Part shown: in pieces, positions 1-64,000 of the stretch | How positions within the stretch are numbered: the first letter of the stretch is position 1 | How the letters are laid out: each line of letters starts with the position of its first letter | DNA from: Trichormus sp. ATA11-4-KO1 | Lineage (GTDB): Bacteria; Cyanobacteriota; Cyanobacteriia; Cyanobacteriales; Nostocaceae | NCBI GenBank assembly: GCA_019358915.1 | Contig: JAHHIM010000055.1 | Span: 96,001 to 160,000 of the forward strand | Direction of reading: 5' to 3' | Length of the DNA stretch: 64,000 nt | Program-made: the position numbers and the translations under genes | The notes under the pieces: generated by a model | What the model saw: the letters and a program-made list of their open reading frames with translations, nothing else | What the model was told of the DNA's origin: nothing | The model's database searches: none

Positions 1-270
1 CGAGAACTGATGATATACTTTGTAGCTACCAATACCTAAGTTAGCCTGGATAGTATCACCCGTATTTTGGTCAACGCCTGCTACAGACATAGCTGCTACT
101 GCTACAGCGCTATCGGTAGCAATAACATTCCAGTTCATGTCAGTATGGTCAGCAGTCCTGACTCTTCCCTGTGCAGAAAGTAGGTCTAGAGTTACGGCAT
201 CCCGTAACCGTAAGTCCACTTCTTGTTCTTCGATTATTTTCGCTAATACTTGAGCAGGCGCGTAAGGCAT
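1..270 (-). CDS. Probable major capsid protein, N-terminal 90 codons (runs off window)
   Basis: Not in ORF track; ATG at 270 opens MPYAPAQVLAKIIEEQEVDLRLRDAVTLDLL... with no stop to base 1; lies directly after scaffold gene. Confidence 0.65.
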   Translation of the reverse strand, partial: MPYAPAQVLAKIIEEQEVDLRLRDAVTLDLLSAQGRVRTADHTDMNWNVIATDSAVAVAAMSVAGVDQNTGDTIQANLGIGSYKVYHQFS

Positions 271-347
271 ATTTCTTTAAGTTAGTGGTTTGAATATGTA
301 GGGCTAACTAGGATCGTTAACCCAAGCAATAATACTACTTAGTCAAC

Positions 348-929
348 TTACAAGCCCATATCAGATATCATGTCATCTACACTGACATCTTTAGGGTTGA
401 CTGGTTGGTTACCTGGTGGTTGTTTTAACCCTGGCGTTCCCGTACCGTTTTGGTGTTGACTCGGTAAGAAGTGTAGACCTTCAGGAGTACCAAAAAACCG
501 GTCTACGGCTTCCGATAACTTAGAGCCATCCTTTGTATACCATTGACCGTCTTTTTGCACAGCGCCATTACGTAGCTCTCGGCTCAGTATTTCACTTACT
601 AACCCTTGGTGTAACACATTACCTTTAGTTGCTAAGGCATCCTTAAGGTTATTACTAAAATGTAAATCTTCAGCCTCTTTAACCCTCTGCTGCTCTCTGG
701 CTTCTGACTCAGCTAACTTAGCCTCTAGCATTTTCAAGCGATTAGCCACAGGGTCGGAGTTATCAGGTTCAGGTTCTGATGCAACCTCAAACTGATTTAG
801 TCGATCATTGATGGGTTTAAGTTGCTCATTAAAATATGACTCAAACTCTGAAAAAGCACCCTTAAGCGCTACTGGTAAGCTAGCGTTAAAAGTGCTTTGG
901 ATTAGTTCTTTGATTTCTTCAGGGGTCAT
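348..929 (-). CDS. Capsid scaffolding protein
   Basis: Coiled-coil acidic protein with Pro/Gly-rich tail, between portal module and capsid; ATG at 929 preferred to TTG at 959. Confidence 0.7.
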   Translation of the reverse strand: MTPEEIKELIQSTFNASLPVALKGAFSEFESYFNEQLKPINDRLNQFEVASEPEPDNSDPVANRLKMLEAKLAESEAREQQRVKEAEDLHFSNNLKDALATKGNVLHQGLVSEILSRELRNGAVQKDGQWYTKDGSKLSEAVDRFFGTPEGLHFLPSQHQNGTGTPGLKQPPGNQPVNPKDVSVDDMISDMGL

Positions 930-961
930 AGTACCTTTTCTTTTATGGTACTTTGTCAAGT

Positions 962-1168
962 TTACATAGGGTCTATGAACTGGTTAATGGCGTTTTCAGT
1001 CTCTATGGGTTGGTCTTCCATGAATAAGTTAAAGCTACCTGCGCGGGTATTTAGGGTAATATATGTCTCCTGCTCAGTAACGCCTATAATATCAAACTGG
1101 TCTATGATTATGCTGGTGGTGTCAGTGGAATCTAGGGATTCAGCCACTTCTAAGGTTATTTGTCTCAT
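962..1168 (-). CDS. Small acidic protein, candidate immunity protein
   Basis: 68 aa, 13 D/E versus 2 R; ATGA overlap with the stop of the upstream nuclease-like gene. Confidence 0.5.
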   Translation of the reverse strand: MRQITLEVAESLDSTDTTSIIIDQFDIIGVTEQETYITLNTRAGSFNLFMEDQPIETENAINQFIDPM

Positions 1169-2571
1169 GGTTTACTAGGGCTGTTAACCTGGTCTTTATT
1201 TCTTAAGTCTAGCATTGTTTTATAGGTCTTGTCCACTTTCTCTAGTGATTTTTCCCAAAGACTCTTAACCTCTAGCTCTGTTATATCCCCATTACTCAGC
1301 CTACGGTTTAGTTCGTTAGTTAACACATTAGACTCTTTACGGTAGACCTCCCGCCAAAAACTATTACGGAAGTTACTAAACCATGGCTCCCTTCCCCCTT
1401 CACCGGTTTTAGGGATGCCAAACTCGGTTAGTTTACCAGTATCCGGATGAATACCTAAAGGGTGATTAGCTTCATATAACTTACGGTTGGTGAAGTCGTG
1501 AGTACCTCCGGCTAGAACCACTAACTGTCTTTCGGATTGTGCTTGTATCTTAATCTCATAGCCCTTAATAGTTTCTCCTTTACGGTTAGTTTTCTCTATG
1601 GGGTTTAGTAGCTCCCTCATTTGACTCTTAGCTTCATCGAGGGTTATTAGACCTCCCTCGTAATCCTTAGTAACATCACTAAACTGCTTATTAGACCACT
1701 GGTCTACGTGATGTATTTGCATCTGACCATAGGGGATTTTTTTACCTTGGTCTGTGGTCATTAAAGATTTATCTATAGACCCGTGTAACGTAGGTTTCCA
1801 TTCAGGGGCAGGGGGGTTAACTGATTTAGCCTCTACGTAGCTAGCGTACTTGGCTAGATCATCCATCACTCGTTCGTTACTCATCTCTCTAAGCTTAGGG
1901 GATAATGACGGTACTCCTCGTACTAACTCTCCTTGGAACTCATAGGTCTTATCTTGGCGGTTTAAGACAACCCTTTTACCGTCTACTATTACGGCATATT
2001 CCCTATTACGTTCTTTTTTCTCCTTAAAGGTCTTATCTCTATCCTTAAGCCGTGGTTGGTTAACCCATAGTTCTACCTTACCGTTTTTTATGGTTATGGT
2101 GTCCTGGCTAGCGGGTGGTCTAGCGGTGGGTAGACGTTTTGCTCTAACCTTGGGTTGTCCAGTGTCCCTTGTGCTGGCTTTAGTCTTCCTAGGTTTCTTA
2201 GTGGTACTTTTAGAGAGAACGGGGGGTTTAGCTTTAGCTTTAGCTTCCGTTCTATCCTTAAGTGCCGACTGCAACCTTTTTCGCTGGTCAATATTTAGTC
2301 TTTGATATAGCTCAAGCCGTGCTTGGTATACCGTAGCTGCTTTTTTAGCAGCATTAAGGGTCATCGATTGCTTTATAATATCGGCGCGGGTGAGCTTACG
2401 CGCCGGGGGTGTCCGGTCAAAGCTAAGTCCCTTTAATCTTGCTTGCTTATTTCTAACGCTACTACGGCGACCTGTAGCGGTATTAGGTAAATCTAGTGTT
2501 TCTGCAAACCGCCCGTTACGGCTTCTAGCGTAGTATGTGCGTACTCTTCCGCCACGGATTACTTTAGCCAT
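1165..2571 (-). CDS. Head-module protein with basic N-terminus and C-terminal HNH/EndoVII-fold (LHH-like) nuclease
   Basis: Motifs QIHHVDQ...LVVLAGGTH...YEANHP...FSNFRNSFWRE resemble LHH toxin nucleases; sits between portal and scaffold. Confidence 0.6.
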   Translation of the reverse strand: MAKVIRGGRVRTYYARSRNGRFAETLDLPNTATGRRSSVRNKQARLKGLSFDRTPPARKLTRADIIKQSMTLNAAKKAATVYQARLELYQRLNIDQRKRLQSALKDRTEAKAKAKPPVLSKSTTKKPRKTKASTRDTGQPKVRAKRLPTARPPASQDTITIKNGKVELWVNQPRLKDRDKTFKEKKERNREYAVIVDGKRVVLNRQDKTYEFQGELVRGVPSLSPKLREMSNERVMDDLAKYASYVEAKSVNPPAPEWKPTLHGSIDKSLMTTDQGKKIPYGQMQIHHVDQWSNKQFSDVTKDYEGGLITLDEAKSQMRELLNPIEKTNRKGETIKGYEIKIQAQSERQLVVLAGGTHDFTNRKLYEANHPLGIHPDTGKLTEFGIPKTGEGGREPWFSNFRNSFWREVYRKESNVLTNELNRRLSNGDITELEVKSLWEKSLEKVDKTYKTMLDLRNKDQVNSPSKP

Positions 2572-4189
2572 TCAAACCCCCTAGAATCCCTAAGGCTTCC
2601 TCTTCAGTAAACCCGTACGCTTCAGCCAAGTCTTTAGTAGTTACCTCTTTAGTTACTTTGTCAGCATCAGGACTTTCTAAGGTTTCTAAAGGTTCATCCG
2701 CGTTACTAATGTCTGCAAAGAGTTCATCTAGCTCTTTCTTAATCTTTTCTTCATCTTCTGGGCTAGCAGTGCCTACCATAAGTTGGGCTAGTTTCCCGTA
2801 GGTAATCTTTTTAGCTGTAGGTGGGACATAGGGTAACTCTTCAATAACCGAAAGCTGGTTGATTAAATCTTCCATCTTATCCACGGAGTAGCTACTTAAC
2901 CCGGTGGCTGTTACCTCAGGTAGCCCTAACATCTTAGATACTATACGGAGTATTGAGTTATACAAAGATATTACCTGTTGACCGTAGTCCTTCATAGAGT
3001 CTTCTAAGAGGCTCATATCCATAGCCTTGGAAGCCCCCGACTGGTCTAGTACACTTGTATTAGCACTAGCAAAATGTAGGGACACTAACTCCTTAATCTG
3101 CTGTTCAATCTTGTCTAGTTGCCCCTGGAGGTTAGCTAGCGCCGACCCAGTAGACTCTACGAACTGATAACCATTACCTACTAAAATATGTGCGTTACCT
3201 GCTAGCCTTAGTTCATTTGCGTAATCTGGCTGCTCATAAGTAATCCTAGGGTCATCGCTGGGGGGGACATCGGGGGGGGTGAATAATCGCTGAACTACCC
3301 CTGATAAATATCCCGCATCCGTCCAAGCATTTTCGATACGCAGGTGCTGTACCTGCTTATTGTAAACTTGTTTACATACCCACTTCTCACTTGGTAGTGT
3401 GAGAGTGGTTATCATTCTCTCATTTAGATTATGTTGCCAGACTTTAGTAGGCTCTAGGTACAGGTTGTCATCATCCCAGGGTAACCATTCTTTTTTCTTA
3501 GCGTCCCATACAGACTTTAGTGTGTCGTAGTAGTTACCCTCGCTATCCTTAGCCACCTTGAGTTTTACCTCAGCTTCATAAATAATATTCTCGTTTAATC
3601 CCCAATAAGTCCATCGACAAATAGTCTTAGGTTGCTGGAATGGCGCTACTTCTGGGTAGTAGTGCTTAGAAATAGCCCAGTCATCACCCCAGTAAGGGAT
3701 ATCTAAAGGGTCATATAAAACTACATAGGGGTTATTAGGTAACCCCTGGGATTCATAGGCAGTTCTAGGAGTGACACCCAAGTCTGGACGGTCTACTGCT
3801 GCCCAAATCCTTGAGTAGTAAAGTAAACCATTAAATATTTCGTGTAGTAGGTTAGCCTCTTTACGCTTGGCAACTTTAGGGCTAGCATTATTGGCTCTAA
3901 AATCAGACCAGAAATCATTATCAGCACCACTAAGGTGTACAGGGCTACCTGCAAGCTTGGCTGAGTACTTGTTGACCGCATCAGACATCACGGGCGTGTA
4001 TGAGAACTTCTGAAGACGCATATGATAGAGTTCGCTGTCTTCGTCAGGTCTCTTAGGTAGATAAAGTTGCACATTACGCTTGATGGCACATACACCCTCC
4101 TTGAGATCCTTGATAGTACGCCAAATAGAGCTGTGTGCCACATAATCCGGATGTTGTATTTCTAAGTCTCTAAGCCTTCTGGTTGACAT
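2564..4189 (-). CDS. Portal protein
   Basis: 541 aa directly downstream of terminase; HPDY..., YLPKRPDE..Y..RL and QSGASKAMD motifs typical of DUF4055-like portals. Confidence 0.85.
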   Translation of the reverse strand: MSTRRLRDLEIQHPDYVAHSSIWRTIKDLKEGVCAIKRNVQLYLPKRPDEDSELYHMRLQKFSYTPVMSDAVNKYSAKLAGSPVHLSGADNDFWSDFRANNASPKVAKRKEANLLHEIFNGLLYYSRIWAAVDRPDLGVTPRTAYESQGLPNNPYVVLYDPLDIPYWGDDWAISKHYYPEVAPFQQPKTICRWTYWGLNENIIYEAEVKLKVAKDSEGNYYDTLKSVWDAKKKEWLPWDDDNLYLEPTKVWQHNLNERMITTLTLPSEKWVCKQVYNKQVQHLRIENAWTDAGYLSGVVQRLFTPPDVPPSDDPRITYEQPDYANELRLAGNAHILVGNGYQFVESTGSALANLQGQLDKIEQQIKELVSLHFASANTSVLDQSGASKAMDMSLLEDSMKDYGQQVISLYNSILRIVSKMLGLPEVTATGLSSYSVDKMEDLINQLSVIEELPYVPPTAKKITYGKLAQLMVGTASPEDEEKIKKELDELFADISNADEPLETLESPDADKVTKEVTTKDLAEAYGFTEEEALGILGGLNG

Positions 4190-4237
4190 AAGGTGTTAAC
4201 CCTGTTAATATAGTAATATATTTAACTAGAAATAGTC

Positions 4238-4453
4238 ATGAAAGTAAATATAGGTGACACTTTAATACATAAGGGTGAGGCAAACCAGAATATTAAAAAG
4301 GTAGCGGTGATCAAAGTCGGGCGAAAGTATGCCTACGTATCTGACGGCTACTCTTCGATTAAGCTGTTAGATATAGGTAATGGCGTATTCTTCGACAGAT
4401 ACCGTGATTACTACTATACTCCTAGTGCTTTTGAGCGTTTCAAAAGTAAATGA
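4238..4453 (+). CDS. Hypothetical protein (counter-oriented, own promoter)
   Basis: 71-aa ORF; TTGACA(4183)-17-TAATAT upstream. Confidence 0.6.
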   Translation: MKVNIGDTLIHKGEANQNIKKVAVIKVGRKYAYVSDGYSSIKLLDIGNGVFFDRYRDYYYTPSAFERFKSK

Positions 4454-4464
4454 AATCATGTCCG

Positions 4465-5739
4465 TCAGCCCACCTTAGTAGCTAGAGCATATCGGGTGGC
4501 ATCACATGTGTGACTAAAGTAACCATCTGCTACGTTATCTGTAAACTGCCCATTTTTATCAGTTAGCCTATGGTAGGCTTCATGCAAATCATAGGCTTCC
4601 ATCCCATCTAAAGAATCAGTAACACTATCGTTAAGACCGGCTGTAAAAAGTAGGTCTTTTTGTTTTATTAACCCGTGTACTTGCCCAATACCTTCCCAGA
4701 TGGGATTATAGCCAGCGATGGCGTTACGATACCCCGGTTCACTACCTAGCGATCGCATGGCTAGAATACTTGATGGTCTACTAGGGTCACAATATGTGTA
4801 ACCTATAGACCATTTTTTAACCAACCTCTTAAAGTTACCATGTAGCACTGGGTCTGTTATAGGCTGGGCATTCCTAGGATCTGCGTTGGGAGACCAGCCC
4901 TCCAAATAGTACCACCGTCTATCTATACCTCTTCCTAGTACGCTAATGTTAGGGTGTAGGTCGCCCCAATCTACCCCGGCTACCACCAGGCTTAACTTAG
5001 GTATATCCCCAAAATATTTATTATCGATACCTAACTCGCTATAGATTTTACCAGGGAAGTCTACGAAGTTAGCCTCGTATTCTTGTCTGAATAACCTAGC
5101 TGGATAAGTCAGCCTGGCTCTCTCTATCTCTTCTCTAGGGATGGTAGGGTTAGCTGATGTCGGGTAAGTAAAGAAAGCCCAGTCTGGGTCATGCTCTGCA
5201 TTCTGGGATAAAACATATAGGTTATTTTGTTTACCTTTAGGGGTACCGGTGAACAAAGCCCGACTACCAGGCGTATCAGACATAGCCGGACGGATAACTT
5301 CGTCAAATGCAATCGGGTGAATATCTTGAGCCTCGTCTAACCACACAAAGTAGAGTTTAAGCCCTCTTAAACGGTCACCGCCTGAGTCATTGGCACCTAC
5401 TATCTTAATCTGCACATCATTAATCAACTTAGCGTACATAGATGTACGGTTGATTTCCTTGACCAGTTTATCTATCCCTGGGCTAGTCAGTATGTTGTAC
5501 AAAGGTTTCCAGATAACTTCCCTAGCCTGGTTAGCCGTAGGTAACACCCCAAGGACGGTTACAGGGAACTTAGGGTCTACTTTACCTTTAAAAGATAAAC
5601 CCCGGATGATTAACTCGGTGATACCTAGGGCAGTTTTGCCGAACCTTCGCCCGTTACAGGTGACCCTAAACCTTTTAGGGTTACTAAAGATTTCCCTTTG
5701 GGCTTCATGTAGCTTAAATGGTACAACTATCTGGCTCAT
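4465..5739 (-). CDS. Terminase large subunit
   Basis: LHEAQ, Walker A GRRFGKT, Walker B VWLDEA, TGTPKG, nuclease VDWG and HTCDATRYA. Confidence 0.95.
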   Translation of the reverse strand: MSQIVVPFKLHEAQREIFSNPKRFRVTCNGRRFGKTALGITELIIRGLSFKGKVDPKFPVTVLGVLPTANQAREVIWKPLYNILTSPGIDKLVKEINRTSMYAKLINDVQIKIVGANDSGGDRLRGLKLYFVWLDEAQDIHPIAFDEVIRPAMSDTPGSRALFTGTPKGKQNNLYVLSQNAEHDPDWAFFTYPTSANPTIPREEIERARLTYPARLFRQEYEANFVDFPGKIYSELGIDNKYFGDIPKLSLVVAGVDWGDLHPNISVLGRGIDRRWYYLEGWSPNADPRNAQPITDPVLHGNFKRLVKKWSIGYTYCDPSRPSSILAMRSLGSEPGYRNAIAGYNPIWEGIGQVHGLIKQKDLLFTAGLNDSVTDSLDGMEAYDLHEAYHRLTDKNGQFTDNVADGYFSHTCDATRYALATKVG

Positions 5740-6050
5740 AAAGTATCCTCTAACGCCATAAGTTGGATACTAACGGTAACTTCAGGGTCTACTGATTCCA
5801 GTTCTGCGAGCCTACTGATTTCTTTATAAACAGCTAGTTTCCCCATGACGGCTTGTAGGGCTACCTGGGGAAACTTCTCTATAACTATTAGTACACCGTC
5901 TTTGACAGACACTTTCTCTTGGGATATACCATCCATACACTGTTGTCGGATGTCCTCAAGTTGCCTGAGGATATCTGGTAGGTCTGCCGCATGTTCCCCT
6001 ACCGAGTCTATGAGCTTCTTAGCTCTAGCTTTGTAGTCCGATTGAGACAT
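5736..6050 (-). CDS. Possible terminase small subunit
   Basis: 104-aa helical protein overlapping the large-subunit start; positional call only. Confidence 0.45.
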   Translation of the reverse strand: MSQSDYKARAKKLIDSVGEHAADLPDILRQLEDIRQQCMDGISQEKVSVKDGVLIVIEKFPQVALQAVMGKLAVYKEISRLAELESVDPEVTVSIQLMALEDTL

Positions 6051-6488
6051 TTATAAATAAATAGTCAAAATATCTGTTAGCGCTTGGCAGAATAGGAGGA
6101 ATAGTGGTAACTTTAAGCCTTCGGTACGCTCTTCTACCTCTAAATACTTCTCACATACTGTACGGTACGATTCTTTTAGCTCTGTACCTTGGAACGTAGT
6201 AAGGTTCTGTTCTTTGCGTCTCGTCAGGTAACGACCTGATATGTTTCTAGTGGCTTCTACAGTATTCTGGTACGCTCTACCGTACTCCTGGGCTATTACC
6301 CGGCTCAGTCCTTGCATCTTGGGGTTACATGCCTCATTACCATATCTAGCTCTAATAGCCGTCCATATAGTAGTTCTAGACCGTCCATATATCCGCCCAA
6401 TCTTTCGTAAAGATAAGCCCTCGTAGACCCAGTGTTGATAAAGTACTTCTGCGTCTGGTAAAGTGGGTAGCTTTTTAGTGGTTGACAT
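6051..6488 (-). CDS. Helix-turn-helix DNA-binding protein
   Basis: EGLSLRKIGRIYGRSRTTIWTAI HTH pattern. Confidence 0.65.
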   Translation of the reverse strand: MSTTKKLPTLPDAEVLYQHWVYEGLSLRKIGRIYGRSRTTIWTAIRARYGNEACNPKMQGLSRVIAQEYGRAYQNTVEATRNISGRYLTRRKEQNLTTFQGTELKESYRTVCEKYLEVEERTEGLKLPLFLLFCQALTDILTIYL

Positions 6489-6522
6489 GGTATAATAAAT
6501 ACATTATGATAGAGGGTTAACA

Positions 6523-6759
6523 ATGTTTACTGGAAGTATCAACAATATTCGCCAATGGTTTTTAGTGGACTCGGTAAAGGCTATGTTCATCGGCACTTTC
6601 GCACGAGTTCACATTTTTAGGACTGACGGGGTTGACAGTGACGGTCAACCAAAGCTTATTCAAGTGCCTTTAGAGACACTAGCGGATTACCAGATTAACC
6701 CGGTACCGCTTGTGACCTCTAAAGTTAAAGCTGAGGTAGAAGAGCGTACTGCCCGTTAA
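6523..6759 (+). CDS. Hypothetical protein (counter-oriented, own promoter)
   Basis: 78-aa ORF; TTGACA(6482)-17-TATGAT upstream. Confidence 0.55.
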   Translation: MFTGSINNIRQWFLVDSVKAMFIGTFARVHIFRTDGVDSDGQPKLIQVPLETLADYQINPVPLVTSKVKAEVEERTAR

Positions 6760-7585
6760 CTAGAACTGGGAACACCCCACCGCTCCAACGTCTTAATACT
6801 TCCTTAAAGTAAGGAAGTAAAGAACGTTCATGGGCGTGTTTAACCGCATCAGCGCCTACTAGTATTTCTTGCCAGCCGTCAAAATGTCTACCTAAAACTA
6901 CATAGTATATGGATAGACTCACAGATCCCTTAATATCGGGGGGATTAGGGGGGTTATCCCAAATGACGACGTAAGGCTCATTCTGGTGGCTTAGCTTATC
7001 TTTGATACGCCTATAATGTAGCTCACTATTGAATGCTTCTATGATGCCTAGGTAATCTGTGCTAACCGTATAGTTTTGTAGCTCGTTGATAGTACAAACG
7101 TTATACTGAGTAGATGGTACAATAGTTTGACTCACCTTAACATCTCCAGGGCTATCCGTGATGTACACGGATGTCCCCGGTGTCTTCCAGGCTAACCATT
7201 CTGCGATCTTCAGGGACTCTTGACGGTCGCCTATAACACAAGTTGGTAGCCCCAGGGTTGCTAAGGTTTCCCAGTTATACTCCTCAATGGTTATGGAAGG
7301 CTCTTGTAACTGCTTGAACTCTACGTTAGTACGTGTTTGAGCGCTTATATCCTCATAGTCGTTTAGGATGTACTTAGTCTGATCTGCAACTTTTACGCTA
7401 CTACGGGCGGCTATGGTAGCCCCAACCCCTATCCCTGTCAGTAACCAGCCCAAGTCTTTTTGTCCAAGCTTCCCAGATACCAGCCCACCTAAGCACGCTA
7501 AGGCTATTGATGTGGCTACAATAGCGGATAGTTTAGAACTATCCAAAGCTTGCTTATAAAAAGCGTAATCAAAAGGTTTAGTCAT
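6725..7585 (-). CDS. Membrane-anchored protein with degenerate P-loop ATPase-like domain
   Basis: Two N-terminal hydrophobic helices; eroded Walker A (CVIGDRQESLK) and Walker B (YVVIWDN). Confidence 0.5.
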   Translation of the reverse strand: MTKPFDYAFYKQALDSSKLSAIVATSIALACLGGLVSGKLGQKDLGWLLTGIGVGATIAARSSVKVADQTKYILNDYEDISAQTRTNVEFKQLQEPSITIEEYNWETLATLGLPTCVIGDRQESLKIAEWLAWKTPGTSVYITDSPGDVKVSQTIVPSTQYNVCTINELQNYTVSTDYLGIIEAFNSELHYRRIKDKLSHQNEPYVVIWDNPPNPPDIKGSVSLSIYYVVLGRHFDGWQEILVGADAVKHAHERSLLPYFKEVLRRWSGGVFPVLVNGQYALLPQL

Positions 7586-7763
7586 CTATCTGTGTCCATA
7601 ACTCAGGGTTGTCTATTTTACAAAGCCATTCACCTTCATCCTTGACTGCGTACCAGGTGCCTCCTACGAGAACTGCTACCTGAGGTATGCTGCTAATAAC
7701 GGTACGGGTAAGTACAAAGGTGCCTGGGCTTGGCTCAACTTCTCTTACTTCTAACCAGTTCAT
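7578..7763 (-). CDS. Small phage protein, DUF551-like
   Basis: MNWLEVREVEP...W pattern; overlaps both neighbours. Confidence 0.5.
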   Translation of the reverse strand: MNWLEVREVEPSPGTFVLTRTVISSIPQVAVLVGGTWYAVKDEGEWLCKIDNPELWTQIDD

Positions 7764-8119
7764 AAGATGGCTAGTATAAATCCCAATAGCGCGCTAGTAG
7801 TGGTAAACAGGCAATCTCTAACCATTGCGGTATCTTTATTAGCAGCTATTACCATAAATACAGCCATGAGTAACCAGAAAGCCCCGAAAGCTACTTGAAT
7901 AGCCACAGGGGTAATGAGCGCTATTTCTGCGGACGCTTTAGCCATAAATAACCACTGAAGACTCACAACGATCGCGTCTATAGGATTGGTAGGTACTGAA
8001 AATAGATTTATCCACTGACTTAGGTTAGGTCGGGTTTCCCTGTTACCTACTACGGTTGCAGTAGGTCTAAACTGAGAGGTCTGAGATACCAGGGGGTTAC
8101 TGTTAGGATTATCTGACAT
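7760..8119 (-). CDS. Membrane protein
   Basis: 119 aa with about three hydrophobic segments. Confidence 0.65.
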   Translation of the reverse strand: MSDNPNSNPLVSQTSQFRPTATVVGNRETRPNLSQWINLFSVPTNPIDAIVVSLQWLFMAKASAEIALITPVAIQVAFGAFWLLMAVFMVIAANKDTAMVRDCLFTTTSALLGFILAIL

Positions 8120-8285
8120 TAAAACCCCTAAGTTTATCTATAACTTCATCTGTACGTTCTTCACGTTGCTGATATACTTTTAGTTTCTCTTCCGTAACCT
8201 TTAATACTTCTGAAGTAGACCATAGTTGCCATGCCAGGAAGCCTGCGCAAGCTATAAAAACTAAAGGATAACTTTTTTCTTCCAT
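8109..8285 (-). CDS. Small single-pass membrane/coiled-coil protein (58 aa)
   Basis: Not in ORF track; MEEKSYPLVFIACAGFLAWQLWSTSEVLKVTEEKLKVYQQREERTDEVIDKLRGFNVR, first gene after the promoter at 8317-8346. Confidence 0.6.
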   Translation of the reverse strand: MEEKSYPLVFIACAGFLAWQLWSTSEVLKVTEEKLKVYQQREERTDEVIDKLRGFNVR

Positions 8286-8341
8286 ACGACCTTAGAGGAA
8301 GTGCTTACTTCCTCTATTATAGCTTAGGTTAACCTGGACTG

Positions 8342-9112
8342 TCAACCCAAGGAATGAGATATTATGTACTTAATCACAGGTAGTGTAAGACAGTTAGCCA
8401 GTGCTAATCTTCGTTTACATTTACGTATACTATCTGTGTAACCCGGTGGTAGCCCTTGGGCATTTTCAAAGTCAACCCATGTCATGGGGGTATACTCGAA
8501 GTCTTGGAAGTAGTCATAGGGTAGTGGGTATTTTTGCCAAGCGTTAGTTTTTATGCTCCTGGTAAGTGTAGGAATATAACTGGAGAACCTATGAGACCCG
8601 GAAGCGGTAACCCTGTAGCCCCAGTGGTGATCTACTCTCTCAATATACCCAGCGTTATTAGGATGCACCACGGGAATGTTAGTCCAGTAGCATCTTAGTT
8701 TGTTTTGTAAAGTCCAGTAGCGGGAGTTAATGATTATATGAGGCACCTCTAAGGCTTCAGAGATCGTGTCTAATATCTTCTTATCTTCCACTATACTCTC
8801 AAATACCCACCATGTAGGGTCGGTCTTGTTCTTAATCCTTAAAGCTTCCCAGAATAGGCTAGAGCGGTACCCATTTAAACCTTTACGTTTACCTACTATG
8901 CTAATGTCTTGGTAGGGGCTACCACATATTAAGTAGTCTATCGGGTCTAAGTTTTTTACATCCCTTATATCCCTAATACCTGGAAACTTTTCACGGGTAA
9001 AGTTAGTCAGCATAGGGTCTACCCCTACTGTGTAATACTCAAAGTCTCCTAAAGTTTCCTGCATAGCTAGCCCAACCACACCTACGTCATCAAACAGGCT
9101 TAATAGCTTCAT
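8342..9112 (-). CDS. C5 cytosine DNA methyltransferase homologue with degenerate catalytic motifs
   Basis: MKLLSLF, CGSPYQDISIVG, RSSLFWE, FESI motifs; PC is PY and ENV is ESI. Confidence 0.8.
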   Translation of the reverse strand: MKLLSLFDDVGVVGLAMQETLGDFEYYTVGVDPMLTNFTREKFPGIRDIRDVKNLDPIDYLICGSPYQDISIVGKRKGLNGYRSSLFWEALRIKNKTDPTWWVFESIVEDKKILDTISEALEVPHIIINSRYWTLQNKLRCYWTNIPVVHPNNAGYIERVDHHWGYRVTASGSHRFSSYIPTLTRSIKTNAWQKYPLPYDYFQDFEYTPMTWVDFENAQGLPPGYTDSIRKCKRRLALANCLTLPVIKYIISHSLG

Positions 9113-9173
9113 CTTCTGGCTCCATTTATATAACTACTATAGTTTGGTTAACTAGGACTGTCAACGCTATTAC

Positions 9174-9563
9174 TTACGGTTTTTTAATATAATCTGCTAG
9201 TCTTTTTATACGCCATGGGTCATCCTTAAGCATACCCAGCGCTACGTTACACTGGGTACATAAAATACCTCTAACTACCCCCGTGGTGTGGCAATGATCT
9301 ATAACAGTATTCTTAGCTTTCCCTGGTGCAGGTATATCATCTTTACACACGTCACACTTACACCCTTGGGCTTCCCATAACTTAACTGCTGTGTATAAAG
9401 TTATACCATACCTAGCTCGTCTCGCTCGGCACTTAGCCCGTTCCGAGTCACAGAGTTTACAAGTATATCTATGCCCTGATAACCTATTAACGTCAGTCGA
9501 GAAGTCTTCTAGAGGTTTAATAACCTGACATTTGGCGCACTTTCGGATTGACTGAATACTCAT
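9174..9563 (-). CDS. Endonuclease VII-family (HNH) nuclease
   Basis: CxxC pairs, RYGIT, IDHCHTTGVVRGILCTQCNVALG. Confidence 0.9.
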   Translation of the reverse strand: MSIQSIRKCAKCQVIKPLEDFSTDVNRLSGHRYTCKLCDSERAKCRARRARYGITLYTAVKLWEAQGCKCDVCKDDIPAPGKAKNTVIDHCHTTGVVRGILCTQCNVALGMLKDDPWRIKRLADYIKKP

Positions 9564-9581
9564 AGATTATTAGGTGATTTT

Positions 9582-9992
9582 ATGTTTGGTTTAGGTATTG
9601 CTAAGACGGCTTCAGGTATCGCTAAGACGGTAACAGGTAAGGTAAAGGATTTTAGGGGTGTGCTTGCTACTAACCCAGGGGCTTTAGGGTTAGCGCTACC
9701 ACCGCAAGTGCAACTTGGCATTAATGTAGCAAACTCCCTGGGACTTAAAATACCTTCGGCAGACGTGCTGAGTAAGCAAGTGATGTCGGAGTTAGACAAA
9801 GCAGTATTCGGGTTGTATCGTCCTAGCACTAAAGACCTTCTCAATGGTCTTAAAGGTAGAGTTAGCACTACCCCTGGATTAGACCAGTACTTGGAACAGT
9901 TAAGAAAGTCGGGTAACAGTACCCTAGATAAGATAGAAGAGGCTACCAATACCGCAGAAGACCTCCTATCATCTATTAACTGGTTACTTTAA
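9582..9992 (+). CDS. Hypothetical protein, possibly late/virion
   Basis: 136-aa ORF preceded by GATTGACTGAATA, the same 13-mer as before the tail-fibre gene at 30331. Confidence 0.6.
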   Translation: MFGLGIAKTASGIAKTVTGKVKDFRGVLATNPGALGLALPPQVQLGINVANSLGLKIPSADVLSKQVMSELDKAVFGLYRPSTKDLLNGLKGRVSTTPGLDQYLEQLRKSGNSTLDKIEEATNTAEDLLSSINWLL

Positions 9993-10559
9993 CATCCACT
10001 GGGTATCCTTAAACTCAAACATCCTAGGCTTGTTACCCCACTGTGATACGTAAGCCATCCATACCTCACCGTGTATATTTAAATACCCGCAGTGAGGTGT
10101 ATTAGACTTACTATCGGGGTATATTTTTTTACACAACTCCTGGATATGGTGCCGTACTTTAGCTAAGTTATGTAGCTTTTCGGTGATGTGAAAGCTCACA
10201 TACTCGGATAAACCAGGTTTAAGTTTACCGTTTTCATAACCACCATACCTTACAAGGGTTGCTTGTCTAGTTATCTCCCGTGTTTCTGTTTGGTAGAACT
10301 TACTGGCAGCAGCTAACCTGTGACATGCAGGTACTACTACCTCTATGTAGTGTTTTATCCACCATAGGCACTGCTTATAAAATCGTACTTTTTTAGTGTT
10401 ACCCCGATTCTCGTTTAGTGTGGTTAGATCGGCGTACTTATCCCATATTTGGTGAAGTTTGGCTACTTTATTTTTATCCTTCTTAGCCGCTTGTACAGCC
10501 CCCCGGATGTCTAAGGGTAGCTGACCCCAGTTAGTATCATTCTCATTGTTACGAGTCAT
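9984..10559 (-). CDS. Hypothetical basic protein downstream of the ncRNA locus
   Basis: 191-aa K/R/H-rich ORF starting 22 nt after the tRNA-like element. Confidence 0.7.
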   Translation of the reverse strand: MTRNNENDTNWGQLPLDIRGAVQAAKKDKNKVAKLHQIWDKYADLTTLNENRGNTKKVRFYKQCLWWIKHYIEVVVPACHRLAAASKFYQTETREITRQATLVRYGGYENGKLKPGLSEYVSFHITEKLHNLAKVRHHIQELCKKIYPDSKSNTPHCGYLNIHGEVWMAYVSQWGNKPRMFEFKDTQWMLK

Positions 10560-10581
10560 TTGTTAACCCAATAAATATTAA

Positions 10582-10657
10582 TGGAGCTAAAGGGAATCGA
10601 ACCCTTGTGCTAATGGTTTCACTTTGGCTTTACCACTAGACGACACCTACTAGCCCC
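10582..10657 (-). ncRNA. tRNA-like RNA resembling an isolated tmRNA tRNA-like domain
   Basis: Acceptor GGGGCTA/TAGCTCC+A with G3:U70; T-arm AAGGG-TTCGATT-CCCTT; stemless D-loop; 8-bp helix CTAGTGGT/ACCATTAG with 14-nt loop. Confidence 0.7.
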
Positions 10658-10659
10658 TT

Positions 10660-11286
10660 AGTGCTTAGTGATTTAAAGTAGCCCGAATACTTTAAACCAC
10701 TAGGCTATACCTTGACCCAGCCTCACCTCTAGCTTGGCTTTCAAGTCTCGGTATATTCACCTTTGGTTTTCCTTGGCTTTACTCAGGCTAGAGGACACTG
10801 AATAAAGACTTACTTGGTAGACCTTAGGTACTTTGTAAATGTAGATGATTTTTTAGGTCGAAGTCTACAGCTCCTTGACTTATGCGGCAAAGCGTCAACC
10901 ACTTTTACGTCCCCCGCTAACGGCTACTTACGTAAGCAGCTACCGCCCATGTATGAAAGTTCTGAGTACTTTGCCCTTATCGTGGGCTACTCTGAGAGTA
11001 CCTTATTTTACTAGCATTAATACTCCCAACGCGCTAGTGTCCCCTGAGTTATTTAATGACCGACAGGTTAGGTCTAATAGCGCTACCTGTAGTTGAGAGT
11101 ACAGGCTTTACGGTTAGCTGAGGCTCTGTCTTTGTCTTAGATTTGGTAGTCTAACCAGCCCTACTAATCCCCAACCGTAAATATTTGCTTTATTCACATC
11201 CAGACTCTGTAGCTCTCGCCGTTCTTTGATGTGGAGGGGTCACCAAACCCTCGCGCGCTATATGAGTTAGATTTCTCTCCCTCACC
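10660..11286 (-). ncRNA. Large (~620 nt) multi-domain structured RNA, ROOL/GOLLD-like in size and context
   Basis: No credible ORF; dedicated promoter; many nested long-range helices and possible kissing loops (see findings). Confidence 0.7.
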
Positions 11287-11291
11287 CTTTT

Positions 11292-11320
11292 ATAATAACA
11301 AGGTTTTCTAAGACTGTCAA
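11292..11320 (-). promoter_or_regulatory. sigma70-type promoter of the ncRNA locus
   Basis: TTGACA(11320-11315)-17 bp-TATTAT(11297-11292) with TGn extension. Confidence 0.8.
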
Positions 11321-11338
11321 CCCTATAATGAAAAATAT

Positions 11339-13504
11339 TTATTCCACTGGTGCGCCACCTATAACCGAGTTTAATCGTGTGCCCAACTTCTTGAAAATAT
11401 TAGCCGGGTTCTGAGCTACCCCGTTCTTTAGAGTCTCGAAGTGGCAATGGTCACCGCTACCTATTCCAGTACTACCCATTGTGGCAATCTGTTGCCCTTT
11501 CTTTACTTGCTCTCCTAACTTGACCAATAGTGTCGTGTTATGTAAATATCTGGTAGCCCAGCCGTTATCATGTCGGATTTTAAGCATATTCCCGGCTCCT
11601 CCTTGGAAGCCTATAGGTGCTACTACTACCCCGTCTCTAGCCGCATAGATTGGGGTACCTTTTTTATTAGCAATATCTATCCCCTTGTGGTTTCTACTAG
11701 CCCCAGGGATACCTGTGTTTCTCAGTCCGAACCCTGACGTTACCGTACCCGTACAAGGATATACCCAAACACCTGGGGTATCCGGTACGTTATTCTGCGG
11801 CATGGGCGCGTTAGGGGTATCGGCGGGCGTGTTATCCAGTACCTCTACCGGGCTGTACACATCTAAGGTAGAGGTATCAGAGGCTAACTTATGCGTTACT
11901 TTGTCGACTAACCAAATACGATCTAAGGGGCTAGGGAAACCTAGAGTACGCACTCCGTCCAATGGCTTCAATGGCATTGAAGCCGGGCTTAAGTTAACTG
12001 TAAACCTACTAGGTAGTCCCTTAACCCTCTTAAACCTAGACCTACTCTGATTTAATAATGCGTCCTGACCTGGACTAGGAGTCCCTGATATAACTTTAGT
12101 CTGGTTACCCGTAGCTGATATGTCTCGTGCTGGGTCTACGTCGATGTTCTTAGTTAGCATTTCCCCGGTTAGCGGTTCTACAGTTGCCTTAGGCTCCTCT
12201 TGAAGTAAACTAGACTCTTCCTGGTTTTTATCTAACGCCTTATCTACTACCTCATACTTGATAAGGTTACCTTCACGGGTTATCGTAAACCCTGTATCAT
12301 TTATTTTGTCCCTGGATTTAATAGTTAACGCCCCGTTATTCTCCGACACCCATAGTCCCGCATAGTTAGCCTCACGGATGAGTAACTGGTAATCGCTAAT
12401 ACCAGATTGGTCTATGTGTTGGTACAACGGGTCTAGAGTAGACTGCCAGTCTAACTTTATCTTATGGGCTTCTGCGATCGCTTGAGCTAGCTGTCTTAGG
12501 CTGGTATCCTTAACCGTCTTATTACGTTTCCGGCGGTTAAGTACCCACCGGATACCTTGCCCCATGACTTGAGTTTTACCTGTTTCATCCCACTTAGTAC
12601 CTTGATGGAAGAACTCGAAACTCACCCCGCACCAGTCGATGATTATTTTATTACCCTTGATAACCTCTTGTACGGTTTCAGGGATACTAGGGCGTAACGC
12701 GGATATGTCAGGTTCTACCTTAGTAGCTACAGGGGTTACTGTAGAACCTTTGTTATAAAATGCTAATCGTTCGTTATAGTATGCTATTGCTGCATCCACT
12801 GTCCAACCCGTCTGCTGTTCAGCAGCACCTGGAAGGCTAGTCCATTCATTCCTGCCTCTTCTTATTGCTTCTCGGATATCCCCAGCCAGTAAAGGCGCTA
12901 TCATCTTACGCTGACCCATTAACCAGAATGCGGCTCTATCCTGGGACGTGGGTAGGAAGTCCTTGAACTTACCAGGGTTCCTAGACTGTATATAACGCCA
13001 GGTCTTAGGTATAATCTGATACCTCCCGGATGCCCTTGTCCATTGAGTGATGGAAGTGGGATAACCTTTGGCGGCTTCTGCTTCTGTAAACCTAGTGTTA
13101 TTTATTCCTGTAAAGTACCATTCACGGGTTATTTGGAAGCTAAAGTAACCCCCAACCTCCCTAACAGCTATCATGTCCAGAAAAGCTTTAACCTGCGGGG
13201 TAAACGGTTCCCCGGTAGACTCTACGCCCACGTTACCATTACCGGGGGTTACTTTAGATGATTCAGGTGCCTGGTTACTGATTACGGGGCTATTATTAGG
13301 GTTAGGGGTTAACTGTCGGATACCCCCGGAGTTTATAGTATGGCTAATCAAAGCTGATGCTATTAAGCCTAGGGGGTCGGATAAAGTAATCATACAGTTA
13401 CTAGATTTATCATTTTGCCCAAGCGTTACTTCCAGGTCTATGAGTTCGTTCTTAGGCTTCCAGACCTGCCCAAAACCCTCTAAGCTAACCTCTACATCCC
13501 TCAT
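11339..13504 (-). CDS. Baseplate-hub-like protein with inserted lambda-R-type muramidase and C-terminal M23 peptidase
   Basis: KAFLDMIAVRE...ASGRYQI...EWTSLPG (lambda R-like); HKGIDIA, YLH, HCHFE (M23); YQHIDQSGISDYQLLIREA (late-control D-like). Confidence 0.8.
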   Translation of the reverse strand: MRDVEVSLEGFGQVWKPKNELIDLEVTLGQNDKSSNCMITLSDPLGLIASALISHTINSGGIRQLTPNPNNSPVISNQAPESSKVTPGNGNVGVESTGEPFTPQVKAFLDMIAVREVGGYFSFQITREWYFTGINNTRFTEAEAAKGYPTSITQWTRASGRYQIIPKTWRYIQSRNPGKFKDFLPTSQDRAAFWLMGQRKMIAPLLAGDIREAIRRGRNEWTSLPGAAEQQTGWTVDAAIAYYNERLAFYNKGSTVTPVATKVEPDISALRPSIPETVQEVIKGNKIIIDWCGVSFEFFHQGTKWDETGKTQVMGQGIRWVLNRRKRNKTVKDTSLRQLAQAIAEAHKIKLDWQSTLDPLYQHIDQSGISDYQLLIREANYAGLWVSENNGALTIKSRDKINDTGFTITREGNLIKYEVVDKALDKNQEESSLLQEEPKATVEPLTGEMLTKNIDVDPARDISATGNQTKVISGTPSPGQDALLNQSRSRFKRVKGLPSRFTVNLSPASMPLKPLDGVRTLGFPSPLDRIWLVDKVTHKLASDTSTLDVYSPVEVLDNTPADTPNAPMPQNNVPDTPGVWVYPCTGTVTSGFGLRNTGIPGASRNHKGIDIANKKGTPIYAARDGVVVAPIGFQGGAGNMLKIRHDNGWATRYLHNTTLLVKLGEQVKKGQQIATMGSTGIGSGDHCHFETLKNGVAQNPANIFKKLGTRLNSVIGGAPVE

Positions 13505-13524
13505 GGTTTATAGATAATAAGTCA

Positions 13525-13551
13525 AACGCCCTAGGGGTTAGCTAGGGCGTT
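13525..13551 (-). terminator. Hairpin, probable terminator
   Basis: AACGCCCTAG-7-CTAGGGCGTT after the 13581-14794 gene run. Confidence 0.5.
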
Positions 13552-13580
13552 ATATTAAGGGTTATACCTCACTGTTAACC

Positions 13581-13955
13581 TTAATAAACCTCAAAAATAC
13601 TAAAAGTCAATAACTCTGGGCGGTTCTTAGGATGGCTGATTATCCATAGTGCTGAGCGGGCGGGTTCATTGAATATATGTGTCTCAGCCCCAGCCATCCA
13701 CGTATTTAAGTCATATACTTCATTGTAATATTTTGTAGTTAAAAACCATGCTTTACGTCCGTCTAGCTCCGAAGAGTTTAGTAAGTACCTATCCTCTCTG
13801 TTTAGCTGGTCATCCCAGATAGATAAACCTATCTGCTTAAGTTCGGAAAACTGAAGTATACCTTTGAGCTTGGTTAACTTCATCTGGTTATCTTCTTCCC
13901 ATAGTTCAGGTAGAAATATTTCCCGAATGTCTAACAAGTACTCAGTAGGTGTCAT
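13581..13955 (-). CDS. Hypothetical phage protein
   Basis: 124-aa ORF, coupled to upstream kinase gene. Confidence 0.65.
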   Translation of the reverse strand: MTPTEYLLDIREIFLPELWEEDNQMKLTKLKGILQFSELKQIGLSIWDDQLNREDRYLLNSSELDGRKAWFLTTKYYNEVYDLNTWMAGAETHIFNEPARSALWIISHPKNRPELLTFSIFEVY

Positions 13956-14500
13956 GAGGCTAACTCCTCTGCCGCTACTTTCAGGTCTTCAGTAGTATGA
14001 TTAGATACGAAAAAACCACGATTAGAACGTACCCACAAACTATCAAATATTTCTCTCTGGTATTCATCCGACTTCATAGCAGTTATACCTGGTCTATTTA
14101 TCCATACGGGTATAACCTCTATTCCTTCATCTAAAAACTTAAGTATAACATACATCTCTGTAAAGTTACGGGTATCGGTTAAGATAACCGTGCGAGACAT
14201 AAGCATCTGTTTTATTAGCTTTGTTACCTTTCTGGTCATCATGTGAGGGTCGATCTGAGGAAAAAACTCAAAAGCTTTTACCATTACGTCTAGGTAACTA
14301 ATATCCGTACCTGGTAGCTTTTCTAACCGCTTCTCTGGGTCATCTAAGAAACCTGCGGGTAAATCATAGACCATTTCAAACATATCTTTCATCGGTCTAG
14401 ACCACTTTACATTAGCTGCTCTTATCAGCTTTTGCATTTCCCGGCACAGCGTATCTTTACCTGCGCCTGAATAACCCATTAGTACATAAATACTACTCAT
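13952..14500 (-). CDS. Deoxynucleoside monophosphate kinase
   Basis: N-terminal P-loop GYSGAGKDT, ILTDTRNFTE motif. Confidence 0.8.
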   Translation of the reverse strand: MSSIYVLMGYSGAGKDTLCREMQKLIRAANVKWSRPMKDMFEMVYDLPAGFLDDPEKRLEKLPGTDISYLDVMVKAFEFFPQIDPHMMTRKVTKLIKQMLMSRTVILTDTRNFTEMYVILKFLDEGIEVIPVWINRPGITAMKSDEYQREIFDSLWVRSNRGFFVSNHTTEDLKVAAEELAS

Positions 14501-14614
14501 CTATTATCTCCTCCTGCTAAGTCAAACTTTGCTATCCCACCAGTAGGGACTACGTCCTGTCATGTTATTCTCTGTAAGAATAAAGGTTGACTATCACTGT
14601 CAACCTAGTAGCGT

Positions 14615-14794
14615 TTACCAAATAACTATAGAATCTTCATCCTGATCTATATCCGGTGAATATTCCCAAAGAGCGTTCCAGAAAGGGTTATTTTCTAACT
14701 CATTCCGGAATCCTTCAGGGACTTCTAGCTCTAGTTCCGCTTCTAACTCGGCTTCTATCTGACTTTGGCTAACTTCTGACCCGTATCCTAGCAT
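14615..14794 (-). CDS. Very acidic 59-aa protein
   Basis: Not in ORF track; MLGYGSEVSQSQIEAELEAELELEVPEGFRNELENNPFWNALWEYSPDIDQDEDSIVIW; GGGAG RBS and promoter upstream. Confidence 0.6.
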   Translation of the reverse strand: MLGYGSEVSQSQIEAELEAELELEVPEGFRNELENNPFWNALWEYSPDIDQDEDSIVIW

Positions 14795-14884
14795 CTGTTT
14801 AGCTCCCTTTTGCTTATGTATCTATAATAGCTTGGGTTGACCTTAACTGTCAACCCTAAACTATATCTAGGATTGTGTGCTATT

Positions 14885-17800
14885 TTATACTAACATACTT
14901 AGTAACTGGCTAGGGGTTACTGTGTAACCTATGGGTAACCCTTGGGGCTGGCTAGGTGTTATTTGGGGGTCTTTAGGGTCTTTACGGAGGCAAAAAGGGT
15001 CTACGTCTACCGCAGAAAACCAAGCTACACCCGCCGGGATACAGTCTAACGACAAGGCGTCAATAAATGCGGCTCTAACGTATAAGTGGGCTAGTTGTAA
15101 TGCCCAAATAGCATTTCTGATGTTATTGGGGTCATCTCCCACCATCGTCCTAATCTCATCGTGGATGGTTATCAGAAGTTTCCCGTCTACTCCTAGTTTC
15201 TTATAGAAGTGTCTAGTTAGTAGGATTAACATATCTCTGAAGTCTACACCGGAACTCTGAATAGTCCAGTTTACTCTAGATGGTTTGAAGTCTTTAAACC
15301 CTGCTAGTGACCTACTCATTACATTTTTGAGTAAAGGTGTCTTGGGTACCTTGGAGTCCGCTATGGATTCCATAACGTTAAACGAATCCGATGCTAACCC
15401 CCCTGTGTACCTCTTGAAGCTTCCTAACGCCCCTTCTTCCCTTACGGTTTGACCCTTGAACTTATTGATAAATACTTTACTGTTAGCCTGTGCCTCAGCT
15501 AATGTCATTGTGGGGATGTTCTTTAGAAGCGCGTTAGTATCCCCGGTTAGCCCCTGTCCATAAATGCAGTTACCTGTGATAGTTATTGTGTCACCTTGAC
15601 GCATAACCCAAGTACCTAAAGCTGTAGTAGGACACCATACGGATGTGTTCTCAATGCGAGTTTTAACTAACCTCTGAGCAGTTATGTGCGGCTTGGTTAA
15701 GTTCATTTTTTGGACTTTATTACCGTATCTTGTACCAACAGAAACTCTGTAACCAATCAAATAAGCCGCTAGTTTAAAAGCTTCTGCATGATGCCCCATT
15801 TTCTGAGTTATGCACCAAGTGCCAGTGGCTCGATCTTGATGTCCATCACTAAGTAAAACCCCTAATACAAAAGATTGTAGCTCCCTGTAAGACATTTTCA
15901 GGATCTCCGGTATGTAGTCTGTGCCGTATTTAACCCCAAAAGACTTAAGACCATAACCTGAGCCGCCATTATAAGGGGCTGACACGGTTATATTATTTTC
16001 TTGTTTTATGTTATCTGTGGTGAATATCTGAAATATTGTGTATCCTTCCTTAACTCCTAGCTTCCTTACACGCTTAGACCCATACCATCTGTGATCACCT
16101 GTGCAAACTACAGACCACCCATGACTCATTTCTAACTTATACACCTCAGCGTCTTCGTGATATGTCATATGGGTTATAGGAGACCATTCATTAACCCCTG
16201 TTTCTGCGTTGTAGGCTAATATTTCTGTCCCATGAGATAACTCTGAGTAAACCCTCCAACCTTCTCTAGTCAGCGCTTGAGTATCCATTGGAACACAACC
16301 ATACACCCTGGTCTTAGTATTGTCTCTACTGATACCAGTCTCTTTCGCCATTAAGCTATGAATGTCTGTGGACGCTTCTAAGGTCTCAGCCTTAGCCCCC
16401 GCCACACAAATAAAGCCCATAGGAGTACTTGCATTAATACCTAACACTGAATCACCCATAATGCCCGCTAACCACGCTTCTTCACTGTCAATGTCCGCAC
16501 CTACAAGCACATAACCTTTAGGTGGGGCTACCATAGATTTAAGCTCGGTACCTAAGCGAGACTTTTTAGGGTTAGCCGCTACCTGCCAAAGGTTGTCGGC
16601 ACATCTCCCTGTTATGGTGCCGTTAACAAGTAACGAGGGTAGGGTGACAGGGAAACCTTCAGGCGATTCAGTATGGATGGCGGCTACTCGTTTACGTAAA
16701 CTTACCCAGTTTATTGTAGACACCTTTTCAGCTAACATCTGCTTTACTGAGTCATTAGCCGCACTAAGTACACCCTGTTCAAACGCTGCAACAAAGCCCT
16801 TAGCGAACACGGAGGTAACGTTTTTACCTCTAACTTCTGGATGTGGTAACCACCCGTGTACTTCTGTGTACCATGTTTTATTTTCATCATCCCAGAGCAA
16901 AGGCTCACCCCGCCAAGTTATCCCCATTACTATGGGCACAAAGCGCTTAGATAAGGTTAGGTCACCTTTGGCATAGTCAGATAGCACTTTACGGTACCAA
17001 GCGGGTAACCCTTTATTCTTCCCTGACTTCGCCGGATTCCAGTCTAACGCCAATGCTGGCTTAGGTAGGTTATCAGGGTCACACTGGGATAGGTATTCCT
17101 CCGCTAAAATCATCAAGTCTTTGTTAGTCTTTACGGCTAACTCTTGATACATATTCTCTGCGGTCTCGTAATACTTAGGAAACCTATCAGCATCTAAAGG
17201 TAACCAGCACGACCCTAATAAAATAGACCCGGACTGCGCGACTAAGCTAGGTCTATGGTTAAGGTACTCAGGGTAGAGTCTCTTGAATAGCTGTGCTGTA
17301 TGTAGCACATCTTCACAGCAATACCTGATAACCTCCAGCATGTTATCCCTAACCCAGGGTAGCCCGTCATTAACTATGTTATCTCTAACCCCTTTGTCTA
17401 GTGGTTTGTTAAAGAAGAACTCGTATACCGCAGATAAGCTGTTAGTTGCTGTCTCGCCCATCCAGTCTAGGTTAGTATCTTCGTCTAGATACAAGGGTCT
17501 TTGCTGGTTACTTAAACCACGGCATATTATCCACGCAGACATTAGGTCGAAGAATCGGTTACCCGTATCCTCCATCTGGTACTCAGATGATAAATAAGCT
17601 CTGTCATACTGAGTGTTGTAGTTTACCATTAGGTTATTAAAACCGTAGGGGATAATAGAGGGCATCTGGTCGAAGTCGGTAACCCAAAGTAGCCAACCCC
17701 TAGCAGACATAGCCACAGCGCAAGTAGGTAACCACCTATCCCCCACTTGCACCGTTTCAGTATCTTGGAAGAACACCTTCCCAGATATTGGCTTTTCAAG

Positions 17801-18163
17801 GAGTTTCCATCGCTCACCTTTAGGGCACCAGTATTGCCATTTCCCTTTAATGGTATTGAAGTTAGTGGGTAGTTCTGGGAACTCCCAAGACATAATAGAA
17901 CCTAACGCGTCAAGAGTACTCTTAGTATGTTCTGCGATCGCTTGCTCCAGTTCTTGTTCCAGCGTACCAAAGTTATCAGGGATAGGTAGTTCTGCAACTT
18001 CGTTATTGTCATTGGCTTGATGAAGCCCGAACGGCTTTAGTTTATTTTCTATTTTCTGTTTATCTAGAATACTTAAGGGATTTGAAGGGTAACCCAATAC
18101 CCTTACTTGAAGATCATCGGAAAGCTTTTTAATGTGCATTGGTAATCCTGGTTTATACAACAT
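14885..18163 (-). CDS. Family A DNA polymerase of mitochondrial Pol-gamma type, intein-containing
   Basis: GTITGRC...RLGTELKSMVAPPKGYVLVGADIDSEE, SRVNWTIQSSGVD and ITIHDEIR match Pol-gamma-type motifs; exonuclease DTE, YNTQYDRA, YCCED. Confidence 0.92.
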   Translation of the reverse strand: MLYKPGLPMHIKKLSDDLQVRVLGYPSNPLSILDKQKIENKLKPFGLHQANDNNEVAELPIPDNFGTLEQELEQAIAEHTKSTLDALGSIMSWEFPELPTNFNTIKGKWQYWCPKGERWKLLEKPISGKVFFQDTETVQVGDRWLPTCAVAMSARGWLLWVTDFDQMPSIIPYGFNNLMVNYNTQYDRAYLSSEYQMEDTGNRFFDLMSAWIICRGLSNQQRPLYLDEDTNLDWMGETATNSLSAVYEFFFNKPLDKGVRDNIVNDGLPWVRDNMLEVIRYCCEDVLHTAQLFKRLYPEYLNHRPSLVAQSGSILLGSCWLPLDADRFPKYYETAENMYQELAVKTNKDLMILAEEYLSQCDPDNLPKPALALDWNPAKSGKNKGLPAWYRKVLSDYAKGDLTLSKRFVPIVMGITWRGEPLLWDDENKTWYTEVHGWLPHPEVRGKNVTSVFAKGFVAAFEQGVLSAANDSVKQMLAEKVSTINWVSLRKRVAAIHTESPEGFPVTLPSLLVNGTITGRCADNLWQVAANPKKSRLGTELKSMVAPPKGYVLVGADIDSEEAWLAGIMGDSVLGINASTPMGFICVAGAKAETLEASTDIHSLMAKETGISRDNTKTRVYGCVPMDTQALTREGWRVYSELSHGTEILAYNAETGVNEWSPITHMTYHEDAEVYKLEMSHGWSVVCTGDHRWYGSKRVRKLGVKEGYTIFQIFTTDNIKQENNITVSAPYNGGSGYGLKSFGVKYGTDYIPEILKMSYRELQSFVLGVLLSDGHQDRATGTWCITQKMGHHAEAFKLAAYLIGYRVSVGTRYGNKVQKMNLTKPHITAQRLVKTRIENTSVWCPTTALGTWVMRQGDTITITGNCIYGQGLTGDTNALLKNIPTMTLAEAQANSKVFINKFKGQTVREEGALGSFKRYTGGLASDSFNVMESIADSKVPKTPLLKNVMSRSLAGFKDFKPSRVNWTIQSSGVDFRDMLILLTRHFYKKLGVDGKLLITIHDEIRTMVGDDPNNIRNAIWALQLAHLYVRAAFIDALSLDCIPAGVAWFSAVDVDPFCLRKDPKDPQITPSQPQGLPIGYTVTPSQLLSMLV
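15569..16297 (-). mobile_element. Intein (243 aa) in polymerase motif B
   Basis: YG/CVPMDTQALT...CTGDHRW...VWCPTT...TITGN/CIYG; one LAGLIDADG-like helix FVLGVLLSDG. Confidence 0.9.
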
Positions 18164-18210
18164 GTAAACCCTATAAGGGGGTTGCTGTCAACCACCCTTT
18201 AAGAAAACCT

Positions 18211-18969
18211 CTAGAACAGTCCTTCTAGCTTTCTAAATAACCTCTTGGTATACTCGGCTAACCTTAGCTCATTTATAAATCTACCCCCCTTTGCTATAAC
18301 CCATACCACTAAAGGCTTCATCAAGCAACTAACCGCACTCCAAAGTATAACTAACGAAGTGATTAAAAGCACTAGCACGGTACTATGAGATTTCCAAGGA
18401 GTTTCAGGGGTACCACTATCATCATATGAGGTTACCTTAGCAGCTTCCGAGATATCTTGAGCTACTTCGGGGGTGACAGGGTAGGAGCTAGCAGAGTTAA
18501 GCGCACAGATGAGAGCGTTAGCTCGGTCGTCTTGGGCCTTTCTAGACTTAATAAAGTCGTCTTTAGCCTCCTGCCAAACATCTTGTATATTGGCACCTTC
18601 CGGTACTTCTAGTGTGCGTTCATACCAACTAGTGAGTCTGCCGTCTTCATTGGCTACATAGCTATACACGGCAAGCCCTTCTAGTTCTAGCCTTTGGTAT
18701 ATTGTACACACATTATAGCAGCTATCTAAATACCTAAACGTAGGTGTTACTAAGTTTTCAGGCGACAAAGGGGACTCAGCGACAGCACAGGTGTCACCAG
18801 TACACTCCTGACCACTGAACTCACAGTCAGGGGGTGTTATAGTTTCTTCATGTCTTTTGGTTGATATTAGCTTTAATAAGCTAACACGGTCACTATTACG
18901 TCGTAAATCAAACCCTTTAATATCTATACCTAGTTGTAATGCAGATGCTTTTATTTGAGACGCGTACAT
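18211..18969 (-). CDS. Hypothetical protein with C-terminal hydrophobic segment
   Basis: 252-aa ORF with RBS and promoter/operator upstream. Confidence 0.7.
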   Translation of the reverse strand: MYASQIKASALQLGIDIKGFDLRRNSDRVSLLKLISTKRHEETITPPDCEFSGQECTGDTCAVAESPLSPENLVTPTFRYLDSCYNVCTIYQRLELEGLAVYSYVANEDGRLTSWYERTLEVPEGANIQDVWQEAKDDFIKSRKAQDDRANALICALNSASSYPVTPEVAQDISEAAKVTSYDDSGTPETPWKSHSTVLVLLITSLVILWSAVSCLMKPLVVWVIAKGGRFINELRLAEYTKRLFRKLEGLF

Positions 18970-19033
18970 TATGAGGCTCCTTTGCTTATGTATCTACTAT
19001 ACTTTAGGTTAACACTAACTGTCAACCCAAGTC

Positions 19034-19591
19034 TTATATATTCCAAAGCCTATGGGGTATAACATTCCAATGCAAGTAACCACATATAGTATTACAGTAA
19101 CGGTATCTACCCCCCAAGTAGCTTTTACACGCATCGCTCAACTGTCTAACCCTTAGAAAACCCTTACTATTTACATAGTTCTCAATAGACTTTTTGGTGT
19201 ACAAGCGCAACTCATGCTCTTGGTAGAATAGATAGTTGGTTGCTTTACCTGTTGCATACCAGCCGGGTTCCCATGAACCTGTATCGATTAAAGTATCTAC
19301 ATCTAATAATGAAATACTTAACTTCCCTAAGATGTACTCAGTGTCTCGGCAGGCTACTCTGGAGGTTAGCTGATTAGCCAACTCAAGCCCTATGTTTTTG
19401 AACTTGGCTCCCTTATGTGAGGATTTGATACTTACAGGCTTCCCATTTACCCAGCAATCAATGTCTTCCTTCTTGTTTTCCTGGCTACTTGCTGGCTTGA
19501 CGTTATACCCCTGCCCCCTGAGGAAATCCATTACTTTTCTCTCGTCTGATAAACCCTTCTCATAGCACAAATCTAGCTCTGTGGTATACAT
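19034..19591 (-). CDS. PD-(D/E)xK-like nuclease-fold protein
   Basis: KGLSDE...DIDCWVNG.PVSIK pattern. Confidence 0.55.
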   Translation of the reverse strand: MYTTELDLCYEKGLSDERKVMDFLRGQGYNVKPASSQENKKEDIDCWVNGKPVSIKSSHKGAKFKNIGLELANQLTSRVACRDTEYILGKLSISLLDVDTLIDTGSWEPGWYATGKATNYLFYQEHELRLYTKKSIENYVNSKGFLRVRQLSDACKSYLGGRYRYCNTICGYLHWNVIPHRLWNI

Positions 19592-19642
19592 TAGCTTACC
19601 TCTTATAATAAGGGGGCTAGTAACCCCCGTTAACCAGCACTG

Positions 19643-21454
19643 TCAACCCAAGTCTGTAAATAGCTTATGGACTTCTGCAATAGCTACTTGGACACCCTTA
19701 GGGGGGTCTATAGTGCTAATGACTTCCTCATACTTCTTCACCCATTTAGGTATTAGGCGTTTCACGGCTTGCCATTCTGGCATATAATGGCTTGACCTTA
19801 AGGGATAGCCAAAGCCTTTGTTAGACTTCATTTCCTTCATGAGAACTCCGAAAGAGTCTTCGGAAGTCTTCACAGTGCCTAATCTATCGAAGTCGGCTAA
19901 CTTCTTACTTATGTACTCTTTAGCGTCCCAAGAAGCGTTAGGGAGGTCTAATGCAGCGTATTCACTAGGTAGTCGTGTGGATTGTTTGATAACTGAGAAC
20001 ATCCTCATAACTGCCAAGACTAACCCCGGTGAAAAATCTAGATACTGTAGCAACTCCTCATAAGCTCTCCGTCTAGAGTTAGACGAGTCTGCTATAGATA
20101 GTGCTACTAAGTGCCCGACCGCGCTAACCAACTCCTCAGCATGTTTTAAGCTGGTGTCTATCCTAAAGTCTTTACGATTAGCCTTAGTCACCTCTTCTAA
20201 TCGATCTTCATCATCCTTAAACAGTCTGCCATCGTCCCATACGTACCCGCAGACCTCCAGAAAATAGTCTGCGCTTCTGCGTAATAGATAAGCCGCTAGA
20301 CACTCAGTAGAACACTTAAACTTCTTGGCTAAAGTTTCCCAGTGTGGCTTTACTCGTGGGTCAGGGATTTCTGGGTATCTTTCCTCCATCTCAGCCCTTG
20401 TGTATGTGTCTAACTGGTTTACCCGGCTGATGCTACCTGAATCCATCCCAATGTAGTGGGCGTAACTGTGCATATTAGTACAACCCAGAATCGTTGTGGT
20501 AGCTCTAACGTCACAGGCTGGTTGCCCTTTTTCCTCTACTTTTAATGTATTATTTGATACAATGGACTTGATACGCACATCAGATAAAAGTCTTTTCTGT
20601 ACATCGTCGGTCAAGTCATCGATGAAAGCTAAGTCGCTTTGGGCTATGGTACCCCAACCAAACTTAGTTTCATTTATATGTGCGTTAGACACGCTGTAAC
20701 CTAAGTTACTTAGGGCTTTATTTATGTAGTTAGATTGAGTACTCTTACCTAACCCCGCTTGTTGTCCTACAATAATGGCATAAGACCGGGCTGTATGCTC
20801 TATGTCACCTTCCGCACATCTGGTCTCAGTTGCTCCTACAACTGTTCGTCCCAGGATTAGCATTAGTTGTCTAGCCTCAGCATCTGGAAATAATGTTAGT
20901 AGTCCCCTAGCATTAAACTCTTGTAGAGCCTCAGGGAACCAAGAAACTAAAGGGACTACCTTAAAGTGCCCATTACTACCGTTGAGCGTAACTGTCCTAC
21001 CTAAACCTAGCCGTGCCTGATTACCATAACTAGTCTGGGCTATTTTAGCCACCGCAGACTTAGGGTCTACTGAGTTATCTAGGAAACATAGGGCTATGTT
21101 TTTATATACTTGTATGTGGTCTGATGCACAAGACCCCATTAAATCCTCACAAATCTCTTTAATCGCGGCATAGAACCCCGTAGCCTCATTAGGCTTAATG
21201 GTTCGCCAGTACCAAAAGGTATCGGGGGCTTTGATACCAGGAATCGGTATCTTATTTTCCCGCTTATACACAGTGTGCCCGCAAAACGCCCCCCCGATCT
21301 CTGGTCGTAGTAAGTACCCATAGGTTAGTTCTAGTTCTATTTTTACTTTATTCAACGTTTCGCTAACGCTAACTAACCCTGAGTTAGTACCCTCAGTGCA
21401 CTTATCCGACTCACCCGTGGCTGGCTTGTCGGCTTGTTGCCCTTTTTTACCCAT
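19643..21454 (-). CDS. Replicative helicase / D5-like SF3 NTPase
   Basis: Walker A GQQAGLGKST, Walker B LAFIDD, IKSIVS..LKVEEKG, GCTN. Confidence 0.75.
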   Translation of the reverse strand: MGKKGQQADKPATGESDKCTEGTNSGLVSVSETLNKVKIELELTYGYLLRPEIGGAFCGHTVYKRENKIPIPGIKAPDTFWYWRTIKPNEATGFYAAIKEICEDLMGSCASDHIQVYKNIALCFLDNSVDPKSAVAKIAQTSYGNQARLGLGRTVTLNGSNGHFKVVPLVSWFPEALQEFNARGLLTLFPDAEARQLMLILGRTVVGATETRCAEGDIEHTARSYAIIVGQQAGLGKSTQSNYINKALSNLGYSVSNAHINETKFGWGTIAQSDLAFIDDLTDDVQKRLLSDVRIKSIVSNNTLKVEEKGQPACDVRATTTILGCTNMHSYAHYIGMDSGSISRVNQLDTYTRAEMEERYPEIPDPRVKPHWETLAKKFKCSTECLAAYLLRRSADYFLEVCGYVWDDGRLFKDDEDRLEEVTKANRKDFRIDTSLKHAEELVSAVGHLVALSIADSSNSRRRAYEELLQYLDFSPGLVLAVMRMFSVIKQSTRLPSEYAALDLPNASWDAKEYISKKLADFDRLGTVKTSEDSFGVLMKEMKSNKGFGYPLRSSHYMPEWQAVKRLIPKWVKKYEEVISTIDPPKGVQVAIAEVHKLFTDLG

Positions 21455-21619
21455 ATAAACTCCTGTTAGCGGGGTGAGTGGTTAGGGAGGACTTGCACCT
21501 CCTAAATATCTATTATTCTAACCAGGGTTAACAGTTTTAGTTAACCTTATAGGTAGGAGCCTCCTATATACCACCTAATGGGCTTAGGCTCCGTTTACCG
21601 TGGATACGACCTATAAACT

Positions 21620-22495
21620 TTAATAAGATACGTCCTCATACTCGGCACGGTCAAAGTCTACGTTATCATTAACGTTATCCTCCAAGCCGGCTCCAAAGTC
21701 GAACACAGGTAGCTCTAAATCTGCCTGTGTAGTCAATATCACAGGAAATATAGGGTAACCCGTTGTAGTTCTACCTGATTCATAACCCACTTCAAGTGTG
21801 GCTGGTTTGTCAGGAGTAATCTCAGGGGTATGTGATAACTTTTTAACGAGTGCGGTGTTAGCTAATACTTTACCTTCAGAGGTTATTAGCTCAAACTTAC
21901 CCCATAGGTTTAACTCGTACCCTGTTACGGTTAGTGTCTTACCTGCGAACTCCGCTAACTTCTTAGCCCGCTCAAAAGCCTGAGAGAGATATAAGTGTAA
22001 CTTACCTGCCCGTAAAGCCTTGCGTAATATGTTTTTCTTGTCTTCCTCCGGTGCGCTAAATAGCTCTTTATGATACCTTGTAGCGTTGTCTGAGTCCCCT
22101 TTGGCTAACATTAAGGTTATGTTTAGCGTGTCTTCTAGTTCAAAAATGAAAGCCTCAATACAGGGTCTCTTAGCCCCCCCTAAGACCATTTCTACCAACT
22201 CCTTGTTAGCAGCTTTAAGTGGTTGTTGTACTTTTCCCCACACTAGTACAGCTTCAGTTCCATTAGAACCGATGTAAGGAGTGTAGATGACGTTCTCACC
22301 ATTCTTAACCACTACTCTTAGTGTGTGTCCGGTTTCATTCCAGTCAATACCGAAAGCTTTAGCTATAGTTACCCAGATAGCTTTTTGCTCTTCGTTAAAA
22401 CACTGATGGTCATTAGGGATATTGTTAGACTCTTGGGGTAATCGGGCACGACTTAAAATAGACTCGGTACGCTCTGTGTAAAATGATAATGTCAT
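21620..22495 (-). CDS. Replication-module protein, possibly ssDNA-binding
   Basis: Between exonuclease and helicase; acidic C-terminal tail ending in an aromatic residue. Confidence 0.4.
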   Translation of the reverse strand: MTLSFYTERTESILSRARLPQESNNIPNDHQCFNEEQKAIWVTIAKAFGIDWNETGHTLRVVVKNGENVIYTPYIGSNGTEAVLVWGKVQQPLKAANKELVEMVLGGAKRPCIEAFIFELEDTLNITLMLAKGDSDNATRYHKELFSAPEEDKKNILRKALRAGKLHLYLSQAFERAKKLAEFAGKTLTVTGYELNLWGKFELITSEGKVLANTALVKKLSHTPEITPDKPATLEVGYESGRTTTGYPIFPVILTTQADLELPVFDFGAGLEDNVNDNVDFDRAEYEDVSY

Positions 22496-22561
22496 CGGGC
22501 GGCTCCTTAACTTGCTCTGTTTGTTTCTTTATCATAACCTGGTTGACCCTAACTGTCAACC

Positions 22562-23554
22562 CTAAACTGCAAAATCTTTTTGGATGTTTAGAGCGCGTAC
22601 ACAAGGGGCAACCCCGCAAGCTTGGATATACTGCATTGCAGCGCTACCATCATATCTTCGATTACGTGGGTGCTCTAGGACATCTCTAATATCATCAGCC
22701 ATTGGCGTATTCCATAGTTTGTGCTCGTCTGGTGGGTTTAATAAGTCTATAACTGGTAATAAAACCCCATCGGACGCGGGTAGGTTGTCCGACTTATCCC
22801 CCTTTACTCCTTTAATATCCCATATATCTGTATATGCATCTAACGTACTACCTAGCCGACGTAGTGCCCACTGATCACAGCTAAACCTATCCGACCTCAT
22901 CCTAGGAGTCCAACCGTGCATACAAAACCAGGCAGTATCATCATTTACTAGCCCCATCCAGTCCGAATCTATGGTAAGTAAAACCAGGCGGTTAGGGTTA
23001 TCTAACCCCTGGTTAACCTTAACGACGCAAGCGGCTACATCATCAGCCTCATATCCTACTTTACCTATCTGTGTGTAACCCTGATCTGTAAGGTACTTAA
23101 ATAGTAGCCTTTTAACTTTAGTAAACTCGTAAGTAGGAAACTTTCGCCCGGCTTTGTAATGTATAGCTAAATCTTCGGTTAGCTTAAGTACTTCTTCTGA
23201 ATCCCTATCATCTTTAGCTAACAGCTCTAGTAGACGCACTCTCTTATATTCTTCTGCTTTCTTCTTCCTAGGTACCTTTGATACTACATCACTGGATAGT
23301 AAATACTCGGTACGCCAATAAGGTTTACTATCAGTAACAAAAATAAACTGCAACTTATTAGGCTTTAGATCATCTAACCAATCACCAGACACTAACCATT
23401 GTAGCTGTGCCTTAATCAATGCCGTCCAATGAGGATTTTTGTGATTCAGTATAACGTGCTTCTCTTCCAGGCTGTGTAGGAATACAGAAGTGTCTACAAT
23501 CACAGTCATCTGTGCATCCGTAGGGACACGGGGTTTTACTAGACTGTTGACCAT
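22562..23554 (-). CDS. 5'-3' exonuclease / flap endonuclease
   Basis: VIVD, YKAGR, GYEADD, DSDW, GDKSDNLP motifs. Confidence 0.9.
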   Translation of the reverse strand: MVNSLVKPRVPTDAQMTVIVDTSVFLHSLEEKHVILNHKNPHWTALIKAQLQWLVSGDWLDDLKPNKLQFIFVTDSKPYWRTEYLLSSDVVSKVPRKKKAEEYKRVRLLELLAKDDRDSEEVLKLTEDLAIHYKAGRKFPTYEFTKVKRLLFKYLTDQGYTQIGKVGYEADDVAACVVKVNQGLDNPNRLVLLTIDSDWMGLVNDDTAWFCMHGWTPRMRSDRFSCDQWALRRLGSTLDAYTDIWDIKGVKGDKSDNLPASDGVLLPVIDLLNPPDEHKLWNTPMADDIRDVLEHPRNRRYDGSAAMQYIQACGVAPCVRALNIQKDFAV

Positions 23555-23695
23555 AATCAGGGTATAATATCTCGAATATATCCACGATCATAGCATCTAT
23601 TATATCTCTTGTCAAGGGACTTACTGGGTTTATAGGTCTCATAATGTTATCCAAAGCACTTTTACTTATTATACCTATAAATACCCAGCAGTCAA

Positions 23696-24127
23696 CTAAT
23701 GAGGATGTCTAGAGTGATTTACCGATAATAAACATTCCTCAATCAGTGGGAAGTCGGAGTCATCATAAGCATAACTTTTATTATTCCACTTACCCTCAGC
23801 ATTCATACGAGACACCCTGCGTGGATTGATACCATAAGTTTCTCGGTATTTGTCAGCCACGATAGTAGCTAACTTATGATACTCCGACTCATCCAATATA
23901 ATCTTATTATCATCCAAATACTGTCCTAGTGTCTTTAGGTCTTTAGCCGGAATGTCTTCCGATAGCTTTTTAACCGACTCAGCTTTGGTTACTACAAATC
24001 TGTCGGGATAGGTTAAGCTTTGCTCCCATTGCTTAAGTATCTGGGCTTTGGTTAAGGTAGTTAAATATACCACGTTAACCTGCTCCTCAGGATGGTGTTT
24101 AGGGGGTAGAACATTCAAGACTAACAC
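23696..24127 (-). CDS. Hypothetical protein, possible antirepressor-like DNA-binding domain
   Basis: 143-aa ORF; weak C-terminal resemblance only. Confidence 0.45.
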   Translation of the reverse strand: MLVLNVLPPKHHPEEQVNVVYLTTLTKAQILKQWEQSLTYPDRFVVTKAESVKKLSEDIPAKDLKTLGQYLDDNKIILDESEYHKLATIVADKYRETYGINPRRVSRMNAEGKWNNKSYAYDDSDFPLIEECLLSVNHSRHPH

Positions 24128-24247
24128 GATTTATAGCGCTCATTGGTTTACTATGATTTAACGTTAGCATAGCGAACTTACTAGGTCAACATGATTGGTT
24201 GACCCGGCTTGACTTGACTTAGTTAAGGTAATACTATTGATTACCTT

Positions 24248-25735
24248 ATGCCGATTTCCTACAACACCCCTGGGGTATATGTAAACGAAGCCACTTACGG
24301 CTCAATCCCGGCTATCCTGAATAGCCATGATGCTGTATATGTGTTAGGCTCTAGCACAAAGTCGGGGGCACCTGTAGCAACCCCAACATACATTAGTAAC
24401 TTAGATGATTTTACTAACGTTTTTGGTGCATCCCCTAGCGCTGCGGCTATCCAACTATTTTTTGACCAGCGTAGTGGTTATGGACTATATTTTGTAAATG
24501 TGCTGATGAGGGTAGAACGATCCTTAACGGTCAACACATTCACCCCTGGTACTATTCTAACACTAACTATCGATGGTTACGCTATAAGTTACACTACGGT
24601 AACTGGTGACACTGACATTACCGCTAGAGATGCCTTAGGTAACCTGGTTAACACTCAGCTACCTTTAACCGCTAGTTACTACCCTGATGGTACATTAAGG
24701 TACGCTGACGGGGTAACAGTTACCGCGTCTGTAGAGCTAACTCTAGGGGTCGCTAGCACTTTGACTAGCCCTAAGGTTAAAGATGTCTCGGATACTATTA
24801 AGGTAGCCTTTGAGCCAGAAATGCGTCAAGGTTACTTATGTGCCCCTGAGTTCTTCCAAGCTTTCACCGACCAATCCGACCGGACAGCTCTAGCACTAGC
24901 TATGGAATCCCTAGCGGCTGACCCTGATTACTACTGGGTGGCAGTTATTGACTGTGGGTTGACTCAGGCAACACAGATTACCGGTGGCGGTGCTATCAAT
25001 GCCGTGATAGCTGAACGTAATACTTTAGCTAGTCCTAGGGGTAACAGTTGGTTCTATTTCCCTTATCTGGTAAACCTAACTGGTACTTTAGTGCCTCCGA
25101 GTCTAGCAGCCATCGGAGTAGCCTTACGACGTACACGCGCCGAGGGTTTCTCTAGACCTCCGGCGGGTGTTGGTTATCCTATTTATGGTGTGTCAGATAT
25201 TTCCTTTAAAGTTACCAAGCTTCTACAAGGTCAACTAAACCCATTAGGTATCAACTGTATCCGGAGGCTACCCGCCGGACGGGGGATAGTGGTCTACGGA
25301 GCTAGGACTTTAAGTACCTCATCTTTTTACCGATTTGGTAACACCAGAGTTATCCTAAATGTGCTAGCTGGTAGTCTTAAAGTAGCTTTCGATGCCCTTA
25401 TTTTTTCATTAGCCGACGGTCAAGGTATCTTATTTTCCCGCGTAAAACAAACTGCCTCAGCATTTTGTGAAATACTAAGGTTACCCGGTGCCCTATTCGG
25501 TTCTAGTCCTTCTGAAGCTTACTTAGTTGTCTGCGACCTGACCAATAACACACTTGACGGGTTAGAAGCTGGACAGGTAAATGTAGATGTAGTCGTAAAA
25601 CCTAGCCCCACTGTGGAAGCTCTTGTGGTTACACTGTCTAGGGCTTCATTAGGAACTGTATTAGCTGAGGTTTCCAGCTCTGGCTCCACGGCTCCAATCT
25701 CTAGACCCTCTACATCTCAAACTCCGTTAGCCTAA
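24248..25735 (+). CDS. Contractile tail sheath protein
   Basis: TPGVYVNE N-terminus; PPAG, LNPLGINCIR, GIVVYGARTL, AYLVVCDLTNNT motifs. Confidence 0.93.
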   Translation: MPISYNTPGVYVNEATYGSIPAILNSHDAVYVLGSSTKSGAPVATPTYISNLDDFTNVFGASPSAAAIQLFFDQRSGYGLYFVNVLMRVERSLTVNTFTPGTILTLTIDGYAISYTTVTGDTDITARDALGNLVNTQLPLTASYYPDGTLRYADGVTVTASVELTLGVASTLTSPKVKDVSDTIKVAFEPEMRQGYLCAPEFFQAFTDQSDRTALALAMESLAADPDYYWVAVIDCGLTQATQITGGGAINAVIAERNTLASPRGNSWFYFPYLVNLTGTLVPPSLAAIGVALRRTRAEGFSRPPAGVGYPIYGVSDISFKVTKLLQGQLNPLGINCIRRLPAGRGIVVYGARTLSTSSFYRFGNTRVILNVLAGSLKVAFDALIFSLADGQGILFSRVKQTASAFCEILRLPGALFGSSPSEAYLVVCDLTNNTLDGLEAGQVNVDVVVKPSPTVEALVVTLSRASLGTVLAEVSSSGSTAPISRPSTSQTPLA

Positions 25736-25872
25736 GTCTCTTGGTGCTTGTTGGGTAGTTTCGGGCTACTCCCAGGCACTAAGCTACCTAAGGCAACTCA
25801 GAGCGTTATCAGTTTACTCCTTCATGTTCGGGCTATCCAGAGTATTCCTCTAACAATATAATCATAACAAAT

Positions 25873-25911
25873 AACCCCAGGAATGTCAAGGCATCCTGGG
25901 GTTTTTTTTTT
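25873..25911 (+). terminator. Rho-independent terminator
   Basis: AACCCCAGGA...TCCTGGGGTT followed by a T-run. Confidence 0.8.
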
Positions 25912-25927
25912 GGTTATTTATTCAATC

Positions 25928-26530
25928 TTACATGTCATAAATAGCTTGGTTAACCCTCTGGACGCTTAAGGGTAACAATGACTCACGACGTGCCCTGGCT
26001 TCGCCCCAGATACGCTCTACCTCATCCATGTACTCTTTTACGCCCTGGGGATCTAACGAGTCAACTAAGGCATTCTTGCGGTCGATTACGGGTTGTAGTT
26101 CTTCACAGGTTAACTCGGAGAACTCGATCTCACGCGCTAGGTCTAAAGCCTGCCTTAGGTTAGCTCTGGTGCCCTCATGTTGCGCTGCGGTAACTTGAGT
26201 ACCATTAGTTTCCTTAATGGTACGCTCTAAGTCGGCTCTAAAGGTAGCTGAGTAAAGGTTAGTTACCCGCTTATCCCCTAGGCTAACCCGATAGTCTAGG
26301 AAGTCACCAATGACGGATACAGGGTAAGCAGTAGCAGGTACTTGACGTTTACCAACCCTAACAGAGTGCCCCGCAGTTCTGCAGTGGTTATTATACCAGT
26401 TTTTGGCACTCTGACGTGAGATACCTAACCCATTGGCAAAGCCCGTTAGGGTTGTATAAGCCTCACCGTCAATAATGAAACCGTCTACGGGAATACCAGC
26501 GAACTCGAAAGATGAATGTAAATAAGCCAT
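25928..26530 (-). CDS. Antirepressor-like HTH DNA-binding protein
   Basis: GFIIDGEAYTTLTGFANGLGISRQSAKNW; operator-like palindrome on its promoter. Confidence 0.6.
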   Translation of the reverse strand: MAYLHSSFEFAGIPVDGFIIDGEAYTTLTGFANGLGISRQSAKNWYNNHCRTAGHSVRVGKRQVPATAYPVSVIGDFLDYRVSLGDKRVTNLYSATFRADLERTIKETNGTQVTAAQHEGTRANLRQALDLAREIEFSELTCEELQPVIDRKNALVDSLDPQGVKEYMDEVERIWGEARARRESLLPLSVQRVNQAIYDM

Positions 26531-26574
26531 TGTTAGAACCTTTTCTTTTGACTCCTTTAGTCTAACTTAGGTTT

Positions 26575-27044
26575 ACCATAAGTGTCAACCCTATGTTGGT
26601 TTTTAACGTATTATGGTCATTCCAAAGTGGTTAAATGTTAAGCGTAAATAAGCCTTTAACCTTTGACTGGTAAGCATCCCAAAGTGGTTAAATGTTAAGC
26701 GTATAACTTAAGTTAACCTAACCTGTCAACCCTATGTTATTTCTTTGACGTATTTTAGGCATTCCAACGTTACTCACTTGAACGTGTAAAACCTAGGTTA
26801 ACCCTTGAGTAGTGGGCATTCCAACGTTACTCACTTGAACGTGTAAACCATATCACTCGTCGGCTGGCTGACGCTTAGGTTAAGCTAGTCAATAGTTTTG
26901 ACCATAAGTGTCAACCCTATGTTGGTTTTTAACGTATTATGGTCATTCCAAAGTGGCGCTGGGTATGCTTAAGGTTGACCCAAATAACGTCTCAAAACTC
27001 TTGAGAGTCCCTTCTGGCAACGTTTTCAGGTTGACCCAAATAAC
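26575..27044. repeat. Cluster of interleaved direct repeats (candidate origin or control region)
   Basis: Identical pairs: 56 bp (26575/26901), 25 bp (26622/26679), 33 bp (26758/26815), 17 bp (26972/27028). Confidence 0.85.
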
Positions 27045-27353
27045 TGGAAGCACTTTGACGCTTAAGTTTACTCTAACTGTAAATCTTAAGAAAACATAAA
27101 ACTGTTCAGTTATTGTCAGTTGATTTTCATAGTTCGACATTATCGAACAATGTGGCTAAACCTAGGTACAGTAGGGGACACAACGAGTCAAACGAATGCG
27201 TCAAGATAGATTTCAGAGAGCTACAGGTACTAGACTACCTGAGGCTTTTTCTAAAATCTACTATCTCAGCATAGGTATTTATACTCACCGGATTTAGCAC
27301 TGAGTGTACACTTTGACTAATATTAGTCAAAGGGAATGACTAAGTAGCTATAA

Positions 27354-27977
27354 ATGAGACTATCAACTTGGAGGCAATCAATAGTAGACTGGGTAGCCCA
27401 GAAAGTACAGATTGACACCTATGAACTTAGGAACCCAGAGGTAGTTGGGGAAACGGCGGGGTTTTTCCCGCCACTAAGAAACATTAAACACTATGATGGC
27501 GGGGAAGAGTCGGAAGGGCAGCCGACAGCCCAAGCTACCCAAGAGATATACATAACTACTAGATACCCTAGGGACACCCCATATGCAGAACTACCATTAG
27601 CGACTACAGAGGGTGTCTACTCGTCACTGTGCCAGGGTTTACTCAAAGATGCTCAAGGGATAGCCGACCTCATAGACCTTTGGATTAACCCTAGTGACCA
27701 ACCTATACAAGTTTCTGAAGTAGGGGACGATTATGGGGATTGGTTGGTAACGATGGTCATCTATGTAGTCATTAAGTGGTTACCAGAACCTGAACCGGGC
27801 TTCGGCTTCTCAGGTTACACGATTAATAAAATAGCATTCAACCTGTACCGGGCTAAGCTAGATAACTTTAATGACAATACCCTAGTAGCTACCTTTGGCG
27901 GAGACCGTGAACTACTAACCGCAGAAGATGACTATGTATTTACAGAACCACCCCCTGACGACTTTTTAGTAGAATGA
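27354..27977 (+). CDS. Virion protein (possible tail completion/neck)
   Basis: 207 aa, first gene of tail cluster; positional call. Confidence 0.5.
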   Translation: MRLSTWRQSIVDWVAQKVQIDTYELRNPEVVGETAGFFPPLRNIKHYDGGEESEGQPTAQATQEIYITTRYPRDTPYAELPLATTEGVYSSLCQGLLKDAQGIADLIDLWINPSDQPIQVSEVGDDYGDWLVTMVIYVVIKWLPEPEPGFGFSGYTINKIAFNLYRAKLDNFNDNTLVATFGGDRELLTAEDDYVFTEPPPDDFLVE

Positions 27978-29362
27978 CTACCCGCAGACTAGCTAACGTC
28001 AATACAGTACCCCAAAGCCTAACAGGTGATTATGTATACATAAATAGGGGGGCTTATACTTACAGGCTATCCTTGGAATCGTTAACGTCCGCAGGGTTAG
28101 ACTTGAGTGATTACGTGACCTATACGGTACTTAATGATACCTTATTAGATTACGTAACTAATAATACGCTGACAACGACGTTGGGGGGTTACGTAACCTC
28201 TGACGCGTTTAATCTAGCTTTAGACACTAAGGCAGACGTTACAGCACTTGCCGACTATACGTTAACCACCGATATACGGTTATCAGATGCTAGAGTGCCT
28301 ACAGGAGTGGCGGGAGGGAGCCTAAGTGGTATTTATCCTAACCCAGCGATCGCTAACTCAGGGGTAACCCCTGGGACTTATAACTTCGCCACAGTTACCA
28401 TAGGTGAAGATGGGCGGGTCACGGATGCCCAGACTGGAGTCATCCCTGGGGTACCTGTAGCCTCACCGACTACCTCCGGAACCGTTAAGGTGGACAGTGC
28501 AGTAGCCGACCCTTTGGTGTATTTATCGTCTACCGTAGACTCTTTGTTAGGTGGTTATGTTACATCCGGGGGATTAACTACCATCCTAAACGATTATGTG
28601 ACTAATAGTAGTCTAACTATTACATTAGCGGGGTATGTGCTAGATGCGGATACTCGGCTATCAGATGCTAGGATACCCACAGGCACGGCGGGCGGTAGCT
28701 TGAGTGGTACTTATCCGAACCCAGGATTAAGCGAAGTGCTAATCACTCCAGGGTCATATACTAACGCGGATATTACCGTAAATACCGAAGGAAGGGTTAC
28801 CGCCGTTGCTAATGGTGCAAGCGGGGGCATAACAGAACGTAAGTTTTTTCAGGCTAGGAATCGTTGGTTTACCCCAGCCACCAAAATCACGATAACTAGT
28901 AGCACGGGGGCTATATCCGCTACATACGTTAGGTTATGTCCTATTTATGTCCCGGCTATCGGTATACAATCGTTAGCTGTATCCACTGCATCGTCGGTAA
29001 CAGGGGCTACTGGTAAGTTAGCAATATATTCTGTAGTTGATGGAATGCCTGGAGTGCTTCTAGAGTCATTAGCAGAAGTAGCTATGGATGTACAGGCATT
29101 TTTTGAGTTTGTCATATCCTCTGATTTAGCACAGGGGGAATATTTCATAGGACTGACCACAACTGGTACTGCACCAAGCATGAGGATACATAACTCAACA
29201 ACTAATAATGATTCATACATATCTGCCGGGTCTTTAAGCACAACTTCAGTAATATCTTATGTTAGCCCTACAACGTCAGGGGTATTTCCTGGGGACTTAA
29301 CAGGAGCTACGTTTACTGACTCTAGCTTATCCCCTGTAGTCTGGGTAAAAACTAAAGCATAG
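27974..29362 (+). CDS. Fibre-like structural protein with internal duplication
   Basis: T/G/S-rich; two copies of RLSDAR.PTG.AGGSLSG.YPNP...GRVT. Confidence 0.7.
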   Translation: MTTRRLANVNTVPQSLTGDYVYINRGAYTYRLSLESLTSAGLDLSDYVTYTVLNDTLLDYVTNNTLTTTLGGYVTSDAFNLALDTKADVTALADYTLTTDIRLSDARVPTGVAGGSLSGIYPNPAIANSGVTPGTYNFATVTIGEDGRVTDAQTGVIPGVPVASPTTSGTVKVDSAVADPLVYLSSTVDSLLGGYVTSGGLTTILNDYVTNSSLTITLAGYVLDADTRLSDARIPTGTAGGSLSGTYPNPGLSEVLITPGSYTNADITVNTEGRVTAVANGASGGITERKFFQARNRWFTPATKITITSSTGAISATYVRLCPIYVPAIGIQSLAVSTASSVTGATGKLAIYSVVDGMPGVLLESLAEVAMDVQAFFEFVISSDLAQGEYFIGLTTTGTAPSMRIHNSTTNNDSYISAGSLSTTSVISYVSPTTSGVFPGDLTGATFTDSSLSPVVWVKTKA

Positions 29363-29371
29363 GAGACTAAA

Positions 29372-29734
29372 ATGGCACGAGTGATTACCTATAAGGACGG
29401 GGTATTAATGGCAGACTATGAAGACCCTAACATAAAAACACCCCCGGACTATCTTACATTTAGGGTTGACATGTTAAGTAATAACACATATAACCAATGT
29501 GTATTACAAGCCACACCTATTGGTAGATTATCCGCTCAGAGATTAGAAATCAATATATCCCAAGATTCCAGAGATTGGGGGTTAGTCTGTAGATTCTGGA
29601 ACAGGTTAATAAGTAACACCTCGTATGTATTAACACCTGGTGATATTAATGAACTACAAGATATTATCCATAGAAATAATATTCCTATGGAGATGGATAG
29701 TTTAGGGCGGTGCCAACCTAAAGTACATGAATAA
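29372..29734 (+). CDS. Hypothetical protein (possible fibre chaperone)
   Basis: 120 aa with AGGAG RBS after fibre gene. Confidence 0.55.
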   Translation: MARVITYKDGVLMADYEDPNIKTPPDYLTFRVDMLSNNTYNQCVLQATPIGRLSAQRLEINISQDSRDWGLVCRFWNRLISNTSYVLTPGDINELQDIIHRNNIPMEMDSLGRCQPKVHE

Positions 29735-30308
29735 TCAGTGGCATGAGGGTCGCCCAGTATTTAACAGACTACCTCAGACGGGCTACCAAGATAACTTAGC
29801 CGTAGACTGGCTAACCCTTTGGGTAGACCAAAAGTTATCCGATAAAGCCGACCAACTCCAGACGCTATGGACTAAACTTGACCCCCTGACCACTACCGAA
29901 GACTGGTTAGATTATCTGGCTTTCCTATGTGGGTTATCCGGTGTATATTATGATACTAAGTGGGCTGTAAATATAAAGAGGCAAATGATTAGCCAAGCCC
30001 ATAGCCTTTGGAGTAGTAGGGGTACACTGGCTAGTATCAGAACGGTGTTAGATATACATGAAATCCCGTATACCATATGGAATAGTGGGAGCCTGAGGTT
30101 ACCCTTCGTATTATCTGCGACCTTTGGGCGTGATGATCTTAGGTTGTATGTAAGGTTACCGTTAGACTACCAAAGGACTTCTAGGGAGTTCAAGGAAGCC
30201 CAAAGGACACTTAGGAACTACGCACCAGTAATAGTAGATGCTGAAGTAGTGTTTGAAAGATTTTATCTAGGTTTTAGCCGTATAGGAGAACCTCTATTTA
30301 GTAACTGA
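29727..30308 (+). CDS. Baseplate wedge / P2 gpI-like tail protein
   Basis: LDPLTT.EDWLDYLA...W...KRQMI...SRGTLASI. Confidence 0.8.
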   Translation: MNNQWHEGRPVFNRLPQTGYQDNLAVDWLTLWVDQKLSDKADQLQTLWTKLDPLTTTEDWLDYLAFLCGLSGVYYDTKWAVNIKRQMISQAHSLWSSRGTLASIRTVLDIHEIPYTIWNSGSLRLPFVLSATFGRDDLRLYVRLPLDYQRTSREFKEAQRTLRNYAPVIVDAEVVFERFYLGFSRIGEPLFSN

Positions 30309-30330
30309 TTGACTGAATATAAGTAAACCT

Positions 30331-31428
30331 ATGACTACTATTATTTGTAATATAAAGGTAGCGGGCACTACTGAGAACTTAGTGGGTTATGTGAGAGTAA
30401 ACATACCTTCTACCTTCTCAGATGAAGACACTCTATATGTCCCTGTTTTCCATGACTATGACTTAGTTGACGGCTCGGTCACGTTTGAGCTAGAACCTAG
30501 CGACTTGGCACGAGTAGCCTATAAGTTTGAGATATGGCAACTAATCCCAGACGAAGAAACCATAGATGACCTTGGGAACCCAGTAACCATAGTTAACGCG
30601 GATATATTAGTCAAGTCATTCAGTGCCGTAGTTCCCTTCAGCTCTACCCCAATAAATATTAAAGACTTGGCAGAGCAGTCAGGGGTTAGGTATGATGCCC
30701 AAGATGCTAGCCTACTAACCCTAAGTAGGTATTTATACTCCAACGATACATTTTGGGAAGCACTGGTTAACCAAGTCTTCCAGAATAAGGGGGCTTGGTC
30801 ACCCTCGGTATTCTATAAGCGGGGGGACGTGGTGTCCTATGATGGCTCCGGTTACCAGTACGTGGCAACCGTGGCGAGTCAAGGTAACTTAACCACTGAC
30901 GAAACGTTTTGGCGATTGTTGGTGTCTAGGGGTGAGACTGGTACAGGCACAGCCGGTAACGACACTATCTATGGGGCATCATGGGATGGGGCTACTGACG
31001 CTCCCACCCGTAATGCTTTGTATGATATTATACAAACACTAGCTACGAAGAATGAGCTAGATACTAAAGTAGCCGCAGAAGACGCTGTGCTAACTGGTAA
31101 TCCTACAGCCACTACTCAAGCAACAGGGAACCGTAGTACGAGGATAGCCACTACTGACTTTGTTGGTAACGAGCTAGACGGCATTGGTAGGGTATCTATA
31201 GGTGACATTTTGATACACCCGACCACTGCAGCACCAAATAAATACAGGGTATTAACTAACCCAGGGGAAGTAGTGAGTCAGACCACCTACGCTGAGTTGT
31301 TTGCACAAATCGGTACCACTTATAACACGGGGTCAGAAGGAGCGGGTAACTTTAGGTTGCCATCTAATGGGGGTGGGGTACCTTTTGGGGATACTCGTAT
31401 GAGATGGGTTATCTATACAGGCGTGTGA
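30331..31428 (+). CDS. Tail fibre protein with collar domain
   Basis: KGAWSP...Y.RGDVVSY.G motif; LTGNPTATT; collar VSQTTYAELFAQIGTTY...FRLP. Confidence 0.8.
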   Translation: MTTIICNIKVAGTTENLVGYVRVNIPSTFSDEDTLYVPVFHDYDLVDGSVTFELEPSDLARVAYKFEIWQLIPDEETIDDLGNPVTIVNADILVKSFSAVVPFSSTPINIKDLAEQSGVRYDAQDASLLTLSRYLYSNDTFWEALVNQVFQNKGAWSPSVFYKRGDVVSYDGSGYQYVATVASQGNLTTDETFWRLLVSRGETGTGTAGNDTIYGASWDGATDAPTRNALYDIIQTLATKNELDTKVAAEDAVLTGNPTATTQATGNRSTRIATTDFVGNELDGIGRVSIGDILIHPTTAAPNKYRVLTNPGEVVSQTTYAELFAQIGTTYNTGSEGAGNFRLPSNGGGVPFGDTRMRWVIYTGV

Positions 31429-31466
31429 TTGACTAAATAACGATAAATATATATATATTCATCACT

Positions 31467-32834
31467 ATGGCTGGATTATACCCTAATACTCCTTTTTCGG
31501 AAGGTTCCGTATTTACGCCCGAACTTGCAGACTTAGCTTTTGAGGCTCCCATTTTTGACGGTCAAAATCAGTACAAAGGGCATCGGGAGAAGATCAGGGA
31601 TGACGAGTTATCCGATTTAGCTGGGGCAACTAAGGATAGATTGAGGATAGTTACGGATGGTTTAAAGCCTTCGGTAAGTTCGGGGTTAACTGTAGCGTAC
31701 CAGTCAGGTACAGTTGTGTTACCTAGTGGTGAGCTATTAGCCATAGTTAGTGGGTTAATCGTAGTACCTGATAATGCTACTAGCCTCATTTGGGTGGATT
31801 CTTTAGGGGTTATTGCATCCGGCACGATAGCACCTGCTATTAGGATATTAATAGCTAAAGTCACTACAGTATCAGGTACCATTACCGCGTTACAAGACCT
31901 TAGATTTAATGGGTTACATCCGGTAAGCCCTATTAGCGCGTCTATTAAGGTATTTGGAGGTTCTAATACTCAAGATAAGGTATGCACTAACGGTGAAGTA
32001 CTAGATCAGGGTTACTATTATTTTAGGGATTTTACCGTTCCAGCCGGGGTATCAATAACCATAGATAAGCAGGCTAGGTTATTTTGTTCTGGTAACGTAA
32101 GTATTCAAGGGGTAATAAATATTACAACGGCTGCTAATGGAGCGAGACCATTTTCAACCGGAACTATTAGTACGATAAATATTGGGGGGGTAACCGGTAC
32201 AGGTCTTGGGGCAGGTTCAGGGTCTTCAGGGGCAGGTGTCACACCTTACCCTTACACAGCTCAACCTGTAGGGTCAGGAGGCGGTTTAGGGTTTGCAGGG
32301 GGGGATTCAGGGGCTGTAGCCTTTGGGGGGGCAGGTTCCGGCGGAGGGAGTTTATGGGTAGAAGCCTCCGGTGAAATAACAGTATCCGGTAGCATAGTCG
32401 CCAAAGGTACAGATGCCTCTATAGGGTTTATTACCAGTGGTACTAATGTATTAGTAAGTGGTTCCGGAGGGGGTTCCGGGGGTTTAGTATACTTATCCTC
32501 CCTAGTTGGCGTTACTTGTACTAACACATCTGTTATTGACGTTAGAGGGGGTAACGGAGCTAGTGCAGTCCGAGTAGGCACAGGCAGCGCTAACGGTGGT
32601 GGTGGTGGTGGTGGTGGCTGGCTAGTTTTAGCCAGTCCCTTTAATAATACTACGGGGGCTACTTTTTTATTGTCCGGGGGTACTCCAGGGGCTACTGTAG
32701 GAGAAGGTACGGGGGCACTAGGTGGTGGTACTGGTGGTGCTTACGGTGGTGCCGGAGGTGGTGCCGGATCTACCCCCCAATCAGGGGGTACCGGGCGATT
32801 AGTTTTATTATCCTTCGTACCTATAGGTAGTTGA
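31467..32834 (+). CDS. Glycine-rich tail fibre / receptor-binding protein
   Basis: Gly-rich repeats in the C-terminal half; in tail cluster. Confidence 0.7.
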   Translation: MAGLYPNTPFSEGSVFTPELADLAFEAPIFDGQNQYKGHREKIRDDELSDLAGATKDRLRIVTDGLKPSVSSGLTVAYQSGTVVLPSGELLAIVSGLIVVPDNATSLIWVDSLGVIASGTIAPAIRILIAKVTTVSGTITALQDLRFNGLHPVSPISASIKVFGGSNTQDKVCTNGEVLDQGYYYFRDFTVPAGVSITIDKQARLFCSGNVSIQGVINITTAANGARPFSTGTISTINIGGVTGTGLGAGSGSSGAGVTPYPYTAQPVGSGGGLGFAGGDSGAVAFGGAGSGGGSLWVEASGEITVSGSIVAKGTDASIGFITSGTNVLVSGSGGGSGGLVYLSSLVGVTCTNTSVIDVRGGNGASAVRVGTGSANGGGGGGGGWLVLASPFNNTTGATFLLSGGTPGATVGEGTGALGGGTGGAYGGAGGGAGSTPQSGGTGRLVLLSFVPIGS

Positions 32835-32835
32835 T

Positions 32836-33225
32836 ATGTATATTTTAATACTAAATAATGAAATAGTAGGAAGCTCCGACACTCCTGTGGGGTTGCCACT
32901 AGGGTTTTCATCCATAGAGTATCCTGAATCATCTCTAGACACCCTTTATTACAGTGACGGAGAAGTTAGGGTTAAGCCAAATAAACCTAACCCAGAAGCG
33001 TATTGGGATAACCAAAGTAATAGATGGGCTACCCTAGAGCCTGTGAGGTTACCTCATCCAAACCCGCTAACCCAGCATAACCTGGCTGCGGCTATATACA
33101 ACCATATAAAGCTACTAGACGAGCCGTTAGCCGATGTAATAGCGTTGTTACTAGCTTTGCAGCAAGGAGACTCGGCGGAGATCGCTATCAGGAGAACTCG
33201 GTTAACTGAACAGTTTGATAAGTGA
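32836..33225 (+). CDS. Tail-fibre assembly-like protein
   Basis: KPNKPNPEAYWD...W motif directly after fibre gene. Confidence 0.5.
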   Translation: MYILILNNEIVGSSDTPVGLPLGFSSIEYPESSLDTLYYSDGEVRVKPNKPNPEAYWDNQSNRWATLEPVRLPHPNPLTQHNLAAAIYNHIKLLDEPLADVIALLLALQQGDSAEIAIRRTRLTEQFDK

Positions 33226-33255
33226 CATATTATTAGTAGTACCATACACTAAACT

Positions 33256-33594
33256 ATGTATAAAATACTACTAACAGAACAACCAGAAATCGTACAACCT
33301 GCTCCGGTGTATGGTATCCCACCGGAGATTCAAGGGGTACTAAGAAATGGTAGCTATGCCATCATCGTTTTTTTCTTTATAATATTCTGGATAACTAGAA
33401 AATCCATTGGGGATTTTACTAAAGAACACTTAAGCATGATGAAGTCCCTAACGGATTCCAATAAACAACACTCGGAAAACTCAGAAAAAATGGTTAAGTC
33501 AGTGGAAAGGTCTACAAGAACTAATATAGTGTTAACTAAAATACTTGCTAAGTACTTAAATATAGACCTTGATGCGCTTAACAGAGAGGACTAA
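33256..33594 (+). CDS. Holin-like membrane protein
   Basis: One TM helix followed by charged coiled-coil; end of tail cluster. Confidence 0.45.
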   Translation: MYKILLTEQPEIVQPAPVYGIPPEIQGVLRNGSYAIIVFFFIIFWITRKSIGDFTKEHLSMMKSLTDSNKQHSENSEKMVKSVERSTRTNIVLTKILAKYLNIDLDALNRED

Positions 33595-34742
33595 TCTAAA
33601 TCCTCACCTAAACCTAAGAAGTAGGTTTGACTAACCCCGTCTGGTTGCATTAAGTTAATCATTAAGCTATCCGTAAACGGGCTAGTCCAGTTGTTAGCTA
33701 GTAGATGGTCTAACGGTTCCCCGTTAATGGTAACTGAGTCTACCTCAGTTACCCCTGGCACCAATCGGGCGTTATAAGATATCTCATTAATCTTAACCTT
33801 AGTGCCCCAGGGGTATGTTAAGGGACTTAGGTAGTCATAAACTGCTTGGGCTATCTGTGTTGCCAATGTCTCCGATACCTCATCTACCCCACAGGTTATT
33901 TCTATAGCTAAGCTATCTAAGAGGCATGGGCTGACCCAAACCTTGCTGGCTGCAAAAGAGCGTAGCTGTAAAGCAGCCTGGATAACTTGACAGGTACCCG
34001 TAGAGGCTGGGGTACCCGTAGAATCGCATAGGAATAAATGTACTTGTCCTGGAACCTCTACGGTTTTATCCGAGTTTAAGAAAGGAATGCATACCGCCTT
34101 AGACCCGTCACCTAGTTCATCTTGTGCGGCTAACTCGTAATCAGTTGCGCTAACCAATACCTCACGACTCCTTAGTTGCTGTTGAGCGCGTGATATGGTG
34201 TTAGTAATATCCTCTAGGTCAGACCCTCCGGTTAGTGCTTGGGGGTTATATATACCTTGCAAAAAGTTTATTCCTGGGTTAGTTAATGTCAGGGCAAACT
34301 CTGGAACATTTAAGTCAGAGCCGGTACGTGCAGCAGTTACCAGCACGTCTGCCTCAGTAGCCCCTGGGGGTATCACTAGCTGTTCAGCAAGGATAAAGAA
34401 ACTATCCTTATACGGTACAGCATACCCAGGGTTTACCACGAACTCGGAGGCTAAAGGGGTTTGCAGTAAAAACCTGAGGTACCCTGAGGCTTTAGTCCCG
34501 TCAGACCGTGTAACCCCTAGTAGTCTAAAAGACTCTAAGGCTAAAGCCTCAGGCAACATATTCAAATAAAACAGTAGCTCAGCTATACCAAACATCTGCC
34601 CTTCTACTAATGCAGCCACCGGGCTACCTGGTCTAAAGTCATTTAGTTGCCCGTTACTAGCCTCACGTATCCTATTATACGCTAGCTGTACTAGTTCATC
34701 TTCATTCTGGTTATCAAGTATCAGCTTAGGGATTTCTGCCAT
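33591..34742 (-). CDS. Baseplate J-like protein
   Basis: NDFRPGSP..AL.E, A.RTGSDLN, NP.ALTGG.D.E, LVSATDYE motifs. Confidence 0.88.
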   Translation of the reverse strand: MAEIPKLILDNQNEDELVQLAYNRIREASNGQLNDFRPGSPVAALVEGQMFGIAELLFYLNMLPEALALESFRLLGVTRSDGTKASGYLRFLLQTPLASEFVVNPGYAVPYKDSFFILAEQLVIPPGATEADVLVTAARTGSDLNVPEFALTLTNPGINFLQGIYNPQALTGGSDLEDITNTISRAQQQLRSREVLVSATDYELAAQDELGDGSKAVCIPFLNSDKTVEVPGQVHLFLCDSTGTPASTGTCQVIQAALQLRSFAASKVWVSPCLLDSLAIEITCGVDEVSETLATQIAQAVYDYLSPLTYPWGTKVKINEISYNARLVPGVTEVDSVTINGEPLDHLLANNWTSPFTDSLMINLMQPDGVSQTYFLGLGEDLD

Positions 34743-34756
34743 TTATTATAACTAAG

Positions 34757-35842
34757 TCATATTGGCAACGTGGGTAAATCAGGGCGGTTAATCATATGCC
34801 CATAAGTCTTGATGACCATAGATGTATCACTATGACCAGCCAAATACGCAATACCCGTTAATGGTATCCCTTGCTCTATAGCATGGGAAATCATAGTATG
34901 TCTCATGGTGTACGGCTTACGGTAAGGCACTCCTTGGGCTTTTAACACACTAGCCCATTGGCGGTTACGAAAGTTATCTGCGTCTATAGGTCTCCCTTTG
35001 GGTGTGGTGAACACTAGGCTGTCAGGAGTAACCTTAGCGAGGTTAATAAAACTTAACACAGCTTGTAGCTCTAAGGATAATGGGAGGTGCCTAATATTAC
35101 CAGTCTTGGTCTCTTTACGTATTCTACGGTAGCCGTTACCCGTCAAATCTTTAGGTAAACTTTCCTTAATGGTTATATCCGCCCGGTCGAAGTCAATGTT
35201 ACCCCAGGTTAACCCGATGGCTTCGGAAGTCCTAACACCAGTAGCGAGTAAAAACCTTACAAAGGGGCTATAGTGCGGCTCTAGTGTGTCAAAACCTTCT
35301 AGTATAGCTTTTATCTCACTTAGTGTAAAGGGTTTTATTTCCTTGGGTTTATCCTTACGAGGTTTTATGGTGTCATAAGGGTTACTAAGTATGATACCTC
35401 GGCTAACCGCCCACTTGCAGCAAGCCTTTAGCATACTGAGACGTGTTCTAAAAGTCTTGGGGGATATCTCGGACTTGGTTAGCCATTGGATATCCTCTAA
35501 CCCTGGGTTGGTTTTAGTAATCATTACGCGCGTCCATCGGTAATGGTTAGCCTTGGTACTTTCCGTTAGCTCTAGTGAGTCTACCCATAAATCCCAAAGG
35601 TCTAGTAACTTCTTGGGCTTCGCATAAGGCTTAGGAGATAACCTGTAACTGTTTAATGTACTGTCGAAGTGCCCAGATAGGATATCATTCTGTATTTTGT
35701 TAGCGATCGCAGAAGCCGTAAATAAATCCCTTCTATTCCCGAAGTGTCCACCAGGTATAGGGTTGAAGCTATAGCGCTTACCACCAAAACTAAACTTCAA
35801 CTGGATAGACCCATTATTGTTAACTGGCTTTATTTCTCTCAT
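34757..35842 (-). CDS. int: Tyrosine integrase with N-terminal arm-binding domain
   Basis: TGVRTSEA, K, YTMRHT, AGH, Y catalytic motifs; adjacent to att. Confidence 0.95.
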   Translation of the reverse strand: MREIKPVNNNGSIQLKFSFGGKRYSFNPIPGGHFGNRRDLFTASAIANKIQNDILSGHFDSTLNSYRLSPKPYAKPKKLLDLWDLWVDSLELTESTKANHYRWTRVMITKTNPGLEDIQWLTKSEISPKTFRTRLSMLKACCKWAVSRGIILSNPYDTIKPRKDKPKEIKPFTLSEIKAILEGFDTLEPHYSPFVRFLLATGVRTSEAIGLTWGNIDFDRADITIKESLPKDLTGNGYRRIRKETKTGNIRHLPLSLELQAVLSFINLAKVTPDSLVFTTPKGRPIDADNFRNRQWASVLKAQGVPYRKPYTMRHTMISHAIEQGIPLTGIAYLAGHSDTSMVIKTYGHMINRPDLPTLPI

Positions 35843-35920
35843 TGTCCTAGTGAGGTCTTAAGGTTGACATTATGGCAACCGGGGAAACCATTAAGGGTCA
35901 AGAAGTTAACGTTAATGCTT

Positions 35921-35968
35921 GCTGCGATCGCACCGCAGAGGTCAGGGATTCGAGTTCCCTATTCTCCA
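35921..35968 (+). other. att site: displaced 3' part of tRNA-Ala(CGC)
   Basis: CTGCG-ATCGCAC-CGCAG anticodon arm, AGGTC, AGGGA-TTCGAGT-TCCCT, ATTCTCCA; no D-arm or correctly spaced 5' acceptor strand. Confidence 0.9.
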
Positions 35969-36155
35969 TTTTGACATTAAAATTAAAAACTCTAAATTTG
36001 AGCATAATTTTTCACAGACACGATACTGGGAAAATTTAGCAGGATAATACTTTATCAAATTCTAAATTCAAAAATATAGCTATTAAATAAGGTATGATGC
36101 CGGAATTGTTAACAGTAAAAACTTCCTTAAAATATGATTTAGATGATTCAAGACT

Positions 36156-36641
36156 ATGGCGAATAAATATAAAATATATCTGGATGTTTGTTGTTTAAAT
36201 CGTCCATTTGACGACCAAACACAGATACAAATTCATCTGGAAACAGAAGCAATTTTAGAAACTATCAGCCGTTGTCTATCCAGAGAGTGGGAGTTAGTTA
36301 GTAGCACAGCCCTTGAATCAGAAATTGCTAGAACCCCAGACATAACCAGAAGAGAACAGGTACAAAAAGTATTAGCGATTGCTCAACATAAGATTTTAGT
36401 CACCGAAAAAATCTCTAGACGAGCTATGGAGTTAACAAACTTTAATATTAAAAATTTTGATGCACTTCATATAGCTTGTGCTGAAGGTAACGCCGATATT
36501 TTCCTGACAACTGATAACCGTTTATTGTCAAAGGCATTAAGCTATAAGAATAACATAAACATAATGGTTACTAATCCAATGATATGGTTGGCAGAAATTA
36601 CCACCAATCTTGTAGAAGGAGGAGGAAATGACTTCGATTGA
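36156..36641 (+). CDS. PIN-domain protein (VapC-like)
   Basis: IYLDVCCLNRPFDD, DALHIACA, FLTTD. Confidence 0.88.
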   Translation: MANKYKIYLDVCCLNRPFDDQTQIQIHLETEAILETISRCLSREWELVSSTALESEIARTPDITRREQVQKVLAIAQHKILVTEKISRRAMELTNFNIKNFDALHIACAEGNADIFLTTDNRLLSKALSYKNNINIMVTNPMIWLAEITTNLVEGGGNDFD

Positions 36642-36843
36642 ATTATATAGAAAAGGATTTCAAGCCCTAGTAGATGCTTTGGGATATGCTGATGCTATCC
36701 GATTTATTCGCCAATTTGACAATGGAAATGGAGACTACACCCAAGAACGTCATCAATGGCTCGATCAGCTAACGATGGATGAAATCCTCACAGACATTAA
36801 ACAACGCCAAAAAATATCTGATTCAAAGAACCAGGAACAATAA
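36628..36843 (+). CDS. Small partner of PIN protein (putative antitoxin)
   Basis: GFQALVDALG..DAIRFIRQF..G.GDYT.ER; overlaps PIN gene. Confidence 0.7.
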   Translation: MTSIELYRKGFQALVDALGYADAIRFIRQFDNGNGDYTQERHQWLDQLTMDEILTDIKQRQKISDSKNQEQ

Positions 36844-37030
36844 TGAGTCAAGTTGGACAAAGGGAATGCTAAATCTAATACCGCAAACACGGCATGATAC
36901 AGGAATTAATAAATGAGAAGACAAGACTAATTGGCAATTATTAATCAACGCCAAGGGTCTTGACCACCAATTCACACCTGATTTGAATTAGAAACGTCCC
37001 TTATCCCATCAACATTTCTAGATTCGCTTT

Positions 37031-38596
37031 TTAATCTTCGGAGAGTGACAGCAGAGGGTGATTATGCAACGCTATAACTTTAATTAAATACTGTGTCAAA
37101 GTAAACGCATCCACGCCTAATTCTGTACGCTCTTGGGTAGCTAATATCCCCGCTTGCGAATGCCACCAAGCCGCAGTGGCGACAATTTTATTCAGAGAAA
37201 TTTGTCTAGTCGTCGTTTCTGCTAACAATCCACCAATTAAGCCAGTTAAAACATCGCCACTACCACCACGTGCTAAAGCAGGGGTACTTTCAGGATTAAT
37301 TAAAACATCTTGGGAGTTAGCGATCGCAGTTCTTGCCCCTTTCAACAACACAATAGACCCAGTTTGCGCCGCCGCTTCCCGTACAGCTTTTACTCTATCT
37401 TGTTTGGGGTCGGTAATATCGGGAAATAAACGCCGGAATTCACCAGTGTGGGGTGTCAGCACCGTTGGCGCTTCTCGTTTTTGCAAAGTGGGAATTGTGC
37501 CTATCTGTGCCAAGATATTTAAACCATCGGCATCGAGAATCAAAGGACGATCGCTCTCGATTACCTCTTGCACAATGGGAGTAGCATCTAGTGTTAAACC
37601 AGGGCCACAGGCGATCGCACTAAAGGAAGTCAAATCAGTTTTTTCTGGCAATTGCAGATGAGCGATCGCACCAGTTTCCGTCTCTGGACAACCGATAATT
37701 AGTGCCTCTGGTAAATGCGACACTAAAAGAGGTTTCAAAGAGTCTGGTACAGCAATGGAGAGCATTCCTACACCACTAGCACGCGCACCCAAACCAGTTA
37801 AAATTGCTCCACCAGCATAGCGCCGCGAACCACAAATTATGAATAAATGTCCTTCTTTATACTTATGGGTGACTGGTGGACGAGGTAAGGGCAAAGTAGA
37901 AAGTGCCATTGCTGGGGTAATGCGTTTAATGCTGGGTGCATTTCCTAAAACAGCTTGCACATCAGCCAAAGGAATATCAAAATCGATGAGTTCAGCTTGG
38001 CCAATATAATCTAAACTCTGATCCTGCAAAAAAGCCAGCTTCCATAAACCCAGGCAAAACGTATGCGTGGCGCGAATGGCTGTTCCTAACACTCCACCCG
38101 TATCAGTGTGTAAACCCGCAGGCAAATCGATACTAAAAATTGGTTTACCCCATTCATTGAGCCGATTAATTGCTAATGCGATCGCATCGGTAAGTGGTCT
38201 TTCTAAACCAAATCCAAACAACCCTTCAATCAAAAAATCACAATCTGGTAATTGCTCAAGTTCTTGATAGTAAGGAATACCCAAACTCTGGGCATAGCGT
38301 AAGTGCTGCGAAGTTAATTCCTTATGCTGAGAAAAAGGAGAATATATCCAAACCTGATATCCACAAAAGTATAATTCACGAGCTACCACCAAAGCATCGC
38401 CCCCATTGTGACCCGGGCCAACCAAAATCCCTACACGCGATCCCTTCACCTCCTGAACACGACGGGTAATTAGTCTCCCCACCTTTTCCATCAAAGCCGC
38501 TACAGGCATTCCTGCTGCAAAGATCCGCTCTTCAATATCCCGCATTTGCCCAGCAGTGACTACGACTTGTGAAATTCGTTCTTGCCTATCCTGCAT
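37031..38596 (-). CDS. nnr: Bifunctional NAD(P)H-hydrate epimerase/dehydratase
   Basis: GPGHNGGD, HKYKEG, ILDADGL, LTPHTGEF, ARGGSGDVLTG. Confidence 0.93.
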   Translation of the reverse strand: MQDRQERISQVVVTAGQMRDIEERIFAAGMPVAALMEKVGRLITRRVQEVKGSRVGILVGPGHNGGDALVVARELYFCGYQVWIYSPFSQHKELTSQHLRYAQSLGIPYYQELEQLPDCDFLIEGLFGFGLERPLTDAIALAINRLNEWGKPIFSIDLPAGLHTDTGGVLGTAIRATHTFCLGLWKLAFLQDQSLDYIGQAELIDFDIPLADVQAVLGNAPSIKRITPAMALSTLPLPRPPVTHKYKEGHLFIICGSRRYAGGAILTGLGARASGVGMLSIAVPDSLKPLLVSHLPEALIIGCPETETGAIAHLQLPEKTDLTSFSAIACGPGLTLDATPIVQEVIESDRPLILDADGLNILAQIGTIPTLQKREAPTVLTPHTGEFRRLFPDITDPKQDRVKAVREAAAQTGSIVLLKGARTAIANSQDVLINPESTPALARGGSGDVLTGLIGGLLAETTTRQISLNKIVATAAWWHSQAGILATQERTELGVDAFTLTQYLIKVIALHNHPLLSLSED

Positions 38597-38759
38597 CAGT
38601 CCTGAGTCCTGAATTATGAGTACTAAATTTTGAGTTGGGAATTAACTGATTTGAAAAAACTTGGTGTCTTTGTGCCTTGGTGGTAAAAAACTTTCACCCA
38701 CTAAGACACAAAAAGGTGTTACATGTTCTGTTTTACCTCTTGACTCAGGAAAGAAGCAC

Positions 38760-39536
38760 TTACCTTCCGTAGTAAACCCTGGCGTTACCGTAACCCAGAT
38801 TTCGCAAATATTTGTTCCACTGCTCCGCCTCTGTCCGCCCAGCAAAAGGCCCCACGGCTATGTGTGGGCCTCGTGGTTGTTCTCTTTCCAGGACGATGCC
38901 ATACTGTCCTATATTTCGCCTGATGTTGTCTGCAATTACTGGGATCTCTCTCGAGTCGGCGGGAATGGCAACATAGTAGTTAGACTGCTGCCTTTGATGA
39001 TTGGGGCTACCAGGAAGAGTAGGTATTTCCTGTCCGGTAGTAGAAAAACTCGCAGAAGTGGGTATTTCCCGTCCATCAGCAAAACTGACAAGTCTTGCTT
39101 CATTGATGCCGTATGAACGCAGCTCTGCAAGCCGATTTTGAGCGTTAGCTAGTCTATCAAAGATTCCTGTCTGAATTACAGAACGTCCTTGATACTGACG
39201 GATATAAGCTCCAGGTTCAATCTGACGTACTAGTTGCAATGTCTGGAAATTACCACTATCAACATAAACTAAGTAGCGCTGAAAATTCTGGCTATACTGA
39301 TTAGCCTGCACTGGTTGGTAAGGCTGCAAGTTCTGGTTATATTGGTAAAATTCCACTGGTTCTGCTGGTCGGACATTTGGCAGTGGTGGTAAAGTTTGCT
39401 GAGCCAGAAAAACGCTGTGATTGTTGTCGATGCGGATTTGTGCTGGGCTACTGTAGGGAATCAATGCCAAACAGCTTCCCCAAAATAAGGGCAACATCGG
39501 CAATGCGAGCAATTTACCCGGTAATTGATTGGTCAT
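38760..39536 (-). CDS. Exported protein with SPOR-like repeats
   Basis: Signal-like N-terminus; QTGIFDRLANA and VGPFAGRTEA motifs. Confidence 0.65.
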   Translation of the reverse strand: MTNQLPGKLLALPMLPLFWGSCLALIPYSSPAQIRIDNNHSVFLAQQTLPPLPNVRPAEPVEFYQYNQNLQPYQPVQANQYSQNFQRYLVYVDSGNFQTLQLVRQIEPGAYIRQYQGRSVIQTGIFDRLANAQNRLAELRSYGINEARLVSFADGREIPTSASFSTTGQEIPTLPGSPNHQRQQSNYYVAIPADSREIPVIADNIRRNIGQYGIVLEREQPRGPHIAVGPFAGRTEAEQWNKYLRNLGYGNARVYYGR

Positions 39537-40065
39537 AATAGTAACAACTTTCTTTTTAGAACTAATAAATACAACACTGTAACAACTATCTTCTATCTGT
39601 ATATTTTTAGCTTAGAATTATGTAGACTTGTGTGGCAATAAATACAAGAAAAATTTTACCAATTGCCGTAGTCACATAGGTGAGAACAGTGTTGATGCAA
39701 CAGAGCAATCAAGTAACTGGGTTAATACTCAGCACTCAGCACTTTATTTGTTAGTTAGTCACAAAACTGAAGCGCTTTACTCGCAAGGCTTTGCAGATAT
39801 ATGTGCTACAATCGGACAGTTACACAACTTTCGTGACGTATTTGCATGAAAAGCCTCTACTCGCCAACCGAGTACAGCGTTACCTTGGCAAATACCCGAA
39901 AAAAGAAATTTCGAGAGTGTAGGCTACTACCGATCGCAATCACAGTAAACACCAAAAGAATGTGGCCTTAATTGCTGAAAATTCAAAGTTAGAAACTGGA
40001 AGTGTCGTCAGGGATAGAATTTATCTCTTTCAATGGCAGCCAATAGCCTAGCAAAATTTAGGGAT

Positions 40066-41136
40066 ATGAAAAAAGTCGTCGTGGGTCTTTCTGGTGGTGT
40101 TGATAGTTCCACCGCAGCTGCAATCCTGCATCATCAGGGCTATGAAGTAATTGGTTTGACCCTTTGGCTGATGAAAGGCAAAGGCCAGTGTTGCTCTGAA
40201 GGGATGATCGACGCGGCTTATATCTGTGAACAACTGGGTGTTACCCATCATGTTGTTGATATTCGAGATGTCTTTCAAACCAATATTGTTGACTACTTAG
40301 TCACTGGTTACAGTGCGGGGATCACTCCTTTGCCTTGCTCTCAGTGCAATAAAACAGTGAAATTTGGGCCAATGGTAGAATATGCCCATGAACAACTAGG
40401 ATGCGATCGCATTGCTACTGGTCATTATGCTCAAATTAGCTATGACGCAGCTACTGGGCGTTACCAGTTGCTAAGGGCAGTTGACCGCAACAAAGACCAG
40501 TCTTATTTTTTGTATGATTTATCACAGGATTTACTAGCAGCAACAGTATTTCCTCTAGGAGAATTGCAAAAAGCCGACACTCGCCGCATCGCCACCGAAT
40601 ACGGACTAAAAACCGCCGACAAGCCAGAAAGTCAAGATTTGTGCTTAGTCGAAAGTAACGGTTCCATGCGCGCGTTTCTGGATAAGTATCTTGCTCCCAA
40701 AAAAGGCGATATTGTGGATACTACAGGTAAAATTTTGGGTCAGCACGATGGTGTCCATCACTATACAATTGGACAGCGTAAAGGTTTGGGAATTGCTGCA
40801 CCTGAACCACTGTATGTAATTGCATTAGATGCAGTAAATAATAAAGTAATAGTAGGCGATCGCACCAAAGTCACCCAGCCAGAATGTACAGTAAATCGTG
40901 TTAACTGGGTTTCTATTGCCGAACCATCGACCCCAATTCGTGGCACAGTGCAAATTCGTTATCGTTCCACCCCGACACCAGTAACAGTGATTCCTTTGGA
41001 AAACTCCCGTGTCCGCTTGGTGTTTGATGAACCACAATTCAGCATCACCCCTGGACAAGCTGCGGTGTGGTACGACGGTGATAGAGTTTTAGGTGGCGGG
41101 ATTATTGAACAATTGAACAAGCAGGAAGAAGGATGA
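40066..41136 (+). CDS. mnmA: tRNA 2-thiouridine synthase
   Basis: SGGVDS, ATGHYA, KDQSYFL, ESQDLC, TPGQ; ATG at 40066 preferred. Confidence 0.97.
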
Positions 41137-41214
41137 AGTTTGGATGGGGATTGGGACTCCACCCAAATAGGTACTGCTGAACAAGAAGTCAGAAGTTCGC
41201 CGGAATCAGGAGGA

Positions 41215-41772
41215 TCATTCTTCCTTCTTCCCTCTGACTTCTGACTTCGTTGTTTCTGTATAATGGGGTACCCATCCTTCTACAGTAGTAAAATAGCGCA
41301 CTGCTTTAAAATGCAACAATGCTGTAGGACTACACCAATGCTCTACCCCATCAGGAATTTGCATATAATCTTGGGACTGAACTAAAAGCTGTACCTGGCT
41401 ACCATCAGGTTTCACAAAACCAAAAATCATCTCTCCTGCCAACACATAAAGGGGTTCAGGAGCAGTATGAGTATGATAACGACTGTAAGTAGCTATCAAA
41501 TTCTGAAGATGCGGTGAGCCTGGATGCAAATTCCACAAGTCACACCAAAGATAGCCATTCTCTTGTTGGAGAAATTCAAAGATGCTGTTGTGCAGCTCGA
41601 CAATCTGGTGTTTCTCTGCATCAGTCAAAACTTCCTGTGCTAAAAGATTAGGGAAGAGAAGCGATGTACCTGGATTATATTGTTTCAAGTAGATGCCGAG
41701 AGGGGTGAGTTCATCCACTATCTCACGCAAATCGCTCTTGATTGTCCCGTCGTCTAGTAAGAGGGTAGCCAT
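41215..41772 (-). CDS. Acireductone dioxygenase-like cupin
   Basis: HTH..PE metal motif, HW, AVRYFTT.EGW. Confidence 0.75.
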   Translation of the reverse strand: MATLLLDDGTIKSDLREIVDELTPLGIYLKQYNPGTSLLFPNLLAQEVLTDAEKHQIVELHNSIFEFLQQENGYLWCDLWNLHPGSPHLQNLIATYSRYHTHTAPEPLYVLAGEMIFGFVKPDGSQVQLLVQSQDYMQIPDGVEHWCSPTALLHFKAVRYFTTVEGWVPHYTETTKSEVRGKKEE

Positions 41773-41980
41773 GACAAAAGACTAATTAACTACTGTGAAG
41801 AATAAAAAGAGTATACATAACTTTAAAGCAATAAACTACTATTTCCGATAGACAAACCGGAGATTGTATTTCATAAAATATGTTGTTCAGTGCCAACCTG
41901 CAACGCCAAATGCTTGATAAATCACTGCATCACTAGAGACAGTCAAGTAATTCTACCACCGGGATATCTTTTACAACTAA

Positions 41981-42131
41981 TATCATGTCCGGTTAATCAA
42001 ACTAAATAAAAAATGTTTGTTCGTAGTCAGGACTTTAGTCCTGTCTTGAGGGACTGTAGACGCGTAGCGGCTTCTCGCAGAGTAGTCCCTACTACAAACT
42101 GTTTATTTGAGGTGATTGAGCAGACATCATA
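41981..42131. repeat. MITE-like element with nested small dispersed repeat
   Basis: Imperfect 19-bp terminal inverted repeats; internal AGGGACT...AGTCCCT interrupted by GTAGACGCGTAGCGGCTTCTCGCAGAGT. Confidence 0.5.
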
Positions 42132-42217
42132 ATAAAATAAAAAATTTGTCCGATGAATGATGCTCCAAAGTACCACTACAGTTTAATCTAGTACAAGCGA
42201 ACTATCCCAGGTATGGA

Positions 42218-43648
42218 ATGTCTGAATTAATTTTGTTTTGGCATCGCCGTGATTTACGTATTTCTGACAATACAGGACTGGCTGCGGCGAGACAGCAGAG
42301 TCCAAAAGTAGTAGGCGTGTTTTGCCTTGATCCTAATATTCTGGAACGGGATGATGTTGCTCCGGCGAGAGTGACGTACATGATTGGTAGCTTACAGGCA
42401 CTGCAACAGCGATATGCTCAAGTAGGCAGCCAATTATTAATCCTCCATGCCAATCCGGTGCAAGCAATACCAGCTTTAGCAGGGGCTTTAAACGCCAAAG
42501 CTGTGTTTTGGAACTGGGATGTAGAACCATATTCACAAACACGCGATCGCGCGGTAATTGATGCCCTCAAAGAACAAGGTATTGCATTTCTCAACCAAAA
42601 TTGGGATCAAATTCTCCATTCACCAGAGGAAATTTGCACAGGTAATCACACTCCTTACACTGTTTACAGCCCCTTTTGGAAAAATTGGATCAGCAAACCA
42701 AAAGCCAACCCAGCAGAAACTCTACAAAATGCGGCAGGATTGACAGCAACCGAACAAGAAATAGCCAAACAAGCAGGAGTCATTGAATTACCCTCAGCTA
42801 AGGATTTAGGATTTAACTGGGATAAAGAACTGATCATTTCACCAGGAGAAGCAGCCGCACAAGAACGGTTAGAAGAATTTACTGCTGGCGCGATCGTTGA
42901 ATATCAAGAACAGCGTAACTTCCCAGCCGTTGATGGTACATCAAGATTAAGTGCAGCTTTAAAATTTGGCGTTATTGGGATTCGCACCGTGTGGCAAGCC
43001 ACCATAGAGGCGCAAGCAAATAGCCGCAGTCAGGAAGCAGAAACTAGTATTCGCACATGGCAACAAGAACTCGCATGGCGGGAGTTTTATCAACACGCCA
43101 TGTATCACTTCCCAGAATTAGCTGATGGTGCTTACCGCGATACCTTTAAAAACTTCCCTTGGACAACCAATGAAGAACATTTCCCAGCTTGGTGCGAGGG
43201 CAGAACTGGCTATCCCATTGTAGATGCAGCGATGCGGCAAATGAATGAAATTGGCTGGATGCATAACCGATGTCGGATGATTGTCGCCAGTTTCTTGACC
43301 AAAGACTTGCTAATTAATCCCCAATTGGGAGAAAAATACTTTATGCAGAAACTGATTGACGGTGATTTATCTGCCAATAACGGCGGCTGGCAATGGAGCG
43401 CTTCTAGCGGTATGGACCCCAAACCCGTGCGGATTTTCAACCCAGCCAGTCAAGCACAAAAGTTCGATTCCGAAGGTGAATACATCCGCCAATGGATTCC
43501 CGAATTGCGTTCTTTAGATCCAGAATATTTAGTTACTGGTAAAATTCCACCTTTGGAGCTTCATGGTACTGGCTATCCTCAACCAATCGTGGATCATAAA
43601 ATCCAACAACAGCAGTTTAAAAAGATGTATCAACAGCAAAAAAAGTGA
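42218..43648 (+). CDS. phr: Class I CPD DNA photolyase
   Basis: [49 protein letters not shown]. Confidence 0.95.
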
Positions 43649-43937
43649 TGGTATGAGGATGTAAGTTGTTTAAATCAATTTACTTATCCTAAAGACTCTC
43701 CAAAGCAGTTTTTAAATCGCTTTGCTTAATCTATTGGCAATCCGTCGGGCTTGAATATAGCGATCGCTTATGGATAACATAACAGCCAGTTAATCACACG
43801 CTGTTGATGAGCAGATTCCTGGCGAAACTGCAATTTCTGGATAAATTCTTTCAGCACGAGCAAATTGACGTTGTTCTAAGAAACTGCGAATTCCCAGACC
43901 ACTAGCAACCCCAGACAGATACAATACAGGCATCTAA

Positions 43938-44408
43938 TTAGTTAACATTCACATTGAGAATGTAGTTTAAGCTGCCACTACCACTAGTTTGCTGAGTTAC
44001 ATTGATACCAGGTCCCCTAAATTCCACACTGACTGAGGATGATGCAGGAAAATAACGGGTAGAAATTTTTACTGTATGTTTTCCCAGCGAAAGATAGGGT
44101 GACAAATTTACATAAACTCTTTTGTCACGGATTTGTTGAATAACTCTGCCGTTATAAGTGATATTACCTTGTAATTGAGATCCTGAAGTATTAATACTGA
44201 GGATATGTGGTTGTCTCAGATTAGCTCTACTGAGACTAACGCTACTTTCTTGGTAATCAGATGAACTGCTAAAATTTCGTTTGTTAACAGCTATAACGCT
44301 ATTGATGTCGGCACTATTGTGAGGGTAAACAAGTAAATTCTGGTCTAAATCTGCGCTCCCCGCAACTATGGAAGCTGCACAGGCTACAAAAAAGAGTGAA
44401 GTTTTCAT
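43938..44408 (-). CDS. Secreted hypothetical beta-rich protein
   Basis: Signal peptide; beta-strand pattern. Confidence 0.65.
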   Translation of the reverse strand: MKTSLFFVACAASIVAGSADLDQNLLVYPHNSADINSVIAVNKRNFSSSSDYQESSVSLSRANLRQPHILSINTSGSQLQGNITYNGRVIQQIRDKRVYVNLSPYLSLGKHTVKISTRYFPASSSVSVEFRGPGINVTQQTSGSGSLNYILNVNVN

Positions 44409-44633
44409 AACTATAATTTGAGAAAATTCTCAATTACAGATACAACAAAAAGTTATCAGGAAGGTCTCTCACTGTAACAAACTTTTCCAGATAGTTAATC
44501 ACAGGAGAAACCCATAACCAAACATGAAAATCTCTCTTTTCTAGCCCTTAGTCTCTATTTTCCACGGAAATAGAGTCAAGAGGTTAAAGAGAAATTTTAA
44601 TCCAACATTTTTTCTACCTTGAAAGGGCTATGC

Positions 44634-45131
44634 TCAACTCTTAGTTCGAGCTTCAGCTACCGCTAGAGCTTCATTAGCTTTAACCACAGCTTGAGTAATT
44701 GCTCGCACAGAACCAGCATCTGCTTGAGCAACAGCTGTCGCCTCACCCATGAAGGTGACTGCTTGAGATATTGCTGTAGCCACTTGAGAGTTTTCTCCCT
44801 TGCGAGCTGAACTTTCAGCTCTAGCCATCGATTGTTGGGCCTGCCGCAACTTCGGTAAGATAATATCCCTGTGCTCTGACGGGATGTTTACTGGTACACT
44901 TCTTGACGCCGTTTCCACTACACTTACTGCCCGATTTAATACCTTCACCGCGACGGCAACGGCAAAACTCACGGATATTTTCTCTTGAGCGATCAAGACA
45001 TTGGAGTTATCCAATACATCCCCATTACTTAACTCTTGGTTATGAGATGAGAATGATAATGCCTGACCTGAGAAAATTACTAGCAAGCCCATCGCTAAAG
45101 CAGTTGCTTTACTAAAGCGATTATTTTTCAT
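44634..45131 (-). CDS. Secreted Ala-rich helical protein
   Basis: Signal peptide, VLIAQ, Ala-rich amphipathic repeats. Confidence 0.7.
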   Translation of the reverse strand: MKNNRFSKATALAMGLLVIFSGQALSFSSHNQELSNGDVLDNSNVLIAQEKISVSFAVAVAVKVLNRAVSVVETASRSVPVNIPSEHRDIILPKLRQAQQSMARAESSARKGENSQVATAISQAVTFMGEATAVAQADAGSVRAITQAVVKANEALAVAEARTKS

Positions 45132-45303
45132 GATCTTTCTCCGAGAAACCGCGTCTCCTGGTGGGCGCGGAGGGATTAGGAGGGCTATTGAATGGGGTTA
45201 CCCCCGAATAGCCATGATTCAAGAACCGAGAGGGTACGCTCACCCTCGTTGAATTTAGGGGTTTGACGGTCTCTCTCCAACCCTCCTGTGAAGATAACGC
45301 TTC

Positions 45304-45438
45304 CTAGTGGATTGACAAGGCTAAAGTAGTGCAGATGATTTTTTGGTGGAACAGGCAAAATGCCTGTTCTGGGCAGGCTGGAAGCTTACCCCACAATCAT
45401 GATATTTATGCAACATTTTAGCCTGGCCACGCCACTAG
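45304..45438. repeat. MITE-like element
   Basis: Imperfect ~29-bp terminal inverted repeats bounded by CTAG at both ends; internal REP-like hairpin. Confidence 0.55.
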
Positions 45439-45476
45439 CAAAAGTCTTTATCTTCAGATAGGTCACTGACTGCATC

Positions 45477-46025
45477 TTATTCAGCAGTACTCACAGCAAT
45501 TGCAGTTGCGTTACCCACGGATGTTTTGGCACTGGCTAGTGATCTAGCAATAGCTGATTTGCCAGGGCCACTAATAGCATCCGATTCGGCTATAGCCAAC
45601 GCATCACCAAGGACTGTTTCTGCTTGAGCTAGTGATGTAGCAACAGCCCGGCGATCGCTAATCGCTGTTGAACCAGAAAGAGCACTAGCATTGCCCAGCA
45701 AAGATGTGGCTTTAGAAATCGACTCAGCCAAAGCGCCTTTTCTGGGGCCACCGATAGCTTGTGATTGAGCAGCAGCGTAGGCATTGCCCAATGCAGTTTC
45801 GGCAACGGCTAATGAGCTAGAAAATGCTCGGTTCTCTCTTAGAGGAGCGCGACGAGAAATTGAACGTTGAGCAACCAGGATCTCAGCGTTACTCAATCCA
45901 TTTGCCTGGGTGACTTCTGCAACATTATATGTGCTGGCAAATGTTGCACCTGAGAAAGCGAAGATTGATCCGATAGCCAAGGCAGCTGATGTCCGAGAAA
46001 GTATGCTTTTCATGGTTTTTAGCAA
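45477..46025 (-). CDS. Secreted Ala/Ser-rich protein with internal duplication
   Basis: Signal peptide, ILVAQ, two copies of SLA.AET.LG.A...A.S.AI.GP.K.A.A.S. Confidence 0.7.
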   Translation of the reverse strand: MLKTMKSILSRTSAALAIGSIFAFSGATFASTYNVAEVTQANGLSNAEILVAQRSISRRAPLRENRAFSSSLAVAETALGNAYAAAQSQAIGGPRKGALAESISKATSLLGNASALSGSTAISDRRAVATSLAQAETVLGDALAIAESDAISGPGKSAIARSLASAKTSVGNATAIAVSTAE

Positions 46026-47009
46026 TCAATTGGTAAACTCTTGTTTCGTCAAGCTCGATTACTTGTTTCAGTAAAACCACCTTTGCATCCCCAGAAGACA
46101 CGCAACAACACTAATATGATTATTTAAGCAACAAACAAGCTGAAAAGCTTATCAATACGTACTTTGATTTACGCATTTTTGCAAAATTAAAACTAGATTG
46201 CTATATAACAACCTTTGGGACGCATTAGGTGATTTACTTTTCAAGCTATCAGGAGCTTTACTTGTATTTTAGTAATTTATCAGTCAATAAAATCACCAAT
46301 ATTTAAAAACTTAACATTTGGTAAAAGGTTAAGAAAGATATCGTCATCTATAGAATTTAAGGGCATTTATGAAGGCTAAGATCAGGCTTTTACAAGCCTT
46401 TTAACCTTTATTATCTCTTACGAAAATTGATAAATAGTCTATTCATACTACTATCTAAGTAGGTGAGCAAGCATATTTATCACTGTGTTAATAAAATTTA
46501 ATTCTAGGGTGAGTCATGAATTCAGATTAAGACACCATCAATCATCCAAGGTGCGTTAACCTACGGCACAACACAACGGTAATCAAATGGGAGGAAAATC
46601 CACACCACTTTTGCCTCCTCTACACCAAGTTTATATTTCTTCATAGAGATGGAATTTCGTTTGCCAACTTATACTTACGTGGGGATTTTCTAGTAAGGTG
46701 ATTGCATACGTATTGACAGAAAAACCCAAATATGAAATTTAGATTTCAGGCATAAAAGCTTGATTTTTGATGTCCAATTTGAGGCTTTCCACCTTTGTCA
46801 CTTTATGCCTTTGTGGTTAAAAAGAAATTTTGAACCACTAAGACACCAAGAACAATACATGACACCTTGAACTGGGTTTTGCAGGGAGAACAAGCCTATG
46901 GGCGTTTCAGACAATTGGCAAAGGTATTGAAGTTAGGAAAAGTTTCTCTAAATTGATAGTCCTGCTGACGGATGCGACGATCGCAGTGAAAGCGAGTAAC
47001 CTGGAATAG

Positions 47010-49109
<2,100 letters not shown>

Positions 49110-49181
49110 CGTTCGCGTAGCACATACCGCAAAGTACACGAAGAGAAGATATTTTCCCTAAACACCCGTTGTAGTATTATT

Positions 49182-50381
49182 GTGCTACGAATGGGAGAAA
49201 CGATGTTACATCAATTTAAATACACCACACTTACCCATACAGACGATATTCAGCAACTGGGACATATCCTCGAACAGTGTTTTATCATGTCGTCTGGTGA
49301 TAGCGAAATCTACATGAAGCGCCTTGGTGTAGACAAGTTTCGCGCTATGCATCAAAATCAGCAAGTCGTCGGTGGACTGGCAATGATCCCCATGGGTCAG
49401 TGGTGGGGTGGTCAGCGTGTACCGATGACAGGAATTGCCGCCGTAGGTATTGCTCCAGAATACCGTGGGGATGGTGCAGCGATCGCACTCATACAACAAA
49501 CGATTCAGGAACTCTACGACCAGGAAGTTCCGATTTCGGTTCTCTATCCAGCTACTCAACGCCTTTACCGTAAAGCCGGATATGAACAAGCTGGAAGTTA
49601 TTGCACTTGGGAAATTTCTCCTGACAGTATCCAGTTGCAAGATAAATGTTTACCTGTGCAACCTGTAACTACCAAAAATCATGCCATCTTTCACGACTTG
49701 TATCAGCAACAAGCAAAACTCATTAATGGATATTTAGACCGACAGCCAGCTATCTGGCAAGGATTAACTCAACCAGATCATCAAGAAACAGTCTATGGTT
49801 ATTTGATTGGTGAACAAGGCCAGCCCCAAGGTTATATCATCTTGACTCAAGAGCGCACAAAGGACGGCACAATGTTACGCGTGAGAGATTGGACAATCCT
49901 CACAAATGCTGCTGCGCGAACTTTTTGGTCTTTTATTGCCAATCATCGCTCCCAAATTGACCAGGTACGATGGAAGAGTTCTGTAGTTGATTCTCTAACA
50001 TTGCTGCTACCAGAGCAAACTGCCAAAATTAAATATCAAGAGCGTTGGATGCTGCGGATAATAAATGTCGTTAAGGCATTAGAAATGCGGGGTTATCCAC
50101 CGGGAATTACCACTGAACTACATTTGGAAATTCAAGATGACTTGCTAGCTACCAATAACGGCAAATTTATTTTATCTGTAGCTGATGGACGCGGTGAAGT
50201 TACCAAAGGCGGCAAAGGTGAGTTGCAGTTAGATATTAAAGGTTTAGTACCTTTATACACAGGTTTATTCACACCCCACCAATTACAGTTAACAGGAAAA
50301 CTAGAGGCTACGGAAACCGCACTTTTAGCAGCTACGCAAATATTTATAGGTACTTCTCCTTGGATGGCTGATTTCTTTTAA
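49182..50381 (+). CDS. Eis-family GNAT acetyltransferase
   Basis: GIAAVGIAPEYRGDG, LYRKAGYE, C-terminal SCP2-like region ending in DFF. Confidence 0.88.
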   Translation: MLRMGETMLHQFKYTTLTHTDDIQQLGHILEQCFIMSSGDSEIYMKRLGVDKFRAMHQNQQVVGGLAMIPMGQWWGGQRVPMTGIAAVGIAPEYRGDGAAIALIQQTIQELYDQEVPISVLYPATQRLYRKAGYEQAGSYCTWEISPDSIQLQDKCLPVQPVTTKNHAIFHDLYQQQAKLINGYLDRQPAIWQGLTQPDHQETVYGYLIGEQGQPQGYIILTQERTKDGTMLRVRDWTILTNAAARTFWSFIANHRSQIDQVRWKSSVVDSLTLLLPEQTAKIKYQERWMLRIINVVKALEMRGYPPGITTELHLEIQDDLLATNNGKFILSVADGRGEVTKGGKGELQLDIKGLVPLYTGLFTPHQLQLTGKLEATETALLAATQIFIGTSPWMADFF

Positions 50382-50397
50382 GATTTATCCTATCAGT

Positions 50398-50472
50398 ACC
50401 AATGGCGATATTTCCAATCACCACCAATAGCGATATTTCCAATCACCACCAATAGCGATATTTCCAATCACC
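50398..50472. repeat. 25-bp tandem repeat x3
   Basis: ACCAAT(A/G)GCGATATTTCCAATCACC, three adjacent copies. Confidence 0.9.
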
Positions 50473-50563
50473 CGGTCTATAATCTGCAAATTATGAAATA
50501 TGTAAATTTTAATCATTTGTTAAAAGTTTACTGACTCAAGAACCAGAAGCGGCACTTCCTTTA

Positions 50564-50791
50564 TTGGATAGATGTCTAAAATTTCCCAATAGACCATCAT
50601 TTGCTCGCTTTTTGGTACTCATGAATCCTCAGATACCTAATTCATTTTTGGCAAGATACTATAAATCTTGGTTTTGGCCAGAAAGATACGCAGTCGCTCA
50701 AAATCCTAATACTGACGAAAAAATTCGCCAACAACTTACACAAGACCCAAATAGAATTGTTCGTGCTGCTGCAAGAGACACCTTAAAGTAG
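50564..50791 (+). pseudogene. C-terminal fragment of an LRV/HEAT-repeat protein
   Basis: ERYAVAQNPNT...L.QDPNRIVRAAA; weak TTG start, N-terminus missing. Confidence 0.55.
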
Positions 50792-50879
50792 ATTCGGGCT
50801 GAGACATGAGAACCGATACTACACGAAAGAAGCTTCCCTAATATATATATAACTGAAGACGATTATACTGGAGTGACTG

Positions 50880-52169
50880 TTGACATTTTATGATTACAAA
50901 ATGAGTTCTGAAAGACAAAGGTTGCTTGCTTCTTCTATTACAAGGCAGCAAGAATTAGAAAACATTCATCGTCAATTACAAGGGAATTCTACAAAAGAAA
51001 AAGTGGATGCTCTTTTAGATGCCTTTCAGTATGGGCAGCCAGGTATCGAGTTAATAAGTCAGGCATTAAATGATCATACCAGAGAAGTGCGGCAGTCAGC
51101 TTTTTTGCTGTTATCTGATTGCCATGAGGATATTGCTAGGCAAGCTATATGGAACTATCTCCCCTTTAAGAAAATGCAATGCTTGCATACCTTAACAAAT
51201 TTTAATTACTCTAACTTAGAACAACATCACCCGTATTATTTTGCAATTGCAAATTATAACAACACCCTCATTTGTTATTGGGATCTAAATTATAAGTATT
51301 CTGTTATCAATGTATGGGATTTAAAAACAGGGCAACAAAGAAGAAATTTGGAGTTAGATACTGCTCACGAATTTAGCTTAGGTAAAAATGGCAAGGTATC
51401 TGTTATCAGCTTTCAAGACTTAGTTTGGGTATTAGATACAGAGACACACAAGTTAATTAATGATGATTGTCCCGATTATTTTATTCATCCTATATTTCCT
51501 AATTCTCACTGTTTTACTGTTTGCCCAACGCAAAATCCCTTGCTGGCAATTGGCTCTACAATCGGCAGAAAAGGAGAATTTGAAGTTTGGAATTATGAAA
51601 CTCGCATTCGTCATTTTTCTTATCAATTTCAAGATATCGCTTTAATTACTCAATGGACAACATGGAATACCTTAGAAGTTCAGCGTTTACTTAATTCTGT
51701 TTCACCGCTTCTATTTACCCCAGATGGAAAATTTCTACTCGCACGTTTCCAGCAGCAAAAACACTGTATGCTCCAAATCTGGAACTTGGAGACAGGAAAT
51801 CTTCTTCAGCAGTTAGAAAATCTCCCTGTTTTAACAGTGCATTCACTTGCAATTGGTTCTGATGGGCAAGTCTTAGCTTGCGGAATACGAGAAAATCAGG
51901 TGTGCGTCTGGGAATTGTTGAGCGATCGCATCATTTATACCTTTTCAGGAGCCGCATCCTGTCTCATGAGTTTCAATGGTCGAATCTTAATTTACTGCAC
52001 AGATGATAATGAAATCATCGTTTGGGATTTAGCTCTAAACAGTAAACTATGTATATTACAGGGGCATAGCGCACCAATTGCTTATATTGCCATGAGCAAT
52101 GATTATGAATTTATTGCCAGCTATAGCATTGACAGATCAATTAAAATTTGGGGATTGGTCGGAGAGTAG
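50880..52169 (+). CDS. WD40-repeat protein with HEAT-like N-terminus
   Basis: Several xWD/xWN repeats, GHSAPI, IKIW. Confidence 0.85.
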   Translation: MTFYDYKMSSERQRLLASSITRQQELENIHRQLQGNSTKEKVDALLDAFQYGQPGIELISQALNDHTREVRQSAFLLLSDCHEDIARQAIWNYLPFKKMQCLHTLTNFNYSNLEQHHPYYFAIANYNNTLICYWDLNYKYSVINVWDLKTGQQRRNLELDTAHEFSLGKNGKVSVISFQDLVWVLDTETHKLINDDCPDYFIHPIFPNSHCFTVCPTQNPLLAIGSTIGRKGEFEVWNYETRIRHFSYQFQDIALITQWTTWNTLEVQRLLNSVSPLLFTPDGKFLLARFQQQKHCMLQIWNLETGNLLQQLENLPVLTVHSLAIGSDGQVLACGIRENQVCVWELLSDRIIYTFSGAASCLMSFNGRILIYCTDDNEIIVWDLALNSKLCILQGHSAPIAYIAMSNDYEFIASYSIDRSIKIWGLVGE

Positions 52170-52188
52170 CAAACTGTTTCGTCAACTT

Positions 52189-52398
52189 TCATTGCTTGTG
52201 TCGCTGCTGTTTGTAATCGTAATCTTCGTCATAGTCAATTGTCCCAAACAAATCCAGTATTTTCATCTGTTGACGACGTTTTACATATTCACGTAAAGCT
52301 TGTTCGACAACATCAAGTTCATTTTGTTGATTACTAAGAGCTAGAGCTTCTTGAATTAATGCTTCGTCGATTTGGAGGTCAACTGTCATGCACTTCAA
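52189..52398 (-). CDS. VapB-family antitoxin (toxin gene absent)
   Basis: LQIDEALIQEAL...ALREYV.RR.Q..ILDLFGTIDYD.DYDYK.QR. Confidence 0.8.
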   Translation of the reverse strand: MKCMTVDLQIDEALIQEALALSNQQNELDVVEQALREYVKRRQQMKILDLFGTIDYDEDYDYKQQRHKQ

Positions 52399-52602
52399 TA
52401 TTGATTGGCAGATTAGGTACTTTGTTATCTATATAATTATAAAGGATGGGTTAAAACTCCATTTTAAGGATGGTTGTAGCTGAAAATTCAGTTACTCATT
52501 TGCGGCGATCGCCTACAAAGAGTAGATAGGAAAAATGCTTTAAGAAACCTCAAAGTCAGAAACTTCAAGACAGGATTTCTTACTAAATGGGAGCAGACGC
52601 AT

Positions 52603-53088
52603 CTATTCCCCTACCAATGCTAATGCTTGATTGATCACGCGGTCAGATAAATACATTCCACATAGGCGCAATTGTTCTAAAATTGGACGTGCAGCCGGAA
52701 TTGCCCCTCGTTGTTTGGCAGTAATAATAATACCTAATGTCCCCCGTACAGGAATACCTAAAGTCACAGCACAACGACGGGCTGCTAAATCATCCAAAAT
52801 CACTTCCGTGCCAGGATTTATATAGCCCCAGGTCAGTACGGCTGACTCACCTTGACCCAAATCCCAGTTTTGAATAATGTTCGGCACAGGTGATGTTTCT
52901 TGTACAACTAACCAATCAGTATTATTGAGCGCAACTGCTGTTACGTCTGTTTCCCCATATTCCTGAATTTCTGTGGCTACAGCATTAGGAACAATAATCG
53001 ATGGGCTAATTAGGAGCAACAAATCGACAAAGCCGCCCTTAGTCAAAAAAATTAGTGGGGATGTGTTAATAGCAGGTAGTTCAGCCAC
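52603..53088 (-). CDS. DUF3368-family PIN protein
   Basis: NTSPLIFL, DLGQGE, ILDDLAAR, RGTLGI, G.YLS. Confidence 0.88.
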   Translation of the reverse strand: MAELPAINTSPLIFLTKGGFVDLLLLISPSIIVPNAVATEIQEYGETDVTAVALNNTDWLVVQETSPVPNIIQNWDLGQGESAVLTWGYINPGTEVILDDLAARRCAVTLGIPVRGTLGIIITAKQRGAIPAARPILEQLRLCGMYLSDRVINQALALVGE

Positions 53089-53332
53089 GGTTTAACTCGC
53101 GCTGCAAATCATCAAGGTCAACAGCAAAGACATCTACTTGTTCGCGGGCTAGAACAGCGAGAAAGTCTCGGCGGTTTAACCCAGCAACATTGGCTGCTTT
53201 CTCCATTGAAATTTCCTGCTTCTGATACCAGTAGATAGCAGCAGCTAGGCGCATATCGCGCACAAATTCTTCTGGAGTCAGGCGACGAGCGCTAAACACT
53301 TCTTCTGGCAGATTAATCGTGACTGACGACAT
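53081..53332 (-). CDS. UPF0175-family putative antitoxin
   Basis: AAI.WY....ISMEKAA.VAGL.R.DF. Confidence 0.88.
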   Translation of the reverse strand: MSSVTINLPEEVFSARRLTPEEFVRDMRLAAAIYWYQKQEISMEKAANVAGLNRRDFLAVLAREQVDVFAVDLDDLQRELNRG

Positions 53333-53499
53333 AAATTATGTCCTAAATAGTTAAGGCTTTTGTAGCTGCATCAATTCATGATATCAACCATTTTCGTCAA
53401 CTTTCACTGCTTGTGTCGCTGCTGTTTGTAGTAATAAATCATACATTTAGCTTTAAGTAAACACAAGAAGCGGAGCTAATTCGATAATTTAGCTATAAT

Positions 53500-54429
53500 A
53501 TGCAAATGTCATTACATCAAAGTTCTGGTCGCTGGCGTTTAGGTCTAGCATTATCGTTGTTGACCGTCTTTTTGTGGGGAATTCTACCGATAGCGCTAAC
53601 GGTAACGCTACAAACACTCAATATCTACACTATTATTTGGTTTCGCTTTTTGGTGTCATTTGCCCTGCTGGCTATTTATTTAGGGGTACGTGGTAAATTA
53701 CCAAAGTCAGAACAATTGCGTTCTACTTCTTGGAAACTGTTAGCGATCACTACACTATTCTTAGGATTTAATTACTTCCTATTTATGCAAGGTCTAGCGT
53801 TAACATCACCTGCTAACGCGGAAGTTTTAATTCAATTATCTACCTTACTATTAGGTTTAGGTGGTTTAGCAATTTTTCAAGAACATTATACACTGCGTCA
53901 ATGGCTCGGTGTCAGTATACTTACTTCTGGTTATATTGTATTTTTTCGTGAACAACTTACAAATTTAATTACAGCCCAAAGCACATATCTTTTTGGGAGT
54001 GCTTTAATTGCTTTGTCCGCAGCAGCTTGGGCTATTTATGCTTTGTCCCAAAAGCAATTACTGCAATCTTTATCCTCGGCTAACATTATGCTGATTATTT
54101 ATGGAGGATGTGCTTTATTATTCACGCCATTTGCGAAACCAGAAACAATTTTTACGCTGAATAACTTTCAGTTATTAATTTTACTATTTTGTGCTTTAAA
54201 TACCTTAATTGCTTATGGTGCATTTGCTGAATCATTAGAACATTGGGAAGCCTCAAGAGTAAGTGCAGTATTAGCTTTAGCTCCTATTATTACTTTAATC
54301 TCAGTTGAACTTGTATCAGTAATTACACCTTCTCTAATTCCCGCAGAACACCTCACCATAATTAGTATATTAGGTGCATGTTTAGTAGTAGCTGGTTCAG
54401 TAGCGATCGCCTTAGGAAAAACTGATTAA
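53500..54429 (+). CDS. DMT/EamA-family transporter
   Basis: About 10 TM helices in two EamA halves. Confidence 0.9.
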   Translation: MQMSLHQSSGRWRLGLALSLLTVFLWGILPIALTVTLQTLNIYTIIWFRFLVSFALLAIYLGVRGKLPKSEQLRSTSWKLLAITTLFLGFNYFLFMQGLALTSPANAEVLIQLSTLLLGLGGLAIFQEHYTLRQWLGVSILTSGYIVFFREQLTNLITAQSTYLFGSALIALSAAAWAIYALSQKQLLQSLSSANIMLIIYGGCALLFTPFAKPETIFTLNNFQLLILLFCALNTLIAYGAFAESLEHWEASRVSAVLALAPIITLISVELVSVITPSLIPAEHLTIISILGACLVVAGSVAIALGKTD

Positions 54430-55083
54430 TTATTTTTAAAGTTACACTTCAATACTGAGGCAGGGTCATTTGGTATTTGTTATCATTTCATAATGACTGC
54501 AAGCTAGTGGGTGAATATCCTACTAAGTGAATCTCTGCTCTACCTATGTTGACAATACCAATTCGTAATTCAGAAATTTAGCTTTCATTGGGATTTTCAG
54601 GTTGGCATCTGTAGCTTGATTTTCAAAGAATTGGTATTAAGCACATTTAAATATTTAGCTTGTAATCAAGAGAAAAATTTCCGAAAAATCTATAAGACGA
54701 AGGCAAGCAATATTAACTGACAGCAATTTTTAGACCAGTAGTCTATACGGTAGAGATGAAAGATTTTTCGCCACTACGAAAGATTGTGGTGCAAATATTA
54801 CTCATATCTTGTACCAGCTCAATCTCCCGCCAAGAAATAAATTTCTTGGCTAATAGCCCAAGTCCACTAAAGTAGACTGAAACCTATGCTATCAGAAGGA
54901 TTTGTTTATTCCTCTAACCTTCGGGAACACTTCGCGTACAAAGGACTTTAGCTATTAGCCATAGTGTCTAACCTATGGCGGTTTTTGAGGCTGGTACAAA
55001 TATGATGCTGTGATTGTTCAGGGTTTCTGCATAACTACCAAAGCCAACGCCTAGTGAAACAACATCACCGAAACAGTTGAGCG

Positions 55084-56862
55084 ATGAATAGTTTGTTTGG
55101 TAATTGTACAAGCACCCTGAGAAAAAATTCGCTCTTGCTGATTCTTTCAATACTGCTGACGCTGGGAATTAGTACTTCTATGATGGCAGCTGAGCGAATT
55201 TATGCATCTTTTTCAGCTATAGAAATGTCGATTTCTGTGACTGCTTTAGAAAATTACGCTAAAGACGGTGTAATTGATGATGAATTAGCCATTTATCAGC
55301 AATATCTGCCATCAAAACAGTTTGAAGAATTACAGGGAATTTTACTCACTCCTGTAAAAGTGAGTCCAGTAGTGGTTTCCCAATTTCTCTACACACCTCA
55401 AGGCGAATTGCTGCTGCGCCGTTTAGCAGCAGCAATTAAAACTGAATCTCAACGACCACAAAAAGCATTTCATGCCTTAAGGTCAGCATTAATTTCAGCT
55501 GCTGCTGAACCGGGAGGTTTAACTTTATTAAATTTGTTACGGAAATATCCCTACAGCAGCATCCACATCGATTTAAGGCGTAGCTTCGCCATAGCTGGGG
55601 AACTAGAAAAGGTGATTAATGAAACTAATCGCGCGATCGCCGCAGTTACCAAAAAGTCTAATATAGAAGCTGCGACTATCCCCAAACCATTGAATTTCTG
55701 GCAATTAGCGGATTTACAGGGACAGGGACAGGGACAATTTCAGCCACGAAAATACACCCTGAAGTTTTTTGACTCGACACGCAATCGACAATTGTTGACT
55801 GATGTTTACCTTCCCCATGTCCCAAGTCCCGCACCTGTAATCGTGATTTCTCATGGCTTGGGTACAGATAGCAGCAACTTTGAATATTTAGCCACACATT
55901 TAGCTTCCCACGGATTGGCTGTAGTTGTACCCAATCATCCGGGTAGCGATGCTAAACAATTACAATCATCGTTGCATGAACAAGCCAGTGAAGTCATAGA
56001 ACCAGATGAATTTCTAGACCGACCCTTAGATGTCAAGTATGTATTAAATCAACTGGAGAAAAGTAACCAGTATGATTCACGTTTTCGGGGACGATTAAAT
56101 CTGCAACAAGTGGGAGTCTTTGGTCAATCTTTAGGCGGCTACACAGCTTTAGCTTTGGCCGGCGCTAAGATTAACTTTGAGCAACTAGAACAAGACTGTC
56201 AACCAGAGGCGCTGCAAAAAAGCTGGAATATGTCTTTACTCTTTCAATGTCGCGCTTTGCCATTAAATCACAGCAAGTCCAGCCCAGAGTATAACTTGCA
56301 GGATGAAAGAATCAAAGCCGCGATCGCAGTTAACCCCATCACTAGCTCAATTTTTGGTGAAGCTGGTTTAAGTCAAATTCAAACTCCTGTAATGATTGTT
56401 AGTAGTAGTGATGATACCGTTGCACCAGCTTTATACGAGCAAATTTTGCCATTCTCCTGGTTGACAAATTCCCCAAAGTATCTCGTTATGCTCTTAGGTG
56501 GAACCCACTTTTCCACCATTGGTGAGGGAAACCCTACAAGCCAGCAAGTACCATTACCTGCTGATGTCGTTGGTGATACTTCCCAAGCGCGTTATTACAT
56601 GAATGTATTGAGTTTATCTTTCTACCAAACATACGTTGCAGGTAAATCACAATATATCTCTTACCTCAACGCCGCTTATGCCAAAAATATTTCTAGTCAG
56701 TCTCTCGGTTTGAGTATTATCCAATCTCTCAGCCAAAGTGAATTAGCACAAGCGCTGGGTCGTGACCCCTCAAAACCAAAGTTTCCCAACCCCATAGTCA
56801 ATTTTGGATTTTGGATGTTAGATGTTGGCATTGCCATGCTGTATGTGACAATTTTTCTCTAA
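55084..56862 (+). CDS. DUF1400 + alpha/beta hydrolase
   Basis: AERIY N-domain; ISHGLG, GQSLGG, GTHFS. Confidence 0.88.
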   Translation: MNSLFGNCTSTLRKNSLLLILSILLTLGISTSMMAAERIYASFSAIEMSISVTALENYAKDGVIDDELAIYQQYLPSKQFEELQGILLTPVKVSPVVVSQFLYTPQGELLLRRLAAAIKTESQRPQKAFHALRSALISAAAEPGGLTLLNLLRKYPYSSIHIDLRRSFAIAGELEKVINETNRAIAAVTKKSNIEAATIPKPLNFWQLADLQGQGQGQFQPRKYTLKFFDSTRNRQLLTDVYLPHVPSPAPVIVISHGLGTDSSNFEYLATHLASHGLAVVVPNHPGSDAKQLQSSLHEQASEVIEPDEFLDRPLDVKYVLNQLEKSNQYDSRFRGRLNLQQVGVFGQSLGGYTALALAGAKINFEQLEQDCQPEALQKSWNMSLLFQCRALPLNHSKSSPEYNLQDERIKAAIAVNPITSSIFGEAGLSQIQTPVMIVSSSDDTVAPALYEQILPFSWLTNSPKYLVMLLGGTHFSTIGEGNPTSQQVPLPADVVGDTSQARYYMNVLSLSFYQTYVAGKSQYISYLNAAYAKNISSQSLGLSIIQSLSQSELAQALGRDPSKPKFPNPIVNFGFWMLDVGIAMLYVTIFL

Positions 56863-57208
56863 GCTACATCTTCACCATCATCCTTGTCAGAGGCAAAAAT
56901 ACCTGTTTACTTCCTGACAATCAGCATTCTGTACTATTTAAATTCCTTCTCTTTAAATGTCACAAATTTGTCATGGAATGGCTCAAATTTGACTGTGCAG
57001 GCCAATTCGTGGTATTTGCCCCGTCGTCCTGACCGAAATTCCATGAATTGTTCTGGTTCCTCACCTTTTAAATACACAGCCGTGTTTACTGGCGATTTAA
57101 CCAAGGTCAACTCAGCTTCAGCTATTAACTGTAGTTAGATAATTATCTTTTAAGAAATGTGACATTTAATTGCGTTATTGTAAAAATCAGCTTTCCATCA
57201 GTTGATTT

Positions 57209-59455
57209 ATGAGCCAGTCTGAAGATACTTCTGCCCAAACCACTTCTCTGACTAACCACGATCGCACACCAATTCACATACCTGGCTCTATTCAACCTCA
57301 TGGCGTACTACTGGCACTCAATAACCAGCTAGAGATACTGCAAGTTAGCAGCAATACTCAAGAGTACTTGGGTAAAGAGCCAGAAGATTTGCTCGGTCAA
57401 CCTTTAAACTGCTTGCTTGATGCTCGACAAGTTGCAATCATTAAGCAGTGCTTGGGTAAAAAAATTGGCAGTGCTAAGACTTTTAAGGTATCAATATTAA
57501 CTTCAAGTGGTGAACGTTACTTTGATGGCATTGTTCATCGGACAACAGAGGCTGTAATTCTGGAACTAGAACCAAATAATTCTGAATCTGAGTTGAGTTT
57601 CTTGGGCTTCCAGGCTTTGGCAGGTGAGGCGATCGCCAAAATGCAAGAGGCATCAAGTCTGGCAGAATGTTTGCATCTAGTGGCCGGAAAAATACGAAAT
57701 ATTACTGAAGCTGATCGAGTATTAGTGTATCAATTTGACAAACAGGGATCTGGTTCTGTAATTGCCGAAGTTAAACGTGAAGATTTATCACCTTATTTAG
57801 GACTCCACTATCCCAATACAGATATTCCGGCACAAGCAAGGGAATTATACAGACGTTGCTTCCTGCGATTCATCCCCGATTTGAATGCTCGACTTGTCCC
57901 CTTAATTCCTAGAGACAATCCCATCACACAACAGCCTCTTGACTTAAGTTATTCTCTGCTACGAAGTTTTGATTCATGTTGTGTTGAATATCATCAAAAC
58001 ATGGGAGTAACCTCTCTTTTAGTTATTTCACTGATTCGAGAGCAGCAGCTTTGGGGATTAATATCCTGCCATCATCAAACACCGAAGTATCTTCCTTACG
58101 AAGTGCAGAAGATGTGCGAATTCTTGGGACAGATTGCATCTTCAGAGTTAGCACACAAAATTAGTCATTCGGAATGGGACTATAAAGTCAAGCTCAAAGC
58201 GCTACAGTCTGAGTTCCTAGAGTCTATTTCCCAAGCCGACAATTTTATAGATGCTTTAATCAAACCAGAAATCCGCCTGCTGGATCTTGTTAGTGCCTCT
58301 GGAGCCGCAGTTTGTCTAGATCATGAAATTACCCTAGTGGGAACAACACCAGATATTGATCAGGTGCGGACGCTAATTGAATGGGCAGATTCCCAAGTTA
58401 ACGACAATCTATTTTCCACTGATTCTCTACCGAAACTTTACCCAGAGGCGGCTGCATTCAAAGATACTGCCAGTGGCTTGTTGCTACTACGAATTTCTAA
58501 AATTCGGCGCTATTACATCCTGTGGTTTCGCCCCGAAGTTATCCAAACTGTAAATTGGGCAGGAAATCCCAACGACTCGATCAAAGTTGAGGCAGATGGT
58601 AGTGTAACTCTTTGTCCGAGAACATCTTTTGCCCAATGGCAAGAAACGGTGCGCTTGACTTCCCTACCTTGGCAAACGTGTGAACTTGACAGCGCCCTAG
58701 CTCTGAGGAATGCGATCGTGGGTATTGTCCTTTCTAAAGCGGATGAGTTAGCCAAAATCAACTGGGAATTAGAACGCAGCAACAAAGAATTAGCCTCCTT
58801 TGCCTACGCCGCTTCACATGACCTCAAAGAACCTCTGCGGGGTATCTATAACTTCTCGACAGTGCTACTGGAAGACTACAGTCAAATACTCGATGATGAC
58901 GGGATTGAGTGCTTGCAAACAGTCGTATCTTTGTCTGTGCGGATGGAAACTCTGATTAATTCTCTGCTGCGGCTCTCACAGTTAGGACAAGCACAACTGC
59001 GCCTGCAAATGAATGACCTCAACGAATTGCTCAACCAAGTGATTGAAGTCTTTGGTGCTAGTCGTCAAGACTTTCAATTGGTGAATATTCGGATTTCTCG
59101 ACCTTTGCCGATAATTCAGTGTGACCGAGTTCTCGTCAACGAGGTTTTCAGTAACTTGATTGGCAATGCTTTTAAATACAACGATAAGGCAGAGCCATGG
59201 GTTGAGATTGGCTACCTAAATGCAGATGAGCATCCCCTGGTCTTTTATGTCCGGGATAACGGCATTGGCATTCCAGAGCATCACCTAGAAACTATCTTCC
59301 GGCTCTTTAAGCGGCTTCATTCCCAAGAAAAGTACGGCGGGGGAGCAGGTGCGGGACTAGCTATTGTTAAGAAAATTGTTGAGCTTCACGACGGTCGAAT
59401 TTGGGTGGAGTCTACCGTGGGCGTTGGCTCGACGTTCTATTTTACGCTGGGATAG
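57209..59455 (+). CDS. Phytochrome histidine kinase (PAS-GAF-PHY-HisKA-HATPase)
   Basis: PIHIPGSIQPHG, DIP, LWGLISCHH, PRTSF, SHDLKEPL. Confidence 0.93.
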   Translation: MSQSEDTSAQTTSLTNHDRTPIHIPGSIQPHGVLLALNNQLEILQVSSNTQEYLGKEPEDLLGQPLNCLLDARQVAIIKQCLGKKIGSAKTFKVSILTSSGERYFDGIVHRTTEAVILELEPNNSESELSFLGFQALAGEAIAKMQEASSLAECLHLVAGKIRNITEADRVLVYQFDKQGSGSVIAEVKREDLSPYLGLHYPNTDIPAQARELYRRCFLRFIPDLNARLVPLIPRDNPITQQPLDLSYSLLRSFDSCCVEYHQNMGVTSLLVISLIREQQLWGLISCHHQTPKYLPYEVQKMCEFLGQIASSELAHKISHSEWDYKVKLKALQSEFLESISQADNFIDALIKPEIRLLDLVSASGAAVCLDHEITLVGTTPDIDQVRTLIEWADSQVNDNLFSTDSLPKLYPEAAAFKDTASGLLLLRISKIRRYYILWFRPEVIQTVNWAGNPNDSIKVEADGSVTLCPRTSFAQWQETVRLTSLPWQTCELDSALALRNAIVGIVLSKADELAKINWELERSNKELASFAYAASHDLKEPLRGIYNFSTVLLEDYSQILDDDGIECLQTVVSLSVRMETLINSLLRLSQLGQAQLRLQMNDLNELLNQVIEVFGASRQDFQLVNIRISRPLPIIQCDRVLVNEVFSNLIGNAFKYNDKAEPWVEIGYLNADEHPLVFYVRDNGIGIPEHHLETIFRLFKRLHSQEKYGGGAGAGLAIVKKIVELHDGRIWVESTVGVGSTFYFTLG

Positions 59456-59508
59456 TTTACAATAATTAAAAAAAAATATTTCGTTTTGTTACGTTTATCC
59501 GACAAAGA

Positions 59509-59958
59509 ATGACAACAAAACTTCATGAACCCCTGCTCGTTGTTGAGGATAGCAATGAAGATTTTCGGATGCTACAACGCCTCATGCGGCGGATGGCTGT
59601 CCAAAACCCCATACATCGCTGTACTAATGGGGATGAGGTTCTAGAGTTGCTCTATCAAAAGGGGAGCGCTCACAACCCTAAAGCAACCCTAAGACCTTCT
59701 GTTATTTTACTCGACCTCAATTTACCAGGAATTGATGGACGTGACATCCTAGAGCGGCTCAAGCAAGACAGAAGTTTCCGGGAAATTCCCATTGTGGTTT
59801 TTACCACATCATCTAACCCCAAGGATGTGGAATTATGCTACCAAAAAGGCGCAAATGGGTATTTAGTCAAGCCGATGGATGCTGAGGAACTAAAAAAGAC
59901 CATTCAGGCCTTCGTAGACTACTGGCTTGAAGCCAATACCCCGCCAGTCTTGGATTAA
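59509..59958 (+). CDS. Rcp-type single-domain response regulator
   Basis: VEDS, LLDLNLPG, TTS, YLVKP; follows phytochrome. Confidence 0.93.
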   Translation: MTTKLHEPLLVVEDSNEDFRMLQRLMRRMAVQNPIHRCTNGDEVLELLYQKGSAHNPKATLRPSVILLDLNLPGIDGRDILERLKQDRSFREIPIVVFTTSSNPKDVELCYQKGANGYLVKPMDAEELKKTIQAFVDYWLEANTPPVLD

Positions 59959-60253
59959 TTTGTGTATTTTCTGTTGATGCAGCAGTAGAGACAAAAGGAT
60001 AACAACAGGCAAGAGTGAGAAGACACAAAGACGTTTTTCTCTGCGATTCACTGTGTCTTTTTGTCTTGCCTAGATTCATTGCTACCATTTTTATTTTTTA
60101 CTGCCTTGTGTCACTTTATAACCTTGTGTCACTTTATAATTAGTTAAGAAATTAGATTTTATTTATATTTATTTTATATTATTTTTAGAATTATGCAAGA
60201 AAACACAATCAGGATAAAAGGGATCTATATGGCTCCCCGATCCTCATACTCTT

Positions 60254-61903
60254 ATGTTGGACACATGGACGCTACTCATCATCGATGATTGTGCAGCAGA
60301 TCGAAAAATCTATCGCCGATATCTTTTGAAAGATCCGCACCAGTCTTACCGAATTTTGGAGGCTGACTGTGCAGAAGATGGGCTGGCCTTGTGTCAGAAG
60401 ATGCACTGCGATGTAATTCTGCTCGATTTTTGCTTACCTGATATGAGTGGATTAGAACTGTTCGATCAGTTAAAGCAGAAAATATTTGAGACTGCCGTTC
60501 CTGTGATTATGTTGACAGGACGCGGAGATGAAGAGGTGGCTGTGCAAGCAATGAAACGAGGTGCTTTAGATTATTTGGTGAAGCAACACCTGACATCGGA
60601 TGTATTGCAACTTGCTGTCCGCAATGCCATTAAGCAATCGTACTTGCAAACTCAATTAAGTAAAACTCAGGAAAGACAGCGTCTAATTGCTACAACTGCG
60701 CTGCGAATTCGTCAATCTCTAAATCTAGAGCAAATTTTGAATACAGCCGTAGCCGAAGTTCAGCAACTTCTCAAATGCGATCGCGTGATGGTATATCAGT
60801 TTGCCGCAGATAAAAGCGGTAAAATTGTTGCTTCCTCGGTTGAATTATGTTTAGGGACAAGGGAATGGGGACAAGGAGATGGGGAGATGGGGGGACTAGG
60901 GGACAAGGGAAGACCCCAATCACTAATACCTAATTTCCAATCCCTCATCCCCTACGTCTATGAGATGGGCTTAAGTAATTGTGTCACCATTAAAGAAGAA
61001 TTTAATACCAAAGCAAATTTAGTAGTTCCCATTAATTTAAGTAATAATGGCAACCCCGATCCTAAGCTTTGGGGTTTGTTGATTGCTTCCCACAATTCAG
61101 ATGAGCCACAGTGGCATACTGATGATGTGGAAATGCTCTATGAAGTATCAATACAGCTAGCGATCGCTATCCAACAAGCTGAATTGTTAGCGCAAACTCA
61201 AGCAGCATTACAGAAAGAAAAGCAACTCAACATATTTAAATCTCAAATCATTGCCACAGTTTCTCACGAGTGTCGCACCCCATTAACTTCGATTTTGGCG
61301 GCTGCATCAACTTTGGTAAAACATAGCCAGCAGCTAGATGATAGCAAACAACAAAGATTTCAGCGCATCATTGAGCAGAAAGCTAGGTATATGTCCAAAC
61401 TCGTGGATAATATGCTGTTGGTGAACCAATTTGAACTGGACAAAGCCAAGTTTAAACCAATGCCGTTGGATTTACTGCCATTTTTCTCTGACCTCATAGA
61501 TCAAGAACGAGAAGCAATAGGCGAACGTCACGAATTAGTGTTCAAAATTACTGGAAATATCAAAAGCTTCTGGGGCGATCGCGGACTTTTACAACAAATA
61601 TTTATTAACTTAATTTCCAACGCCATTAAATACTCCCCCGCAGGCGGTACTGTAGAATTTCATCTCATCGGCAAAGAATCACAAGTAATCTTCCACATCA
61701 AAGATGAAGGAATTGGCATACCGATAGCAGATCAAAAAAATTTGTTTCAATCCTTCAGTCGTGGTAGTAACGTAGACACCATTCCCGGTACAGGTTTGGG
61801 ACTAGCGATCGCTAAAGCTTGTGTAGAGTTACATGGTGGCACCATTACCTTATCCAGTAAAGTAGGACAAGGAACCACATTCACAGTCAGCTTACCAAAA
61901 TAA
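60254..61903 (+). CDS. Hybrid histidine kinase (REC-GAF-HisKA-HATPase)
   Basis: IIDD/LLDF/LVK receiver, GAF, SHECRTPL, NAIKYS, GTGLGL. Confidence 0.92.
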   Translation: MLDTWTLLIIDDCAADRKIYRRYLLKDPHQSYRILEADCAEDGLALCQKMHCDVILLDFCLPDMSGLELFDQLKQKIFETAVPVIMLTGRGDEEVAVQAMKRGALDYLVKQHLTSDVLQLAVRNAIKQSYLQTQLSKTQERQRLIATTALRIRQSLNLEQILNTAVAEVQQLLKCDRVMVYQFAADKSGKIVASSVELCLGTREWGQGDGEMGGLGDKGRPQSLIPNFQSLIPYVYEMGLSNCVTIKEEFNTKANLVVPINLSNNGNPDPKLWGLLIASHNSDEPQWHTDDVEMLYEVSIQLAIAIQQAELLAQTQAALQKEKQLNIFKSQIIATVSHECRTPLTSILAAASTLVKHSQQLDDSKQQRFQRIIEQKARYMSKLVDNMLLVNQFELDKAKFKPMPLDLLPFFSDLIDQEREAIGERHELVFKITGNIKSFWGDRGLLQQIFINLISNAIKYSPAGGTVEFHLIGKESQVIFHIKDEGIGIPIADQKNLFQSFSRGSNVDTIPGTGLGLAIAKACVELHGGTITLSSKVGQGTTFTVSLPK

Positions 61904-61910
61904 CCTAATC

Positions 61911-62019
61911 TGAGTGCTGAGTGCCTTTCTGAGTGCTGAGTGCTGAGTGCTGAGTGCTGAGTAAGGAATTATTATTTATCCCTATTCCCCATTCCCCAAT
62001 CTCCAATCCCCACTCCCCA
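61911..62019. repeat. Heptamer short tandem repeats (STRR)
   Basis: (TGAGTGC)n followed by CCCC(A/T)(A/T)T-type heptamers. Confidence 0.8.
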
Positions 62020-62025
62020 ATTACT

Positions 62026-62898
62026 GTGCAAGGTTTTCTCAACTTAAACAAACCATTTGACTGGACATCTCACGATTGTGTGGCGCGGGTGCGAAAACTT
62101 TTGCGCCTCAAACGTGTGGGACATGCGGGAACTTTAGATCCAGCTGCTACTGGAGTCTTACCGATCGCACTGGGTAAGGCTACAAGATTATTACAATATC
62201 TGCCAGAAAACAAAGCCTACCAAGCCACTATTCGGTTAGGTGTGCGTACCACAACCGACGATTTGCAAGGTGAAATTATCGCTGCTCAACCTTGTCCGGG
62301 ATTGAATTTGGCAGATGTGAAAACTGCACTGGCACAATTTCAAGGCAAAATTGAGCAAATACCGCCTATTTACAGCGCTATTCAAGTAGATGGAAAACGC
62401 TTGTATGACTTAGCACGTAAAGGCGAAACCGTAGAAGTTCCCAAACGCACAGTCGAAATTTTTCATACAGAAATTTTGGCTTGGCGAGAAGGAGATTTTC
62501 CTGAGTTGGATATAGCGATCGCCTGTGGTGGTGGGACATATATTCGCGCGATCGCCCGTGATTTAGGTGCAATCCTAGAAACGGGTGGAACTCTCGCCGC
62601 TTTAATCCGCACCCATAGTAGTGGCTTCAACTTAACAGATAGTCTCACCTTGAGCGACTTAGAAGCACAAATACAAGCCGGGATATTTCAACCCAGTACT
62701 CCTGATCTAGCCTTACAACATTTGCCATTTGTGACATTACCAGCCATATCTGCCCAAAAATGGTGTCAAGGACAAAAAATTCCCTGCACTCTTGATACTG
62801 GGGAGATAGTGCGAGTTTATGATGAAGAAACTTGCTTTCTAGGTATGGGAAAACTACAAAATGATCTGCTGATACCGACAACAGTATTGAGAAGTTAA
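62026..62898 (+). CDS. truB: tRNA pseudouridine(55) synthase
   Basis: [24 protein letters not shown] at 62026 preferred. Confidence 0.96.
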
Positions 62899-63014
62899 TC
62901 AACAAGCACTTATCTCAAAAAGTTAACAAAGCTACTAGGCGTAAAACTCCAAAAACTTCTAAGCTAATTGCAGATATTTTAAATGACTGCAATTCAGGAT
63001 TAGGAGTAGCTGTT

Positions 63015-63719
63015 ATGCCGACAATTCATTTGGTGGATGGTGAAAAGGGTGGGGTAGGTAAATCTCTGCTAACTAGAACCATGATTCAGTATTGTCTGGA
63101 TAAAAGAATACCGTTTGTACCTGTGGAGACTGATAGGTCTAATCCTGATGTAGCCGGTGTCTACAAAGGGATATGTCAGTATGCTGTGTTCACTGAAGAC
63201 GAACGGCACGCAGATAAAGCAGATAAAATCTTTGAAATGGCCATGTCTAAGCCAGTCATTGTAAATTTGGCTGCACAATCTCATCGCGCTGTCAAAGGCT
63301 GGATTGATAGAAATCAGTTAATTGAACTGGGAAGTTCGGAGGGAGTGAGTTTTTGCAAGTGGTTTGTGTCTACTGGCGGATATGATAGCCTAAATCTGTT
63401 TGCACAGTCAGTAAATAGCTACGGTGACAAAATACCTCATATTTTGGTGAGAAATTTAGGACTATGTGACGATTGGGAGCATGTTGAGTCTGATGTTGCC
63501 ATTCAAAATCTAGTCACACAATATAGAATTAGAGTCGTAGATTTTCCCAAGTTGGCATATAGAGAAAGAAATATAATTGACCAACATCGCCTGACCTTTG
63601 CGGAAGCACGAGAATATAAGGAATTTGGGGTTCTTGGTAAACAGCGAGTTGTGCAATTTCTTAAACTTGCTTATTCTGCTTTTGAAACAGTGGGTATTTG
63701 GTATGAAGAAGTGAAATAG
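63015..63719 (+). CDS. ParA/MobD-like P-loop protein
   Basis: Deviant Walker A GEKGGVGKS, ETDRSNPDV. Confidence 0.8.
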   Translation: MPTIHLVDGEKGGVGKSLLTRTMIQYCLDKRIPFVPVETDRSNPDVAGVYKGICQYAVFTEDERHADKADKIFEMAMSKPVIVNLAAQSHRAVKGWIDRNQLIELGSSEGVSFCKWFVSTGGYDSLNLFAQSVNSYGDKIPHILVRNLGLCDDWEHVESDVAIQNLVTQYRIRVVDFPKLAYRERNIIDQHRLTFAEAREYKEFGVLGKQRVVQFLKLAYSAFETVGIWYEEVK

Positions 63720-63738
63720 AACAGTATTAAAGCTGTTT

Positions 63739-64000
63739 CTATTCCCACGTTGACACATCTCGTAGCACATCAGGAATTTCCCCTTGTGATAGGGGAAACT
63801 CCAGCATAGTTTCTCTATAACCCAAATATCCAGACTCCGCGAACGACAAAAGCATTCGCGCTAGTGCTAACCAAACCTGTGGCTCATATTCCCAATCACG
63901 ATAACGAGAAGCTCGACCAGCTATTGAACGTAAAGCCCAAAAATAAGAGTTTCTCACCACAGAACCGCCCTTTTTAAATTGTGGTAAGTCCTCGTGGTGC
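63739..64000 (-). CDS. Hypothetical protein, C-terminal part
   Basis: Frame stays open to the window edge (HHEDLPQFKKGGSVVRNSYFWALRSIA...). Confidence 0.65.
   Translation of the reverse strand, partial: HHEDLPQFKKGGSVVRNSYFWALRSIAGRASRYRDWEYEPQVWLALARMLLSFAESGYLGYRETMLEFPLSQGEIPDVLRDVSTWE

What the first reader, a model, noticed from the sequence alone, without database searches (positions are those of the whole stretch)
10582..10657. tmRNA-like tRNA domain with no mRNA domain (76-nt alanine-acceptor mimic)
Seen (minus): GGGGCTA GTAGGTGTCGT CTAGTGGT AAAGCCAAAGTGAA ACCATTAG CAC AAGGG TTCGATT CCCTT TAGCTCC A. It has a 7-bp acceptor with G3:U70 and discriminator A, a perfect T-arm, no proper D-stem, a 3-nt linker, and an 8-bp helix with a 14-nt loop in place of an anticodon arm. 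Known: G3:U70 is the AlaRS determinant, and this layout is that of the tmRNA tRNA-like domain; normal tmRNA has a tag ORF and pseudoknots where this has only a loop. The usual TCGAC and GAC segments read TCGTC and CAC. Inference: it could be an SmpB/AlaRS decoy, a tag-free ribosome-rescue RNA, or a decoy for anticodon nucleases. The phage also integrates into a tRNA-Ala gene.
Basis: partly seen in the sequence, partly recalled or inferred. Interest (0 to 1): 0.82.

Follow-up and report, generated by a model that had tools for sequence, protein, structure and literature searches.

The report
Tag-less mini-tmRNA in cyanobacterial prophage
A virus integrated in a filamentous cyanobacterium carries a real 76-base gene for only the alanine-accepting head of the ribosome-rescue RNA tmRNA, a form already known from one mycobacterial phage, and cousins of it turn out to sit unannotated in the stress-induced tRNA operon of the model cyanobacterium Anabaena PCC 7120, where its job can be tested.

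Summary
Confirmed. 10582-10657(-) is a tmRNA tRNA-like domain (TLD) without a message: Rfam tmRNA 41.3 bits with 304 model positions deleted, in a 46.6-kb prophage integrated in tRNA-Ala(CGC). The kind is known: DS6A's 'TLD only' RNA, reported to inhibit tmRNA. This scan found it before on other phage DNA. A model built from 79 other viral copies scores it and DS6A alike, 66.1 bits. In a scan that left the acceptor free, 34 of 34 distinct copies keep G3:U70 and A73. The odd TCGTC/CAC is one swapped pair (A20.G333 to U20.C333), seen in 10 other viral loci. New here: a separate lineage occurs in 17 of 150 same-family genomes and in the TrcR-repressed trn operon of PCC 7120; two papers on that operon never mention tmRNA. 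Best reading: an alanylated, SmpB-binding competitor of host tmRNA (0.5). Rival: tag-free rescue (0.25). Expression, charging and SmpB binding are untested.

The parts
10582..10657 (-). TLD-only (tag-less) tmRNA gene, 76 nt to the discriminator A; G3:U70; U20.C333 variant; cap AAAGCCAAAGTGAA
10570..10581 (-). A/T-rich 3' trailer without encoded CCA (processing and CCA addition inferred)
11292..11322 (-). Sigma-70-type promoter (TTGACA-17-TATTAT, 11 of 12, TG) inside a copy of the prophage's repeated GGTTGAC-N7-GTYAACC element, right arm 5 of 7; the likely promoter of the RNA (inferred)
10658..11290 (-). About 630 nt with no ORF on this strand, between promoter and TLD; only 10660-10800 folds better than shuffles; no relative found
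10764..10798 (-). Degenerate echo of the TLD's D-loop end, helix 5' strand and cap (score 36.5; 14 of 2000 shuffles and 0 of 144 real prophage tiles reach it)
10661..10712 (-). 18-bp hairpin whose base resembles the TLD helix and linker (14 of 17 identity); possible partial tandem duplicate (by eye)
   Evidence: (D4, I1)
9984..10559 (-). 191-aa ORF starting 22 nt after the RNA, probably co-transcribed; no family found
11339..13504 (-). Upstream 721-aa M23-peptidase gene (context)
34757..35981 (.). Tyrosine integrase (34757-35842, minus) and attR (35921-35981, 3' part of tRNA-Ala(CGC)): right end of the prophage (context)

Best explanation
A functional DS6A-type TLD-only RNA. It is transcribed from the phage promoter at 11320 (inferred), cut out by host RNase P and 3' nucleases and given CCA (inferred from tmRNA and tRNA biology), charged with alanine through G3:U70/A73 (determinants shown, charging inferred), and bound by host SmpB and EF-Tu (inferred). 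It competes with host tmRNA for SmpB and for stalled ribosomes. Having no reading frame it cannot add the degradation tag, so its net effect during phage growth is less ssrA tagging and proteolysis of stalled products.
For: All TLD elements are present. Same score as DS6A on an independent model, 66.1 bits, against 30-37 for 3' ends of cyanobacterial tmRNAs. A DS6A-like RNA is reported to inhibit tmRNA, perhaps by titrating SmpB (PMC4131195 passage; PMC11915505 passage; Mao 2009 itself not read). The family is under structural selection: 98.1% of cells paired, covariation 0.773 vs 0.136 shuffled, 79 sequences; free acceptor and T-stem pairs hold in 91-92 of 92. Alanine identity is invariant, 34 of 34, when not imposed by the pattern. 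The host has an intact SmpB and a full tmRNA; SmpB was not found in this phage record or 4 others. The cap is shared with 21 other metagenome loci, so this is not a local deletion.
Against: No expression, charging or binding data. U20.C333 occurs in 0 of 49 full-length bacterial tmRNAs (48 A.G, 1 A.C) and lies in the elbow that SmpB grips, so binding may be weaker. The reported inhibition does not need charging, so invariant G3:U70 is more than a passive sponge requires. Cyanobacteria keep a sister lineage in a translational-stress operon, hard to square with a pure inhibitor. ArfB was not found in this host, so blocking tmRNA in a lysogen could be costly. The three distantly related prophage-bearing genomes and one promoter-sharing genome gave no TLD-only hit.
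Confidence: 0.5

Rival explanations
1. Tag-free rescue or alanine tailing. Ala-TLD with SmpB and EF-Tu enters non-stop ribosomes, takes the nascent chain (perhaps in repeated rounds, giving a short non-templated Ala tail) and helps clear the ribosome by drop-off or splitting. It helps translation under stress rather than blocking rescue.
For: G3:U70/A73 in 34 of 34 viral copies and 21 of 21 cyanobacterial loci. TLD plus SmpB supports polyalanine synthesis without mRNA in vitro (PMC3929946 passage). Message-less tmRNAs persist in mitochondria and some plastids. A sister lineage lies in the TrcR-controlled trn operon, which is induced by translational stress and aids survival by an unexplained route. 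In 13 of 21 loci it is the first RNA behind the promoter region with no tRNA called upstream and at most one downstream.
Against: The only in vivo result known to me, as cited, is inhibition of tmRNA. No release step is evident: no stop codon, and ArfB was not found in this host, although an RqcH-type NFACT protein is. The trn lineage differs from this prophage copy (A20.G333, other cap), and the array itself is horizontally acquired, so the RNA could be a passenger.
Confidence: 0.25
2. SmpB-independent tRNA-shaped decoy: it soaks up host RNases, toxins or defence sensors that read the acceptor and T arm, or occupies AlaRS or EF-Tu.
For: Many family members lie among phage tRNA genes. A sponge role is proposed for trn-operon tRNAs (PMC8421152 section 29). 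The 20.333 pair is looser in this family than in tmRNA.
Against: No anticodon loop for anticodon nucleases. The tmRNA-specific D-loop, 3-nt linker and C21-G332 pair are kept (91 of 92; D-loop and linker letters partly imposed by my patterns), which fits SmpB binding.
Confidence: 0.1
3. A decaying passenger: the family is functional, but this copy and its upstream echoes are no longer used.
For: Rare A7-U66 (1 of 92) and U20.C333 (4 of 92); cap hairpin lacks the usual GG; degenerate copies upstream; not found in distant relatives.
Against: All 20 stem pairs are intact while the sequence is far from every relative (best global score 56 of 76); the cap subtype recurs in 21 loci; strong promoter upstream; both att sites and the integrase are intact.
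Confidence: 0.1
4. A processing signal: the tRNA-like unit directs RNase P and 3' cleavage to mature a 630-nt upstream RNA and free the downstream mRNA, as mascRNA does.
For: It ends a long ORF-free transcript and precedes an ORF by 22 nt; weak mascRNA score, E 0.12.
Against: A long non-coding leader is not a family trait: 4 of 65 loci, this one included, have 500 nt or more ORF-free upstream. Most of the leader is not unusually structured. Alanine identity would not be needed.
Confidence: 0.05

Closest known systems
'TLD only' tmRNA of Mycobacterium phage DS6A (JN698994.1, about 28478-28557; Mao et al. 2009 as cited in PMC4131195 and PMC11915505)
   Same: Length (79 vs 76 nt), G3:U70/A73, stemless D-loop, capped helix 2a, C333 in the linker, no encoded CCA, phage gene; both 66.1 bits on model R1.
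   Different: U20 instead of A20; cap of the AAAGCCAAAGTG subtype instead of the CCGCACGCGG hairpin; cyanobacterial temperate phage; long leader with partial copies.
Standard tmRNA (ssrA, Rfam RF00023)
   Same: Both ends align to the model; the cap resembles the 5' strand of E. coli helix 2 (by eye and motif counts), which points to origin by internal deletion.
   Different: 304 of 374 model positions missing: no tag frame, no pseudoknots; 41.3 bits, under the gathering score.
CDS-less organellar tmRNAs (mitochondrial; about 65-nt Mallomonadaceae plastid genes; PMC11915505 passage)
   Same: TLD without a tag frame.
   Different: Those are the organelle's own tmRNA; this one is extra to a complete host tmRNA. 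No mt-tmRNA match was listed.
Unannotated TLD-only RNA in the Anabaena PCC 7120 trn operon (NC_003273.1, 51739-51819, minus, between tRNA-Glu(TTC) and tRNA-Tyr(GTA); found here)
   Same: Same architecture, G3:U70/A73, no CCA, cyanobacterial setting; 63.8 bits.
   Different: 81 nt, A20.G333, linker GAT, other cap; under a TrcR-box promoter, which the prophage copy lacks.

Membership tests
DS6A-type TLD-only tmRNA | 7-bp acceptor with G3:U70 and A73 | tested here: met
DS6A-type TLD-only tmRNA | Stemless D-loop, helix 2a opened by C21-G332, 3-nt linker, canonical T-arm | tested here: met
   A20.G333 reads U20.C333
DS6A-type TLD-only tmRNA | mRNA-like domain replaced by a short cap, about 65-90 nt in all | tested here: met
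DS6A-type TLD-only tmRNA | Scores like DS6A on a family model built without either | tested here: met
   66.1 bits each
DS6A-type TLD-only tmRNA | Inhibits host tmRNA or binds SmpB | not testable with these tools
   reported for the DS6A form only
Standard tmRNA | Tag reading frame and pseudoknots between the TLD halves | tested here: not met
Permuted (two-piece) tmRNA | 3' TLD half followed by a downstream 5' half and coding piece | tested here: not met
   RF04321 27.8 bits vs gathering 47, with a long insertion; the matching 5' half is upstream and pairs 7 of 7
Canonical tRNA | D-stem and anticodon stem with a 7-nt loop | tested here: not met
att-site relic | Identity to the 3' end of a host tRNA or tmRNA at a prophage end | tested here: not met
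   only a self match; attR lies at 35921-35981
Large phage ncRNAs (GOLLD, ROOL) or Y RNA | Rfam match over the 630-nt leader or the element | tested here: not met
   none listed up to E 10 in 10400-11500
TrcR regulon | TGTAGTAT box at the promoter | tested here: not met
   the only copy on the prophage minus strand is at window 23288; present within 800 nt in 17 of 21 trn-type loci

The most novel reading that the evidence does not exclude
TLD-only RNAs are not just phage blockers of tmRNA but a separate, tag-free arm of ribosome rescue: an alanine donor that works with SmpB on stalled ribosomes, perhaps adding non-templated Ala tails. Phages spread it, and Nostocales cyanobacteria have placed it under TrcR in their translational-stress tRNA operon, keeping it even where the tRNA genes are gone. 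It could explain part of the unexplained survival benefit of the PCC 7120 trn operon.
Probability: 0.25. Interest if true: 0.8.

Novelty: new member of a known kind. Interest (0 to 1): 0.5.

Why it matters
The element itself is one more member of a published but barely studied RNA class that standard annotation misses (ARAGORN silent, under Rfam's cut-off). Its value is the lead it gave. The same class lies in the trn operon of Anabaena PCC 7120, a genetically tractable strain in which the operon's repressor, inducing conditions, deletion mutant and survival phenotype are published while the mechanism is stated to be open. Whether a message-less tmRNA blocks or performs ribosome rescue can be tested there directly, and the answer bears on the many phage copies and on the tag-less tmRNAs of organelles.

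Tried and rejected
Leader as GOLLD, ROOL or another known ncRNA: no Rfam match. Relatives of the leader: none in 50,697 phage records, 400 order genomes (the short hits read are chance, one search shows one is a host tmRNA end and one a promoter-like stretch), or a 16-letter viral scan (37 loci: 1 self, 36 unrelated). Close relatives of the phage: only its own IMG/VR record; best cultured DNA polymerase matches are 26-30% identical. M23 homologues in 3 of 400 genomes share no other protein in 14-kb loci and gave no TLD-only hit, with only 150 of 700-2000 candidates scored per genome. The pattern scan of genome contigs is not specific: of 102 distinct hits 32 pair 7 of 7 and 22 pass all stems; 49 are 3' ends of full tmRNAs. 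G3:U70 in the 92 sequences was imposed by the pattern and is not used as evidence. Model R1 lacks the acceptor pairs because MAFFT staggered the 5' ends. RNA runs: no RNA holder listed, so no reads were laid. Downstream 191-aa protein: no Pfam, PHROG or atlas lead. I found no paper stating what a U20.C333 change does to SmpB binding. Puerto-Galan and Vioque 2012 is not held. Supplement searches found nothing (one file each, about 4 million characters, possibly cut or unreadable).

Full report
OBSERVATION. ARAGORN and Rfam at gathering thresholds find nothing in the window. At E-value level the best match is tmRNA RF00023, 41.3 bits, E 7.6e-15, both model ends aligned and 304 positions skipped. 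Fold z is -3.51, but the lowest-energy fold mispairs the T-arm (-25.8 vs -21.7 kcal/mol for the tRNA-like fold). A descriptor of the whole architecture hits once in the 5.97-Mb genome and never in 100 shuffled windows.

SETTING. The genome's tmRNA tag best matches Nostoc azollae, so the host is a Nostocales-type cyanobacterium (inference). The element lies in a prophage of about 46.6 kb (C55:85326-131981) bounded by a 61-bp repeat of the tRNA-Ala(CGC) 3' end, with terminase, portal, tail sheath, baseplate, a polymerase-gamma-like DNA polymerase and an integrase. The element matches neither host tRNA-Ala nor host tmRNA by blastn. The host has SmpB, a full tmRNA without encoded CCA, an RqcH-type NFACT protein, and no ArfB found with two profiles. 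A near-consensus promoter lies about 630 nt upstream. It is one of a repeated prophage element, GGTTGAC-N7-GTYAACC: 28 matches on both strands in 46.7 kb against 3 in the other 5.92 Mb; this copy has 5 of 7 in the right arm. The leader has no known family or relative. Only its last 140 nt fold well, and these hold two degenerate echoes of the TLD.

KNOWN KIND. Hudson, Lau and Williams 2014 list DS6A as 'TLD only' and say a similar molecule, chargeable or not, strongly inhibits tmRNA, perhaps by titrating SmpB (PMC4131195, passages). Nawrocki, Petrov and Williams 2025 repeat this and add CDS-less plastid and mitochondrial tmRNAs (PMC11915505, passages). Mao et al. 2009 was not read. The DS6A record shows the same layout with a C333 linker and no CCA. 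Six earlier notes of this scan report the class in other phages.

FAMILY. All 92 pair 7 of 7 in the acceptor and 87 pass all three stems. ARAGORN overlapped the match in 2 of the 120 (L070, L116). Pairs not fixed by the pattern covary: acceptor 5, 6 and T-stem 1 hold in 92 of 92 against about 40 shuffled. I aligned 79 of the 92, leaving out 13 of odd length or unclear 5' end: 98.1% of cells paired, covariation 0.773 vs 0.136 (kin are not independent). The model from these scores the window element and DS6A at 66.1 bits each, ends of ordinary cyanobacterial tmRNAs at 30-37. Because the first pattern imposed G3:U70, I rescanned with the acceptor left free: 50 loci, 34 distinct, all G3:U70 and A73. 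The two odd letters face each other (E. coli numbering checked on the record: A20, G333). Among viral copies with sound stems the pair is A.G 72, A.C 9, U.C 4, A.U 3 of 88; a dedicated scan gave 11 U.C loci including this one; full-length tmRNAs gave 0 of 49. The cap is also a subtype: 21 other metagenome loci carry it in a TLD (22 hits, one being this contig). It resembles the 5' strand of E. coli helix 2, suggesting descent from tmRNA by internal deletion (inference).

CYANOBACTERIAL LINEAGE (new lead). The model hits 17 of 150 same-family genomes (18 loci; 31 candidates scored per genome, so a lower bound), 0 of 60 genomes of other families in the relatives sample and 1 of 150 in a phylum-wide sample. 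One copy lies in pCC7120delta of PCC 7120, between tRNA-Glu(TTC) and tRNA-Tyr(GTA) of the trn operon. All 21 loci (15 distinct sequences) pair 7 of 7 with G3:U70 and A73; 17 have an exact TGTAGTAT within 800 nt upstream; 8 lie in long arrays and 13 have no tRNA called upstream and at most one downstream. TGTAGTAT is the footprinted TrcR site of the trn promoter (PMC10272220: abstract, passages, section 8). The operon is induced by translational stress and aids survival by a route the authors leave open (PMC8421152: abstract, passages, sections 21 and 29). 'tmRNA' and 'ssrA' occur 0 times in both main texts and 0 times in the one supplement searched. Ten literature searches (listings only, apart from the papers named) showed no report of this RNA or of the family's breadth, but the library lacks subscription papers, and Puerto-Galan and Vioque 2012 may describe it. 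The RNA is optional: 2 of 16 plasmid matches cover the whole query. Four of 5 carriers tested also gave a full tmRNA. This lineage differs from the prophage copy, and G000 itself has no such array.

MECHANISM. Shown: sequence, stems, alanine determinants, family-wide selection, presence of host partners. From established knowledge: tmRNA is cut by RNase P, charged through G3:U70/A73 and bound by SmpB at the elbow (PMC3968760 passages; PMC3985003 passage); TLD plus SmpB supports template-free polyalanine synthesis in vitro (PMC3929946 passages). Inferred: expression, processing, charging, SmpB binding and every in vivo effect. I put 0.5 on a charged competitor that lowers tagging, 0.25 on tag-free rescue, 0.1 on an SmpB-independent decoy, 0.1 on a decaying copy and 0.05 on a processing signal. 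Against my lead reading: invariant alanine identity exceeds what a sponge needs, hosts keep the RNA in a stress operon, U20.C333 might weaken SmpB binding, and distant relatives of this phage gave no hit. PMC1168896, PMC6202907, PMC8012679 and PMC4236655 were seen as passages and settled nothing on these points.

VERDICT. Real; a new member of a known kind, with a recurring elbow variant. Interest 0.5: the element alone would rate about 0.35; the copy in the PCC 7120 trn operon makes the open question, blocker or rescuer, directly testable.

Noticed in passing
L290:3100-3180 (NC_003273.1 51739-51819, minus); L279-L288, L291-L300: Unannotated TLD-only RNA in the TrcR-type trn operon of PCC 7120 and in 17 of 150 same-family genomes, often the first RNA left where the array is short.
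   Followed up: partly
L288, L292, L293, L295-L298, about 110-200 nt after the TLD-only RNA: A single tRNA-like gene that ARAGORN calls with a different anticodon in different genomes (cta, tga, ttt, agt, tct), followed by a conserved 66-aa and a roughly 240-aa ORF without Pfam family.
   Followed up: no
window 4181, 6629, 8348, 11323, 14605, 14856, 19028, 21525, 22562, 26591-26917 and more: Repeated palindrome GGTTGAC-N7-GTYAACC over -35 boxes, 28 matches in the prophage vs 3 in the rest of the genome: a likely repressor operator or phage promoter family.
   Followed up: partly
window 10658-11290 (minus): 630-nt ORF-free leader with partial echoes of the TLD; a decayed RNA array or an undescribed RNA; no relative found.
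   Followed up: partly
window 14885-18163 (minus): 1092-aa DNA polymerase whose best matches are the polymerase-gamma-like enzymes of cyanophages S-CBWM1, S-TIM5, Mic1 and A-HIS1/2 at 26-30% identity; here in a temperate phage with contractile-tail genes.
   Followed up: no
L125 (G111:C46:32843-32895): A 53-nt match to the promoter upstream of the element in another cyanobacterial family, without the RNA after it.
   Followed up: partly
L213, L102, L089: A TLD-only RNA on a 130.6-kb contig of a Prochlorococcus assembly that is also listed as viral: the class probably occurs in marine cyanophages too.
   Followed up: no
PV588686.1, OR725497.1, PP725410.1 (hits H41-H43): Cultured Streptomyces phages pSt2308, LuckySocke and GiJojo match a family member over 87-100% of its length with no RNA annotated.
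   Followed up: no

Follow-up and report, generated by a model that had tools for sequence, protein, structure and literature searches.

A very probable gene for an uncatalogued, kissing-loop-rich structured RNA next to a tag-less tmRNA in a cyanobacterial prophage

Large ornate RNAs of bacteria and their phages are rare. ROOL and GOLLD, the described systems closest to the RNA reported here, occur in prophages near tRNAs, and ROOL averages 581 nt, with six multistem junctions along with three pseudoknots (Weinberg et al. 2017, PMC5737381). A cryo-EM study describes both as RNA-only cages held by kissing loops and A-minor contacts and raiA, another large RNA, as a monomer, and leaves open whether cages are common among large natural RNAs (PMC12286853). 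The function of the ROOL and GOLLD cages is open as well. Among small phage RNAs, a TLD-only form of tmRNA was published for mycobacteriophage DS6A (PMC4131195 and PMC11915505), and the former describes a TLD-like molecule that inhibits tmRNA, perhaps via SmpB titration.

We analysed a window of 64,000 nucleotides (the whole stretch of DNA under study). Judging from its sequence, the window very probably holds the gene for an uncatalogued, kissing-loop-rich non-coding RNA of a temperate cyanophage clade. We call this long RNA of the window RNA W, and we are highly confident that it is a real structured RNA gene. The features of the locus and the counterpart RNAs of related phages are collected in Table 1.

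Table 1. Features of the RNA W locus and counterpart RNAs in related phages (positions without a locus name are those of the window)
Feature	Location	Strand	Remarks
Tag-less (TLD-only) tmRNA, 76 nt	10582..10657	-	RF00023 41.3 bits, E 7.6e-15
Large structured ncRNA (RNA W), ~630 nt	10658..11287	-	3' end placed by the predicted RNase P cleavage at 10657
5' hairpin, GAAA tetraloop	11262..11285	-	Pair probability ~0.9
5' multibranch domain, 7-bp closing helix	11077..11261	-	z -3.1, 0/60 shuffles
Hairpin P3; UGGU loop 11247-11241 with ACCAAA loop 11148-11142 (kissing loop 1, 7 bp)	11234..11252	-	
Kissing loop 2; loop 11099-11092 with loop 11030-11023, 8 bp	11023..11099	-	Candidate pairing, W only
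Central multibranch domain; helices 11076-11070/10824-10818 and 11003-10997/10832-10826	10818..11076	-	z -0.15
3' module; hairpin 10807-10777 and multi-stem hairpin 10754-10707	10707..10807	-	z of 3' domain -3.4
15-bp terminal hairpin	10666..10702	-	Probability 0.99
Sigma-70-type promoter with overlapping operator-like motif	11292..11322	-	-35 box 11320-11315, -10 box 11297-11292
Upstream tail protein, C-terminal peptidase domain	11339..13504	-	Synteny anchor; 54% identical in L314
191-aa orphan ORF, directly downstream	9984..10559	-	Possibly co-transcribed; no homologue found
Convergent 136-aa clade gene	9582..9992	+	Synteny anchor; recurs in relatives
Integrase and right attachment site	34757..35981	-	61-bp repeat, 3' part of host tRNA-Ala-CGC
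RNA A	L314:5189-5845		Slot of W, between tail gene and convergent 136-aa gene; z -3.7
RNA U	L432, ~585 nt of a 1,100-nt gap		Before convergent 136-aa gene; z -3.6
RNA G	L550:6352-6835		99% identical copy in G770 (L550/L554); z -4.1
RNA V	L493, ~490 nt		Directly upstream of tail gene
RNA T	L497, ~315 nt		Outside W's slot; tRNA-Ile 4 nt after; z -2.9

The left 36 kb of the window is the right part of a 46.6-kb prophage on contig C55 of the window's genome (G000), with genes for portal, terminase, tail sheath, baseplate, DNA polymerase, primase, and integrase. The prophage looks complete by its two attachment repeats, a 61-bp pair in tRNA-Ala(CGC) at window positions 35921-35981 and at G000:C55:85326-85386; similar tRNA-Ala 3' ends are present in loci L074 and L104. 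The closest named terminases are those of Leptolyngbya phage Lbo402-yong5 and Microcystis phage Mic1, both at ~37%. The DNA polymerase (14885-18163, minus strand) is a relative of the 'polymerase gamma' type known from Mic1 and A-HIS phages, and its apparent insert (residues ~625-810, missing in L314) matches intein-containing polymerases. One DNA sequencing run, possibly the source, shows no variants, and no RNA sequencing run carrying RNA W was found among the runs searched.

The consensus promoter that an earlier note had claimed for the RNA (TTGACA-17-TATTAT, minus strand) is present at 11320-11292, with a score of 11/12 and an extended -10 TG. None of the 12 sites in 4 kb scores higher, though it shares this rank; shuffles lead one to expect 6.4 sites. 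What the note had missed is that the promoter belongs to a phage-wide, operator-bearing family: a GTTGAC-N7-GT(Y/A)AACC palindrome lies over the -35 box at 11 of the 29 promoter-like sites listed in the prophage (window 4183, 8345, 9164, 14587, 14853, 19025, 22559, and 26588, plus three sites left of the window). The copy at RNA W (11322-11302) is degenerate, its left half intact and its right half with two differences, and the right half is likewise degenerate at the promoters of RNA U and RNA G. The palindromes are probably repressor operators, and the RNA W promoter may be a repressor-controlled phage promoter that is less tightly held. Two further prophage promoters have a different palindromic spacer in common. 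The stretch is ORF-free as claimed, with no stop-free stretch of more than 41 codons on the sense strand and only two TTG-started ORFs (66 and 73 aa) on the antisense strand; as to a conserved ORF across the region, which the note had named as a counter-argument, the sense strand is without coding capacity.

We placed the start of RNA W 5-7 nt past the -10 box. All six helices that had been read by eye exist as base pairing at the coordinates given, and the minus strand is favoured, as the note had it, because a G-U pair in two helices turns into a mismatch on the plus strand; this agrees with the promoter. The pairing 10787-10794/10726-10733 had been taken for a nested helix and is instead a contact between two hairpin loops of the 3' module (10794-10787 with 10733-10726, 8 bp; kissing loop 3). 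As for the two kissing loops proposed, TTTGGT with ACCAAA stands and extends to 7 bp, whereas CTCTC with GAGAG was rejected, given a 4-nt tetraloop and a better-fitting 8-bp partner at 11030-11023.

The folding energy is only moderately low compared with shuffles (MFE z -2.9 for the minus and -2.4 for the plus strand, with 0/20 shuffles for each). Since 16 control windows of the prophage range from z +1.0 to -2.5 (8 shuffles each), folding energy alone is weak evidence. Five of the six named helices have a pair probability of 0.06 or less in the pseudoknot-free ensemble, and that of the 7-bp helix closing the 5' domain is 0.06 in the full ensemble. The nested model of the earlier note reaches -174 kcal/mol against an MFE of -190 kcal/mol, with loop-loop pairs left uncounted. 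Our hand-built model joins hairpin loops in three places, over 7, 8, and 8 bp; three pairings of at least 7 bp arose in 0.35% of 2000 shuffles of the loop bases, a figure to be read with the model having been drawn in knowledge of the loops. For kissing loop 2 and the outer central helix, no equivalent could be placed in the counterpart RNAs.

Some repeats were also observed. The 8-mer AAAGCCAA occurs on the minus strand at 10631, 10741, and 10780, three copies within 150 nt (two in the 3' module, one in the mini-tmRNA loop), with one more elsewhere in the prophage. Two near-identical 9-mers (11196-11188 and 10785-10777, minus strand) can each pair with 10807-10799, a possible long-range alternative to hairpin P17. 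Locus L314 has a 10-mer in common with the window site 11196-11188, right at its second promoter.

Counterparts of RNA W were found through relatives of the terminase, as direct nucleotide searches gave none. The ten closer records (L314, G744-G750, G770, and G893) have terminases 36-70% identical to that of the window. Six of the ten records hold five distinct RNAs, none of them alignable by BLAST or nhmmer. In each of these six, an ORF-free structured RNA comes after a promoter, mostly in the slot that RNA W occupies; the complete G744 showed no such RNA, and neither did G745, G746, and G750 (53, 70, and 34% complete). With RNA W included, lengths run from ~310 to 660 nt. RNA U starts with W's hexamer at an equal distance from the -10 box, and at RNA G the order is promoter, RNA, orphan ORF, and convergent gene. 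A tRNA-like gene adjoins the RNA in W and T and not in A, U, V, or G; W followed by its mini-tmRNA parallels T followed 4 nt later by tRNA-Ile.

Several features of these loci were noted in passing. RNA V has an internal ~45-nt duplication and a 12-mer in common with RNA A. Between L497:4843-4857 and ~5315-5329 there is perfect complementarity over 15 bp, the terminal loop region of RNA T matching a site ~470 nt downstream, past the tRNA-Ile gene. Locus L432 (oriented 3870-4340) continues ORF-free for ~470 nt beyond its W-like part, the last 400 nt with z -1.2. Other long ORF-free gaps of the G893 and G770 prophages are L549:13778-14538, L553:16434-17199, and L551:7612-8550.

The pairings of the model were compared across the RNAs by helix equivalences set by hand, since MAFFT gives no structural alignment. 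Kissing loop 3 measures 8 bp in W, 9 in A, 7 in U, 6 in V, 7 in T, and 9 in G, and its changes are compensatory: a U-A pair becomes C-G in RNA A, and RNA V pairs with a different sequence. In RNA G, the 5' partner can also join a local stem. The 3' loop pairing is kept as CCU with AGG and the 5' pairing as UGGU with RCCA, again with compensatory changes. All five RNAs tested (W, A, U, T, and G) have YUGGUR within their first 140 nt with an RCCA partner downstream, and in four of the five it lies in a hairpin loop, against a background of 18-20% for presence and ~9% for a loop position; the motif is absent from the 5' part of RNA V. Equivalents of the inner central helix and its 3' junction, carrying compensatory changes, occur in A and U, and W, A, U, and G all end in a long hairpin.

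A descriptor that combines loop pair, junction, and promoter, written after seeing W, A, and U, finds all three; it matched once in the 11.9 Mb of host sequence, of which W is a part, and not at all in the 8.7 Mb of 489 other loci. The one blind test with a positive outcome used a covariance model built solely from the 3' module of W: in 412 kb it put RNA V at the top (25 bits, E 0.004), and changed pairs preserve the 10-bp stem. RNAs A, U, T, and G escape this model, and when the model is built from RNA A instead, U comes no higher than third (E 1.7 in 1.67 Mb) and W is not found. Because the models miss most relatives, a single family is argued from motifs picked by eye and partly post hoc. 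On balance, we lean towards all six RNAs (W, A, U, T, V, and G) being one family.

Wider searches returned little. BLAST of RNA W in 389 family genomes gave, besides G000, 16 short matches, mostly to the tRNA-like T arm, and phage and plasmid collections held no nucleotide homologue of W, nor of A and U when these were the queries. In 19 family prophages, G528, and Lbo402-yong5 (terminase 32-42% where present) there was no BLAST, nhmmer, or significant model match; the second-ranked match of model R1 lies in a distant family prophage locus at L058:5215-5361 (plus strand, E 0.46). IMG/VR motif scans for kissing loop 3 (8 loci and 30 loci) retrieved only W or U and chance matches. Terminase scans by alignment gave, among the matches listed, mostly distant phages; known terminase relatives include 17 at 56-72% identity. 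Neither model R1 nor the loop pattern matched Nodularia phage kac65v151 or Mic1 convincingly.

The Infernal check against Rfam suggested by the earlier note was run on RNA W, at gathering scores and at E<10, and gave no match to ROOL, GOLLD, OLE, HEARO, RNase P RNA, 6S, or group I/II introns. This goes against its idea of a divergent ROOL or GOLLD, for which not even a match at E<10 appeared, and its other option, a new class, fits best: none of RNAs A, U, T, and V matches any Rfam model either. With no Rfam match, we regard the RNAs as an uncatalogued family and not as members of ROOL, GOLLD, OLE, or the introns. The partner-gene or exon setting of OLE, HEARO, and introns is missing as well: RNA W begins at its own promoter and interrupts no gene. 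Our literature search, which covered few subscription papers or supplements, found no description of RNA W.

Some structural candidates were tried and set aside. A hairpin resembling domain 5 of group II introns (10927-10894) had no Rfam match, and HDV/theta, hammerhead, and pistol ribozymes had no match by eye or in Rfam. A phi29-type packaging RNA was dropped because the phage has an ordinary large terminase and the RNA is missing in some clade members. Canonical k-turns were dropped for register misfits in RNA A, and their motif was kept as a recurrent internal loop only.

Directly adjoining the long RNA, which the earlier note had rightly picked out, is an element absent from its feature list: a tag-less mini-tmRNA that begins 8 nt past the 15-bp terminal hairpin of RNA W. 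It has an alanine acceptor stem with G3-U70 and A73, a T arm, and a capped P2 helix, and has no encoded CCA, no D stem, and no tag frame. In the alignment to the tmRNA model, ~10 nt replace the 304-nt central part that holds the pseudoknots and the tag ORF. Its 41.3 bits fall below the gathering score of 47, which is exceeded in 20 of 20 other family loci scanned, and both ARAGORN and Rfam at gathering scores leave 10657-10582 undetected. A permuted two-piece tmRNA was rejected, since the 5' acceptor strand comes first and the permuted model reaches 27.8 bits against 47.

An IMG/VR pattern scan assembled a mini-tmRNA family of at least 120 loci and at least 82 distinct sequences of 63-92 nt, the one in the window included. 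At positions left free by the pattern, T-stem pairs 1-3 form in 82 of 82 and P2 pairs 1-5 in 77-81 of 82, and 7 of the 10 predicted pairs show double changes (41 aligned sequences). By this anatomy, the window element is a phage TLD-only tmRNA of an already known type. It carries a GUC/GCAC variant of the GAC/GGAC motif that is rare (5 IMG/VR loci), and among the 389 family genomes only G000 has a mini-tmRNA. Mini-tmRNAs are often located in tRNA islands. The 120 loci listed show no similarity to RNA W, and no mini-tmRNA lies beside RNAs A, U, T, V, or G; hence the mini-tmRNA is not an obligatory partner of the long RNA. We see it as a cyanobacterial example of a phage RNA that is widespread and under-annotated and may suppress trans-translation in the host. 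In another locus, L231, an ORF-poor island with tRNA-like genes lies 900 nt upstream of its mini-tmRNA, with two repeats that resemble by eye what we take to be the HDV/theta ribozyme motif.

The reading that we tentatively favour is as follows: one phage transcript would be cut by RNase P into a self-assembling kissing-loop RNA in the style of ROOL and GOLLD and an SmpB-binding tmRNA decoy. Host RNA polymerase would transcribe RNA W from the phage promoter under repressor-type control, mainly after induction, and perhaps leakily in the lysogen, given the degenerate operator copy. Since the listing shows no terminator from the promoter to the downstream ORF, the transcript would continue into the mini-tmRNA as a single precursor. 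RNase P processing is established for tRNAs and tmRNA, and the host enzyme would cleave here at 10657, the first base of the tRNA-like element, freeing the mini-tmRNA and leaving a long RNA that ends just past the 15-bp hairpin. The mini-tmRNA would then undergo 3' trimming, CCA addition (predicted because CCA is not encoded), and alanylation. RNA W would fold via kissing loops, some of them formed between copies, into an RNA-only oligomer or cage that may act like ROOL and GOLLD as a stable scaffold or sponge in the lytic cycle; against this, the loop pairings would look no different within a single molecule, and raiA, likewise large, is a monomer. The alanylated mini-tmRNA would most likely bind SmpB and compete with host tmRNA, an idea supported by the full tmRNA and SmpB that the host genome also encodes and by the inhibition of tmRNA by a TLD-like RNA. 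The mini-tmRNA would be a passenger of an RNA island shared with the long RNA.

Other explanations have to be weighed against this proposal. The locus could be an island in which two or three smaller RNAs or structured leaders are independent of one another, shuffled between phages and without a single cooperative fold. We find this rather unlikely: kissing loop 2 would link the 5' domain of RNA W to its central domain, no promoter or terminator is listed within 11287-10658, and the 5' and 3' modules keep an identical order in W, A, U, T, and G. What speaks for it is that RNA A is divided into ~210 and ~400 nt, a possible two-piece form, by a U-run together with another consensus promoter (L314:5409; region 5390-5445); that the energy of W's central domain is no better than that of shuffles; that RNA V has the 3' module without the 5' UGGU motif; and that mini-tmRNAs are frequent in tRNA islands. 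It is also unlikely, in our judgement, that RNA W acts as a monomer or protein-bound decoy whose intramolecular fold titrates some protein of the host or the phage (such as an anti-phage nuclease or RNA-binding regulator), possibly together with the downstream orphan protein. The RNA does adjoin another decoy-type RNA, and a protein might bind at the GA-GAC/GUC-AA internal loop that recurs. In W, A, and G the RNA is followed by an orphan ORF, and the 191-aa ORF has a weak 30-aa similarity to the one after the L314 RNA (pairwise E 0.001); however, it has no detectable similarity to the ORF after RNA G, no such ORF stands directly after RNA U, and homologue searches of the downstream ORF identified no protein partner.

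That there is no functional RNA at all, only decayed or spacer DNA with helices and loop complementarity arisen by chance, seems very improbable to us. The modest z values, approached by the control windows, the lack of an alignable homologue, and the partly post hoc descriptors would fit such a reading, but a promoter and a long ORF-free stretch recur in W's slot of divergent phages with the loop pairings conserved, the blind 3'-module model found RNA V, and RNA G is better conserved than its neighbouring ORF (between G893 and G770, 3 changes over 484 nt in the RNA and 14 over 675 nt in the ORF; Fisher p 0.048). Hardly credible is a long RNA that serves as the detached mRNA-like half of a tmRNA and adds an altered tag in trans with the mini-tmRNA. 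It would account for the long RNA adjoining a TLD-only tmRNA and for an A-rich linker after which GCA-AAU opens a 25-codon frame starting ANIY, where the host tag starts ANNI. Yet this frame lacks a degradation-type tag end, the long RNA has no Rfam tmRNA similarity, a resume-codon pattern matches none of W, A, and U, and the five counterparts have no mini-tmRNA beside them.

Returning to the self-assembling RNA and its tmRNA decoy, the cage reading can be taken further. RNA W could represent an RNA-only cage of a third kind, and the first in phages of cyanobacteria, which would consist of exchangeable kissing-loop modules and would shelter or dock a co-matured tRNA-like cargo; this is speculative and we consider it improbable. 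If true, the cargo would be the mini-tmRNA in W and tRNA-Ile in T. The P2 loop of the mini-tmRNA could pair over 6 bp with the conserved UGGU loop, which would couple assembly to ribosome-rescue control. A family with size variants of ~310-660 nt and swapped loops amounts to a set of natural compensatory mutants and offers a direct test of how common cages are, with copies residing in prophages of the high-quality genomes G000, G770, and G893.

Compared with the known systems, RNA W is like ROOL in its size (630 nt), its low sequence conservation, and its position in a prophage near a tRNA-like gene, and may also be like it in its multistem junctions and its about three pseudoknot or kissing pairings; the model has at least two multibranch domains and three loop-loop pairings. 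It differs in having no covariance-model match at E<10, in its apparent topology, and in its cyanophage clade. With GOLLD it shares the setting of a phage or prophage RNA beside tRNA genes, separable 5' and 3' domains, and kissing loops. GOLLD is often longer than 800 nt, against 310-660 nt in the W family, the tRNA-like gene of W lies 3' of the RNA, and no match to the GOLLD model, or to the conserved 3' domain that matters most in it, was found. In MALAT1/mascRNA-type processing, an RNase P cut at a downstream tRNA-like element sets the 3' end of a long RNA; the likeness to RNA W is an analogy only, in a bacterial phage context and with no sequence relation (mascRNA model E 0.12). The DS6A TLD-only tmRNA, for which Mao et al. 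2009 is reportedly the source, has the same alanine acceptor stem, T arm, short capped P2, and missing tag frame as 10657-10582, whereas the element of the window belongs to a cyanobacterial prophage, carries the GUC/GCAC variant, and lies downstream of a large RNA.
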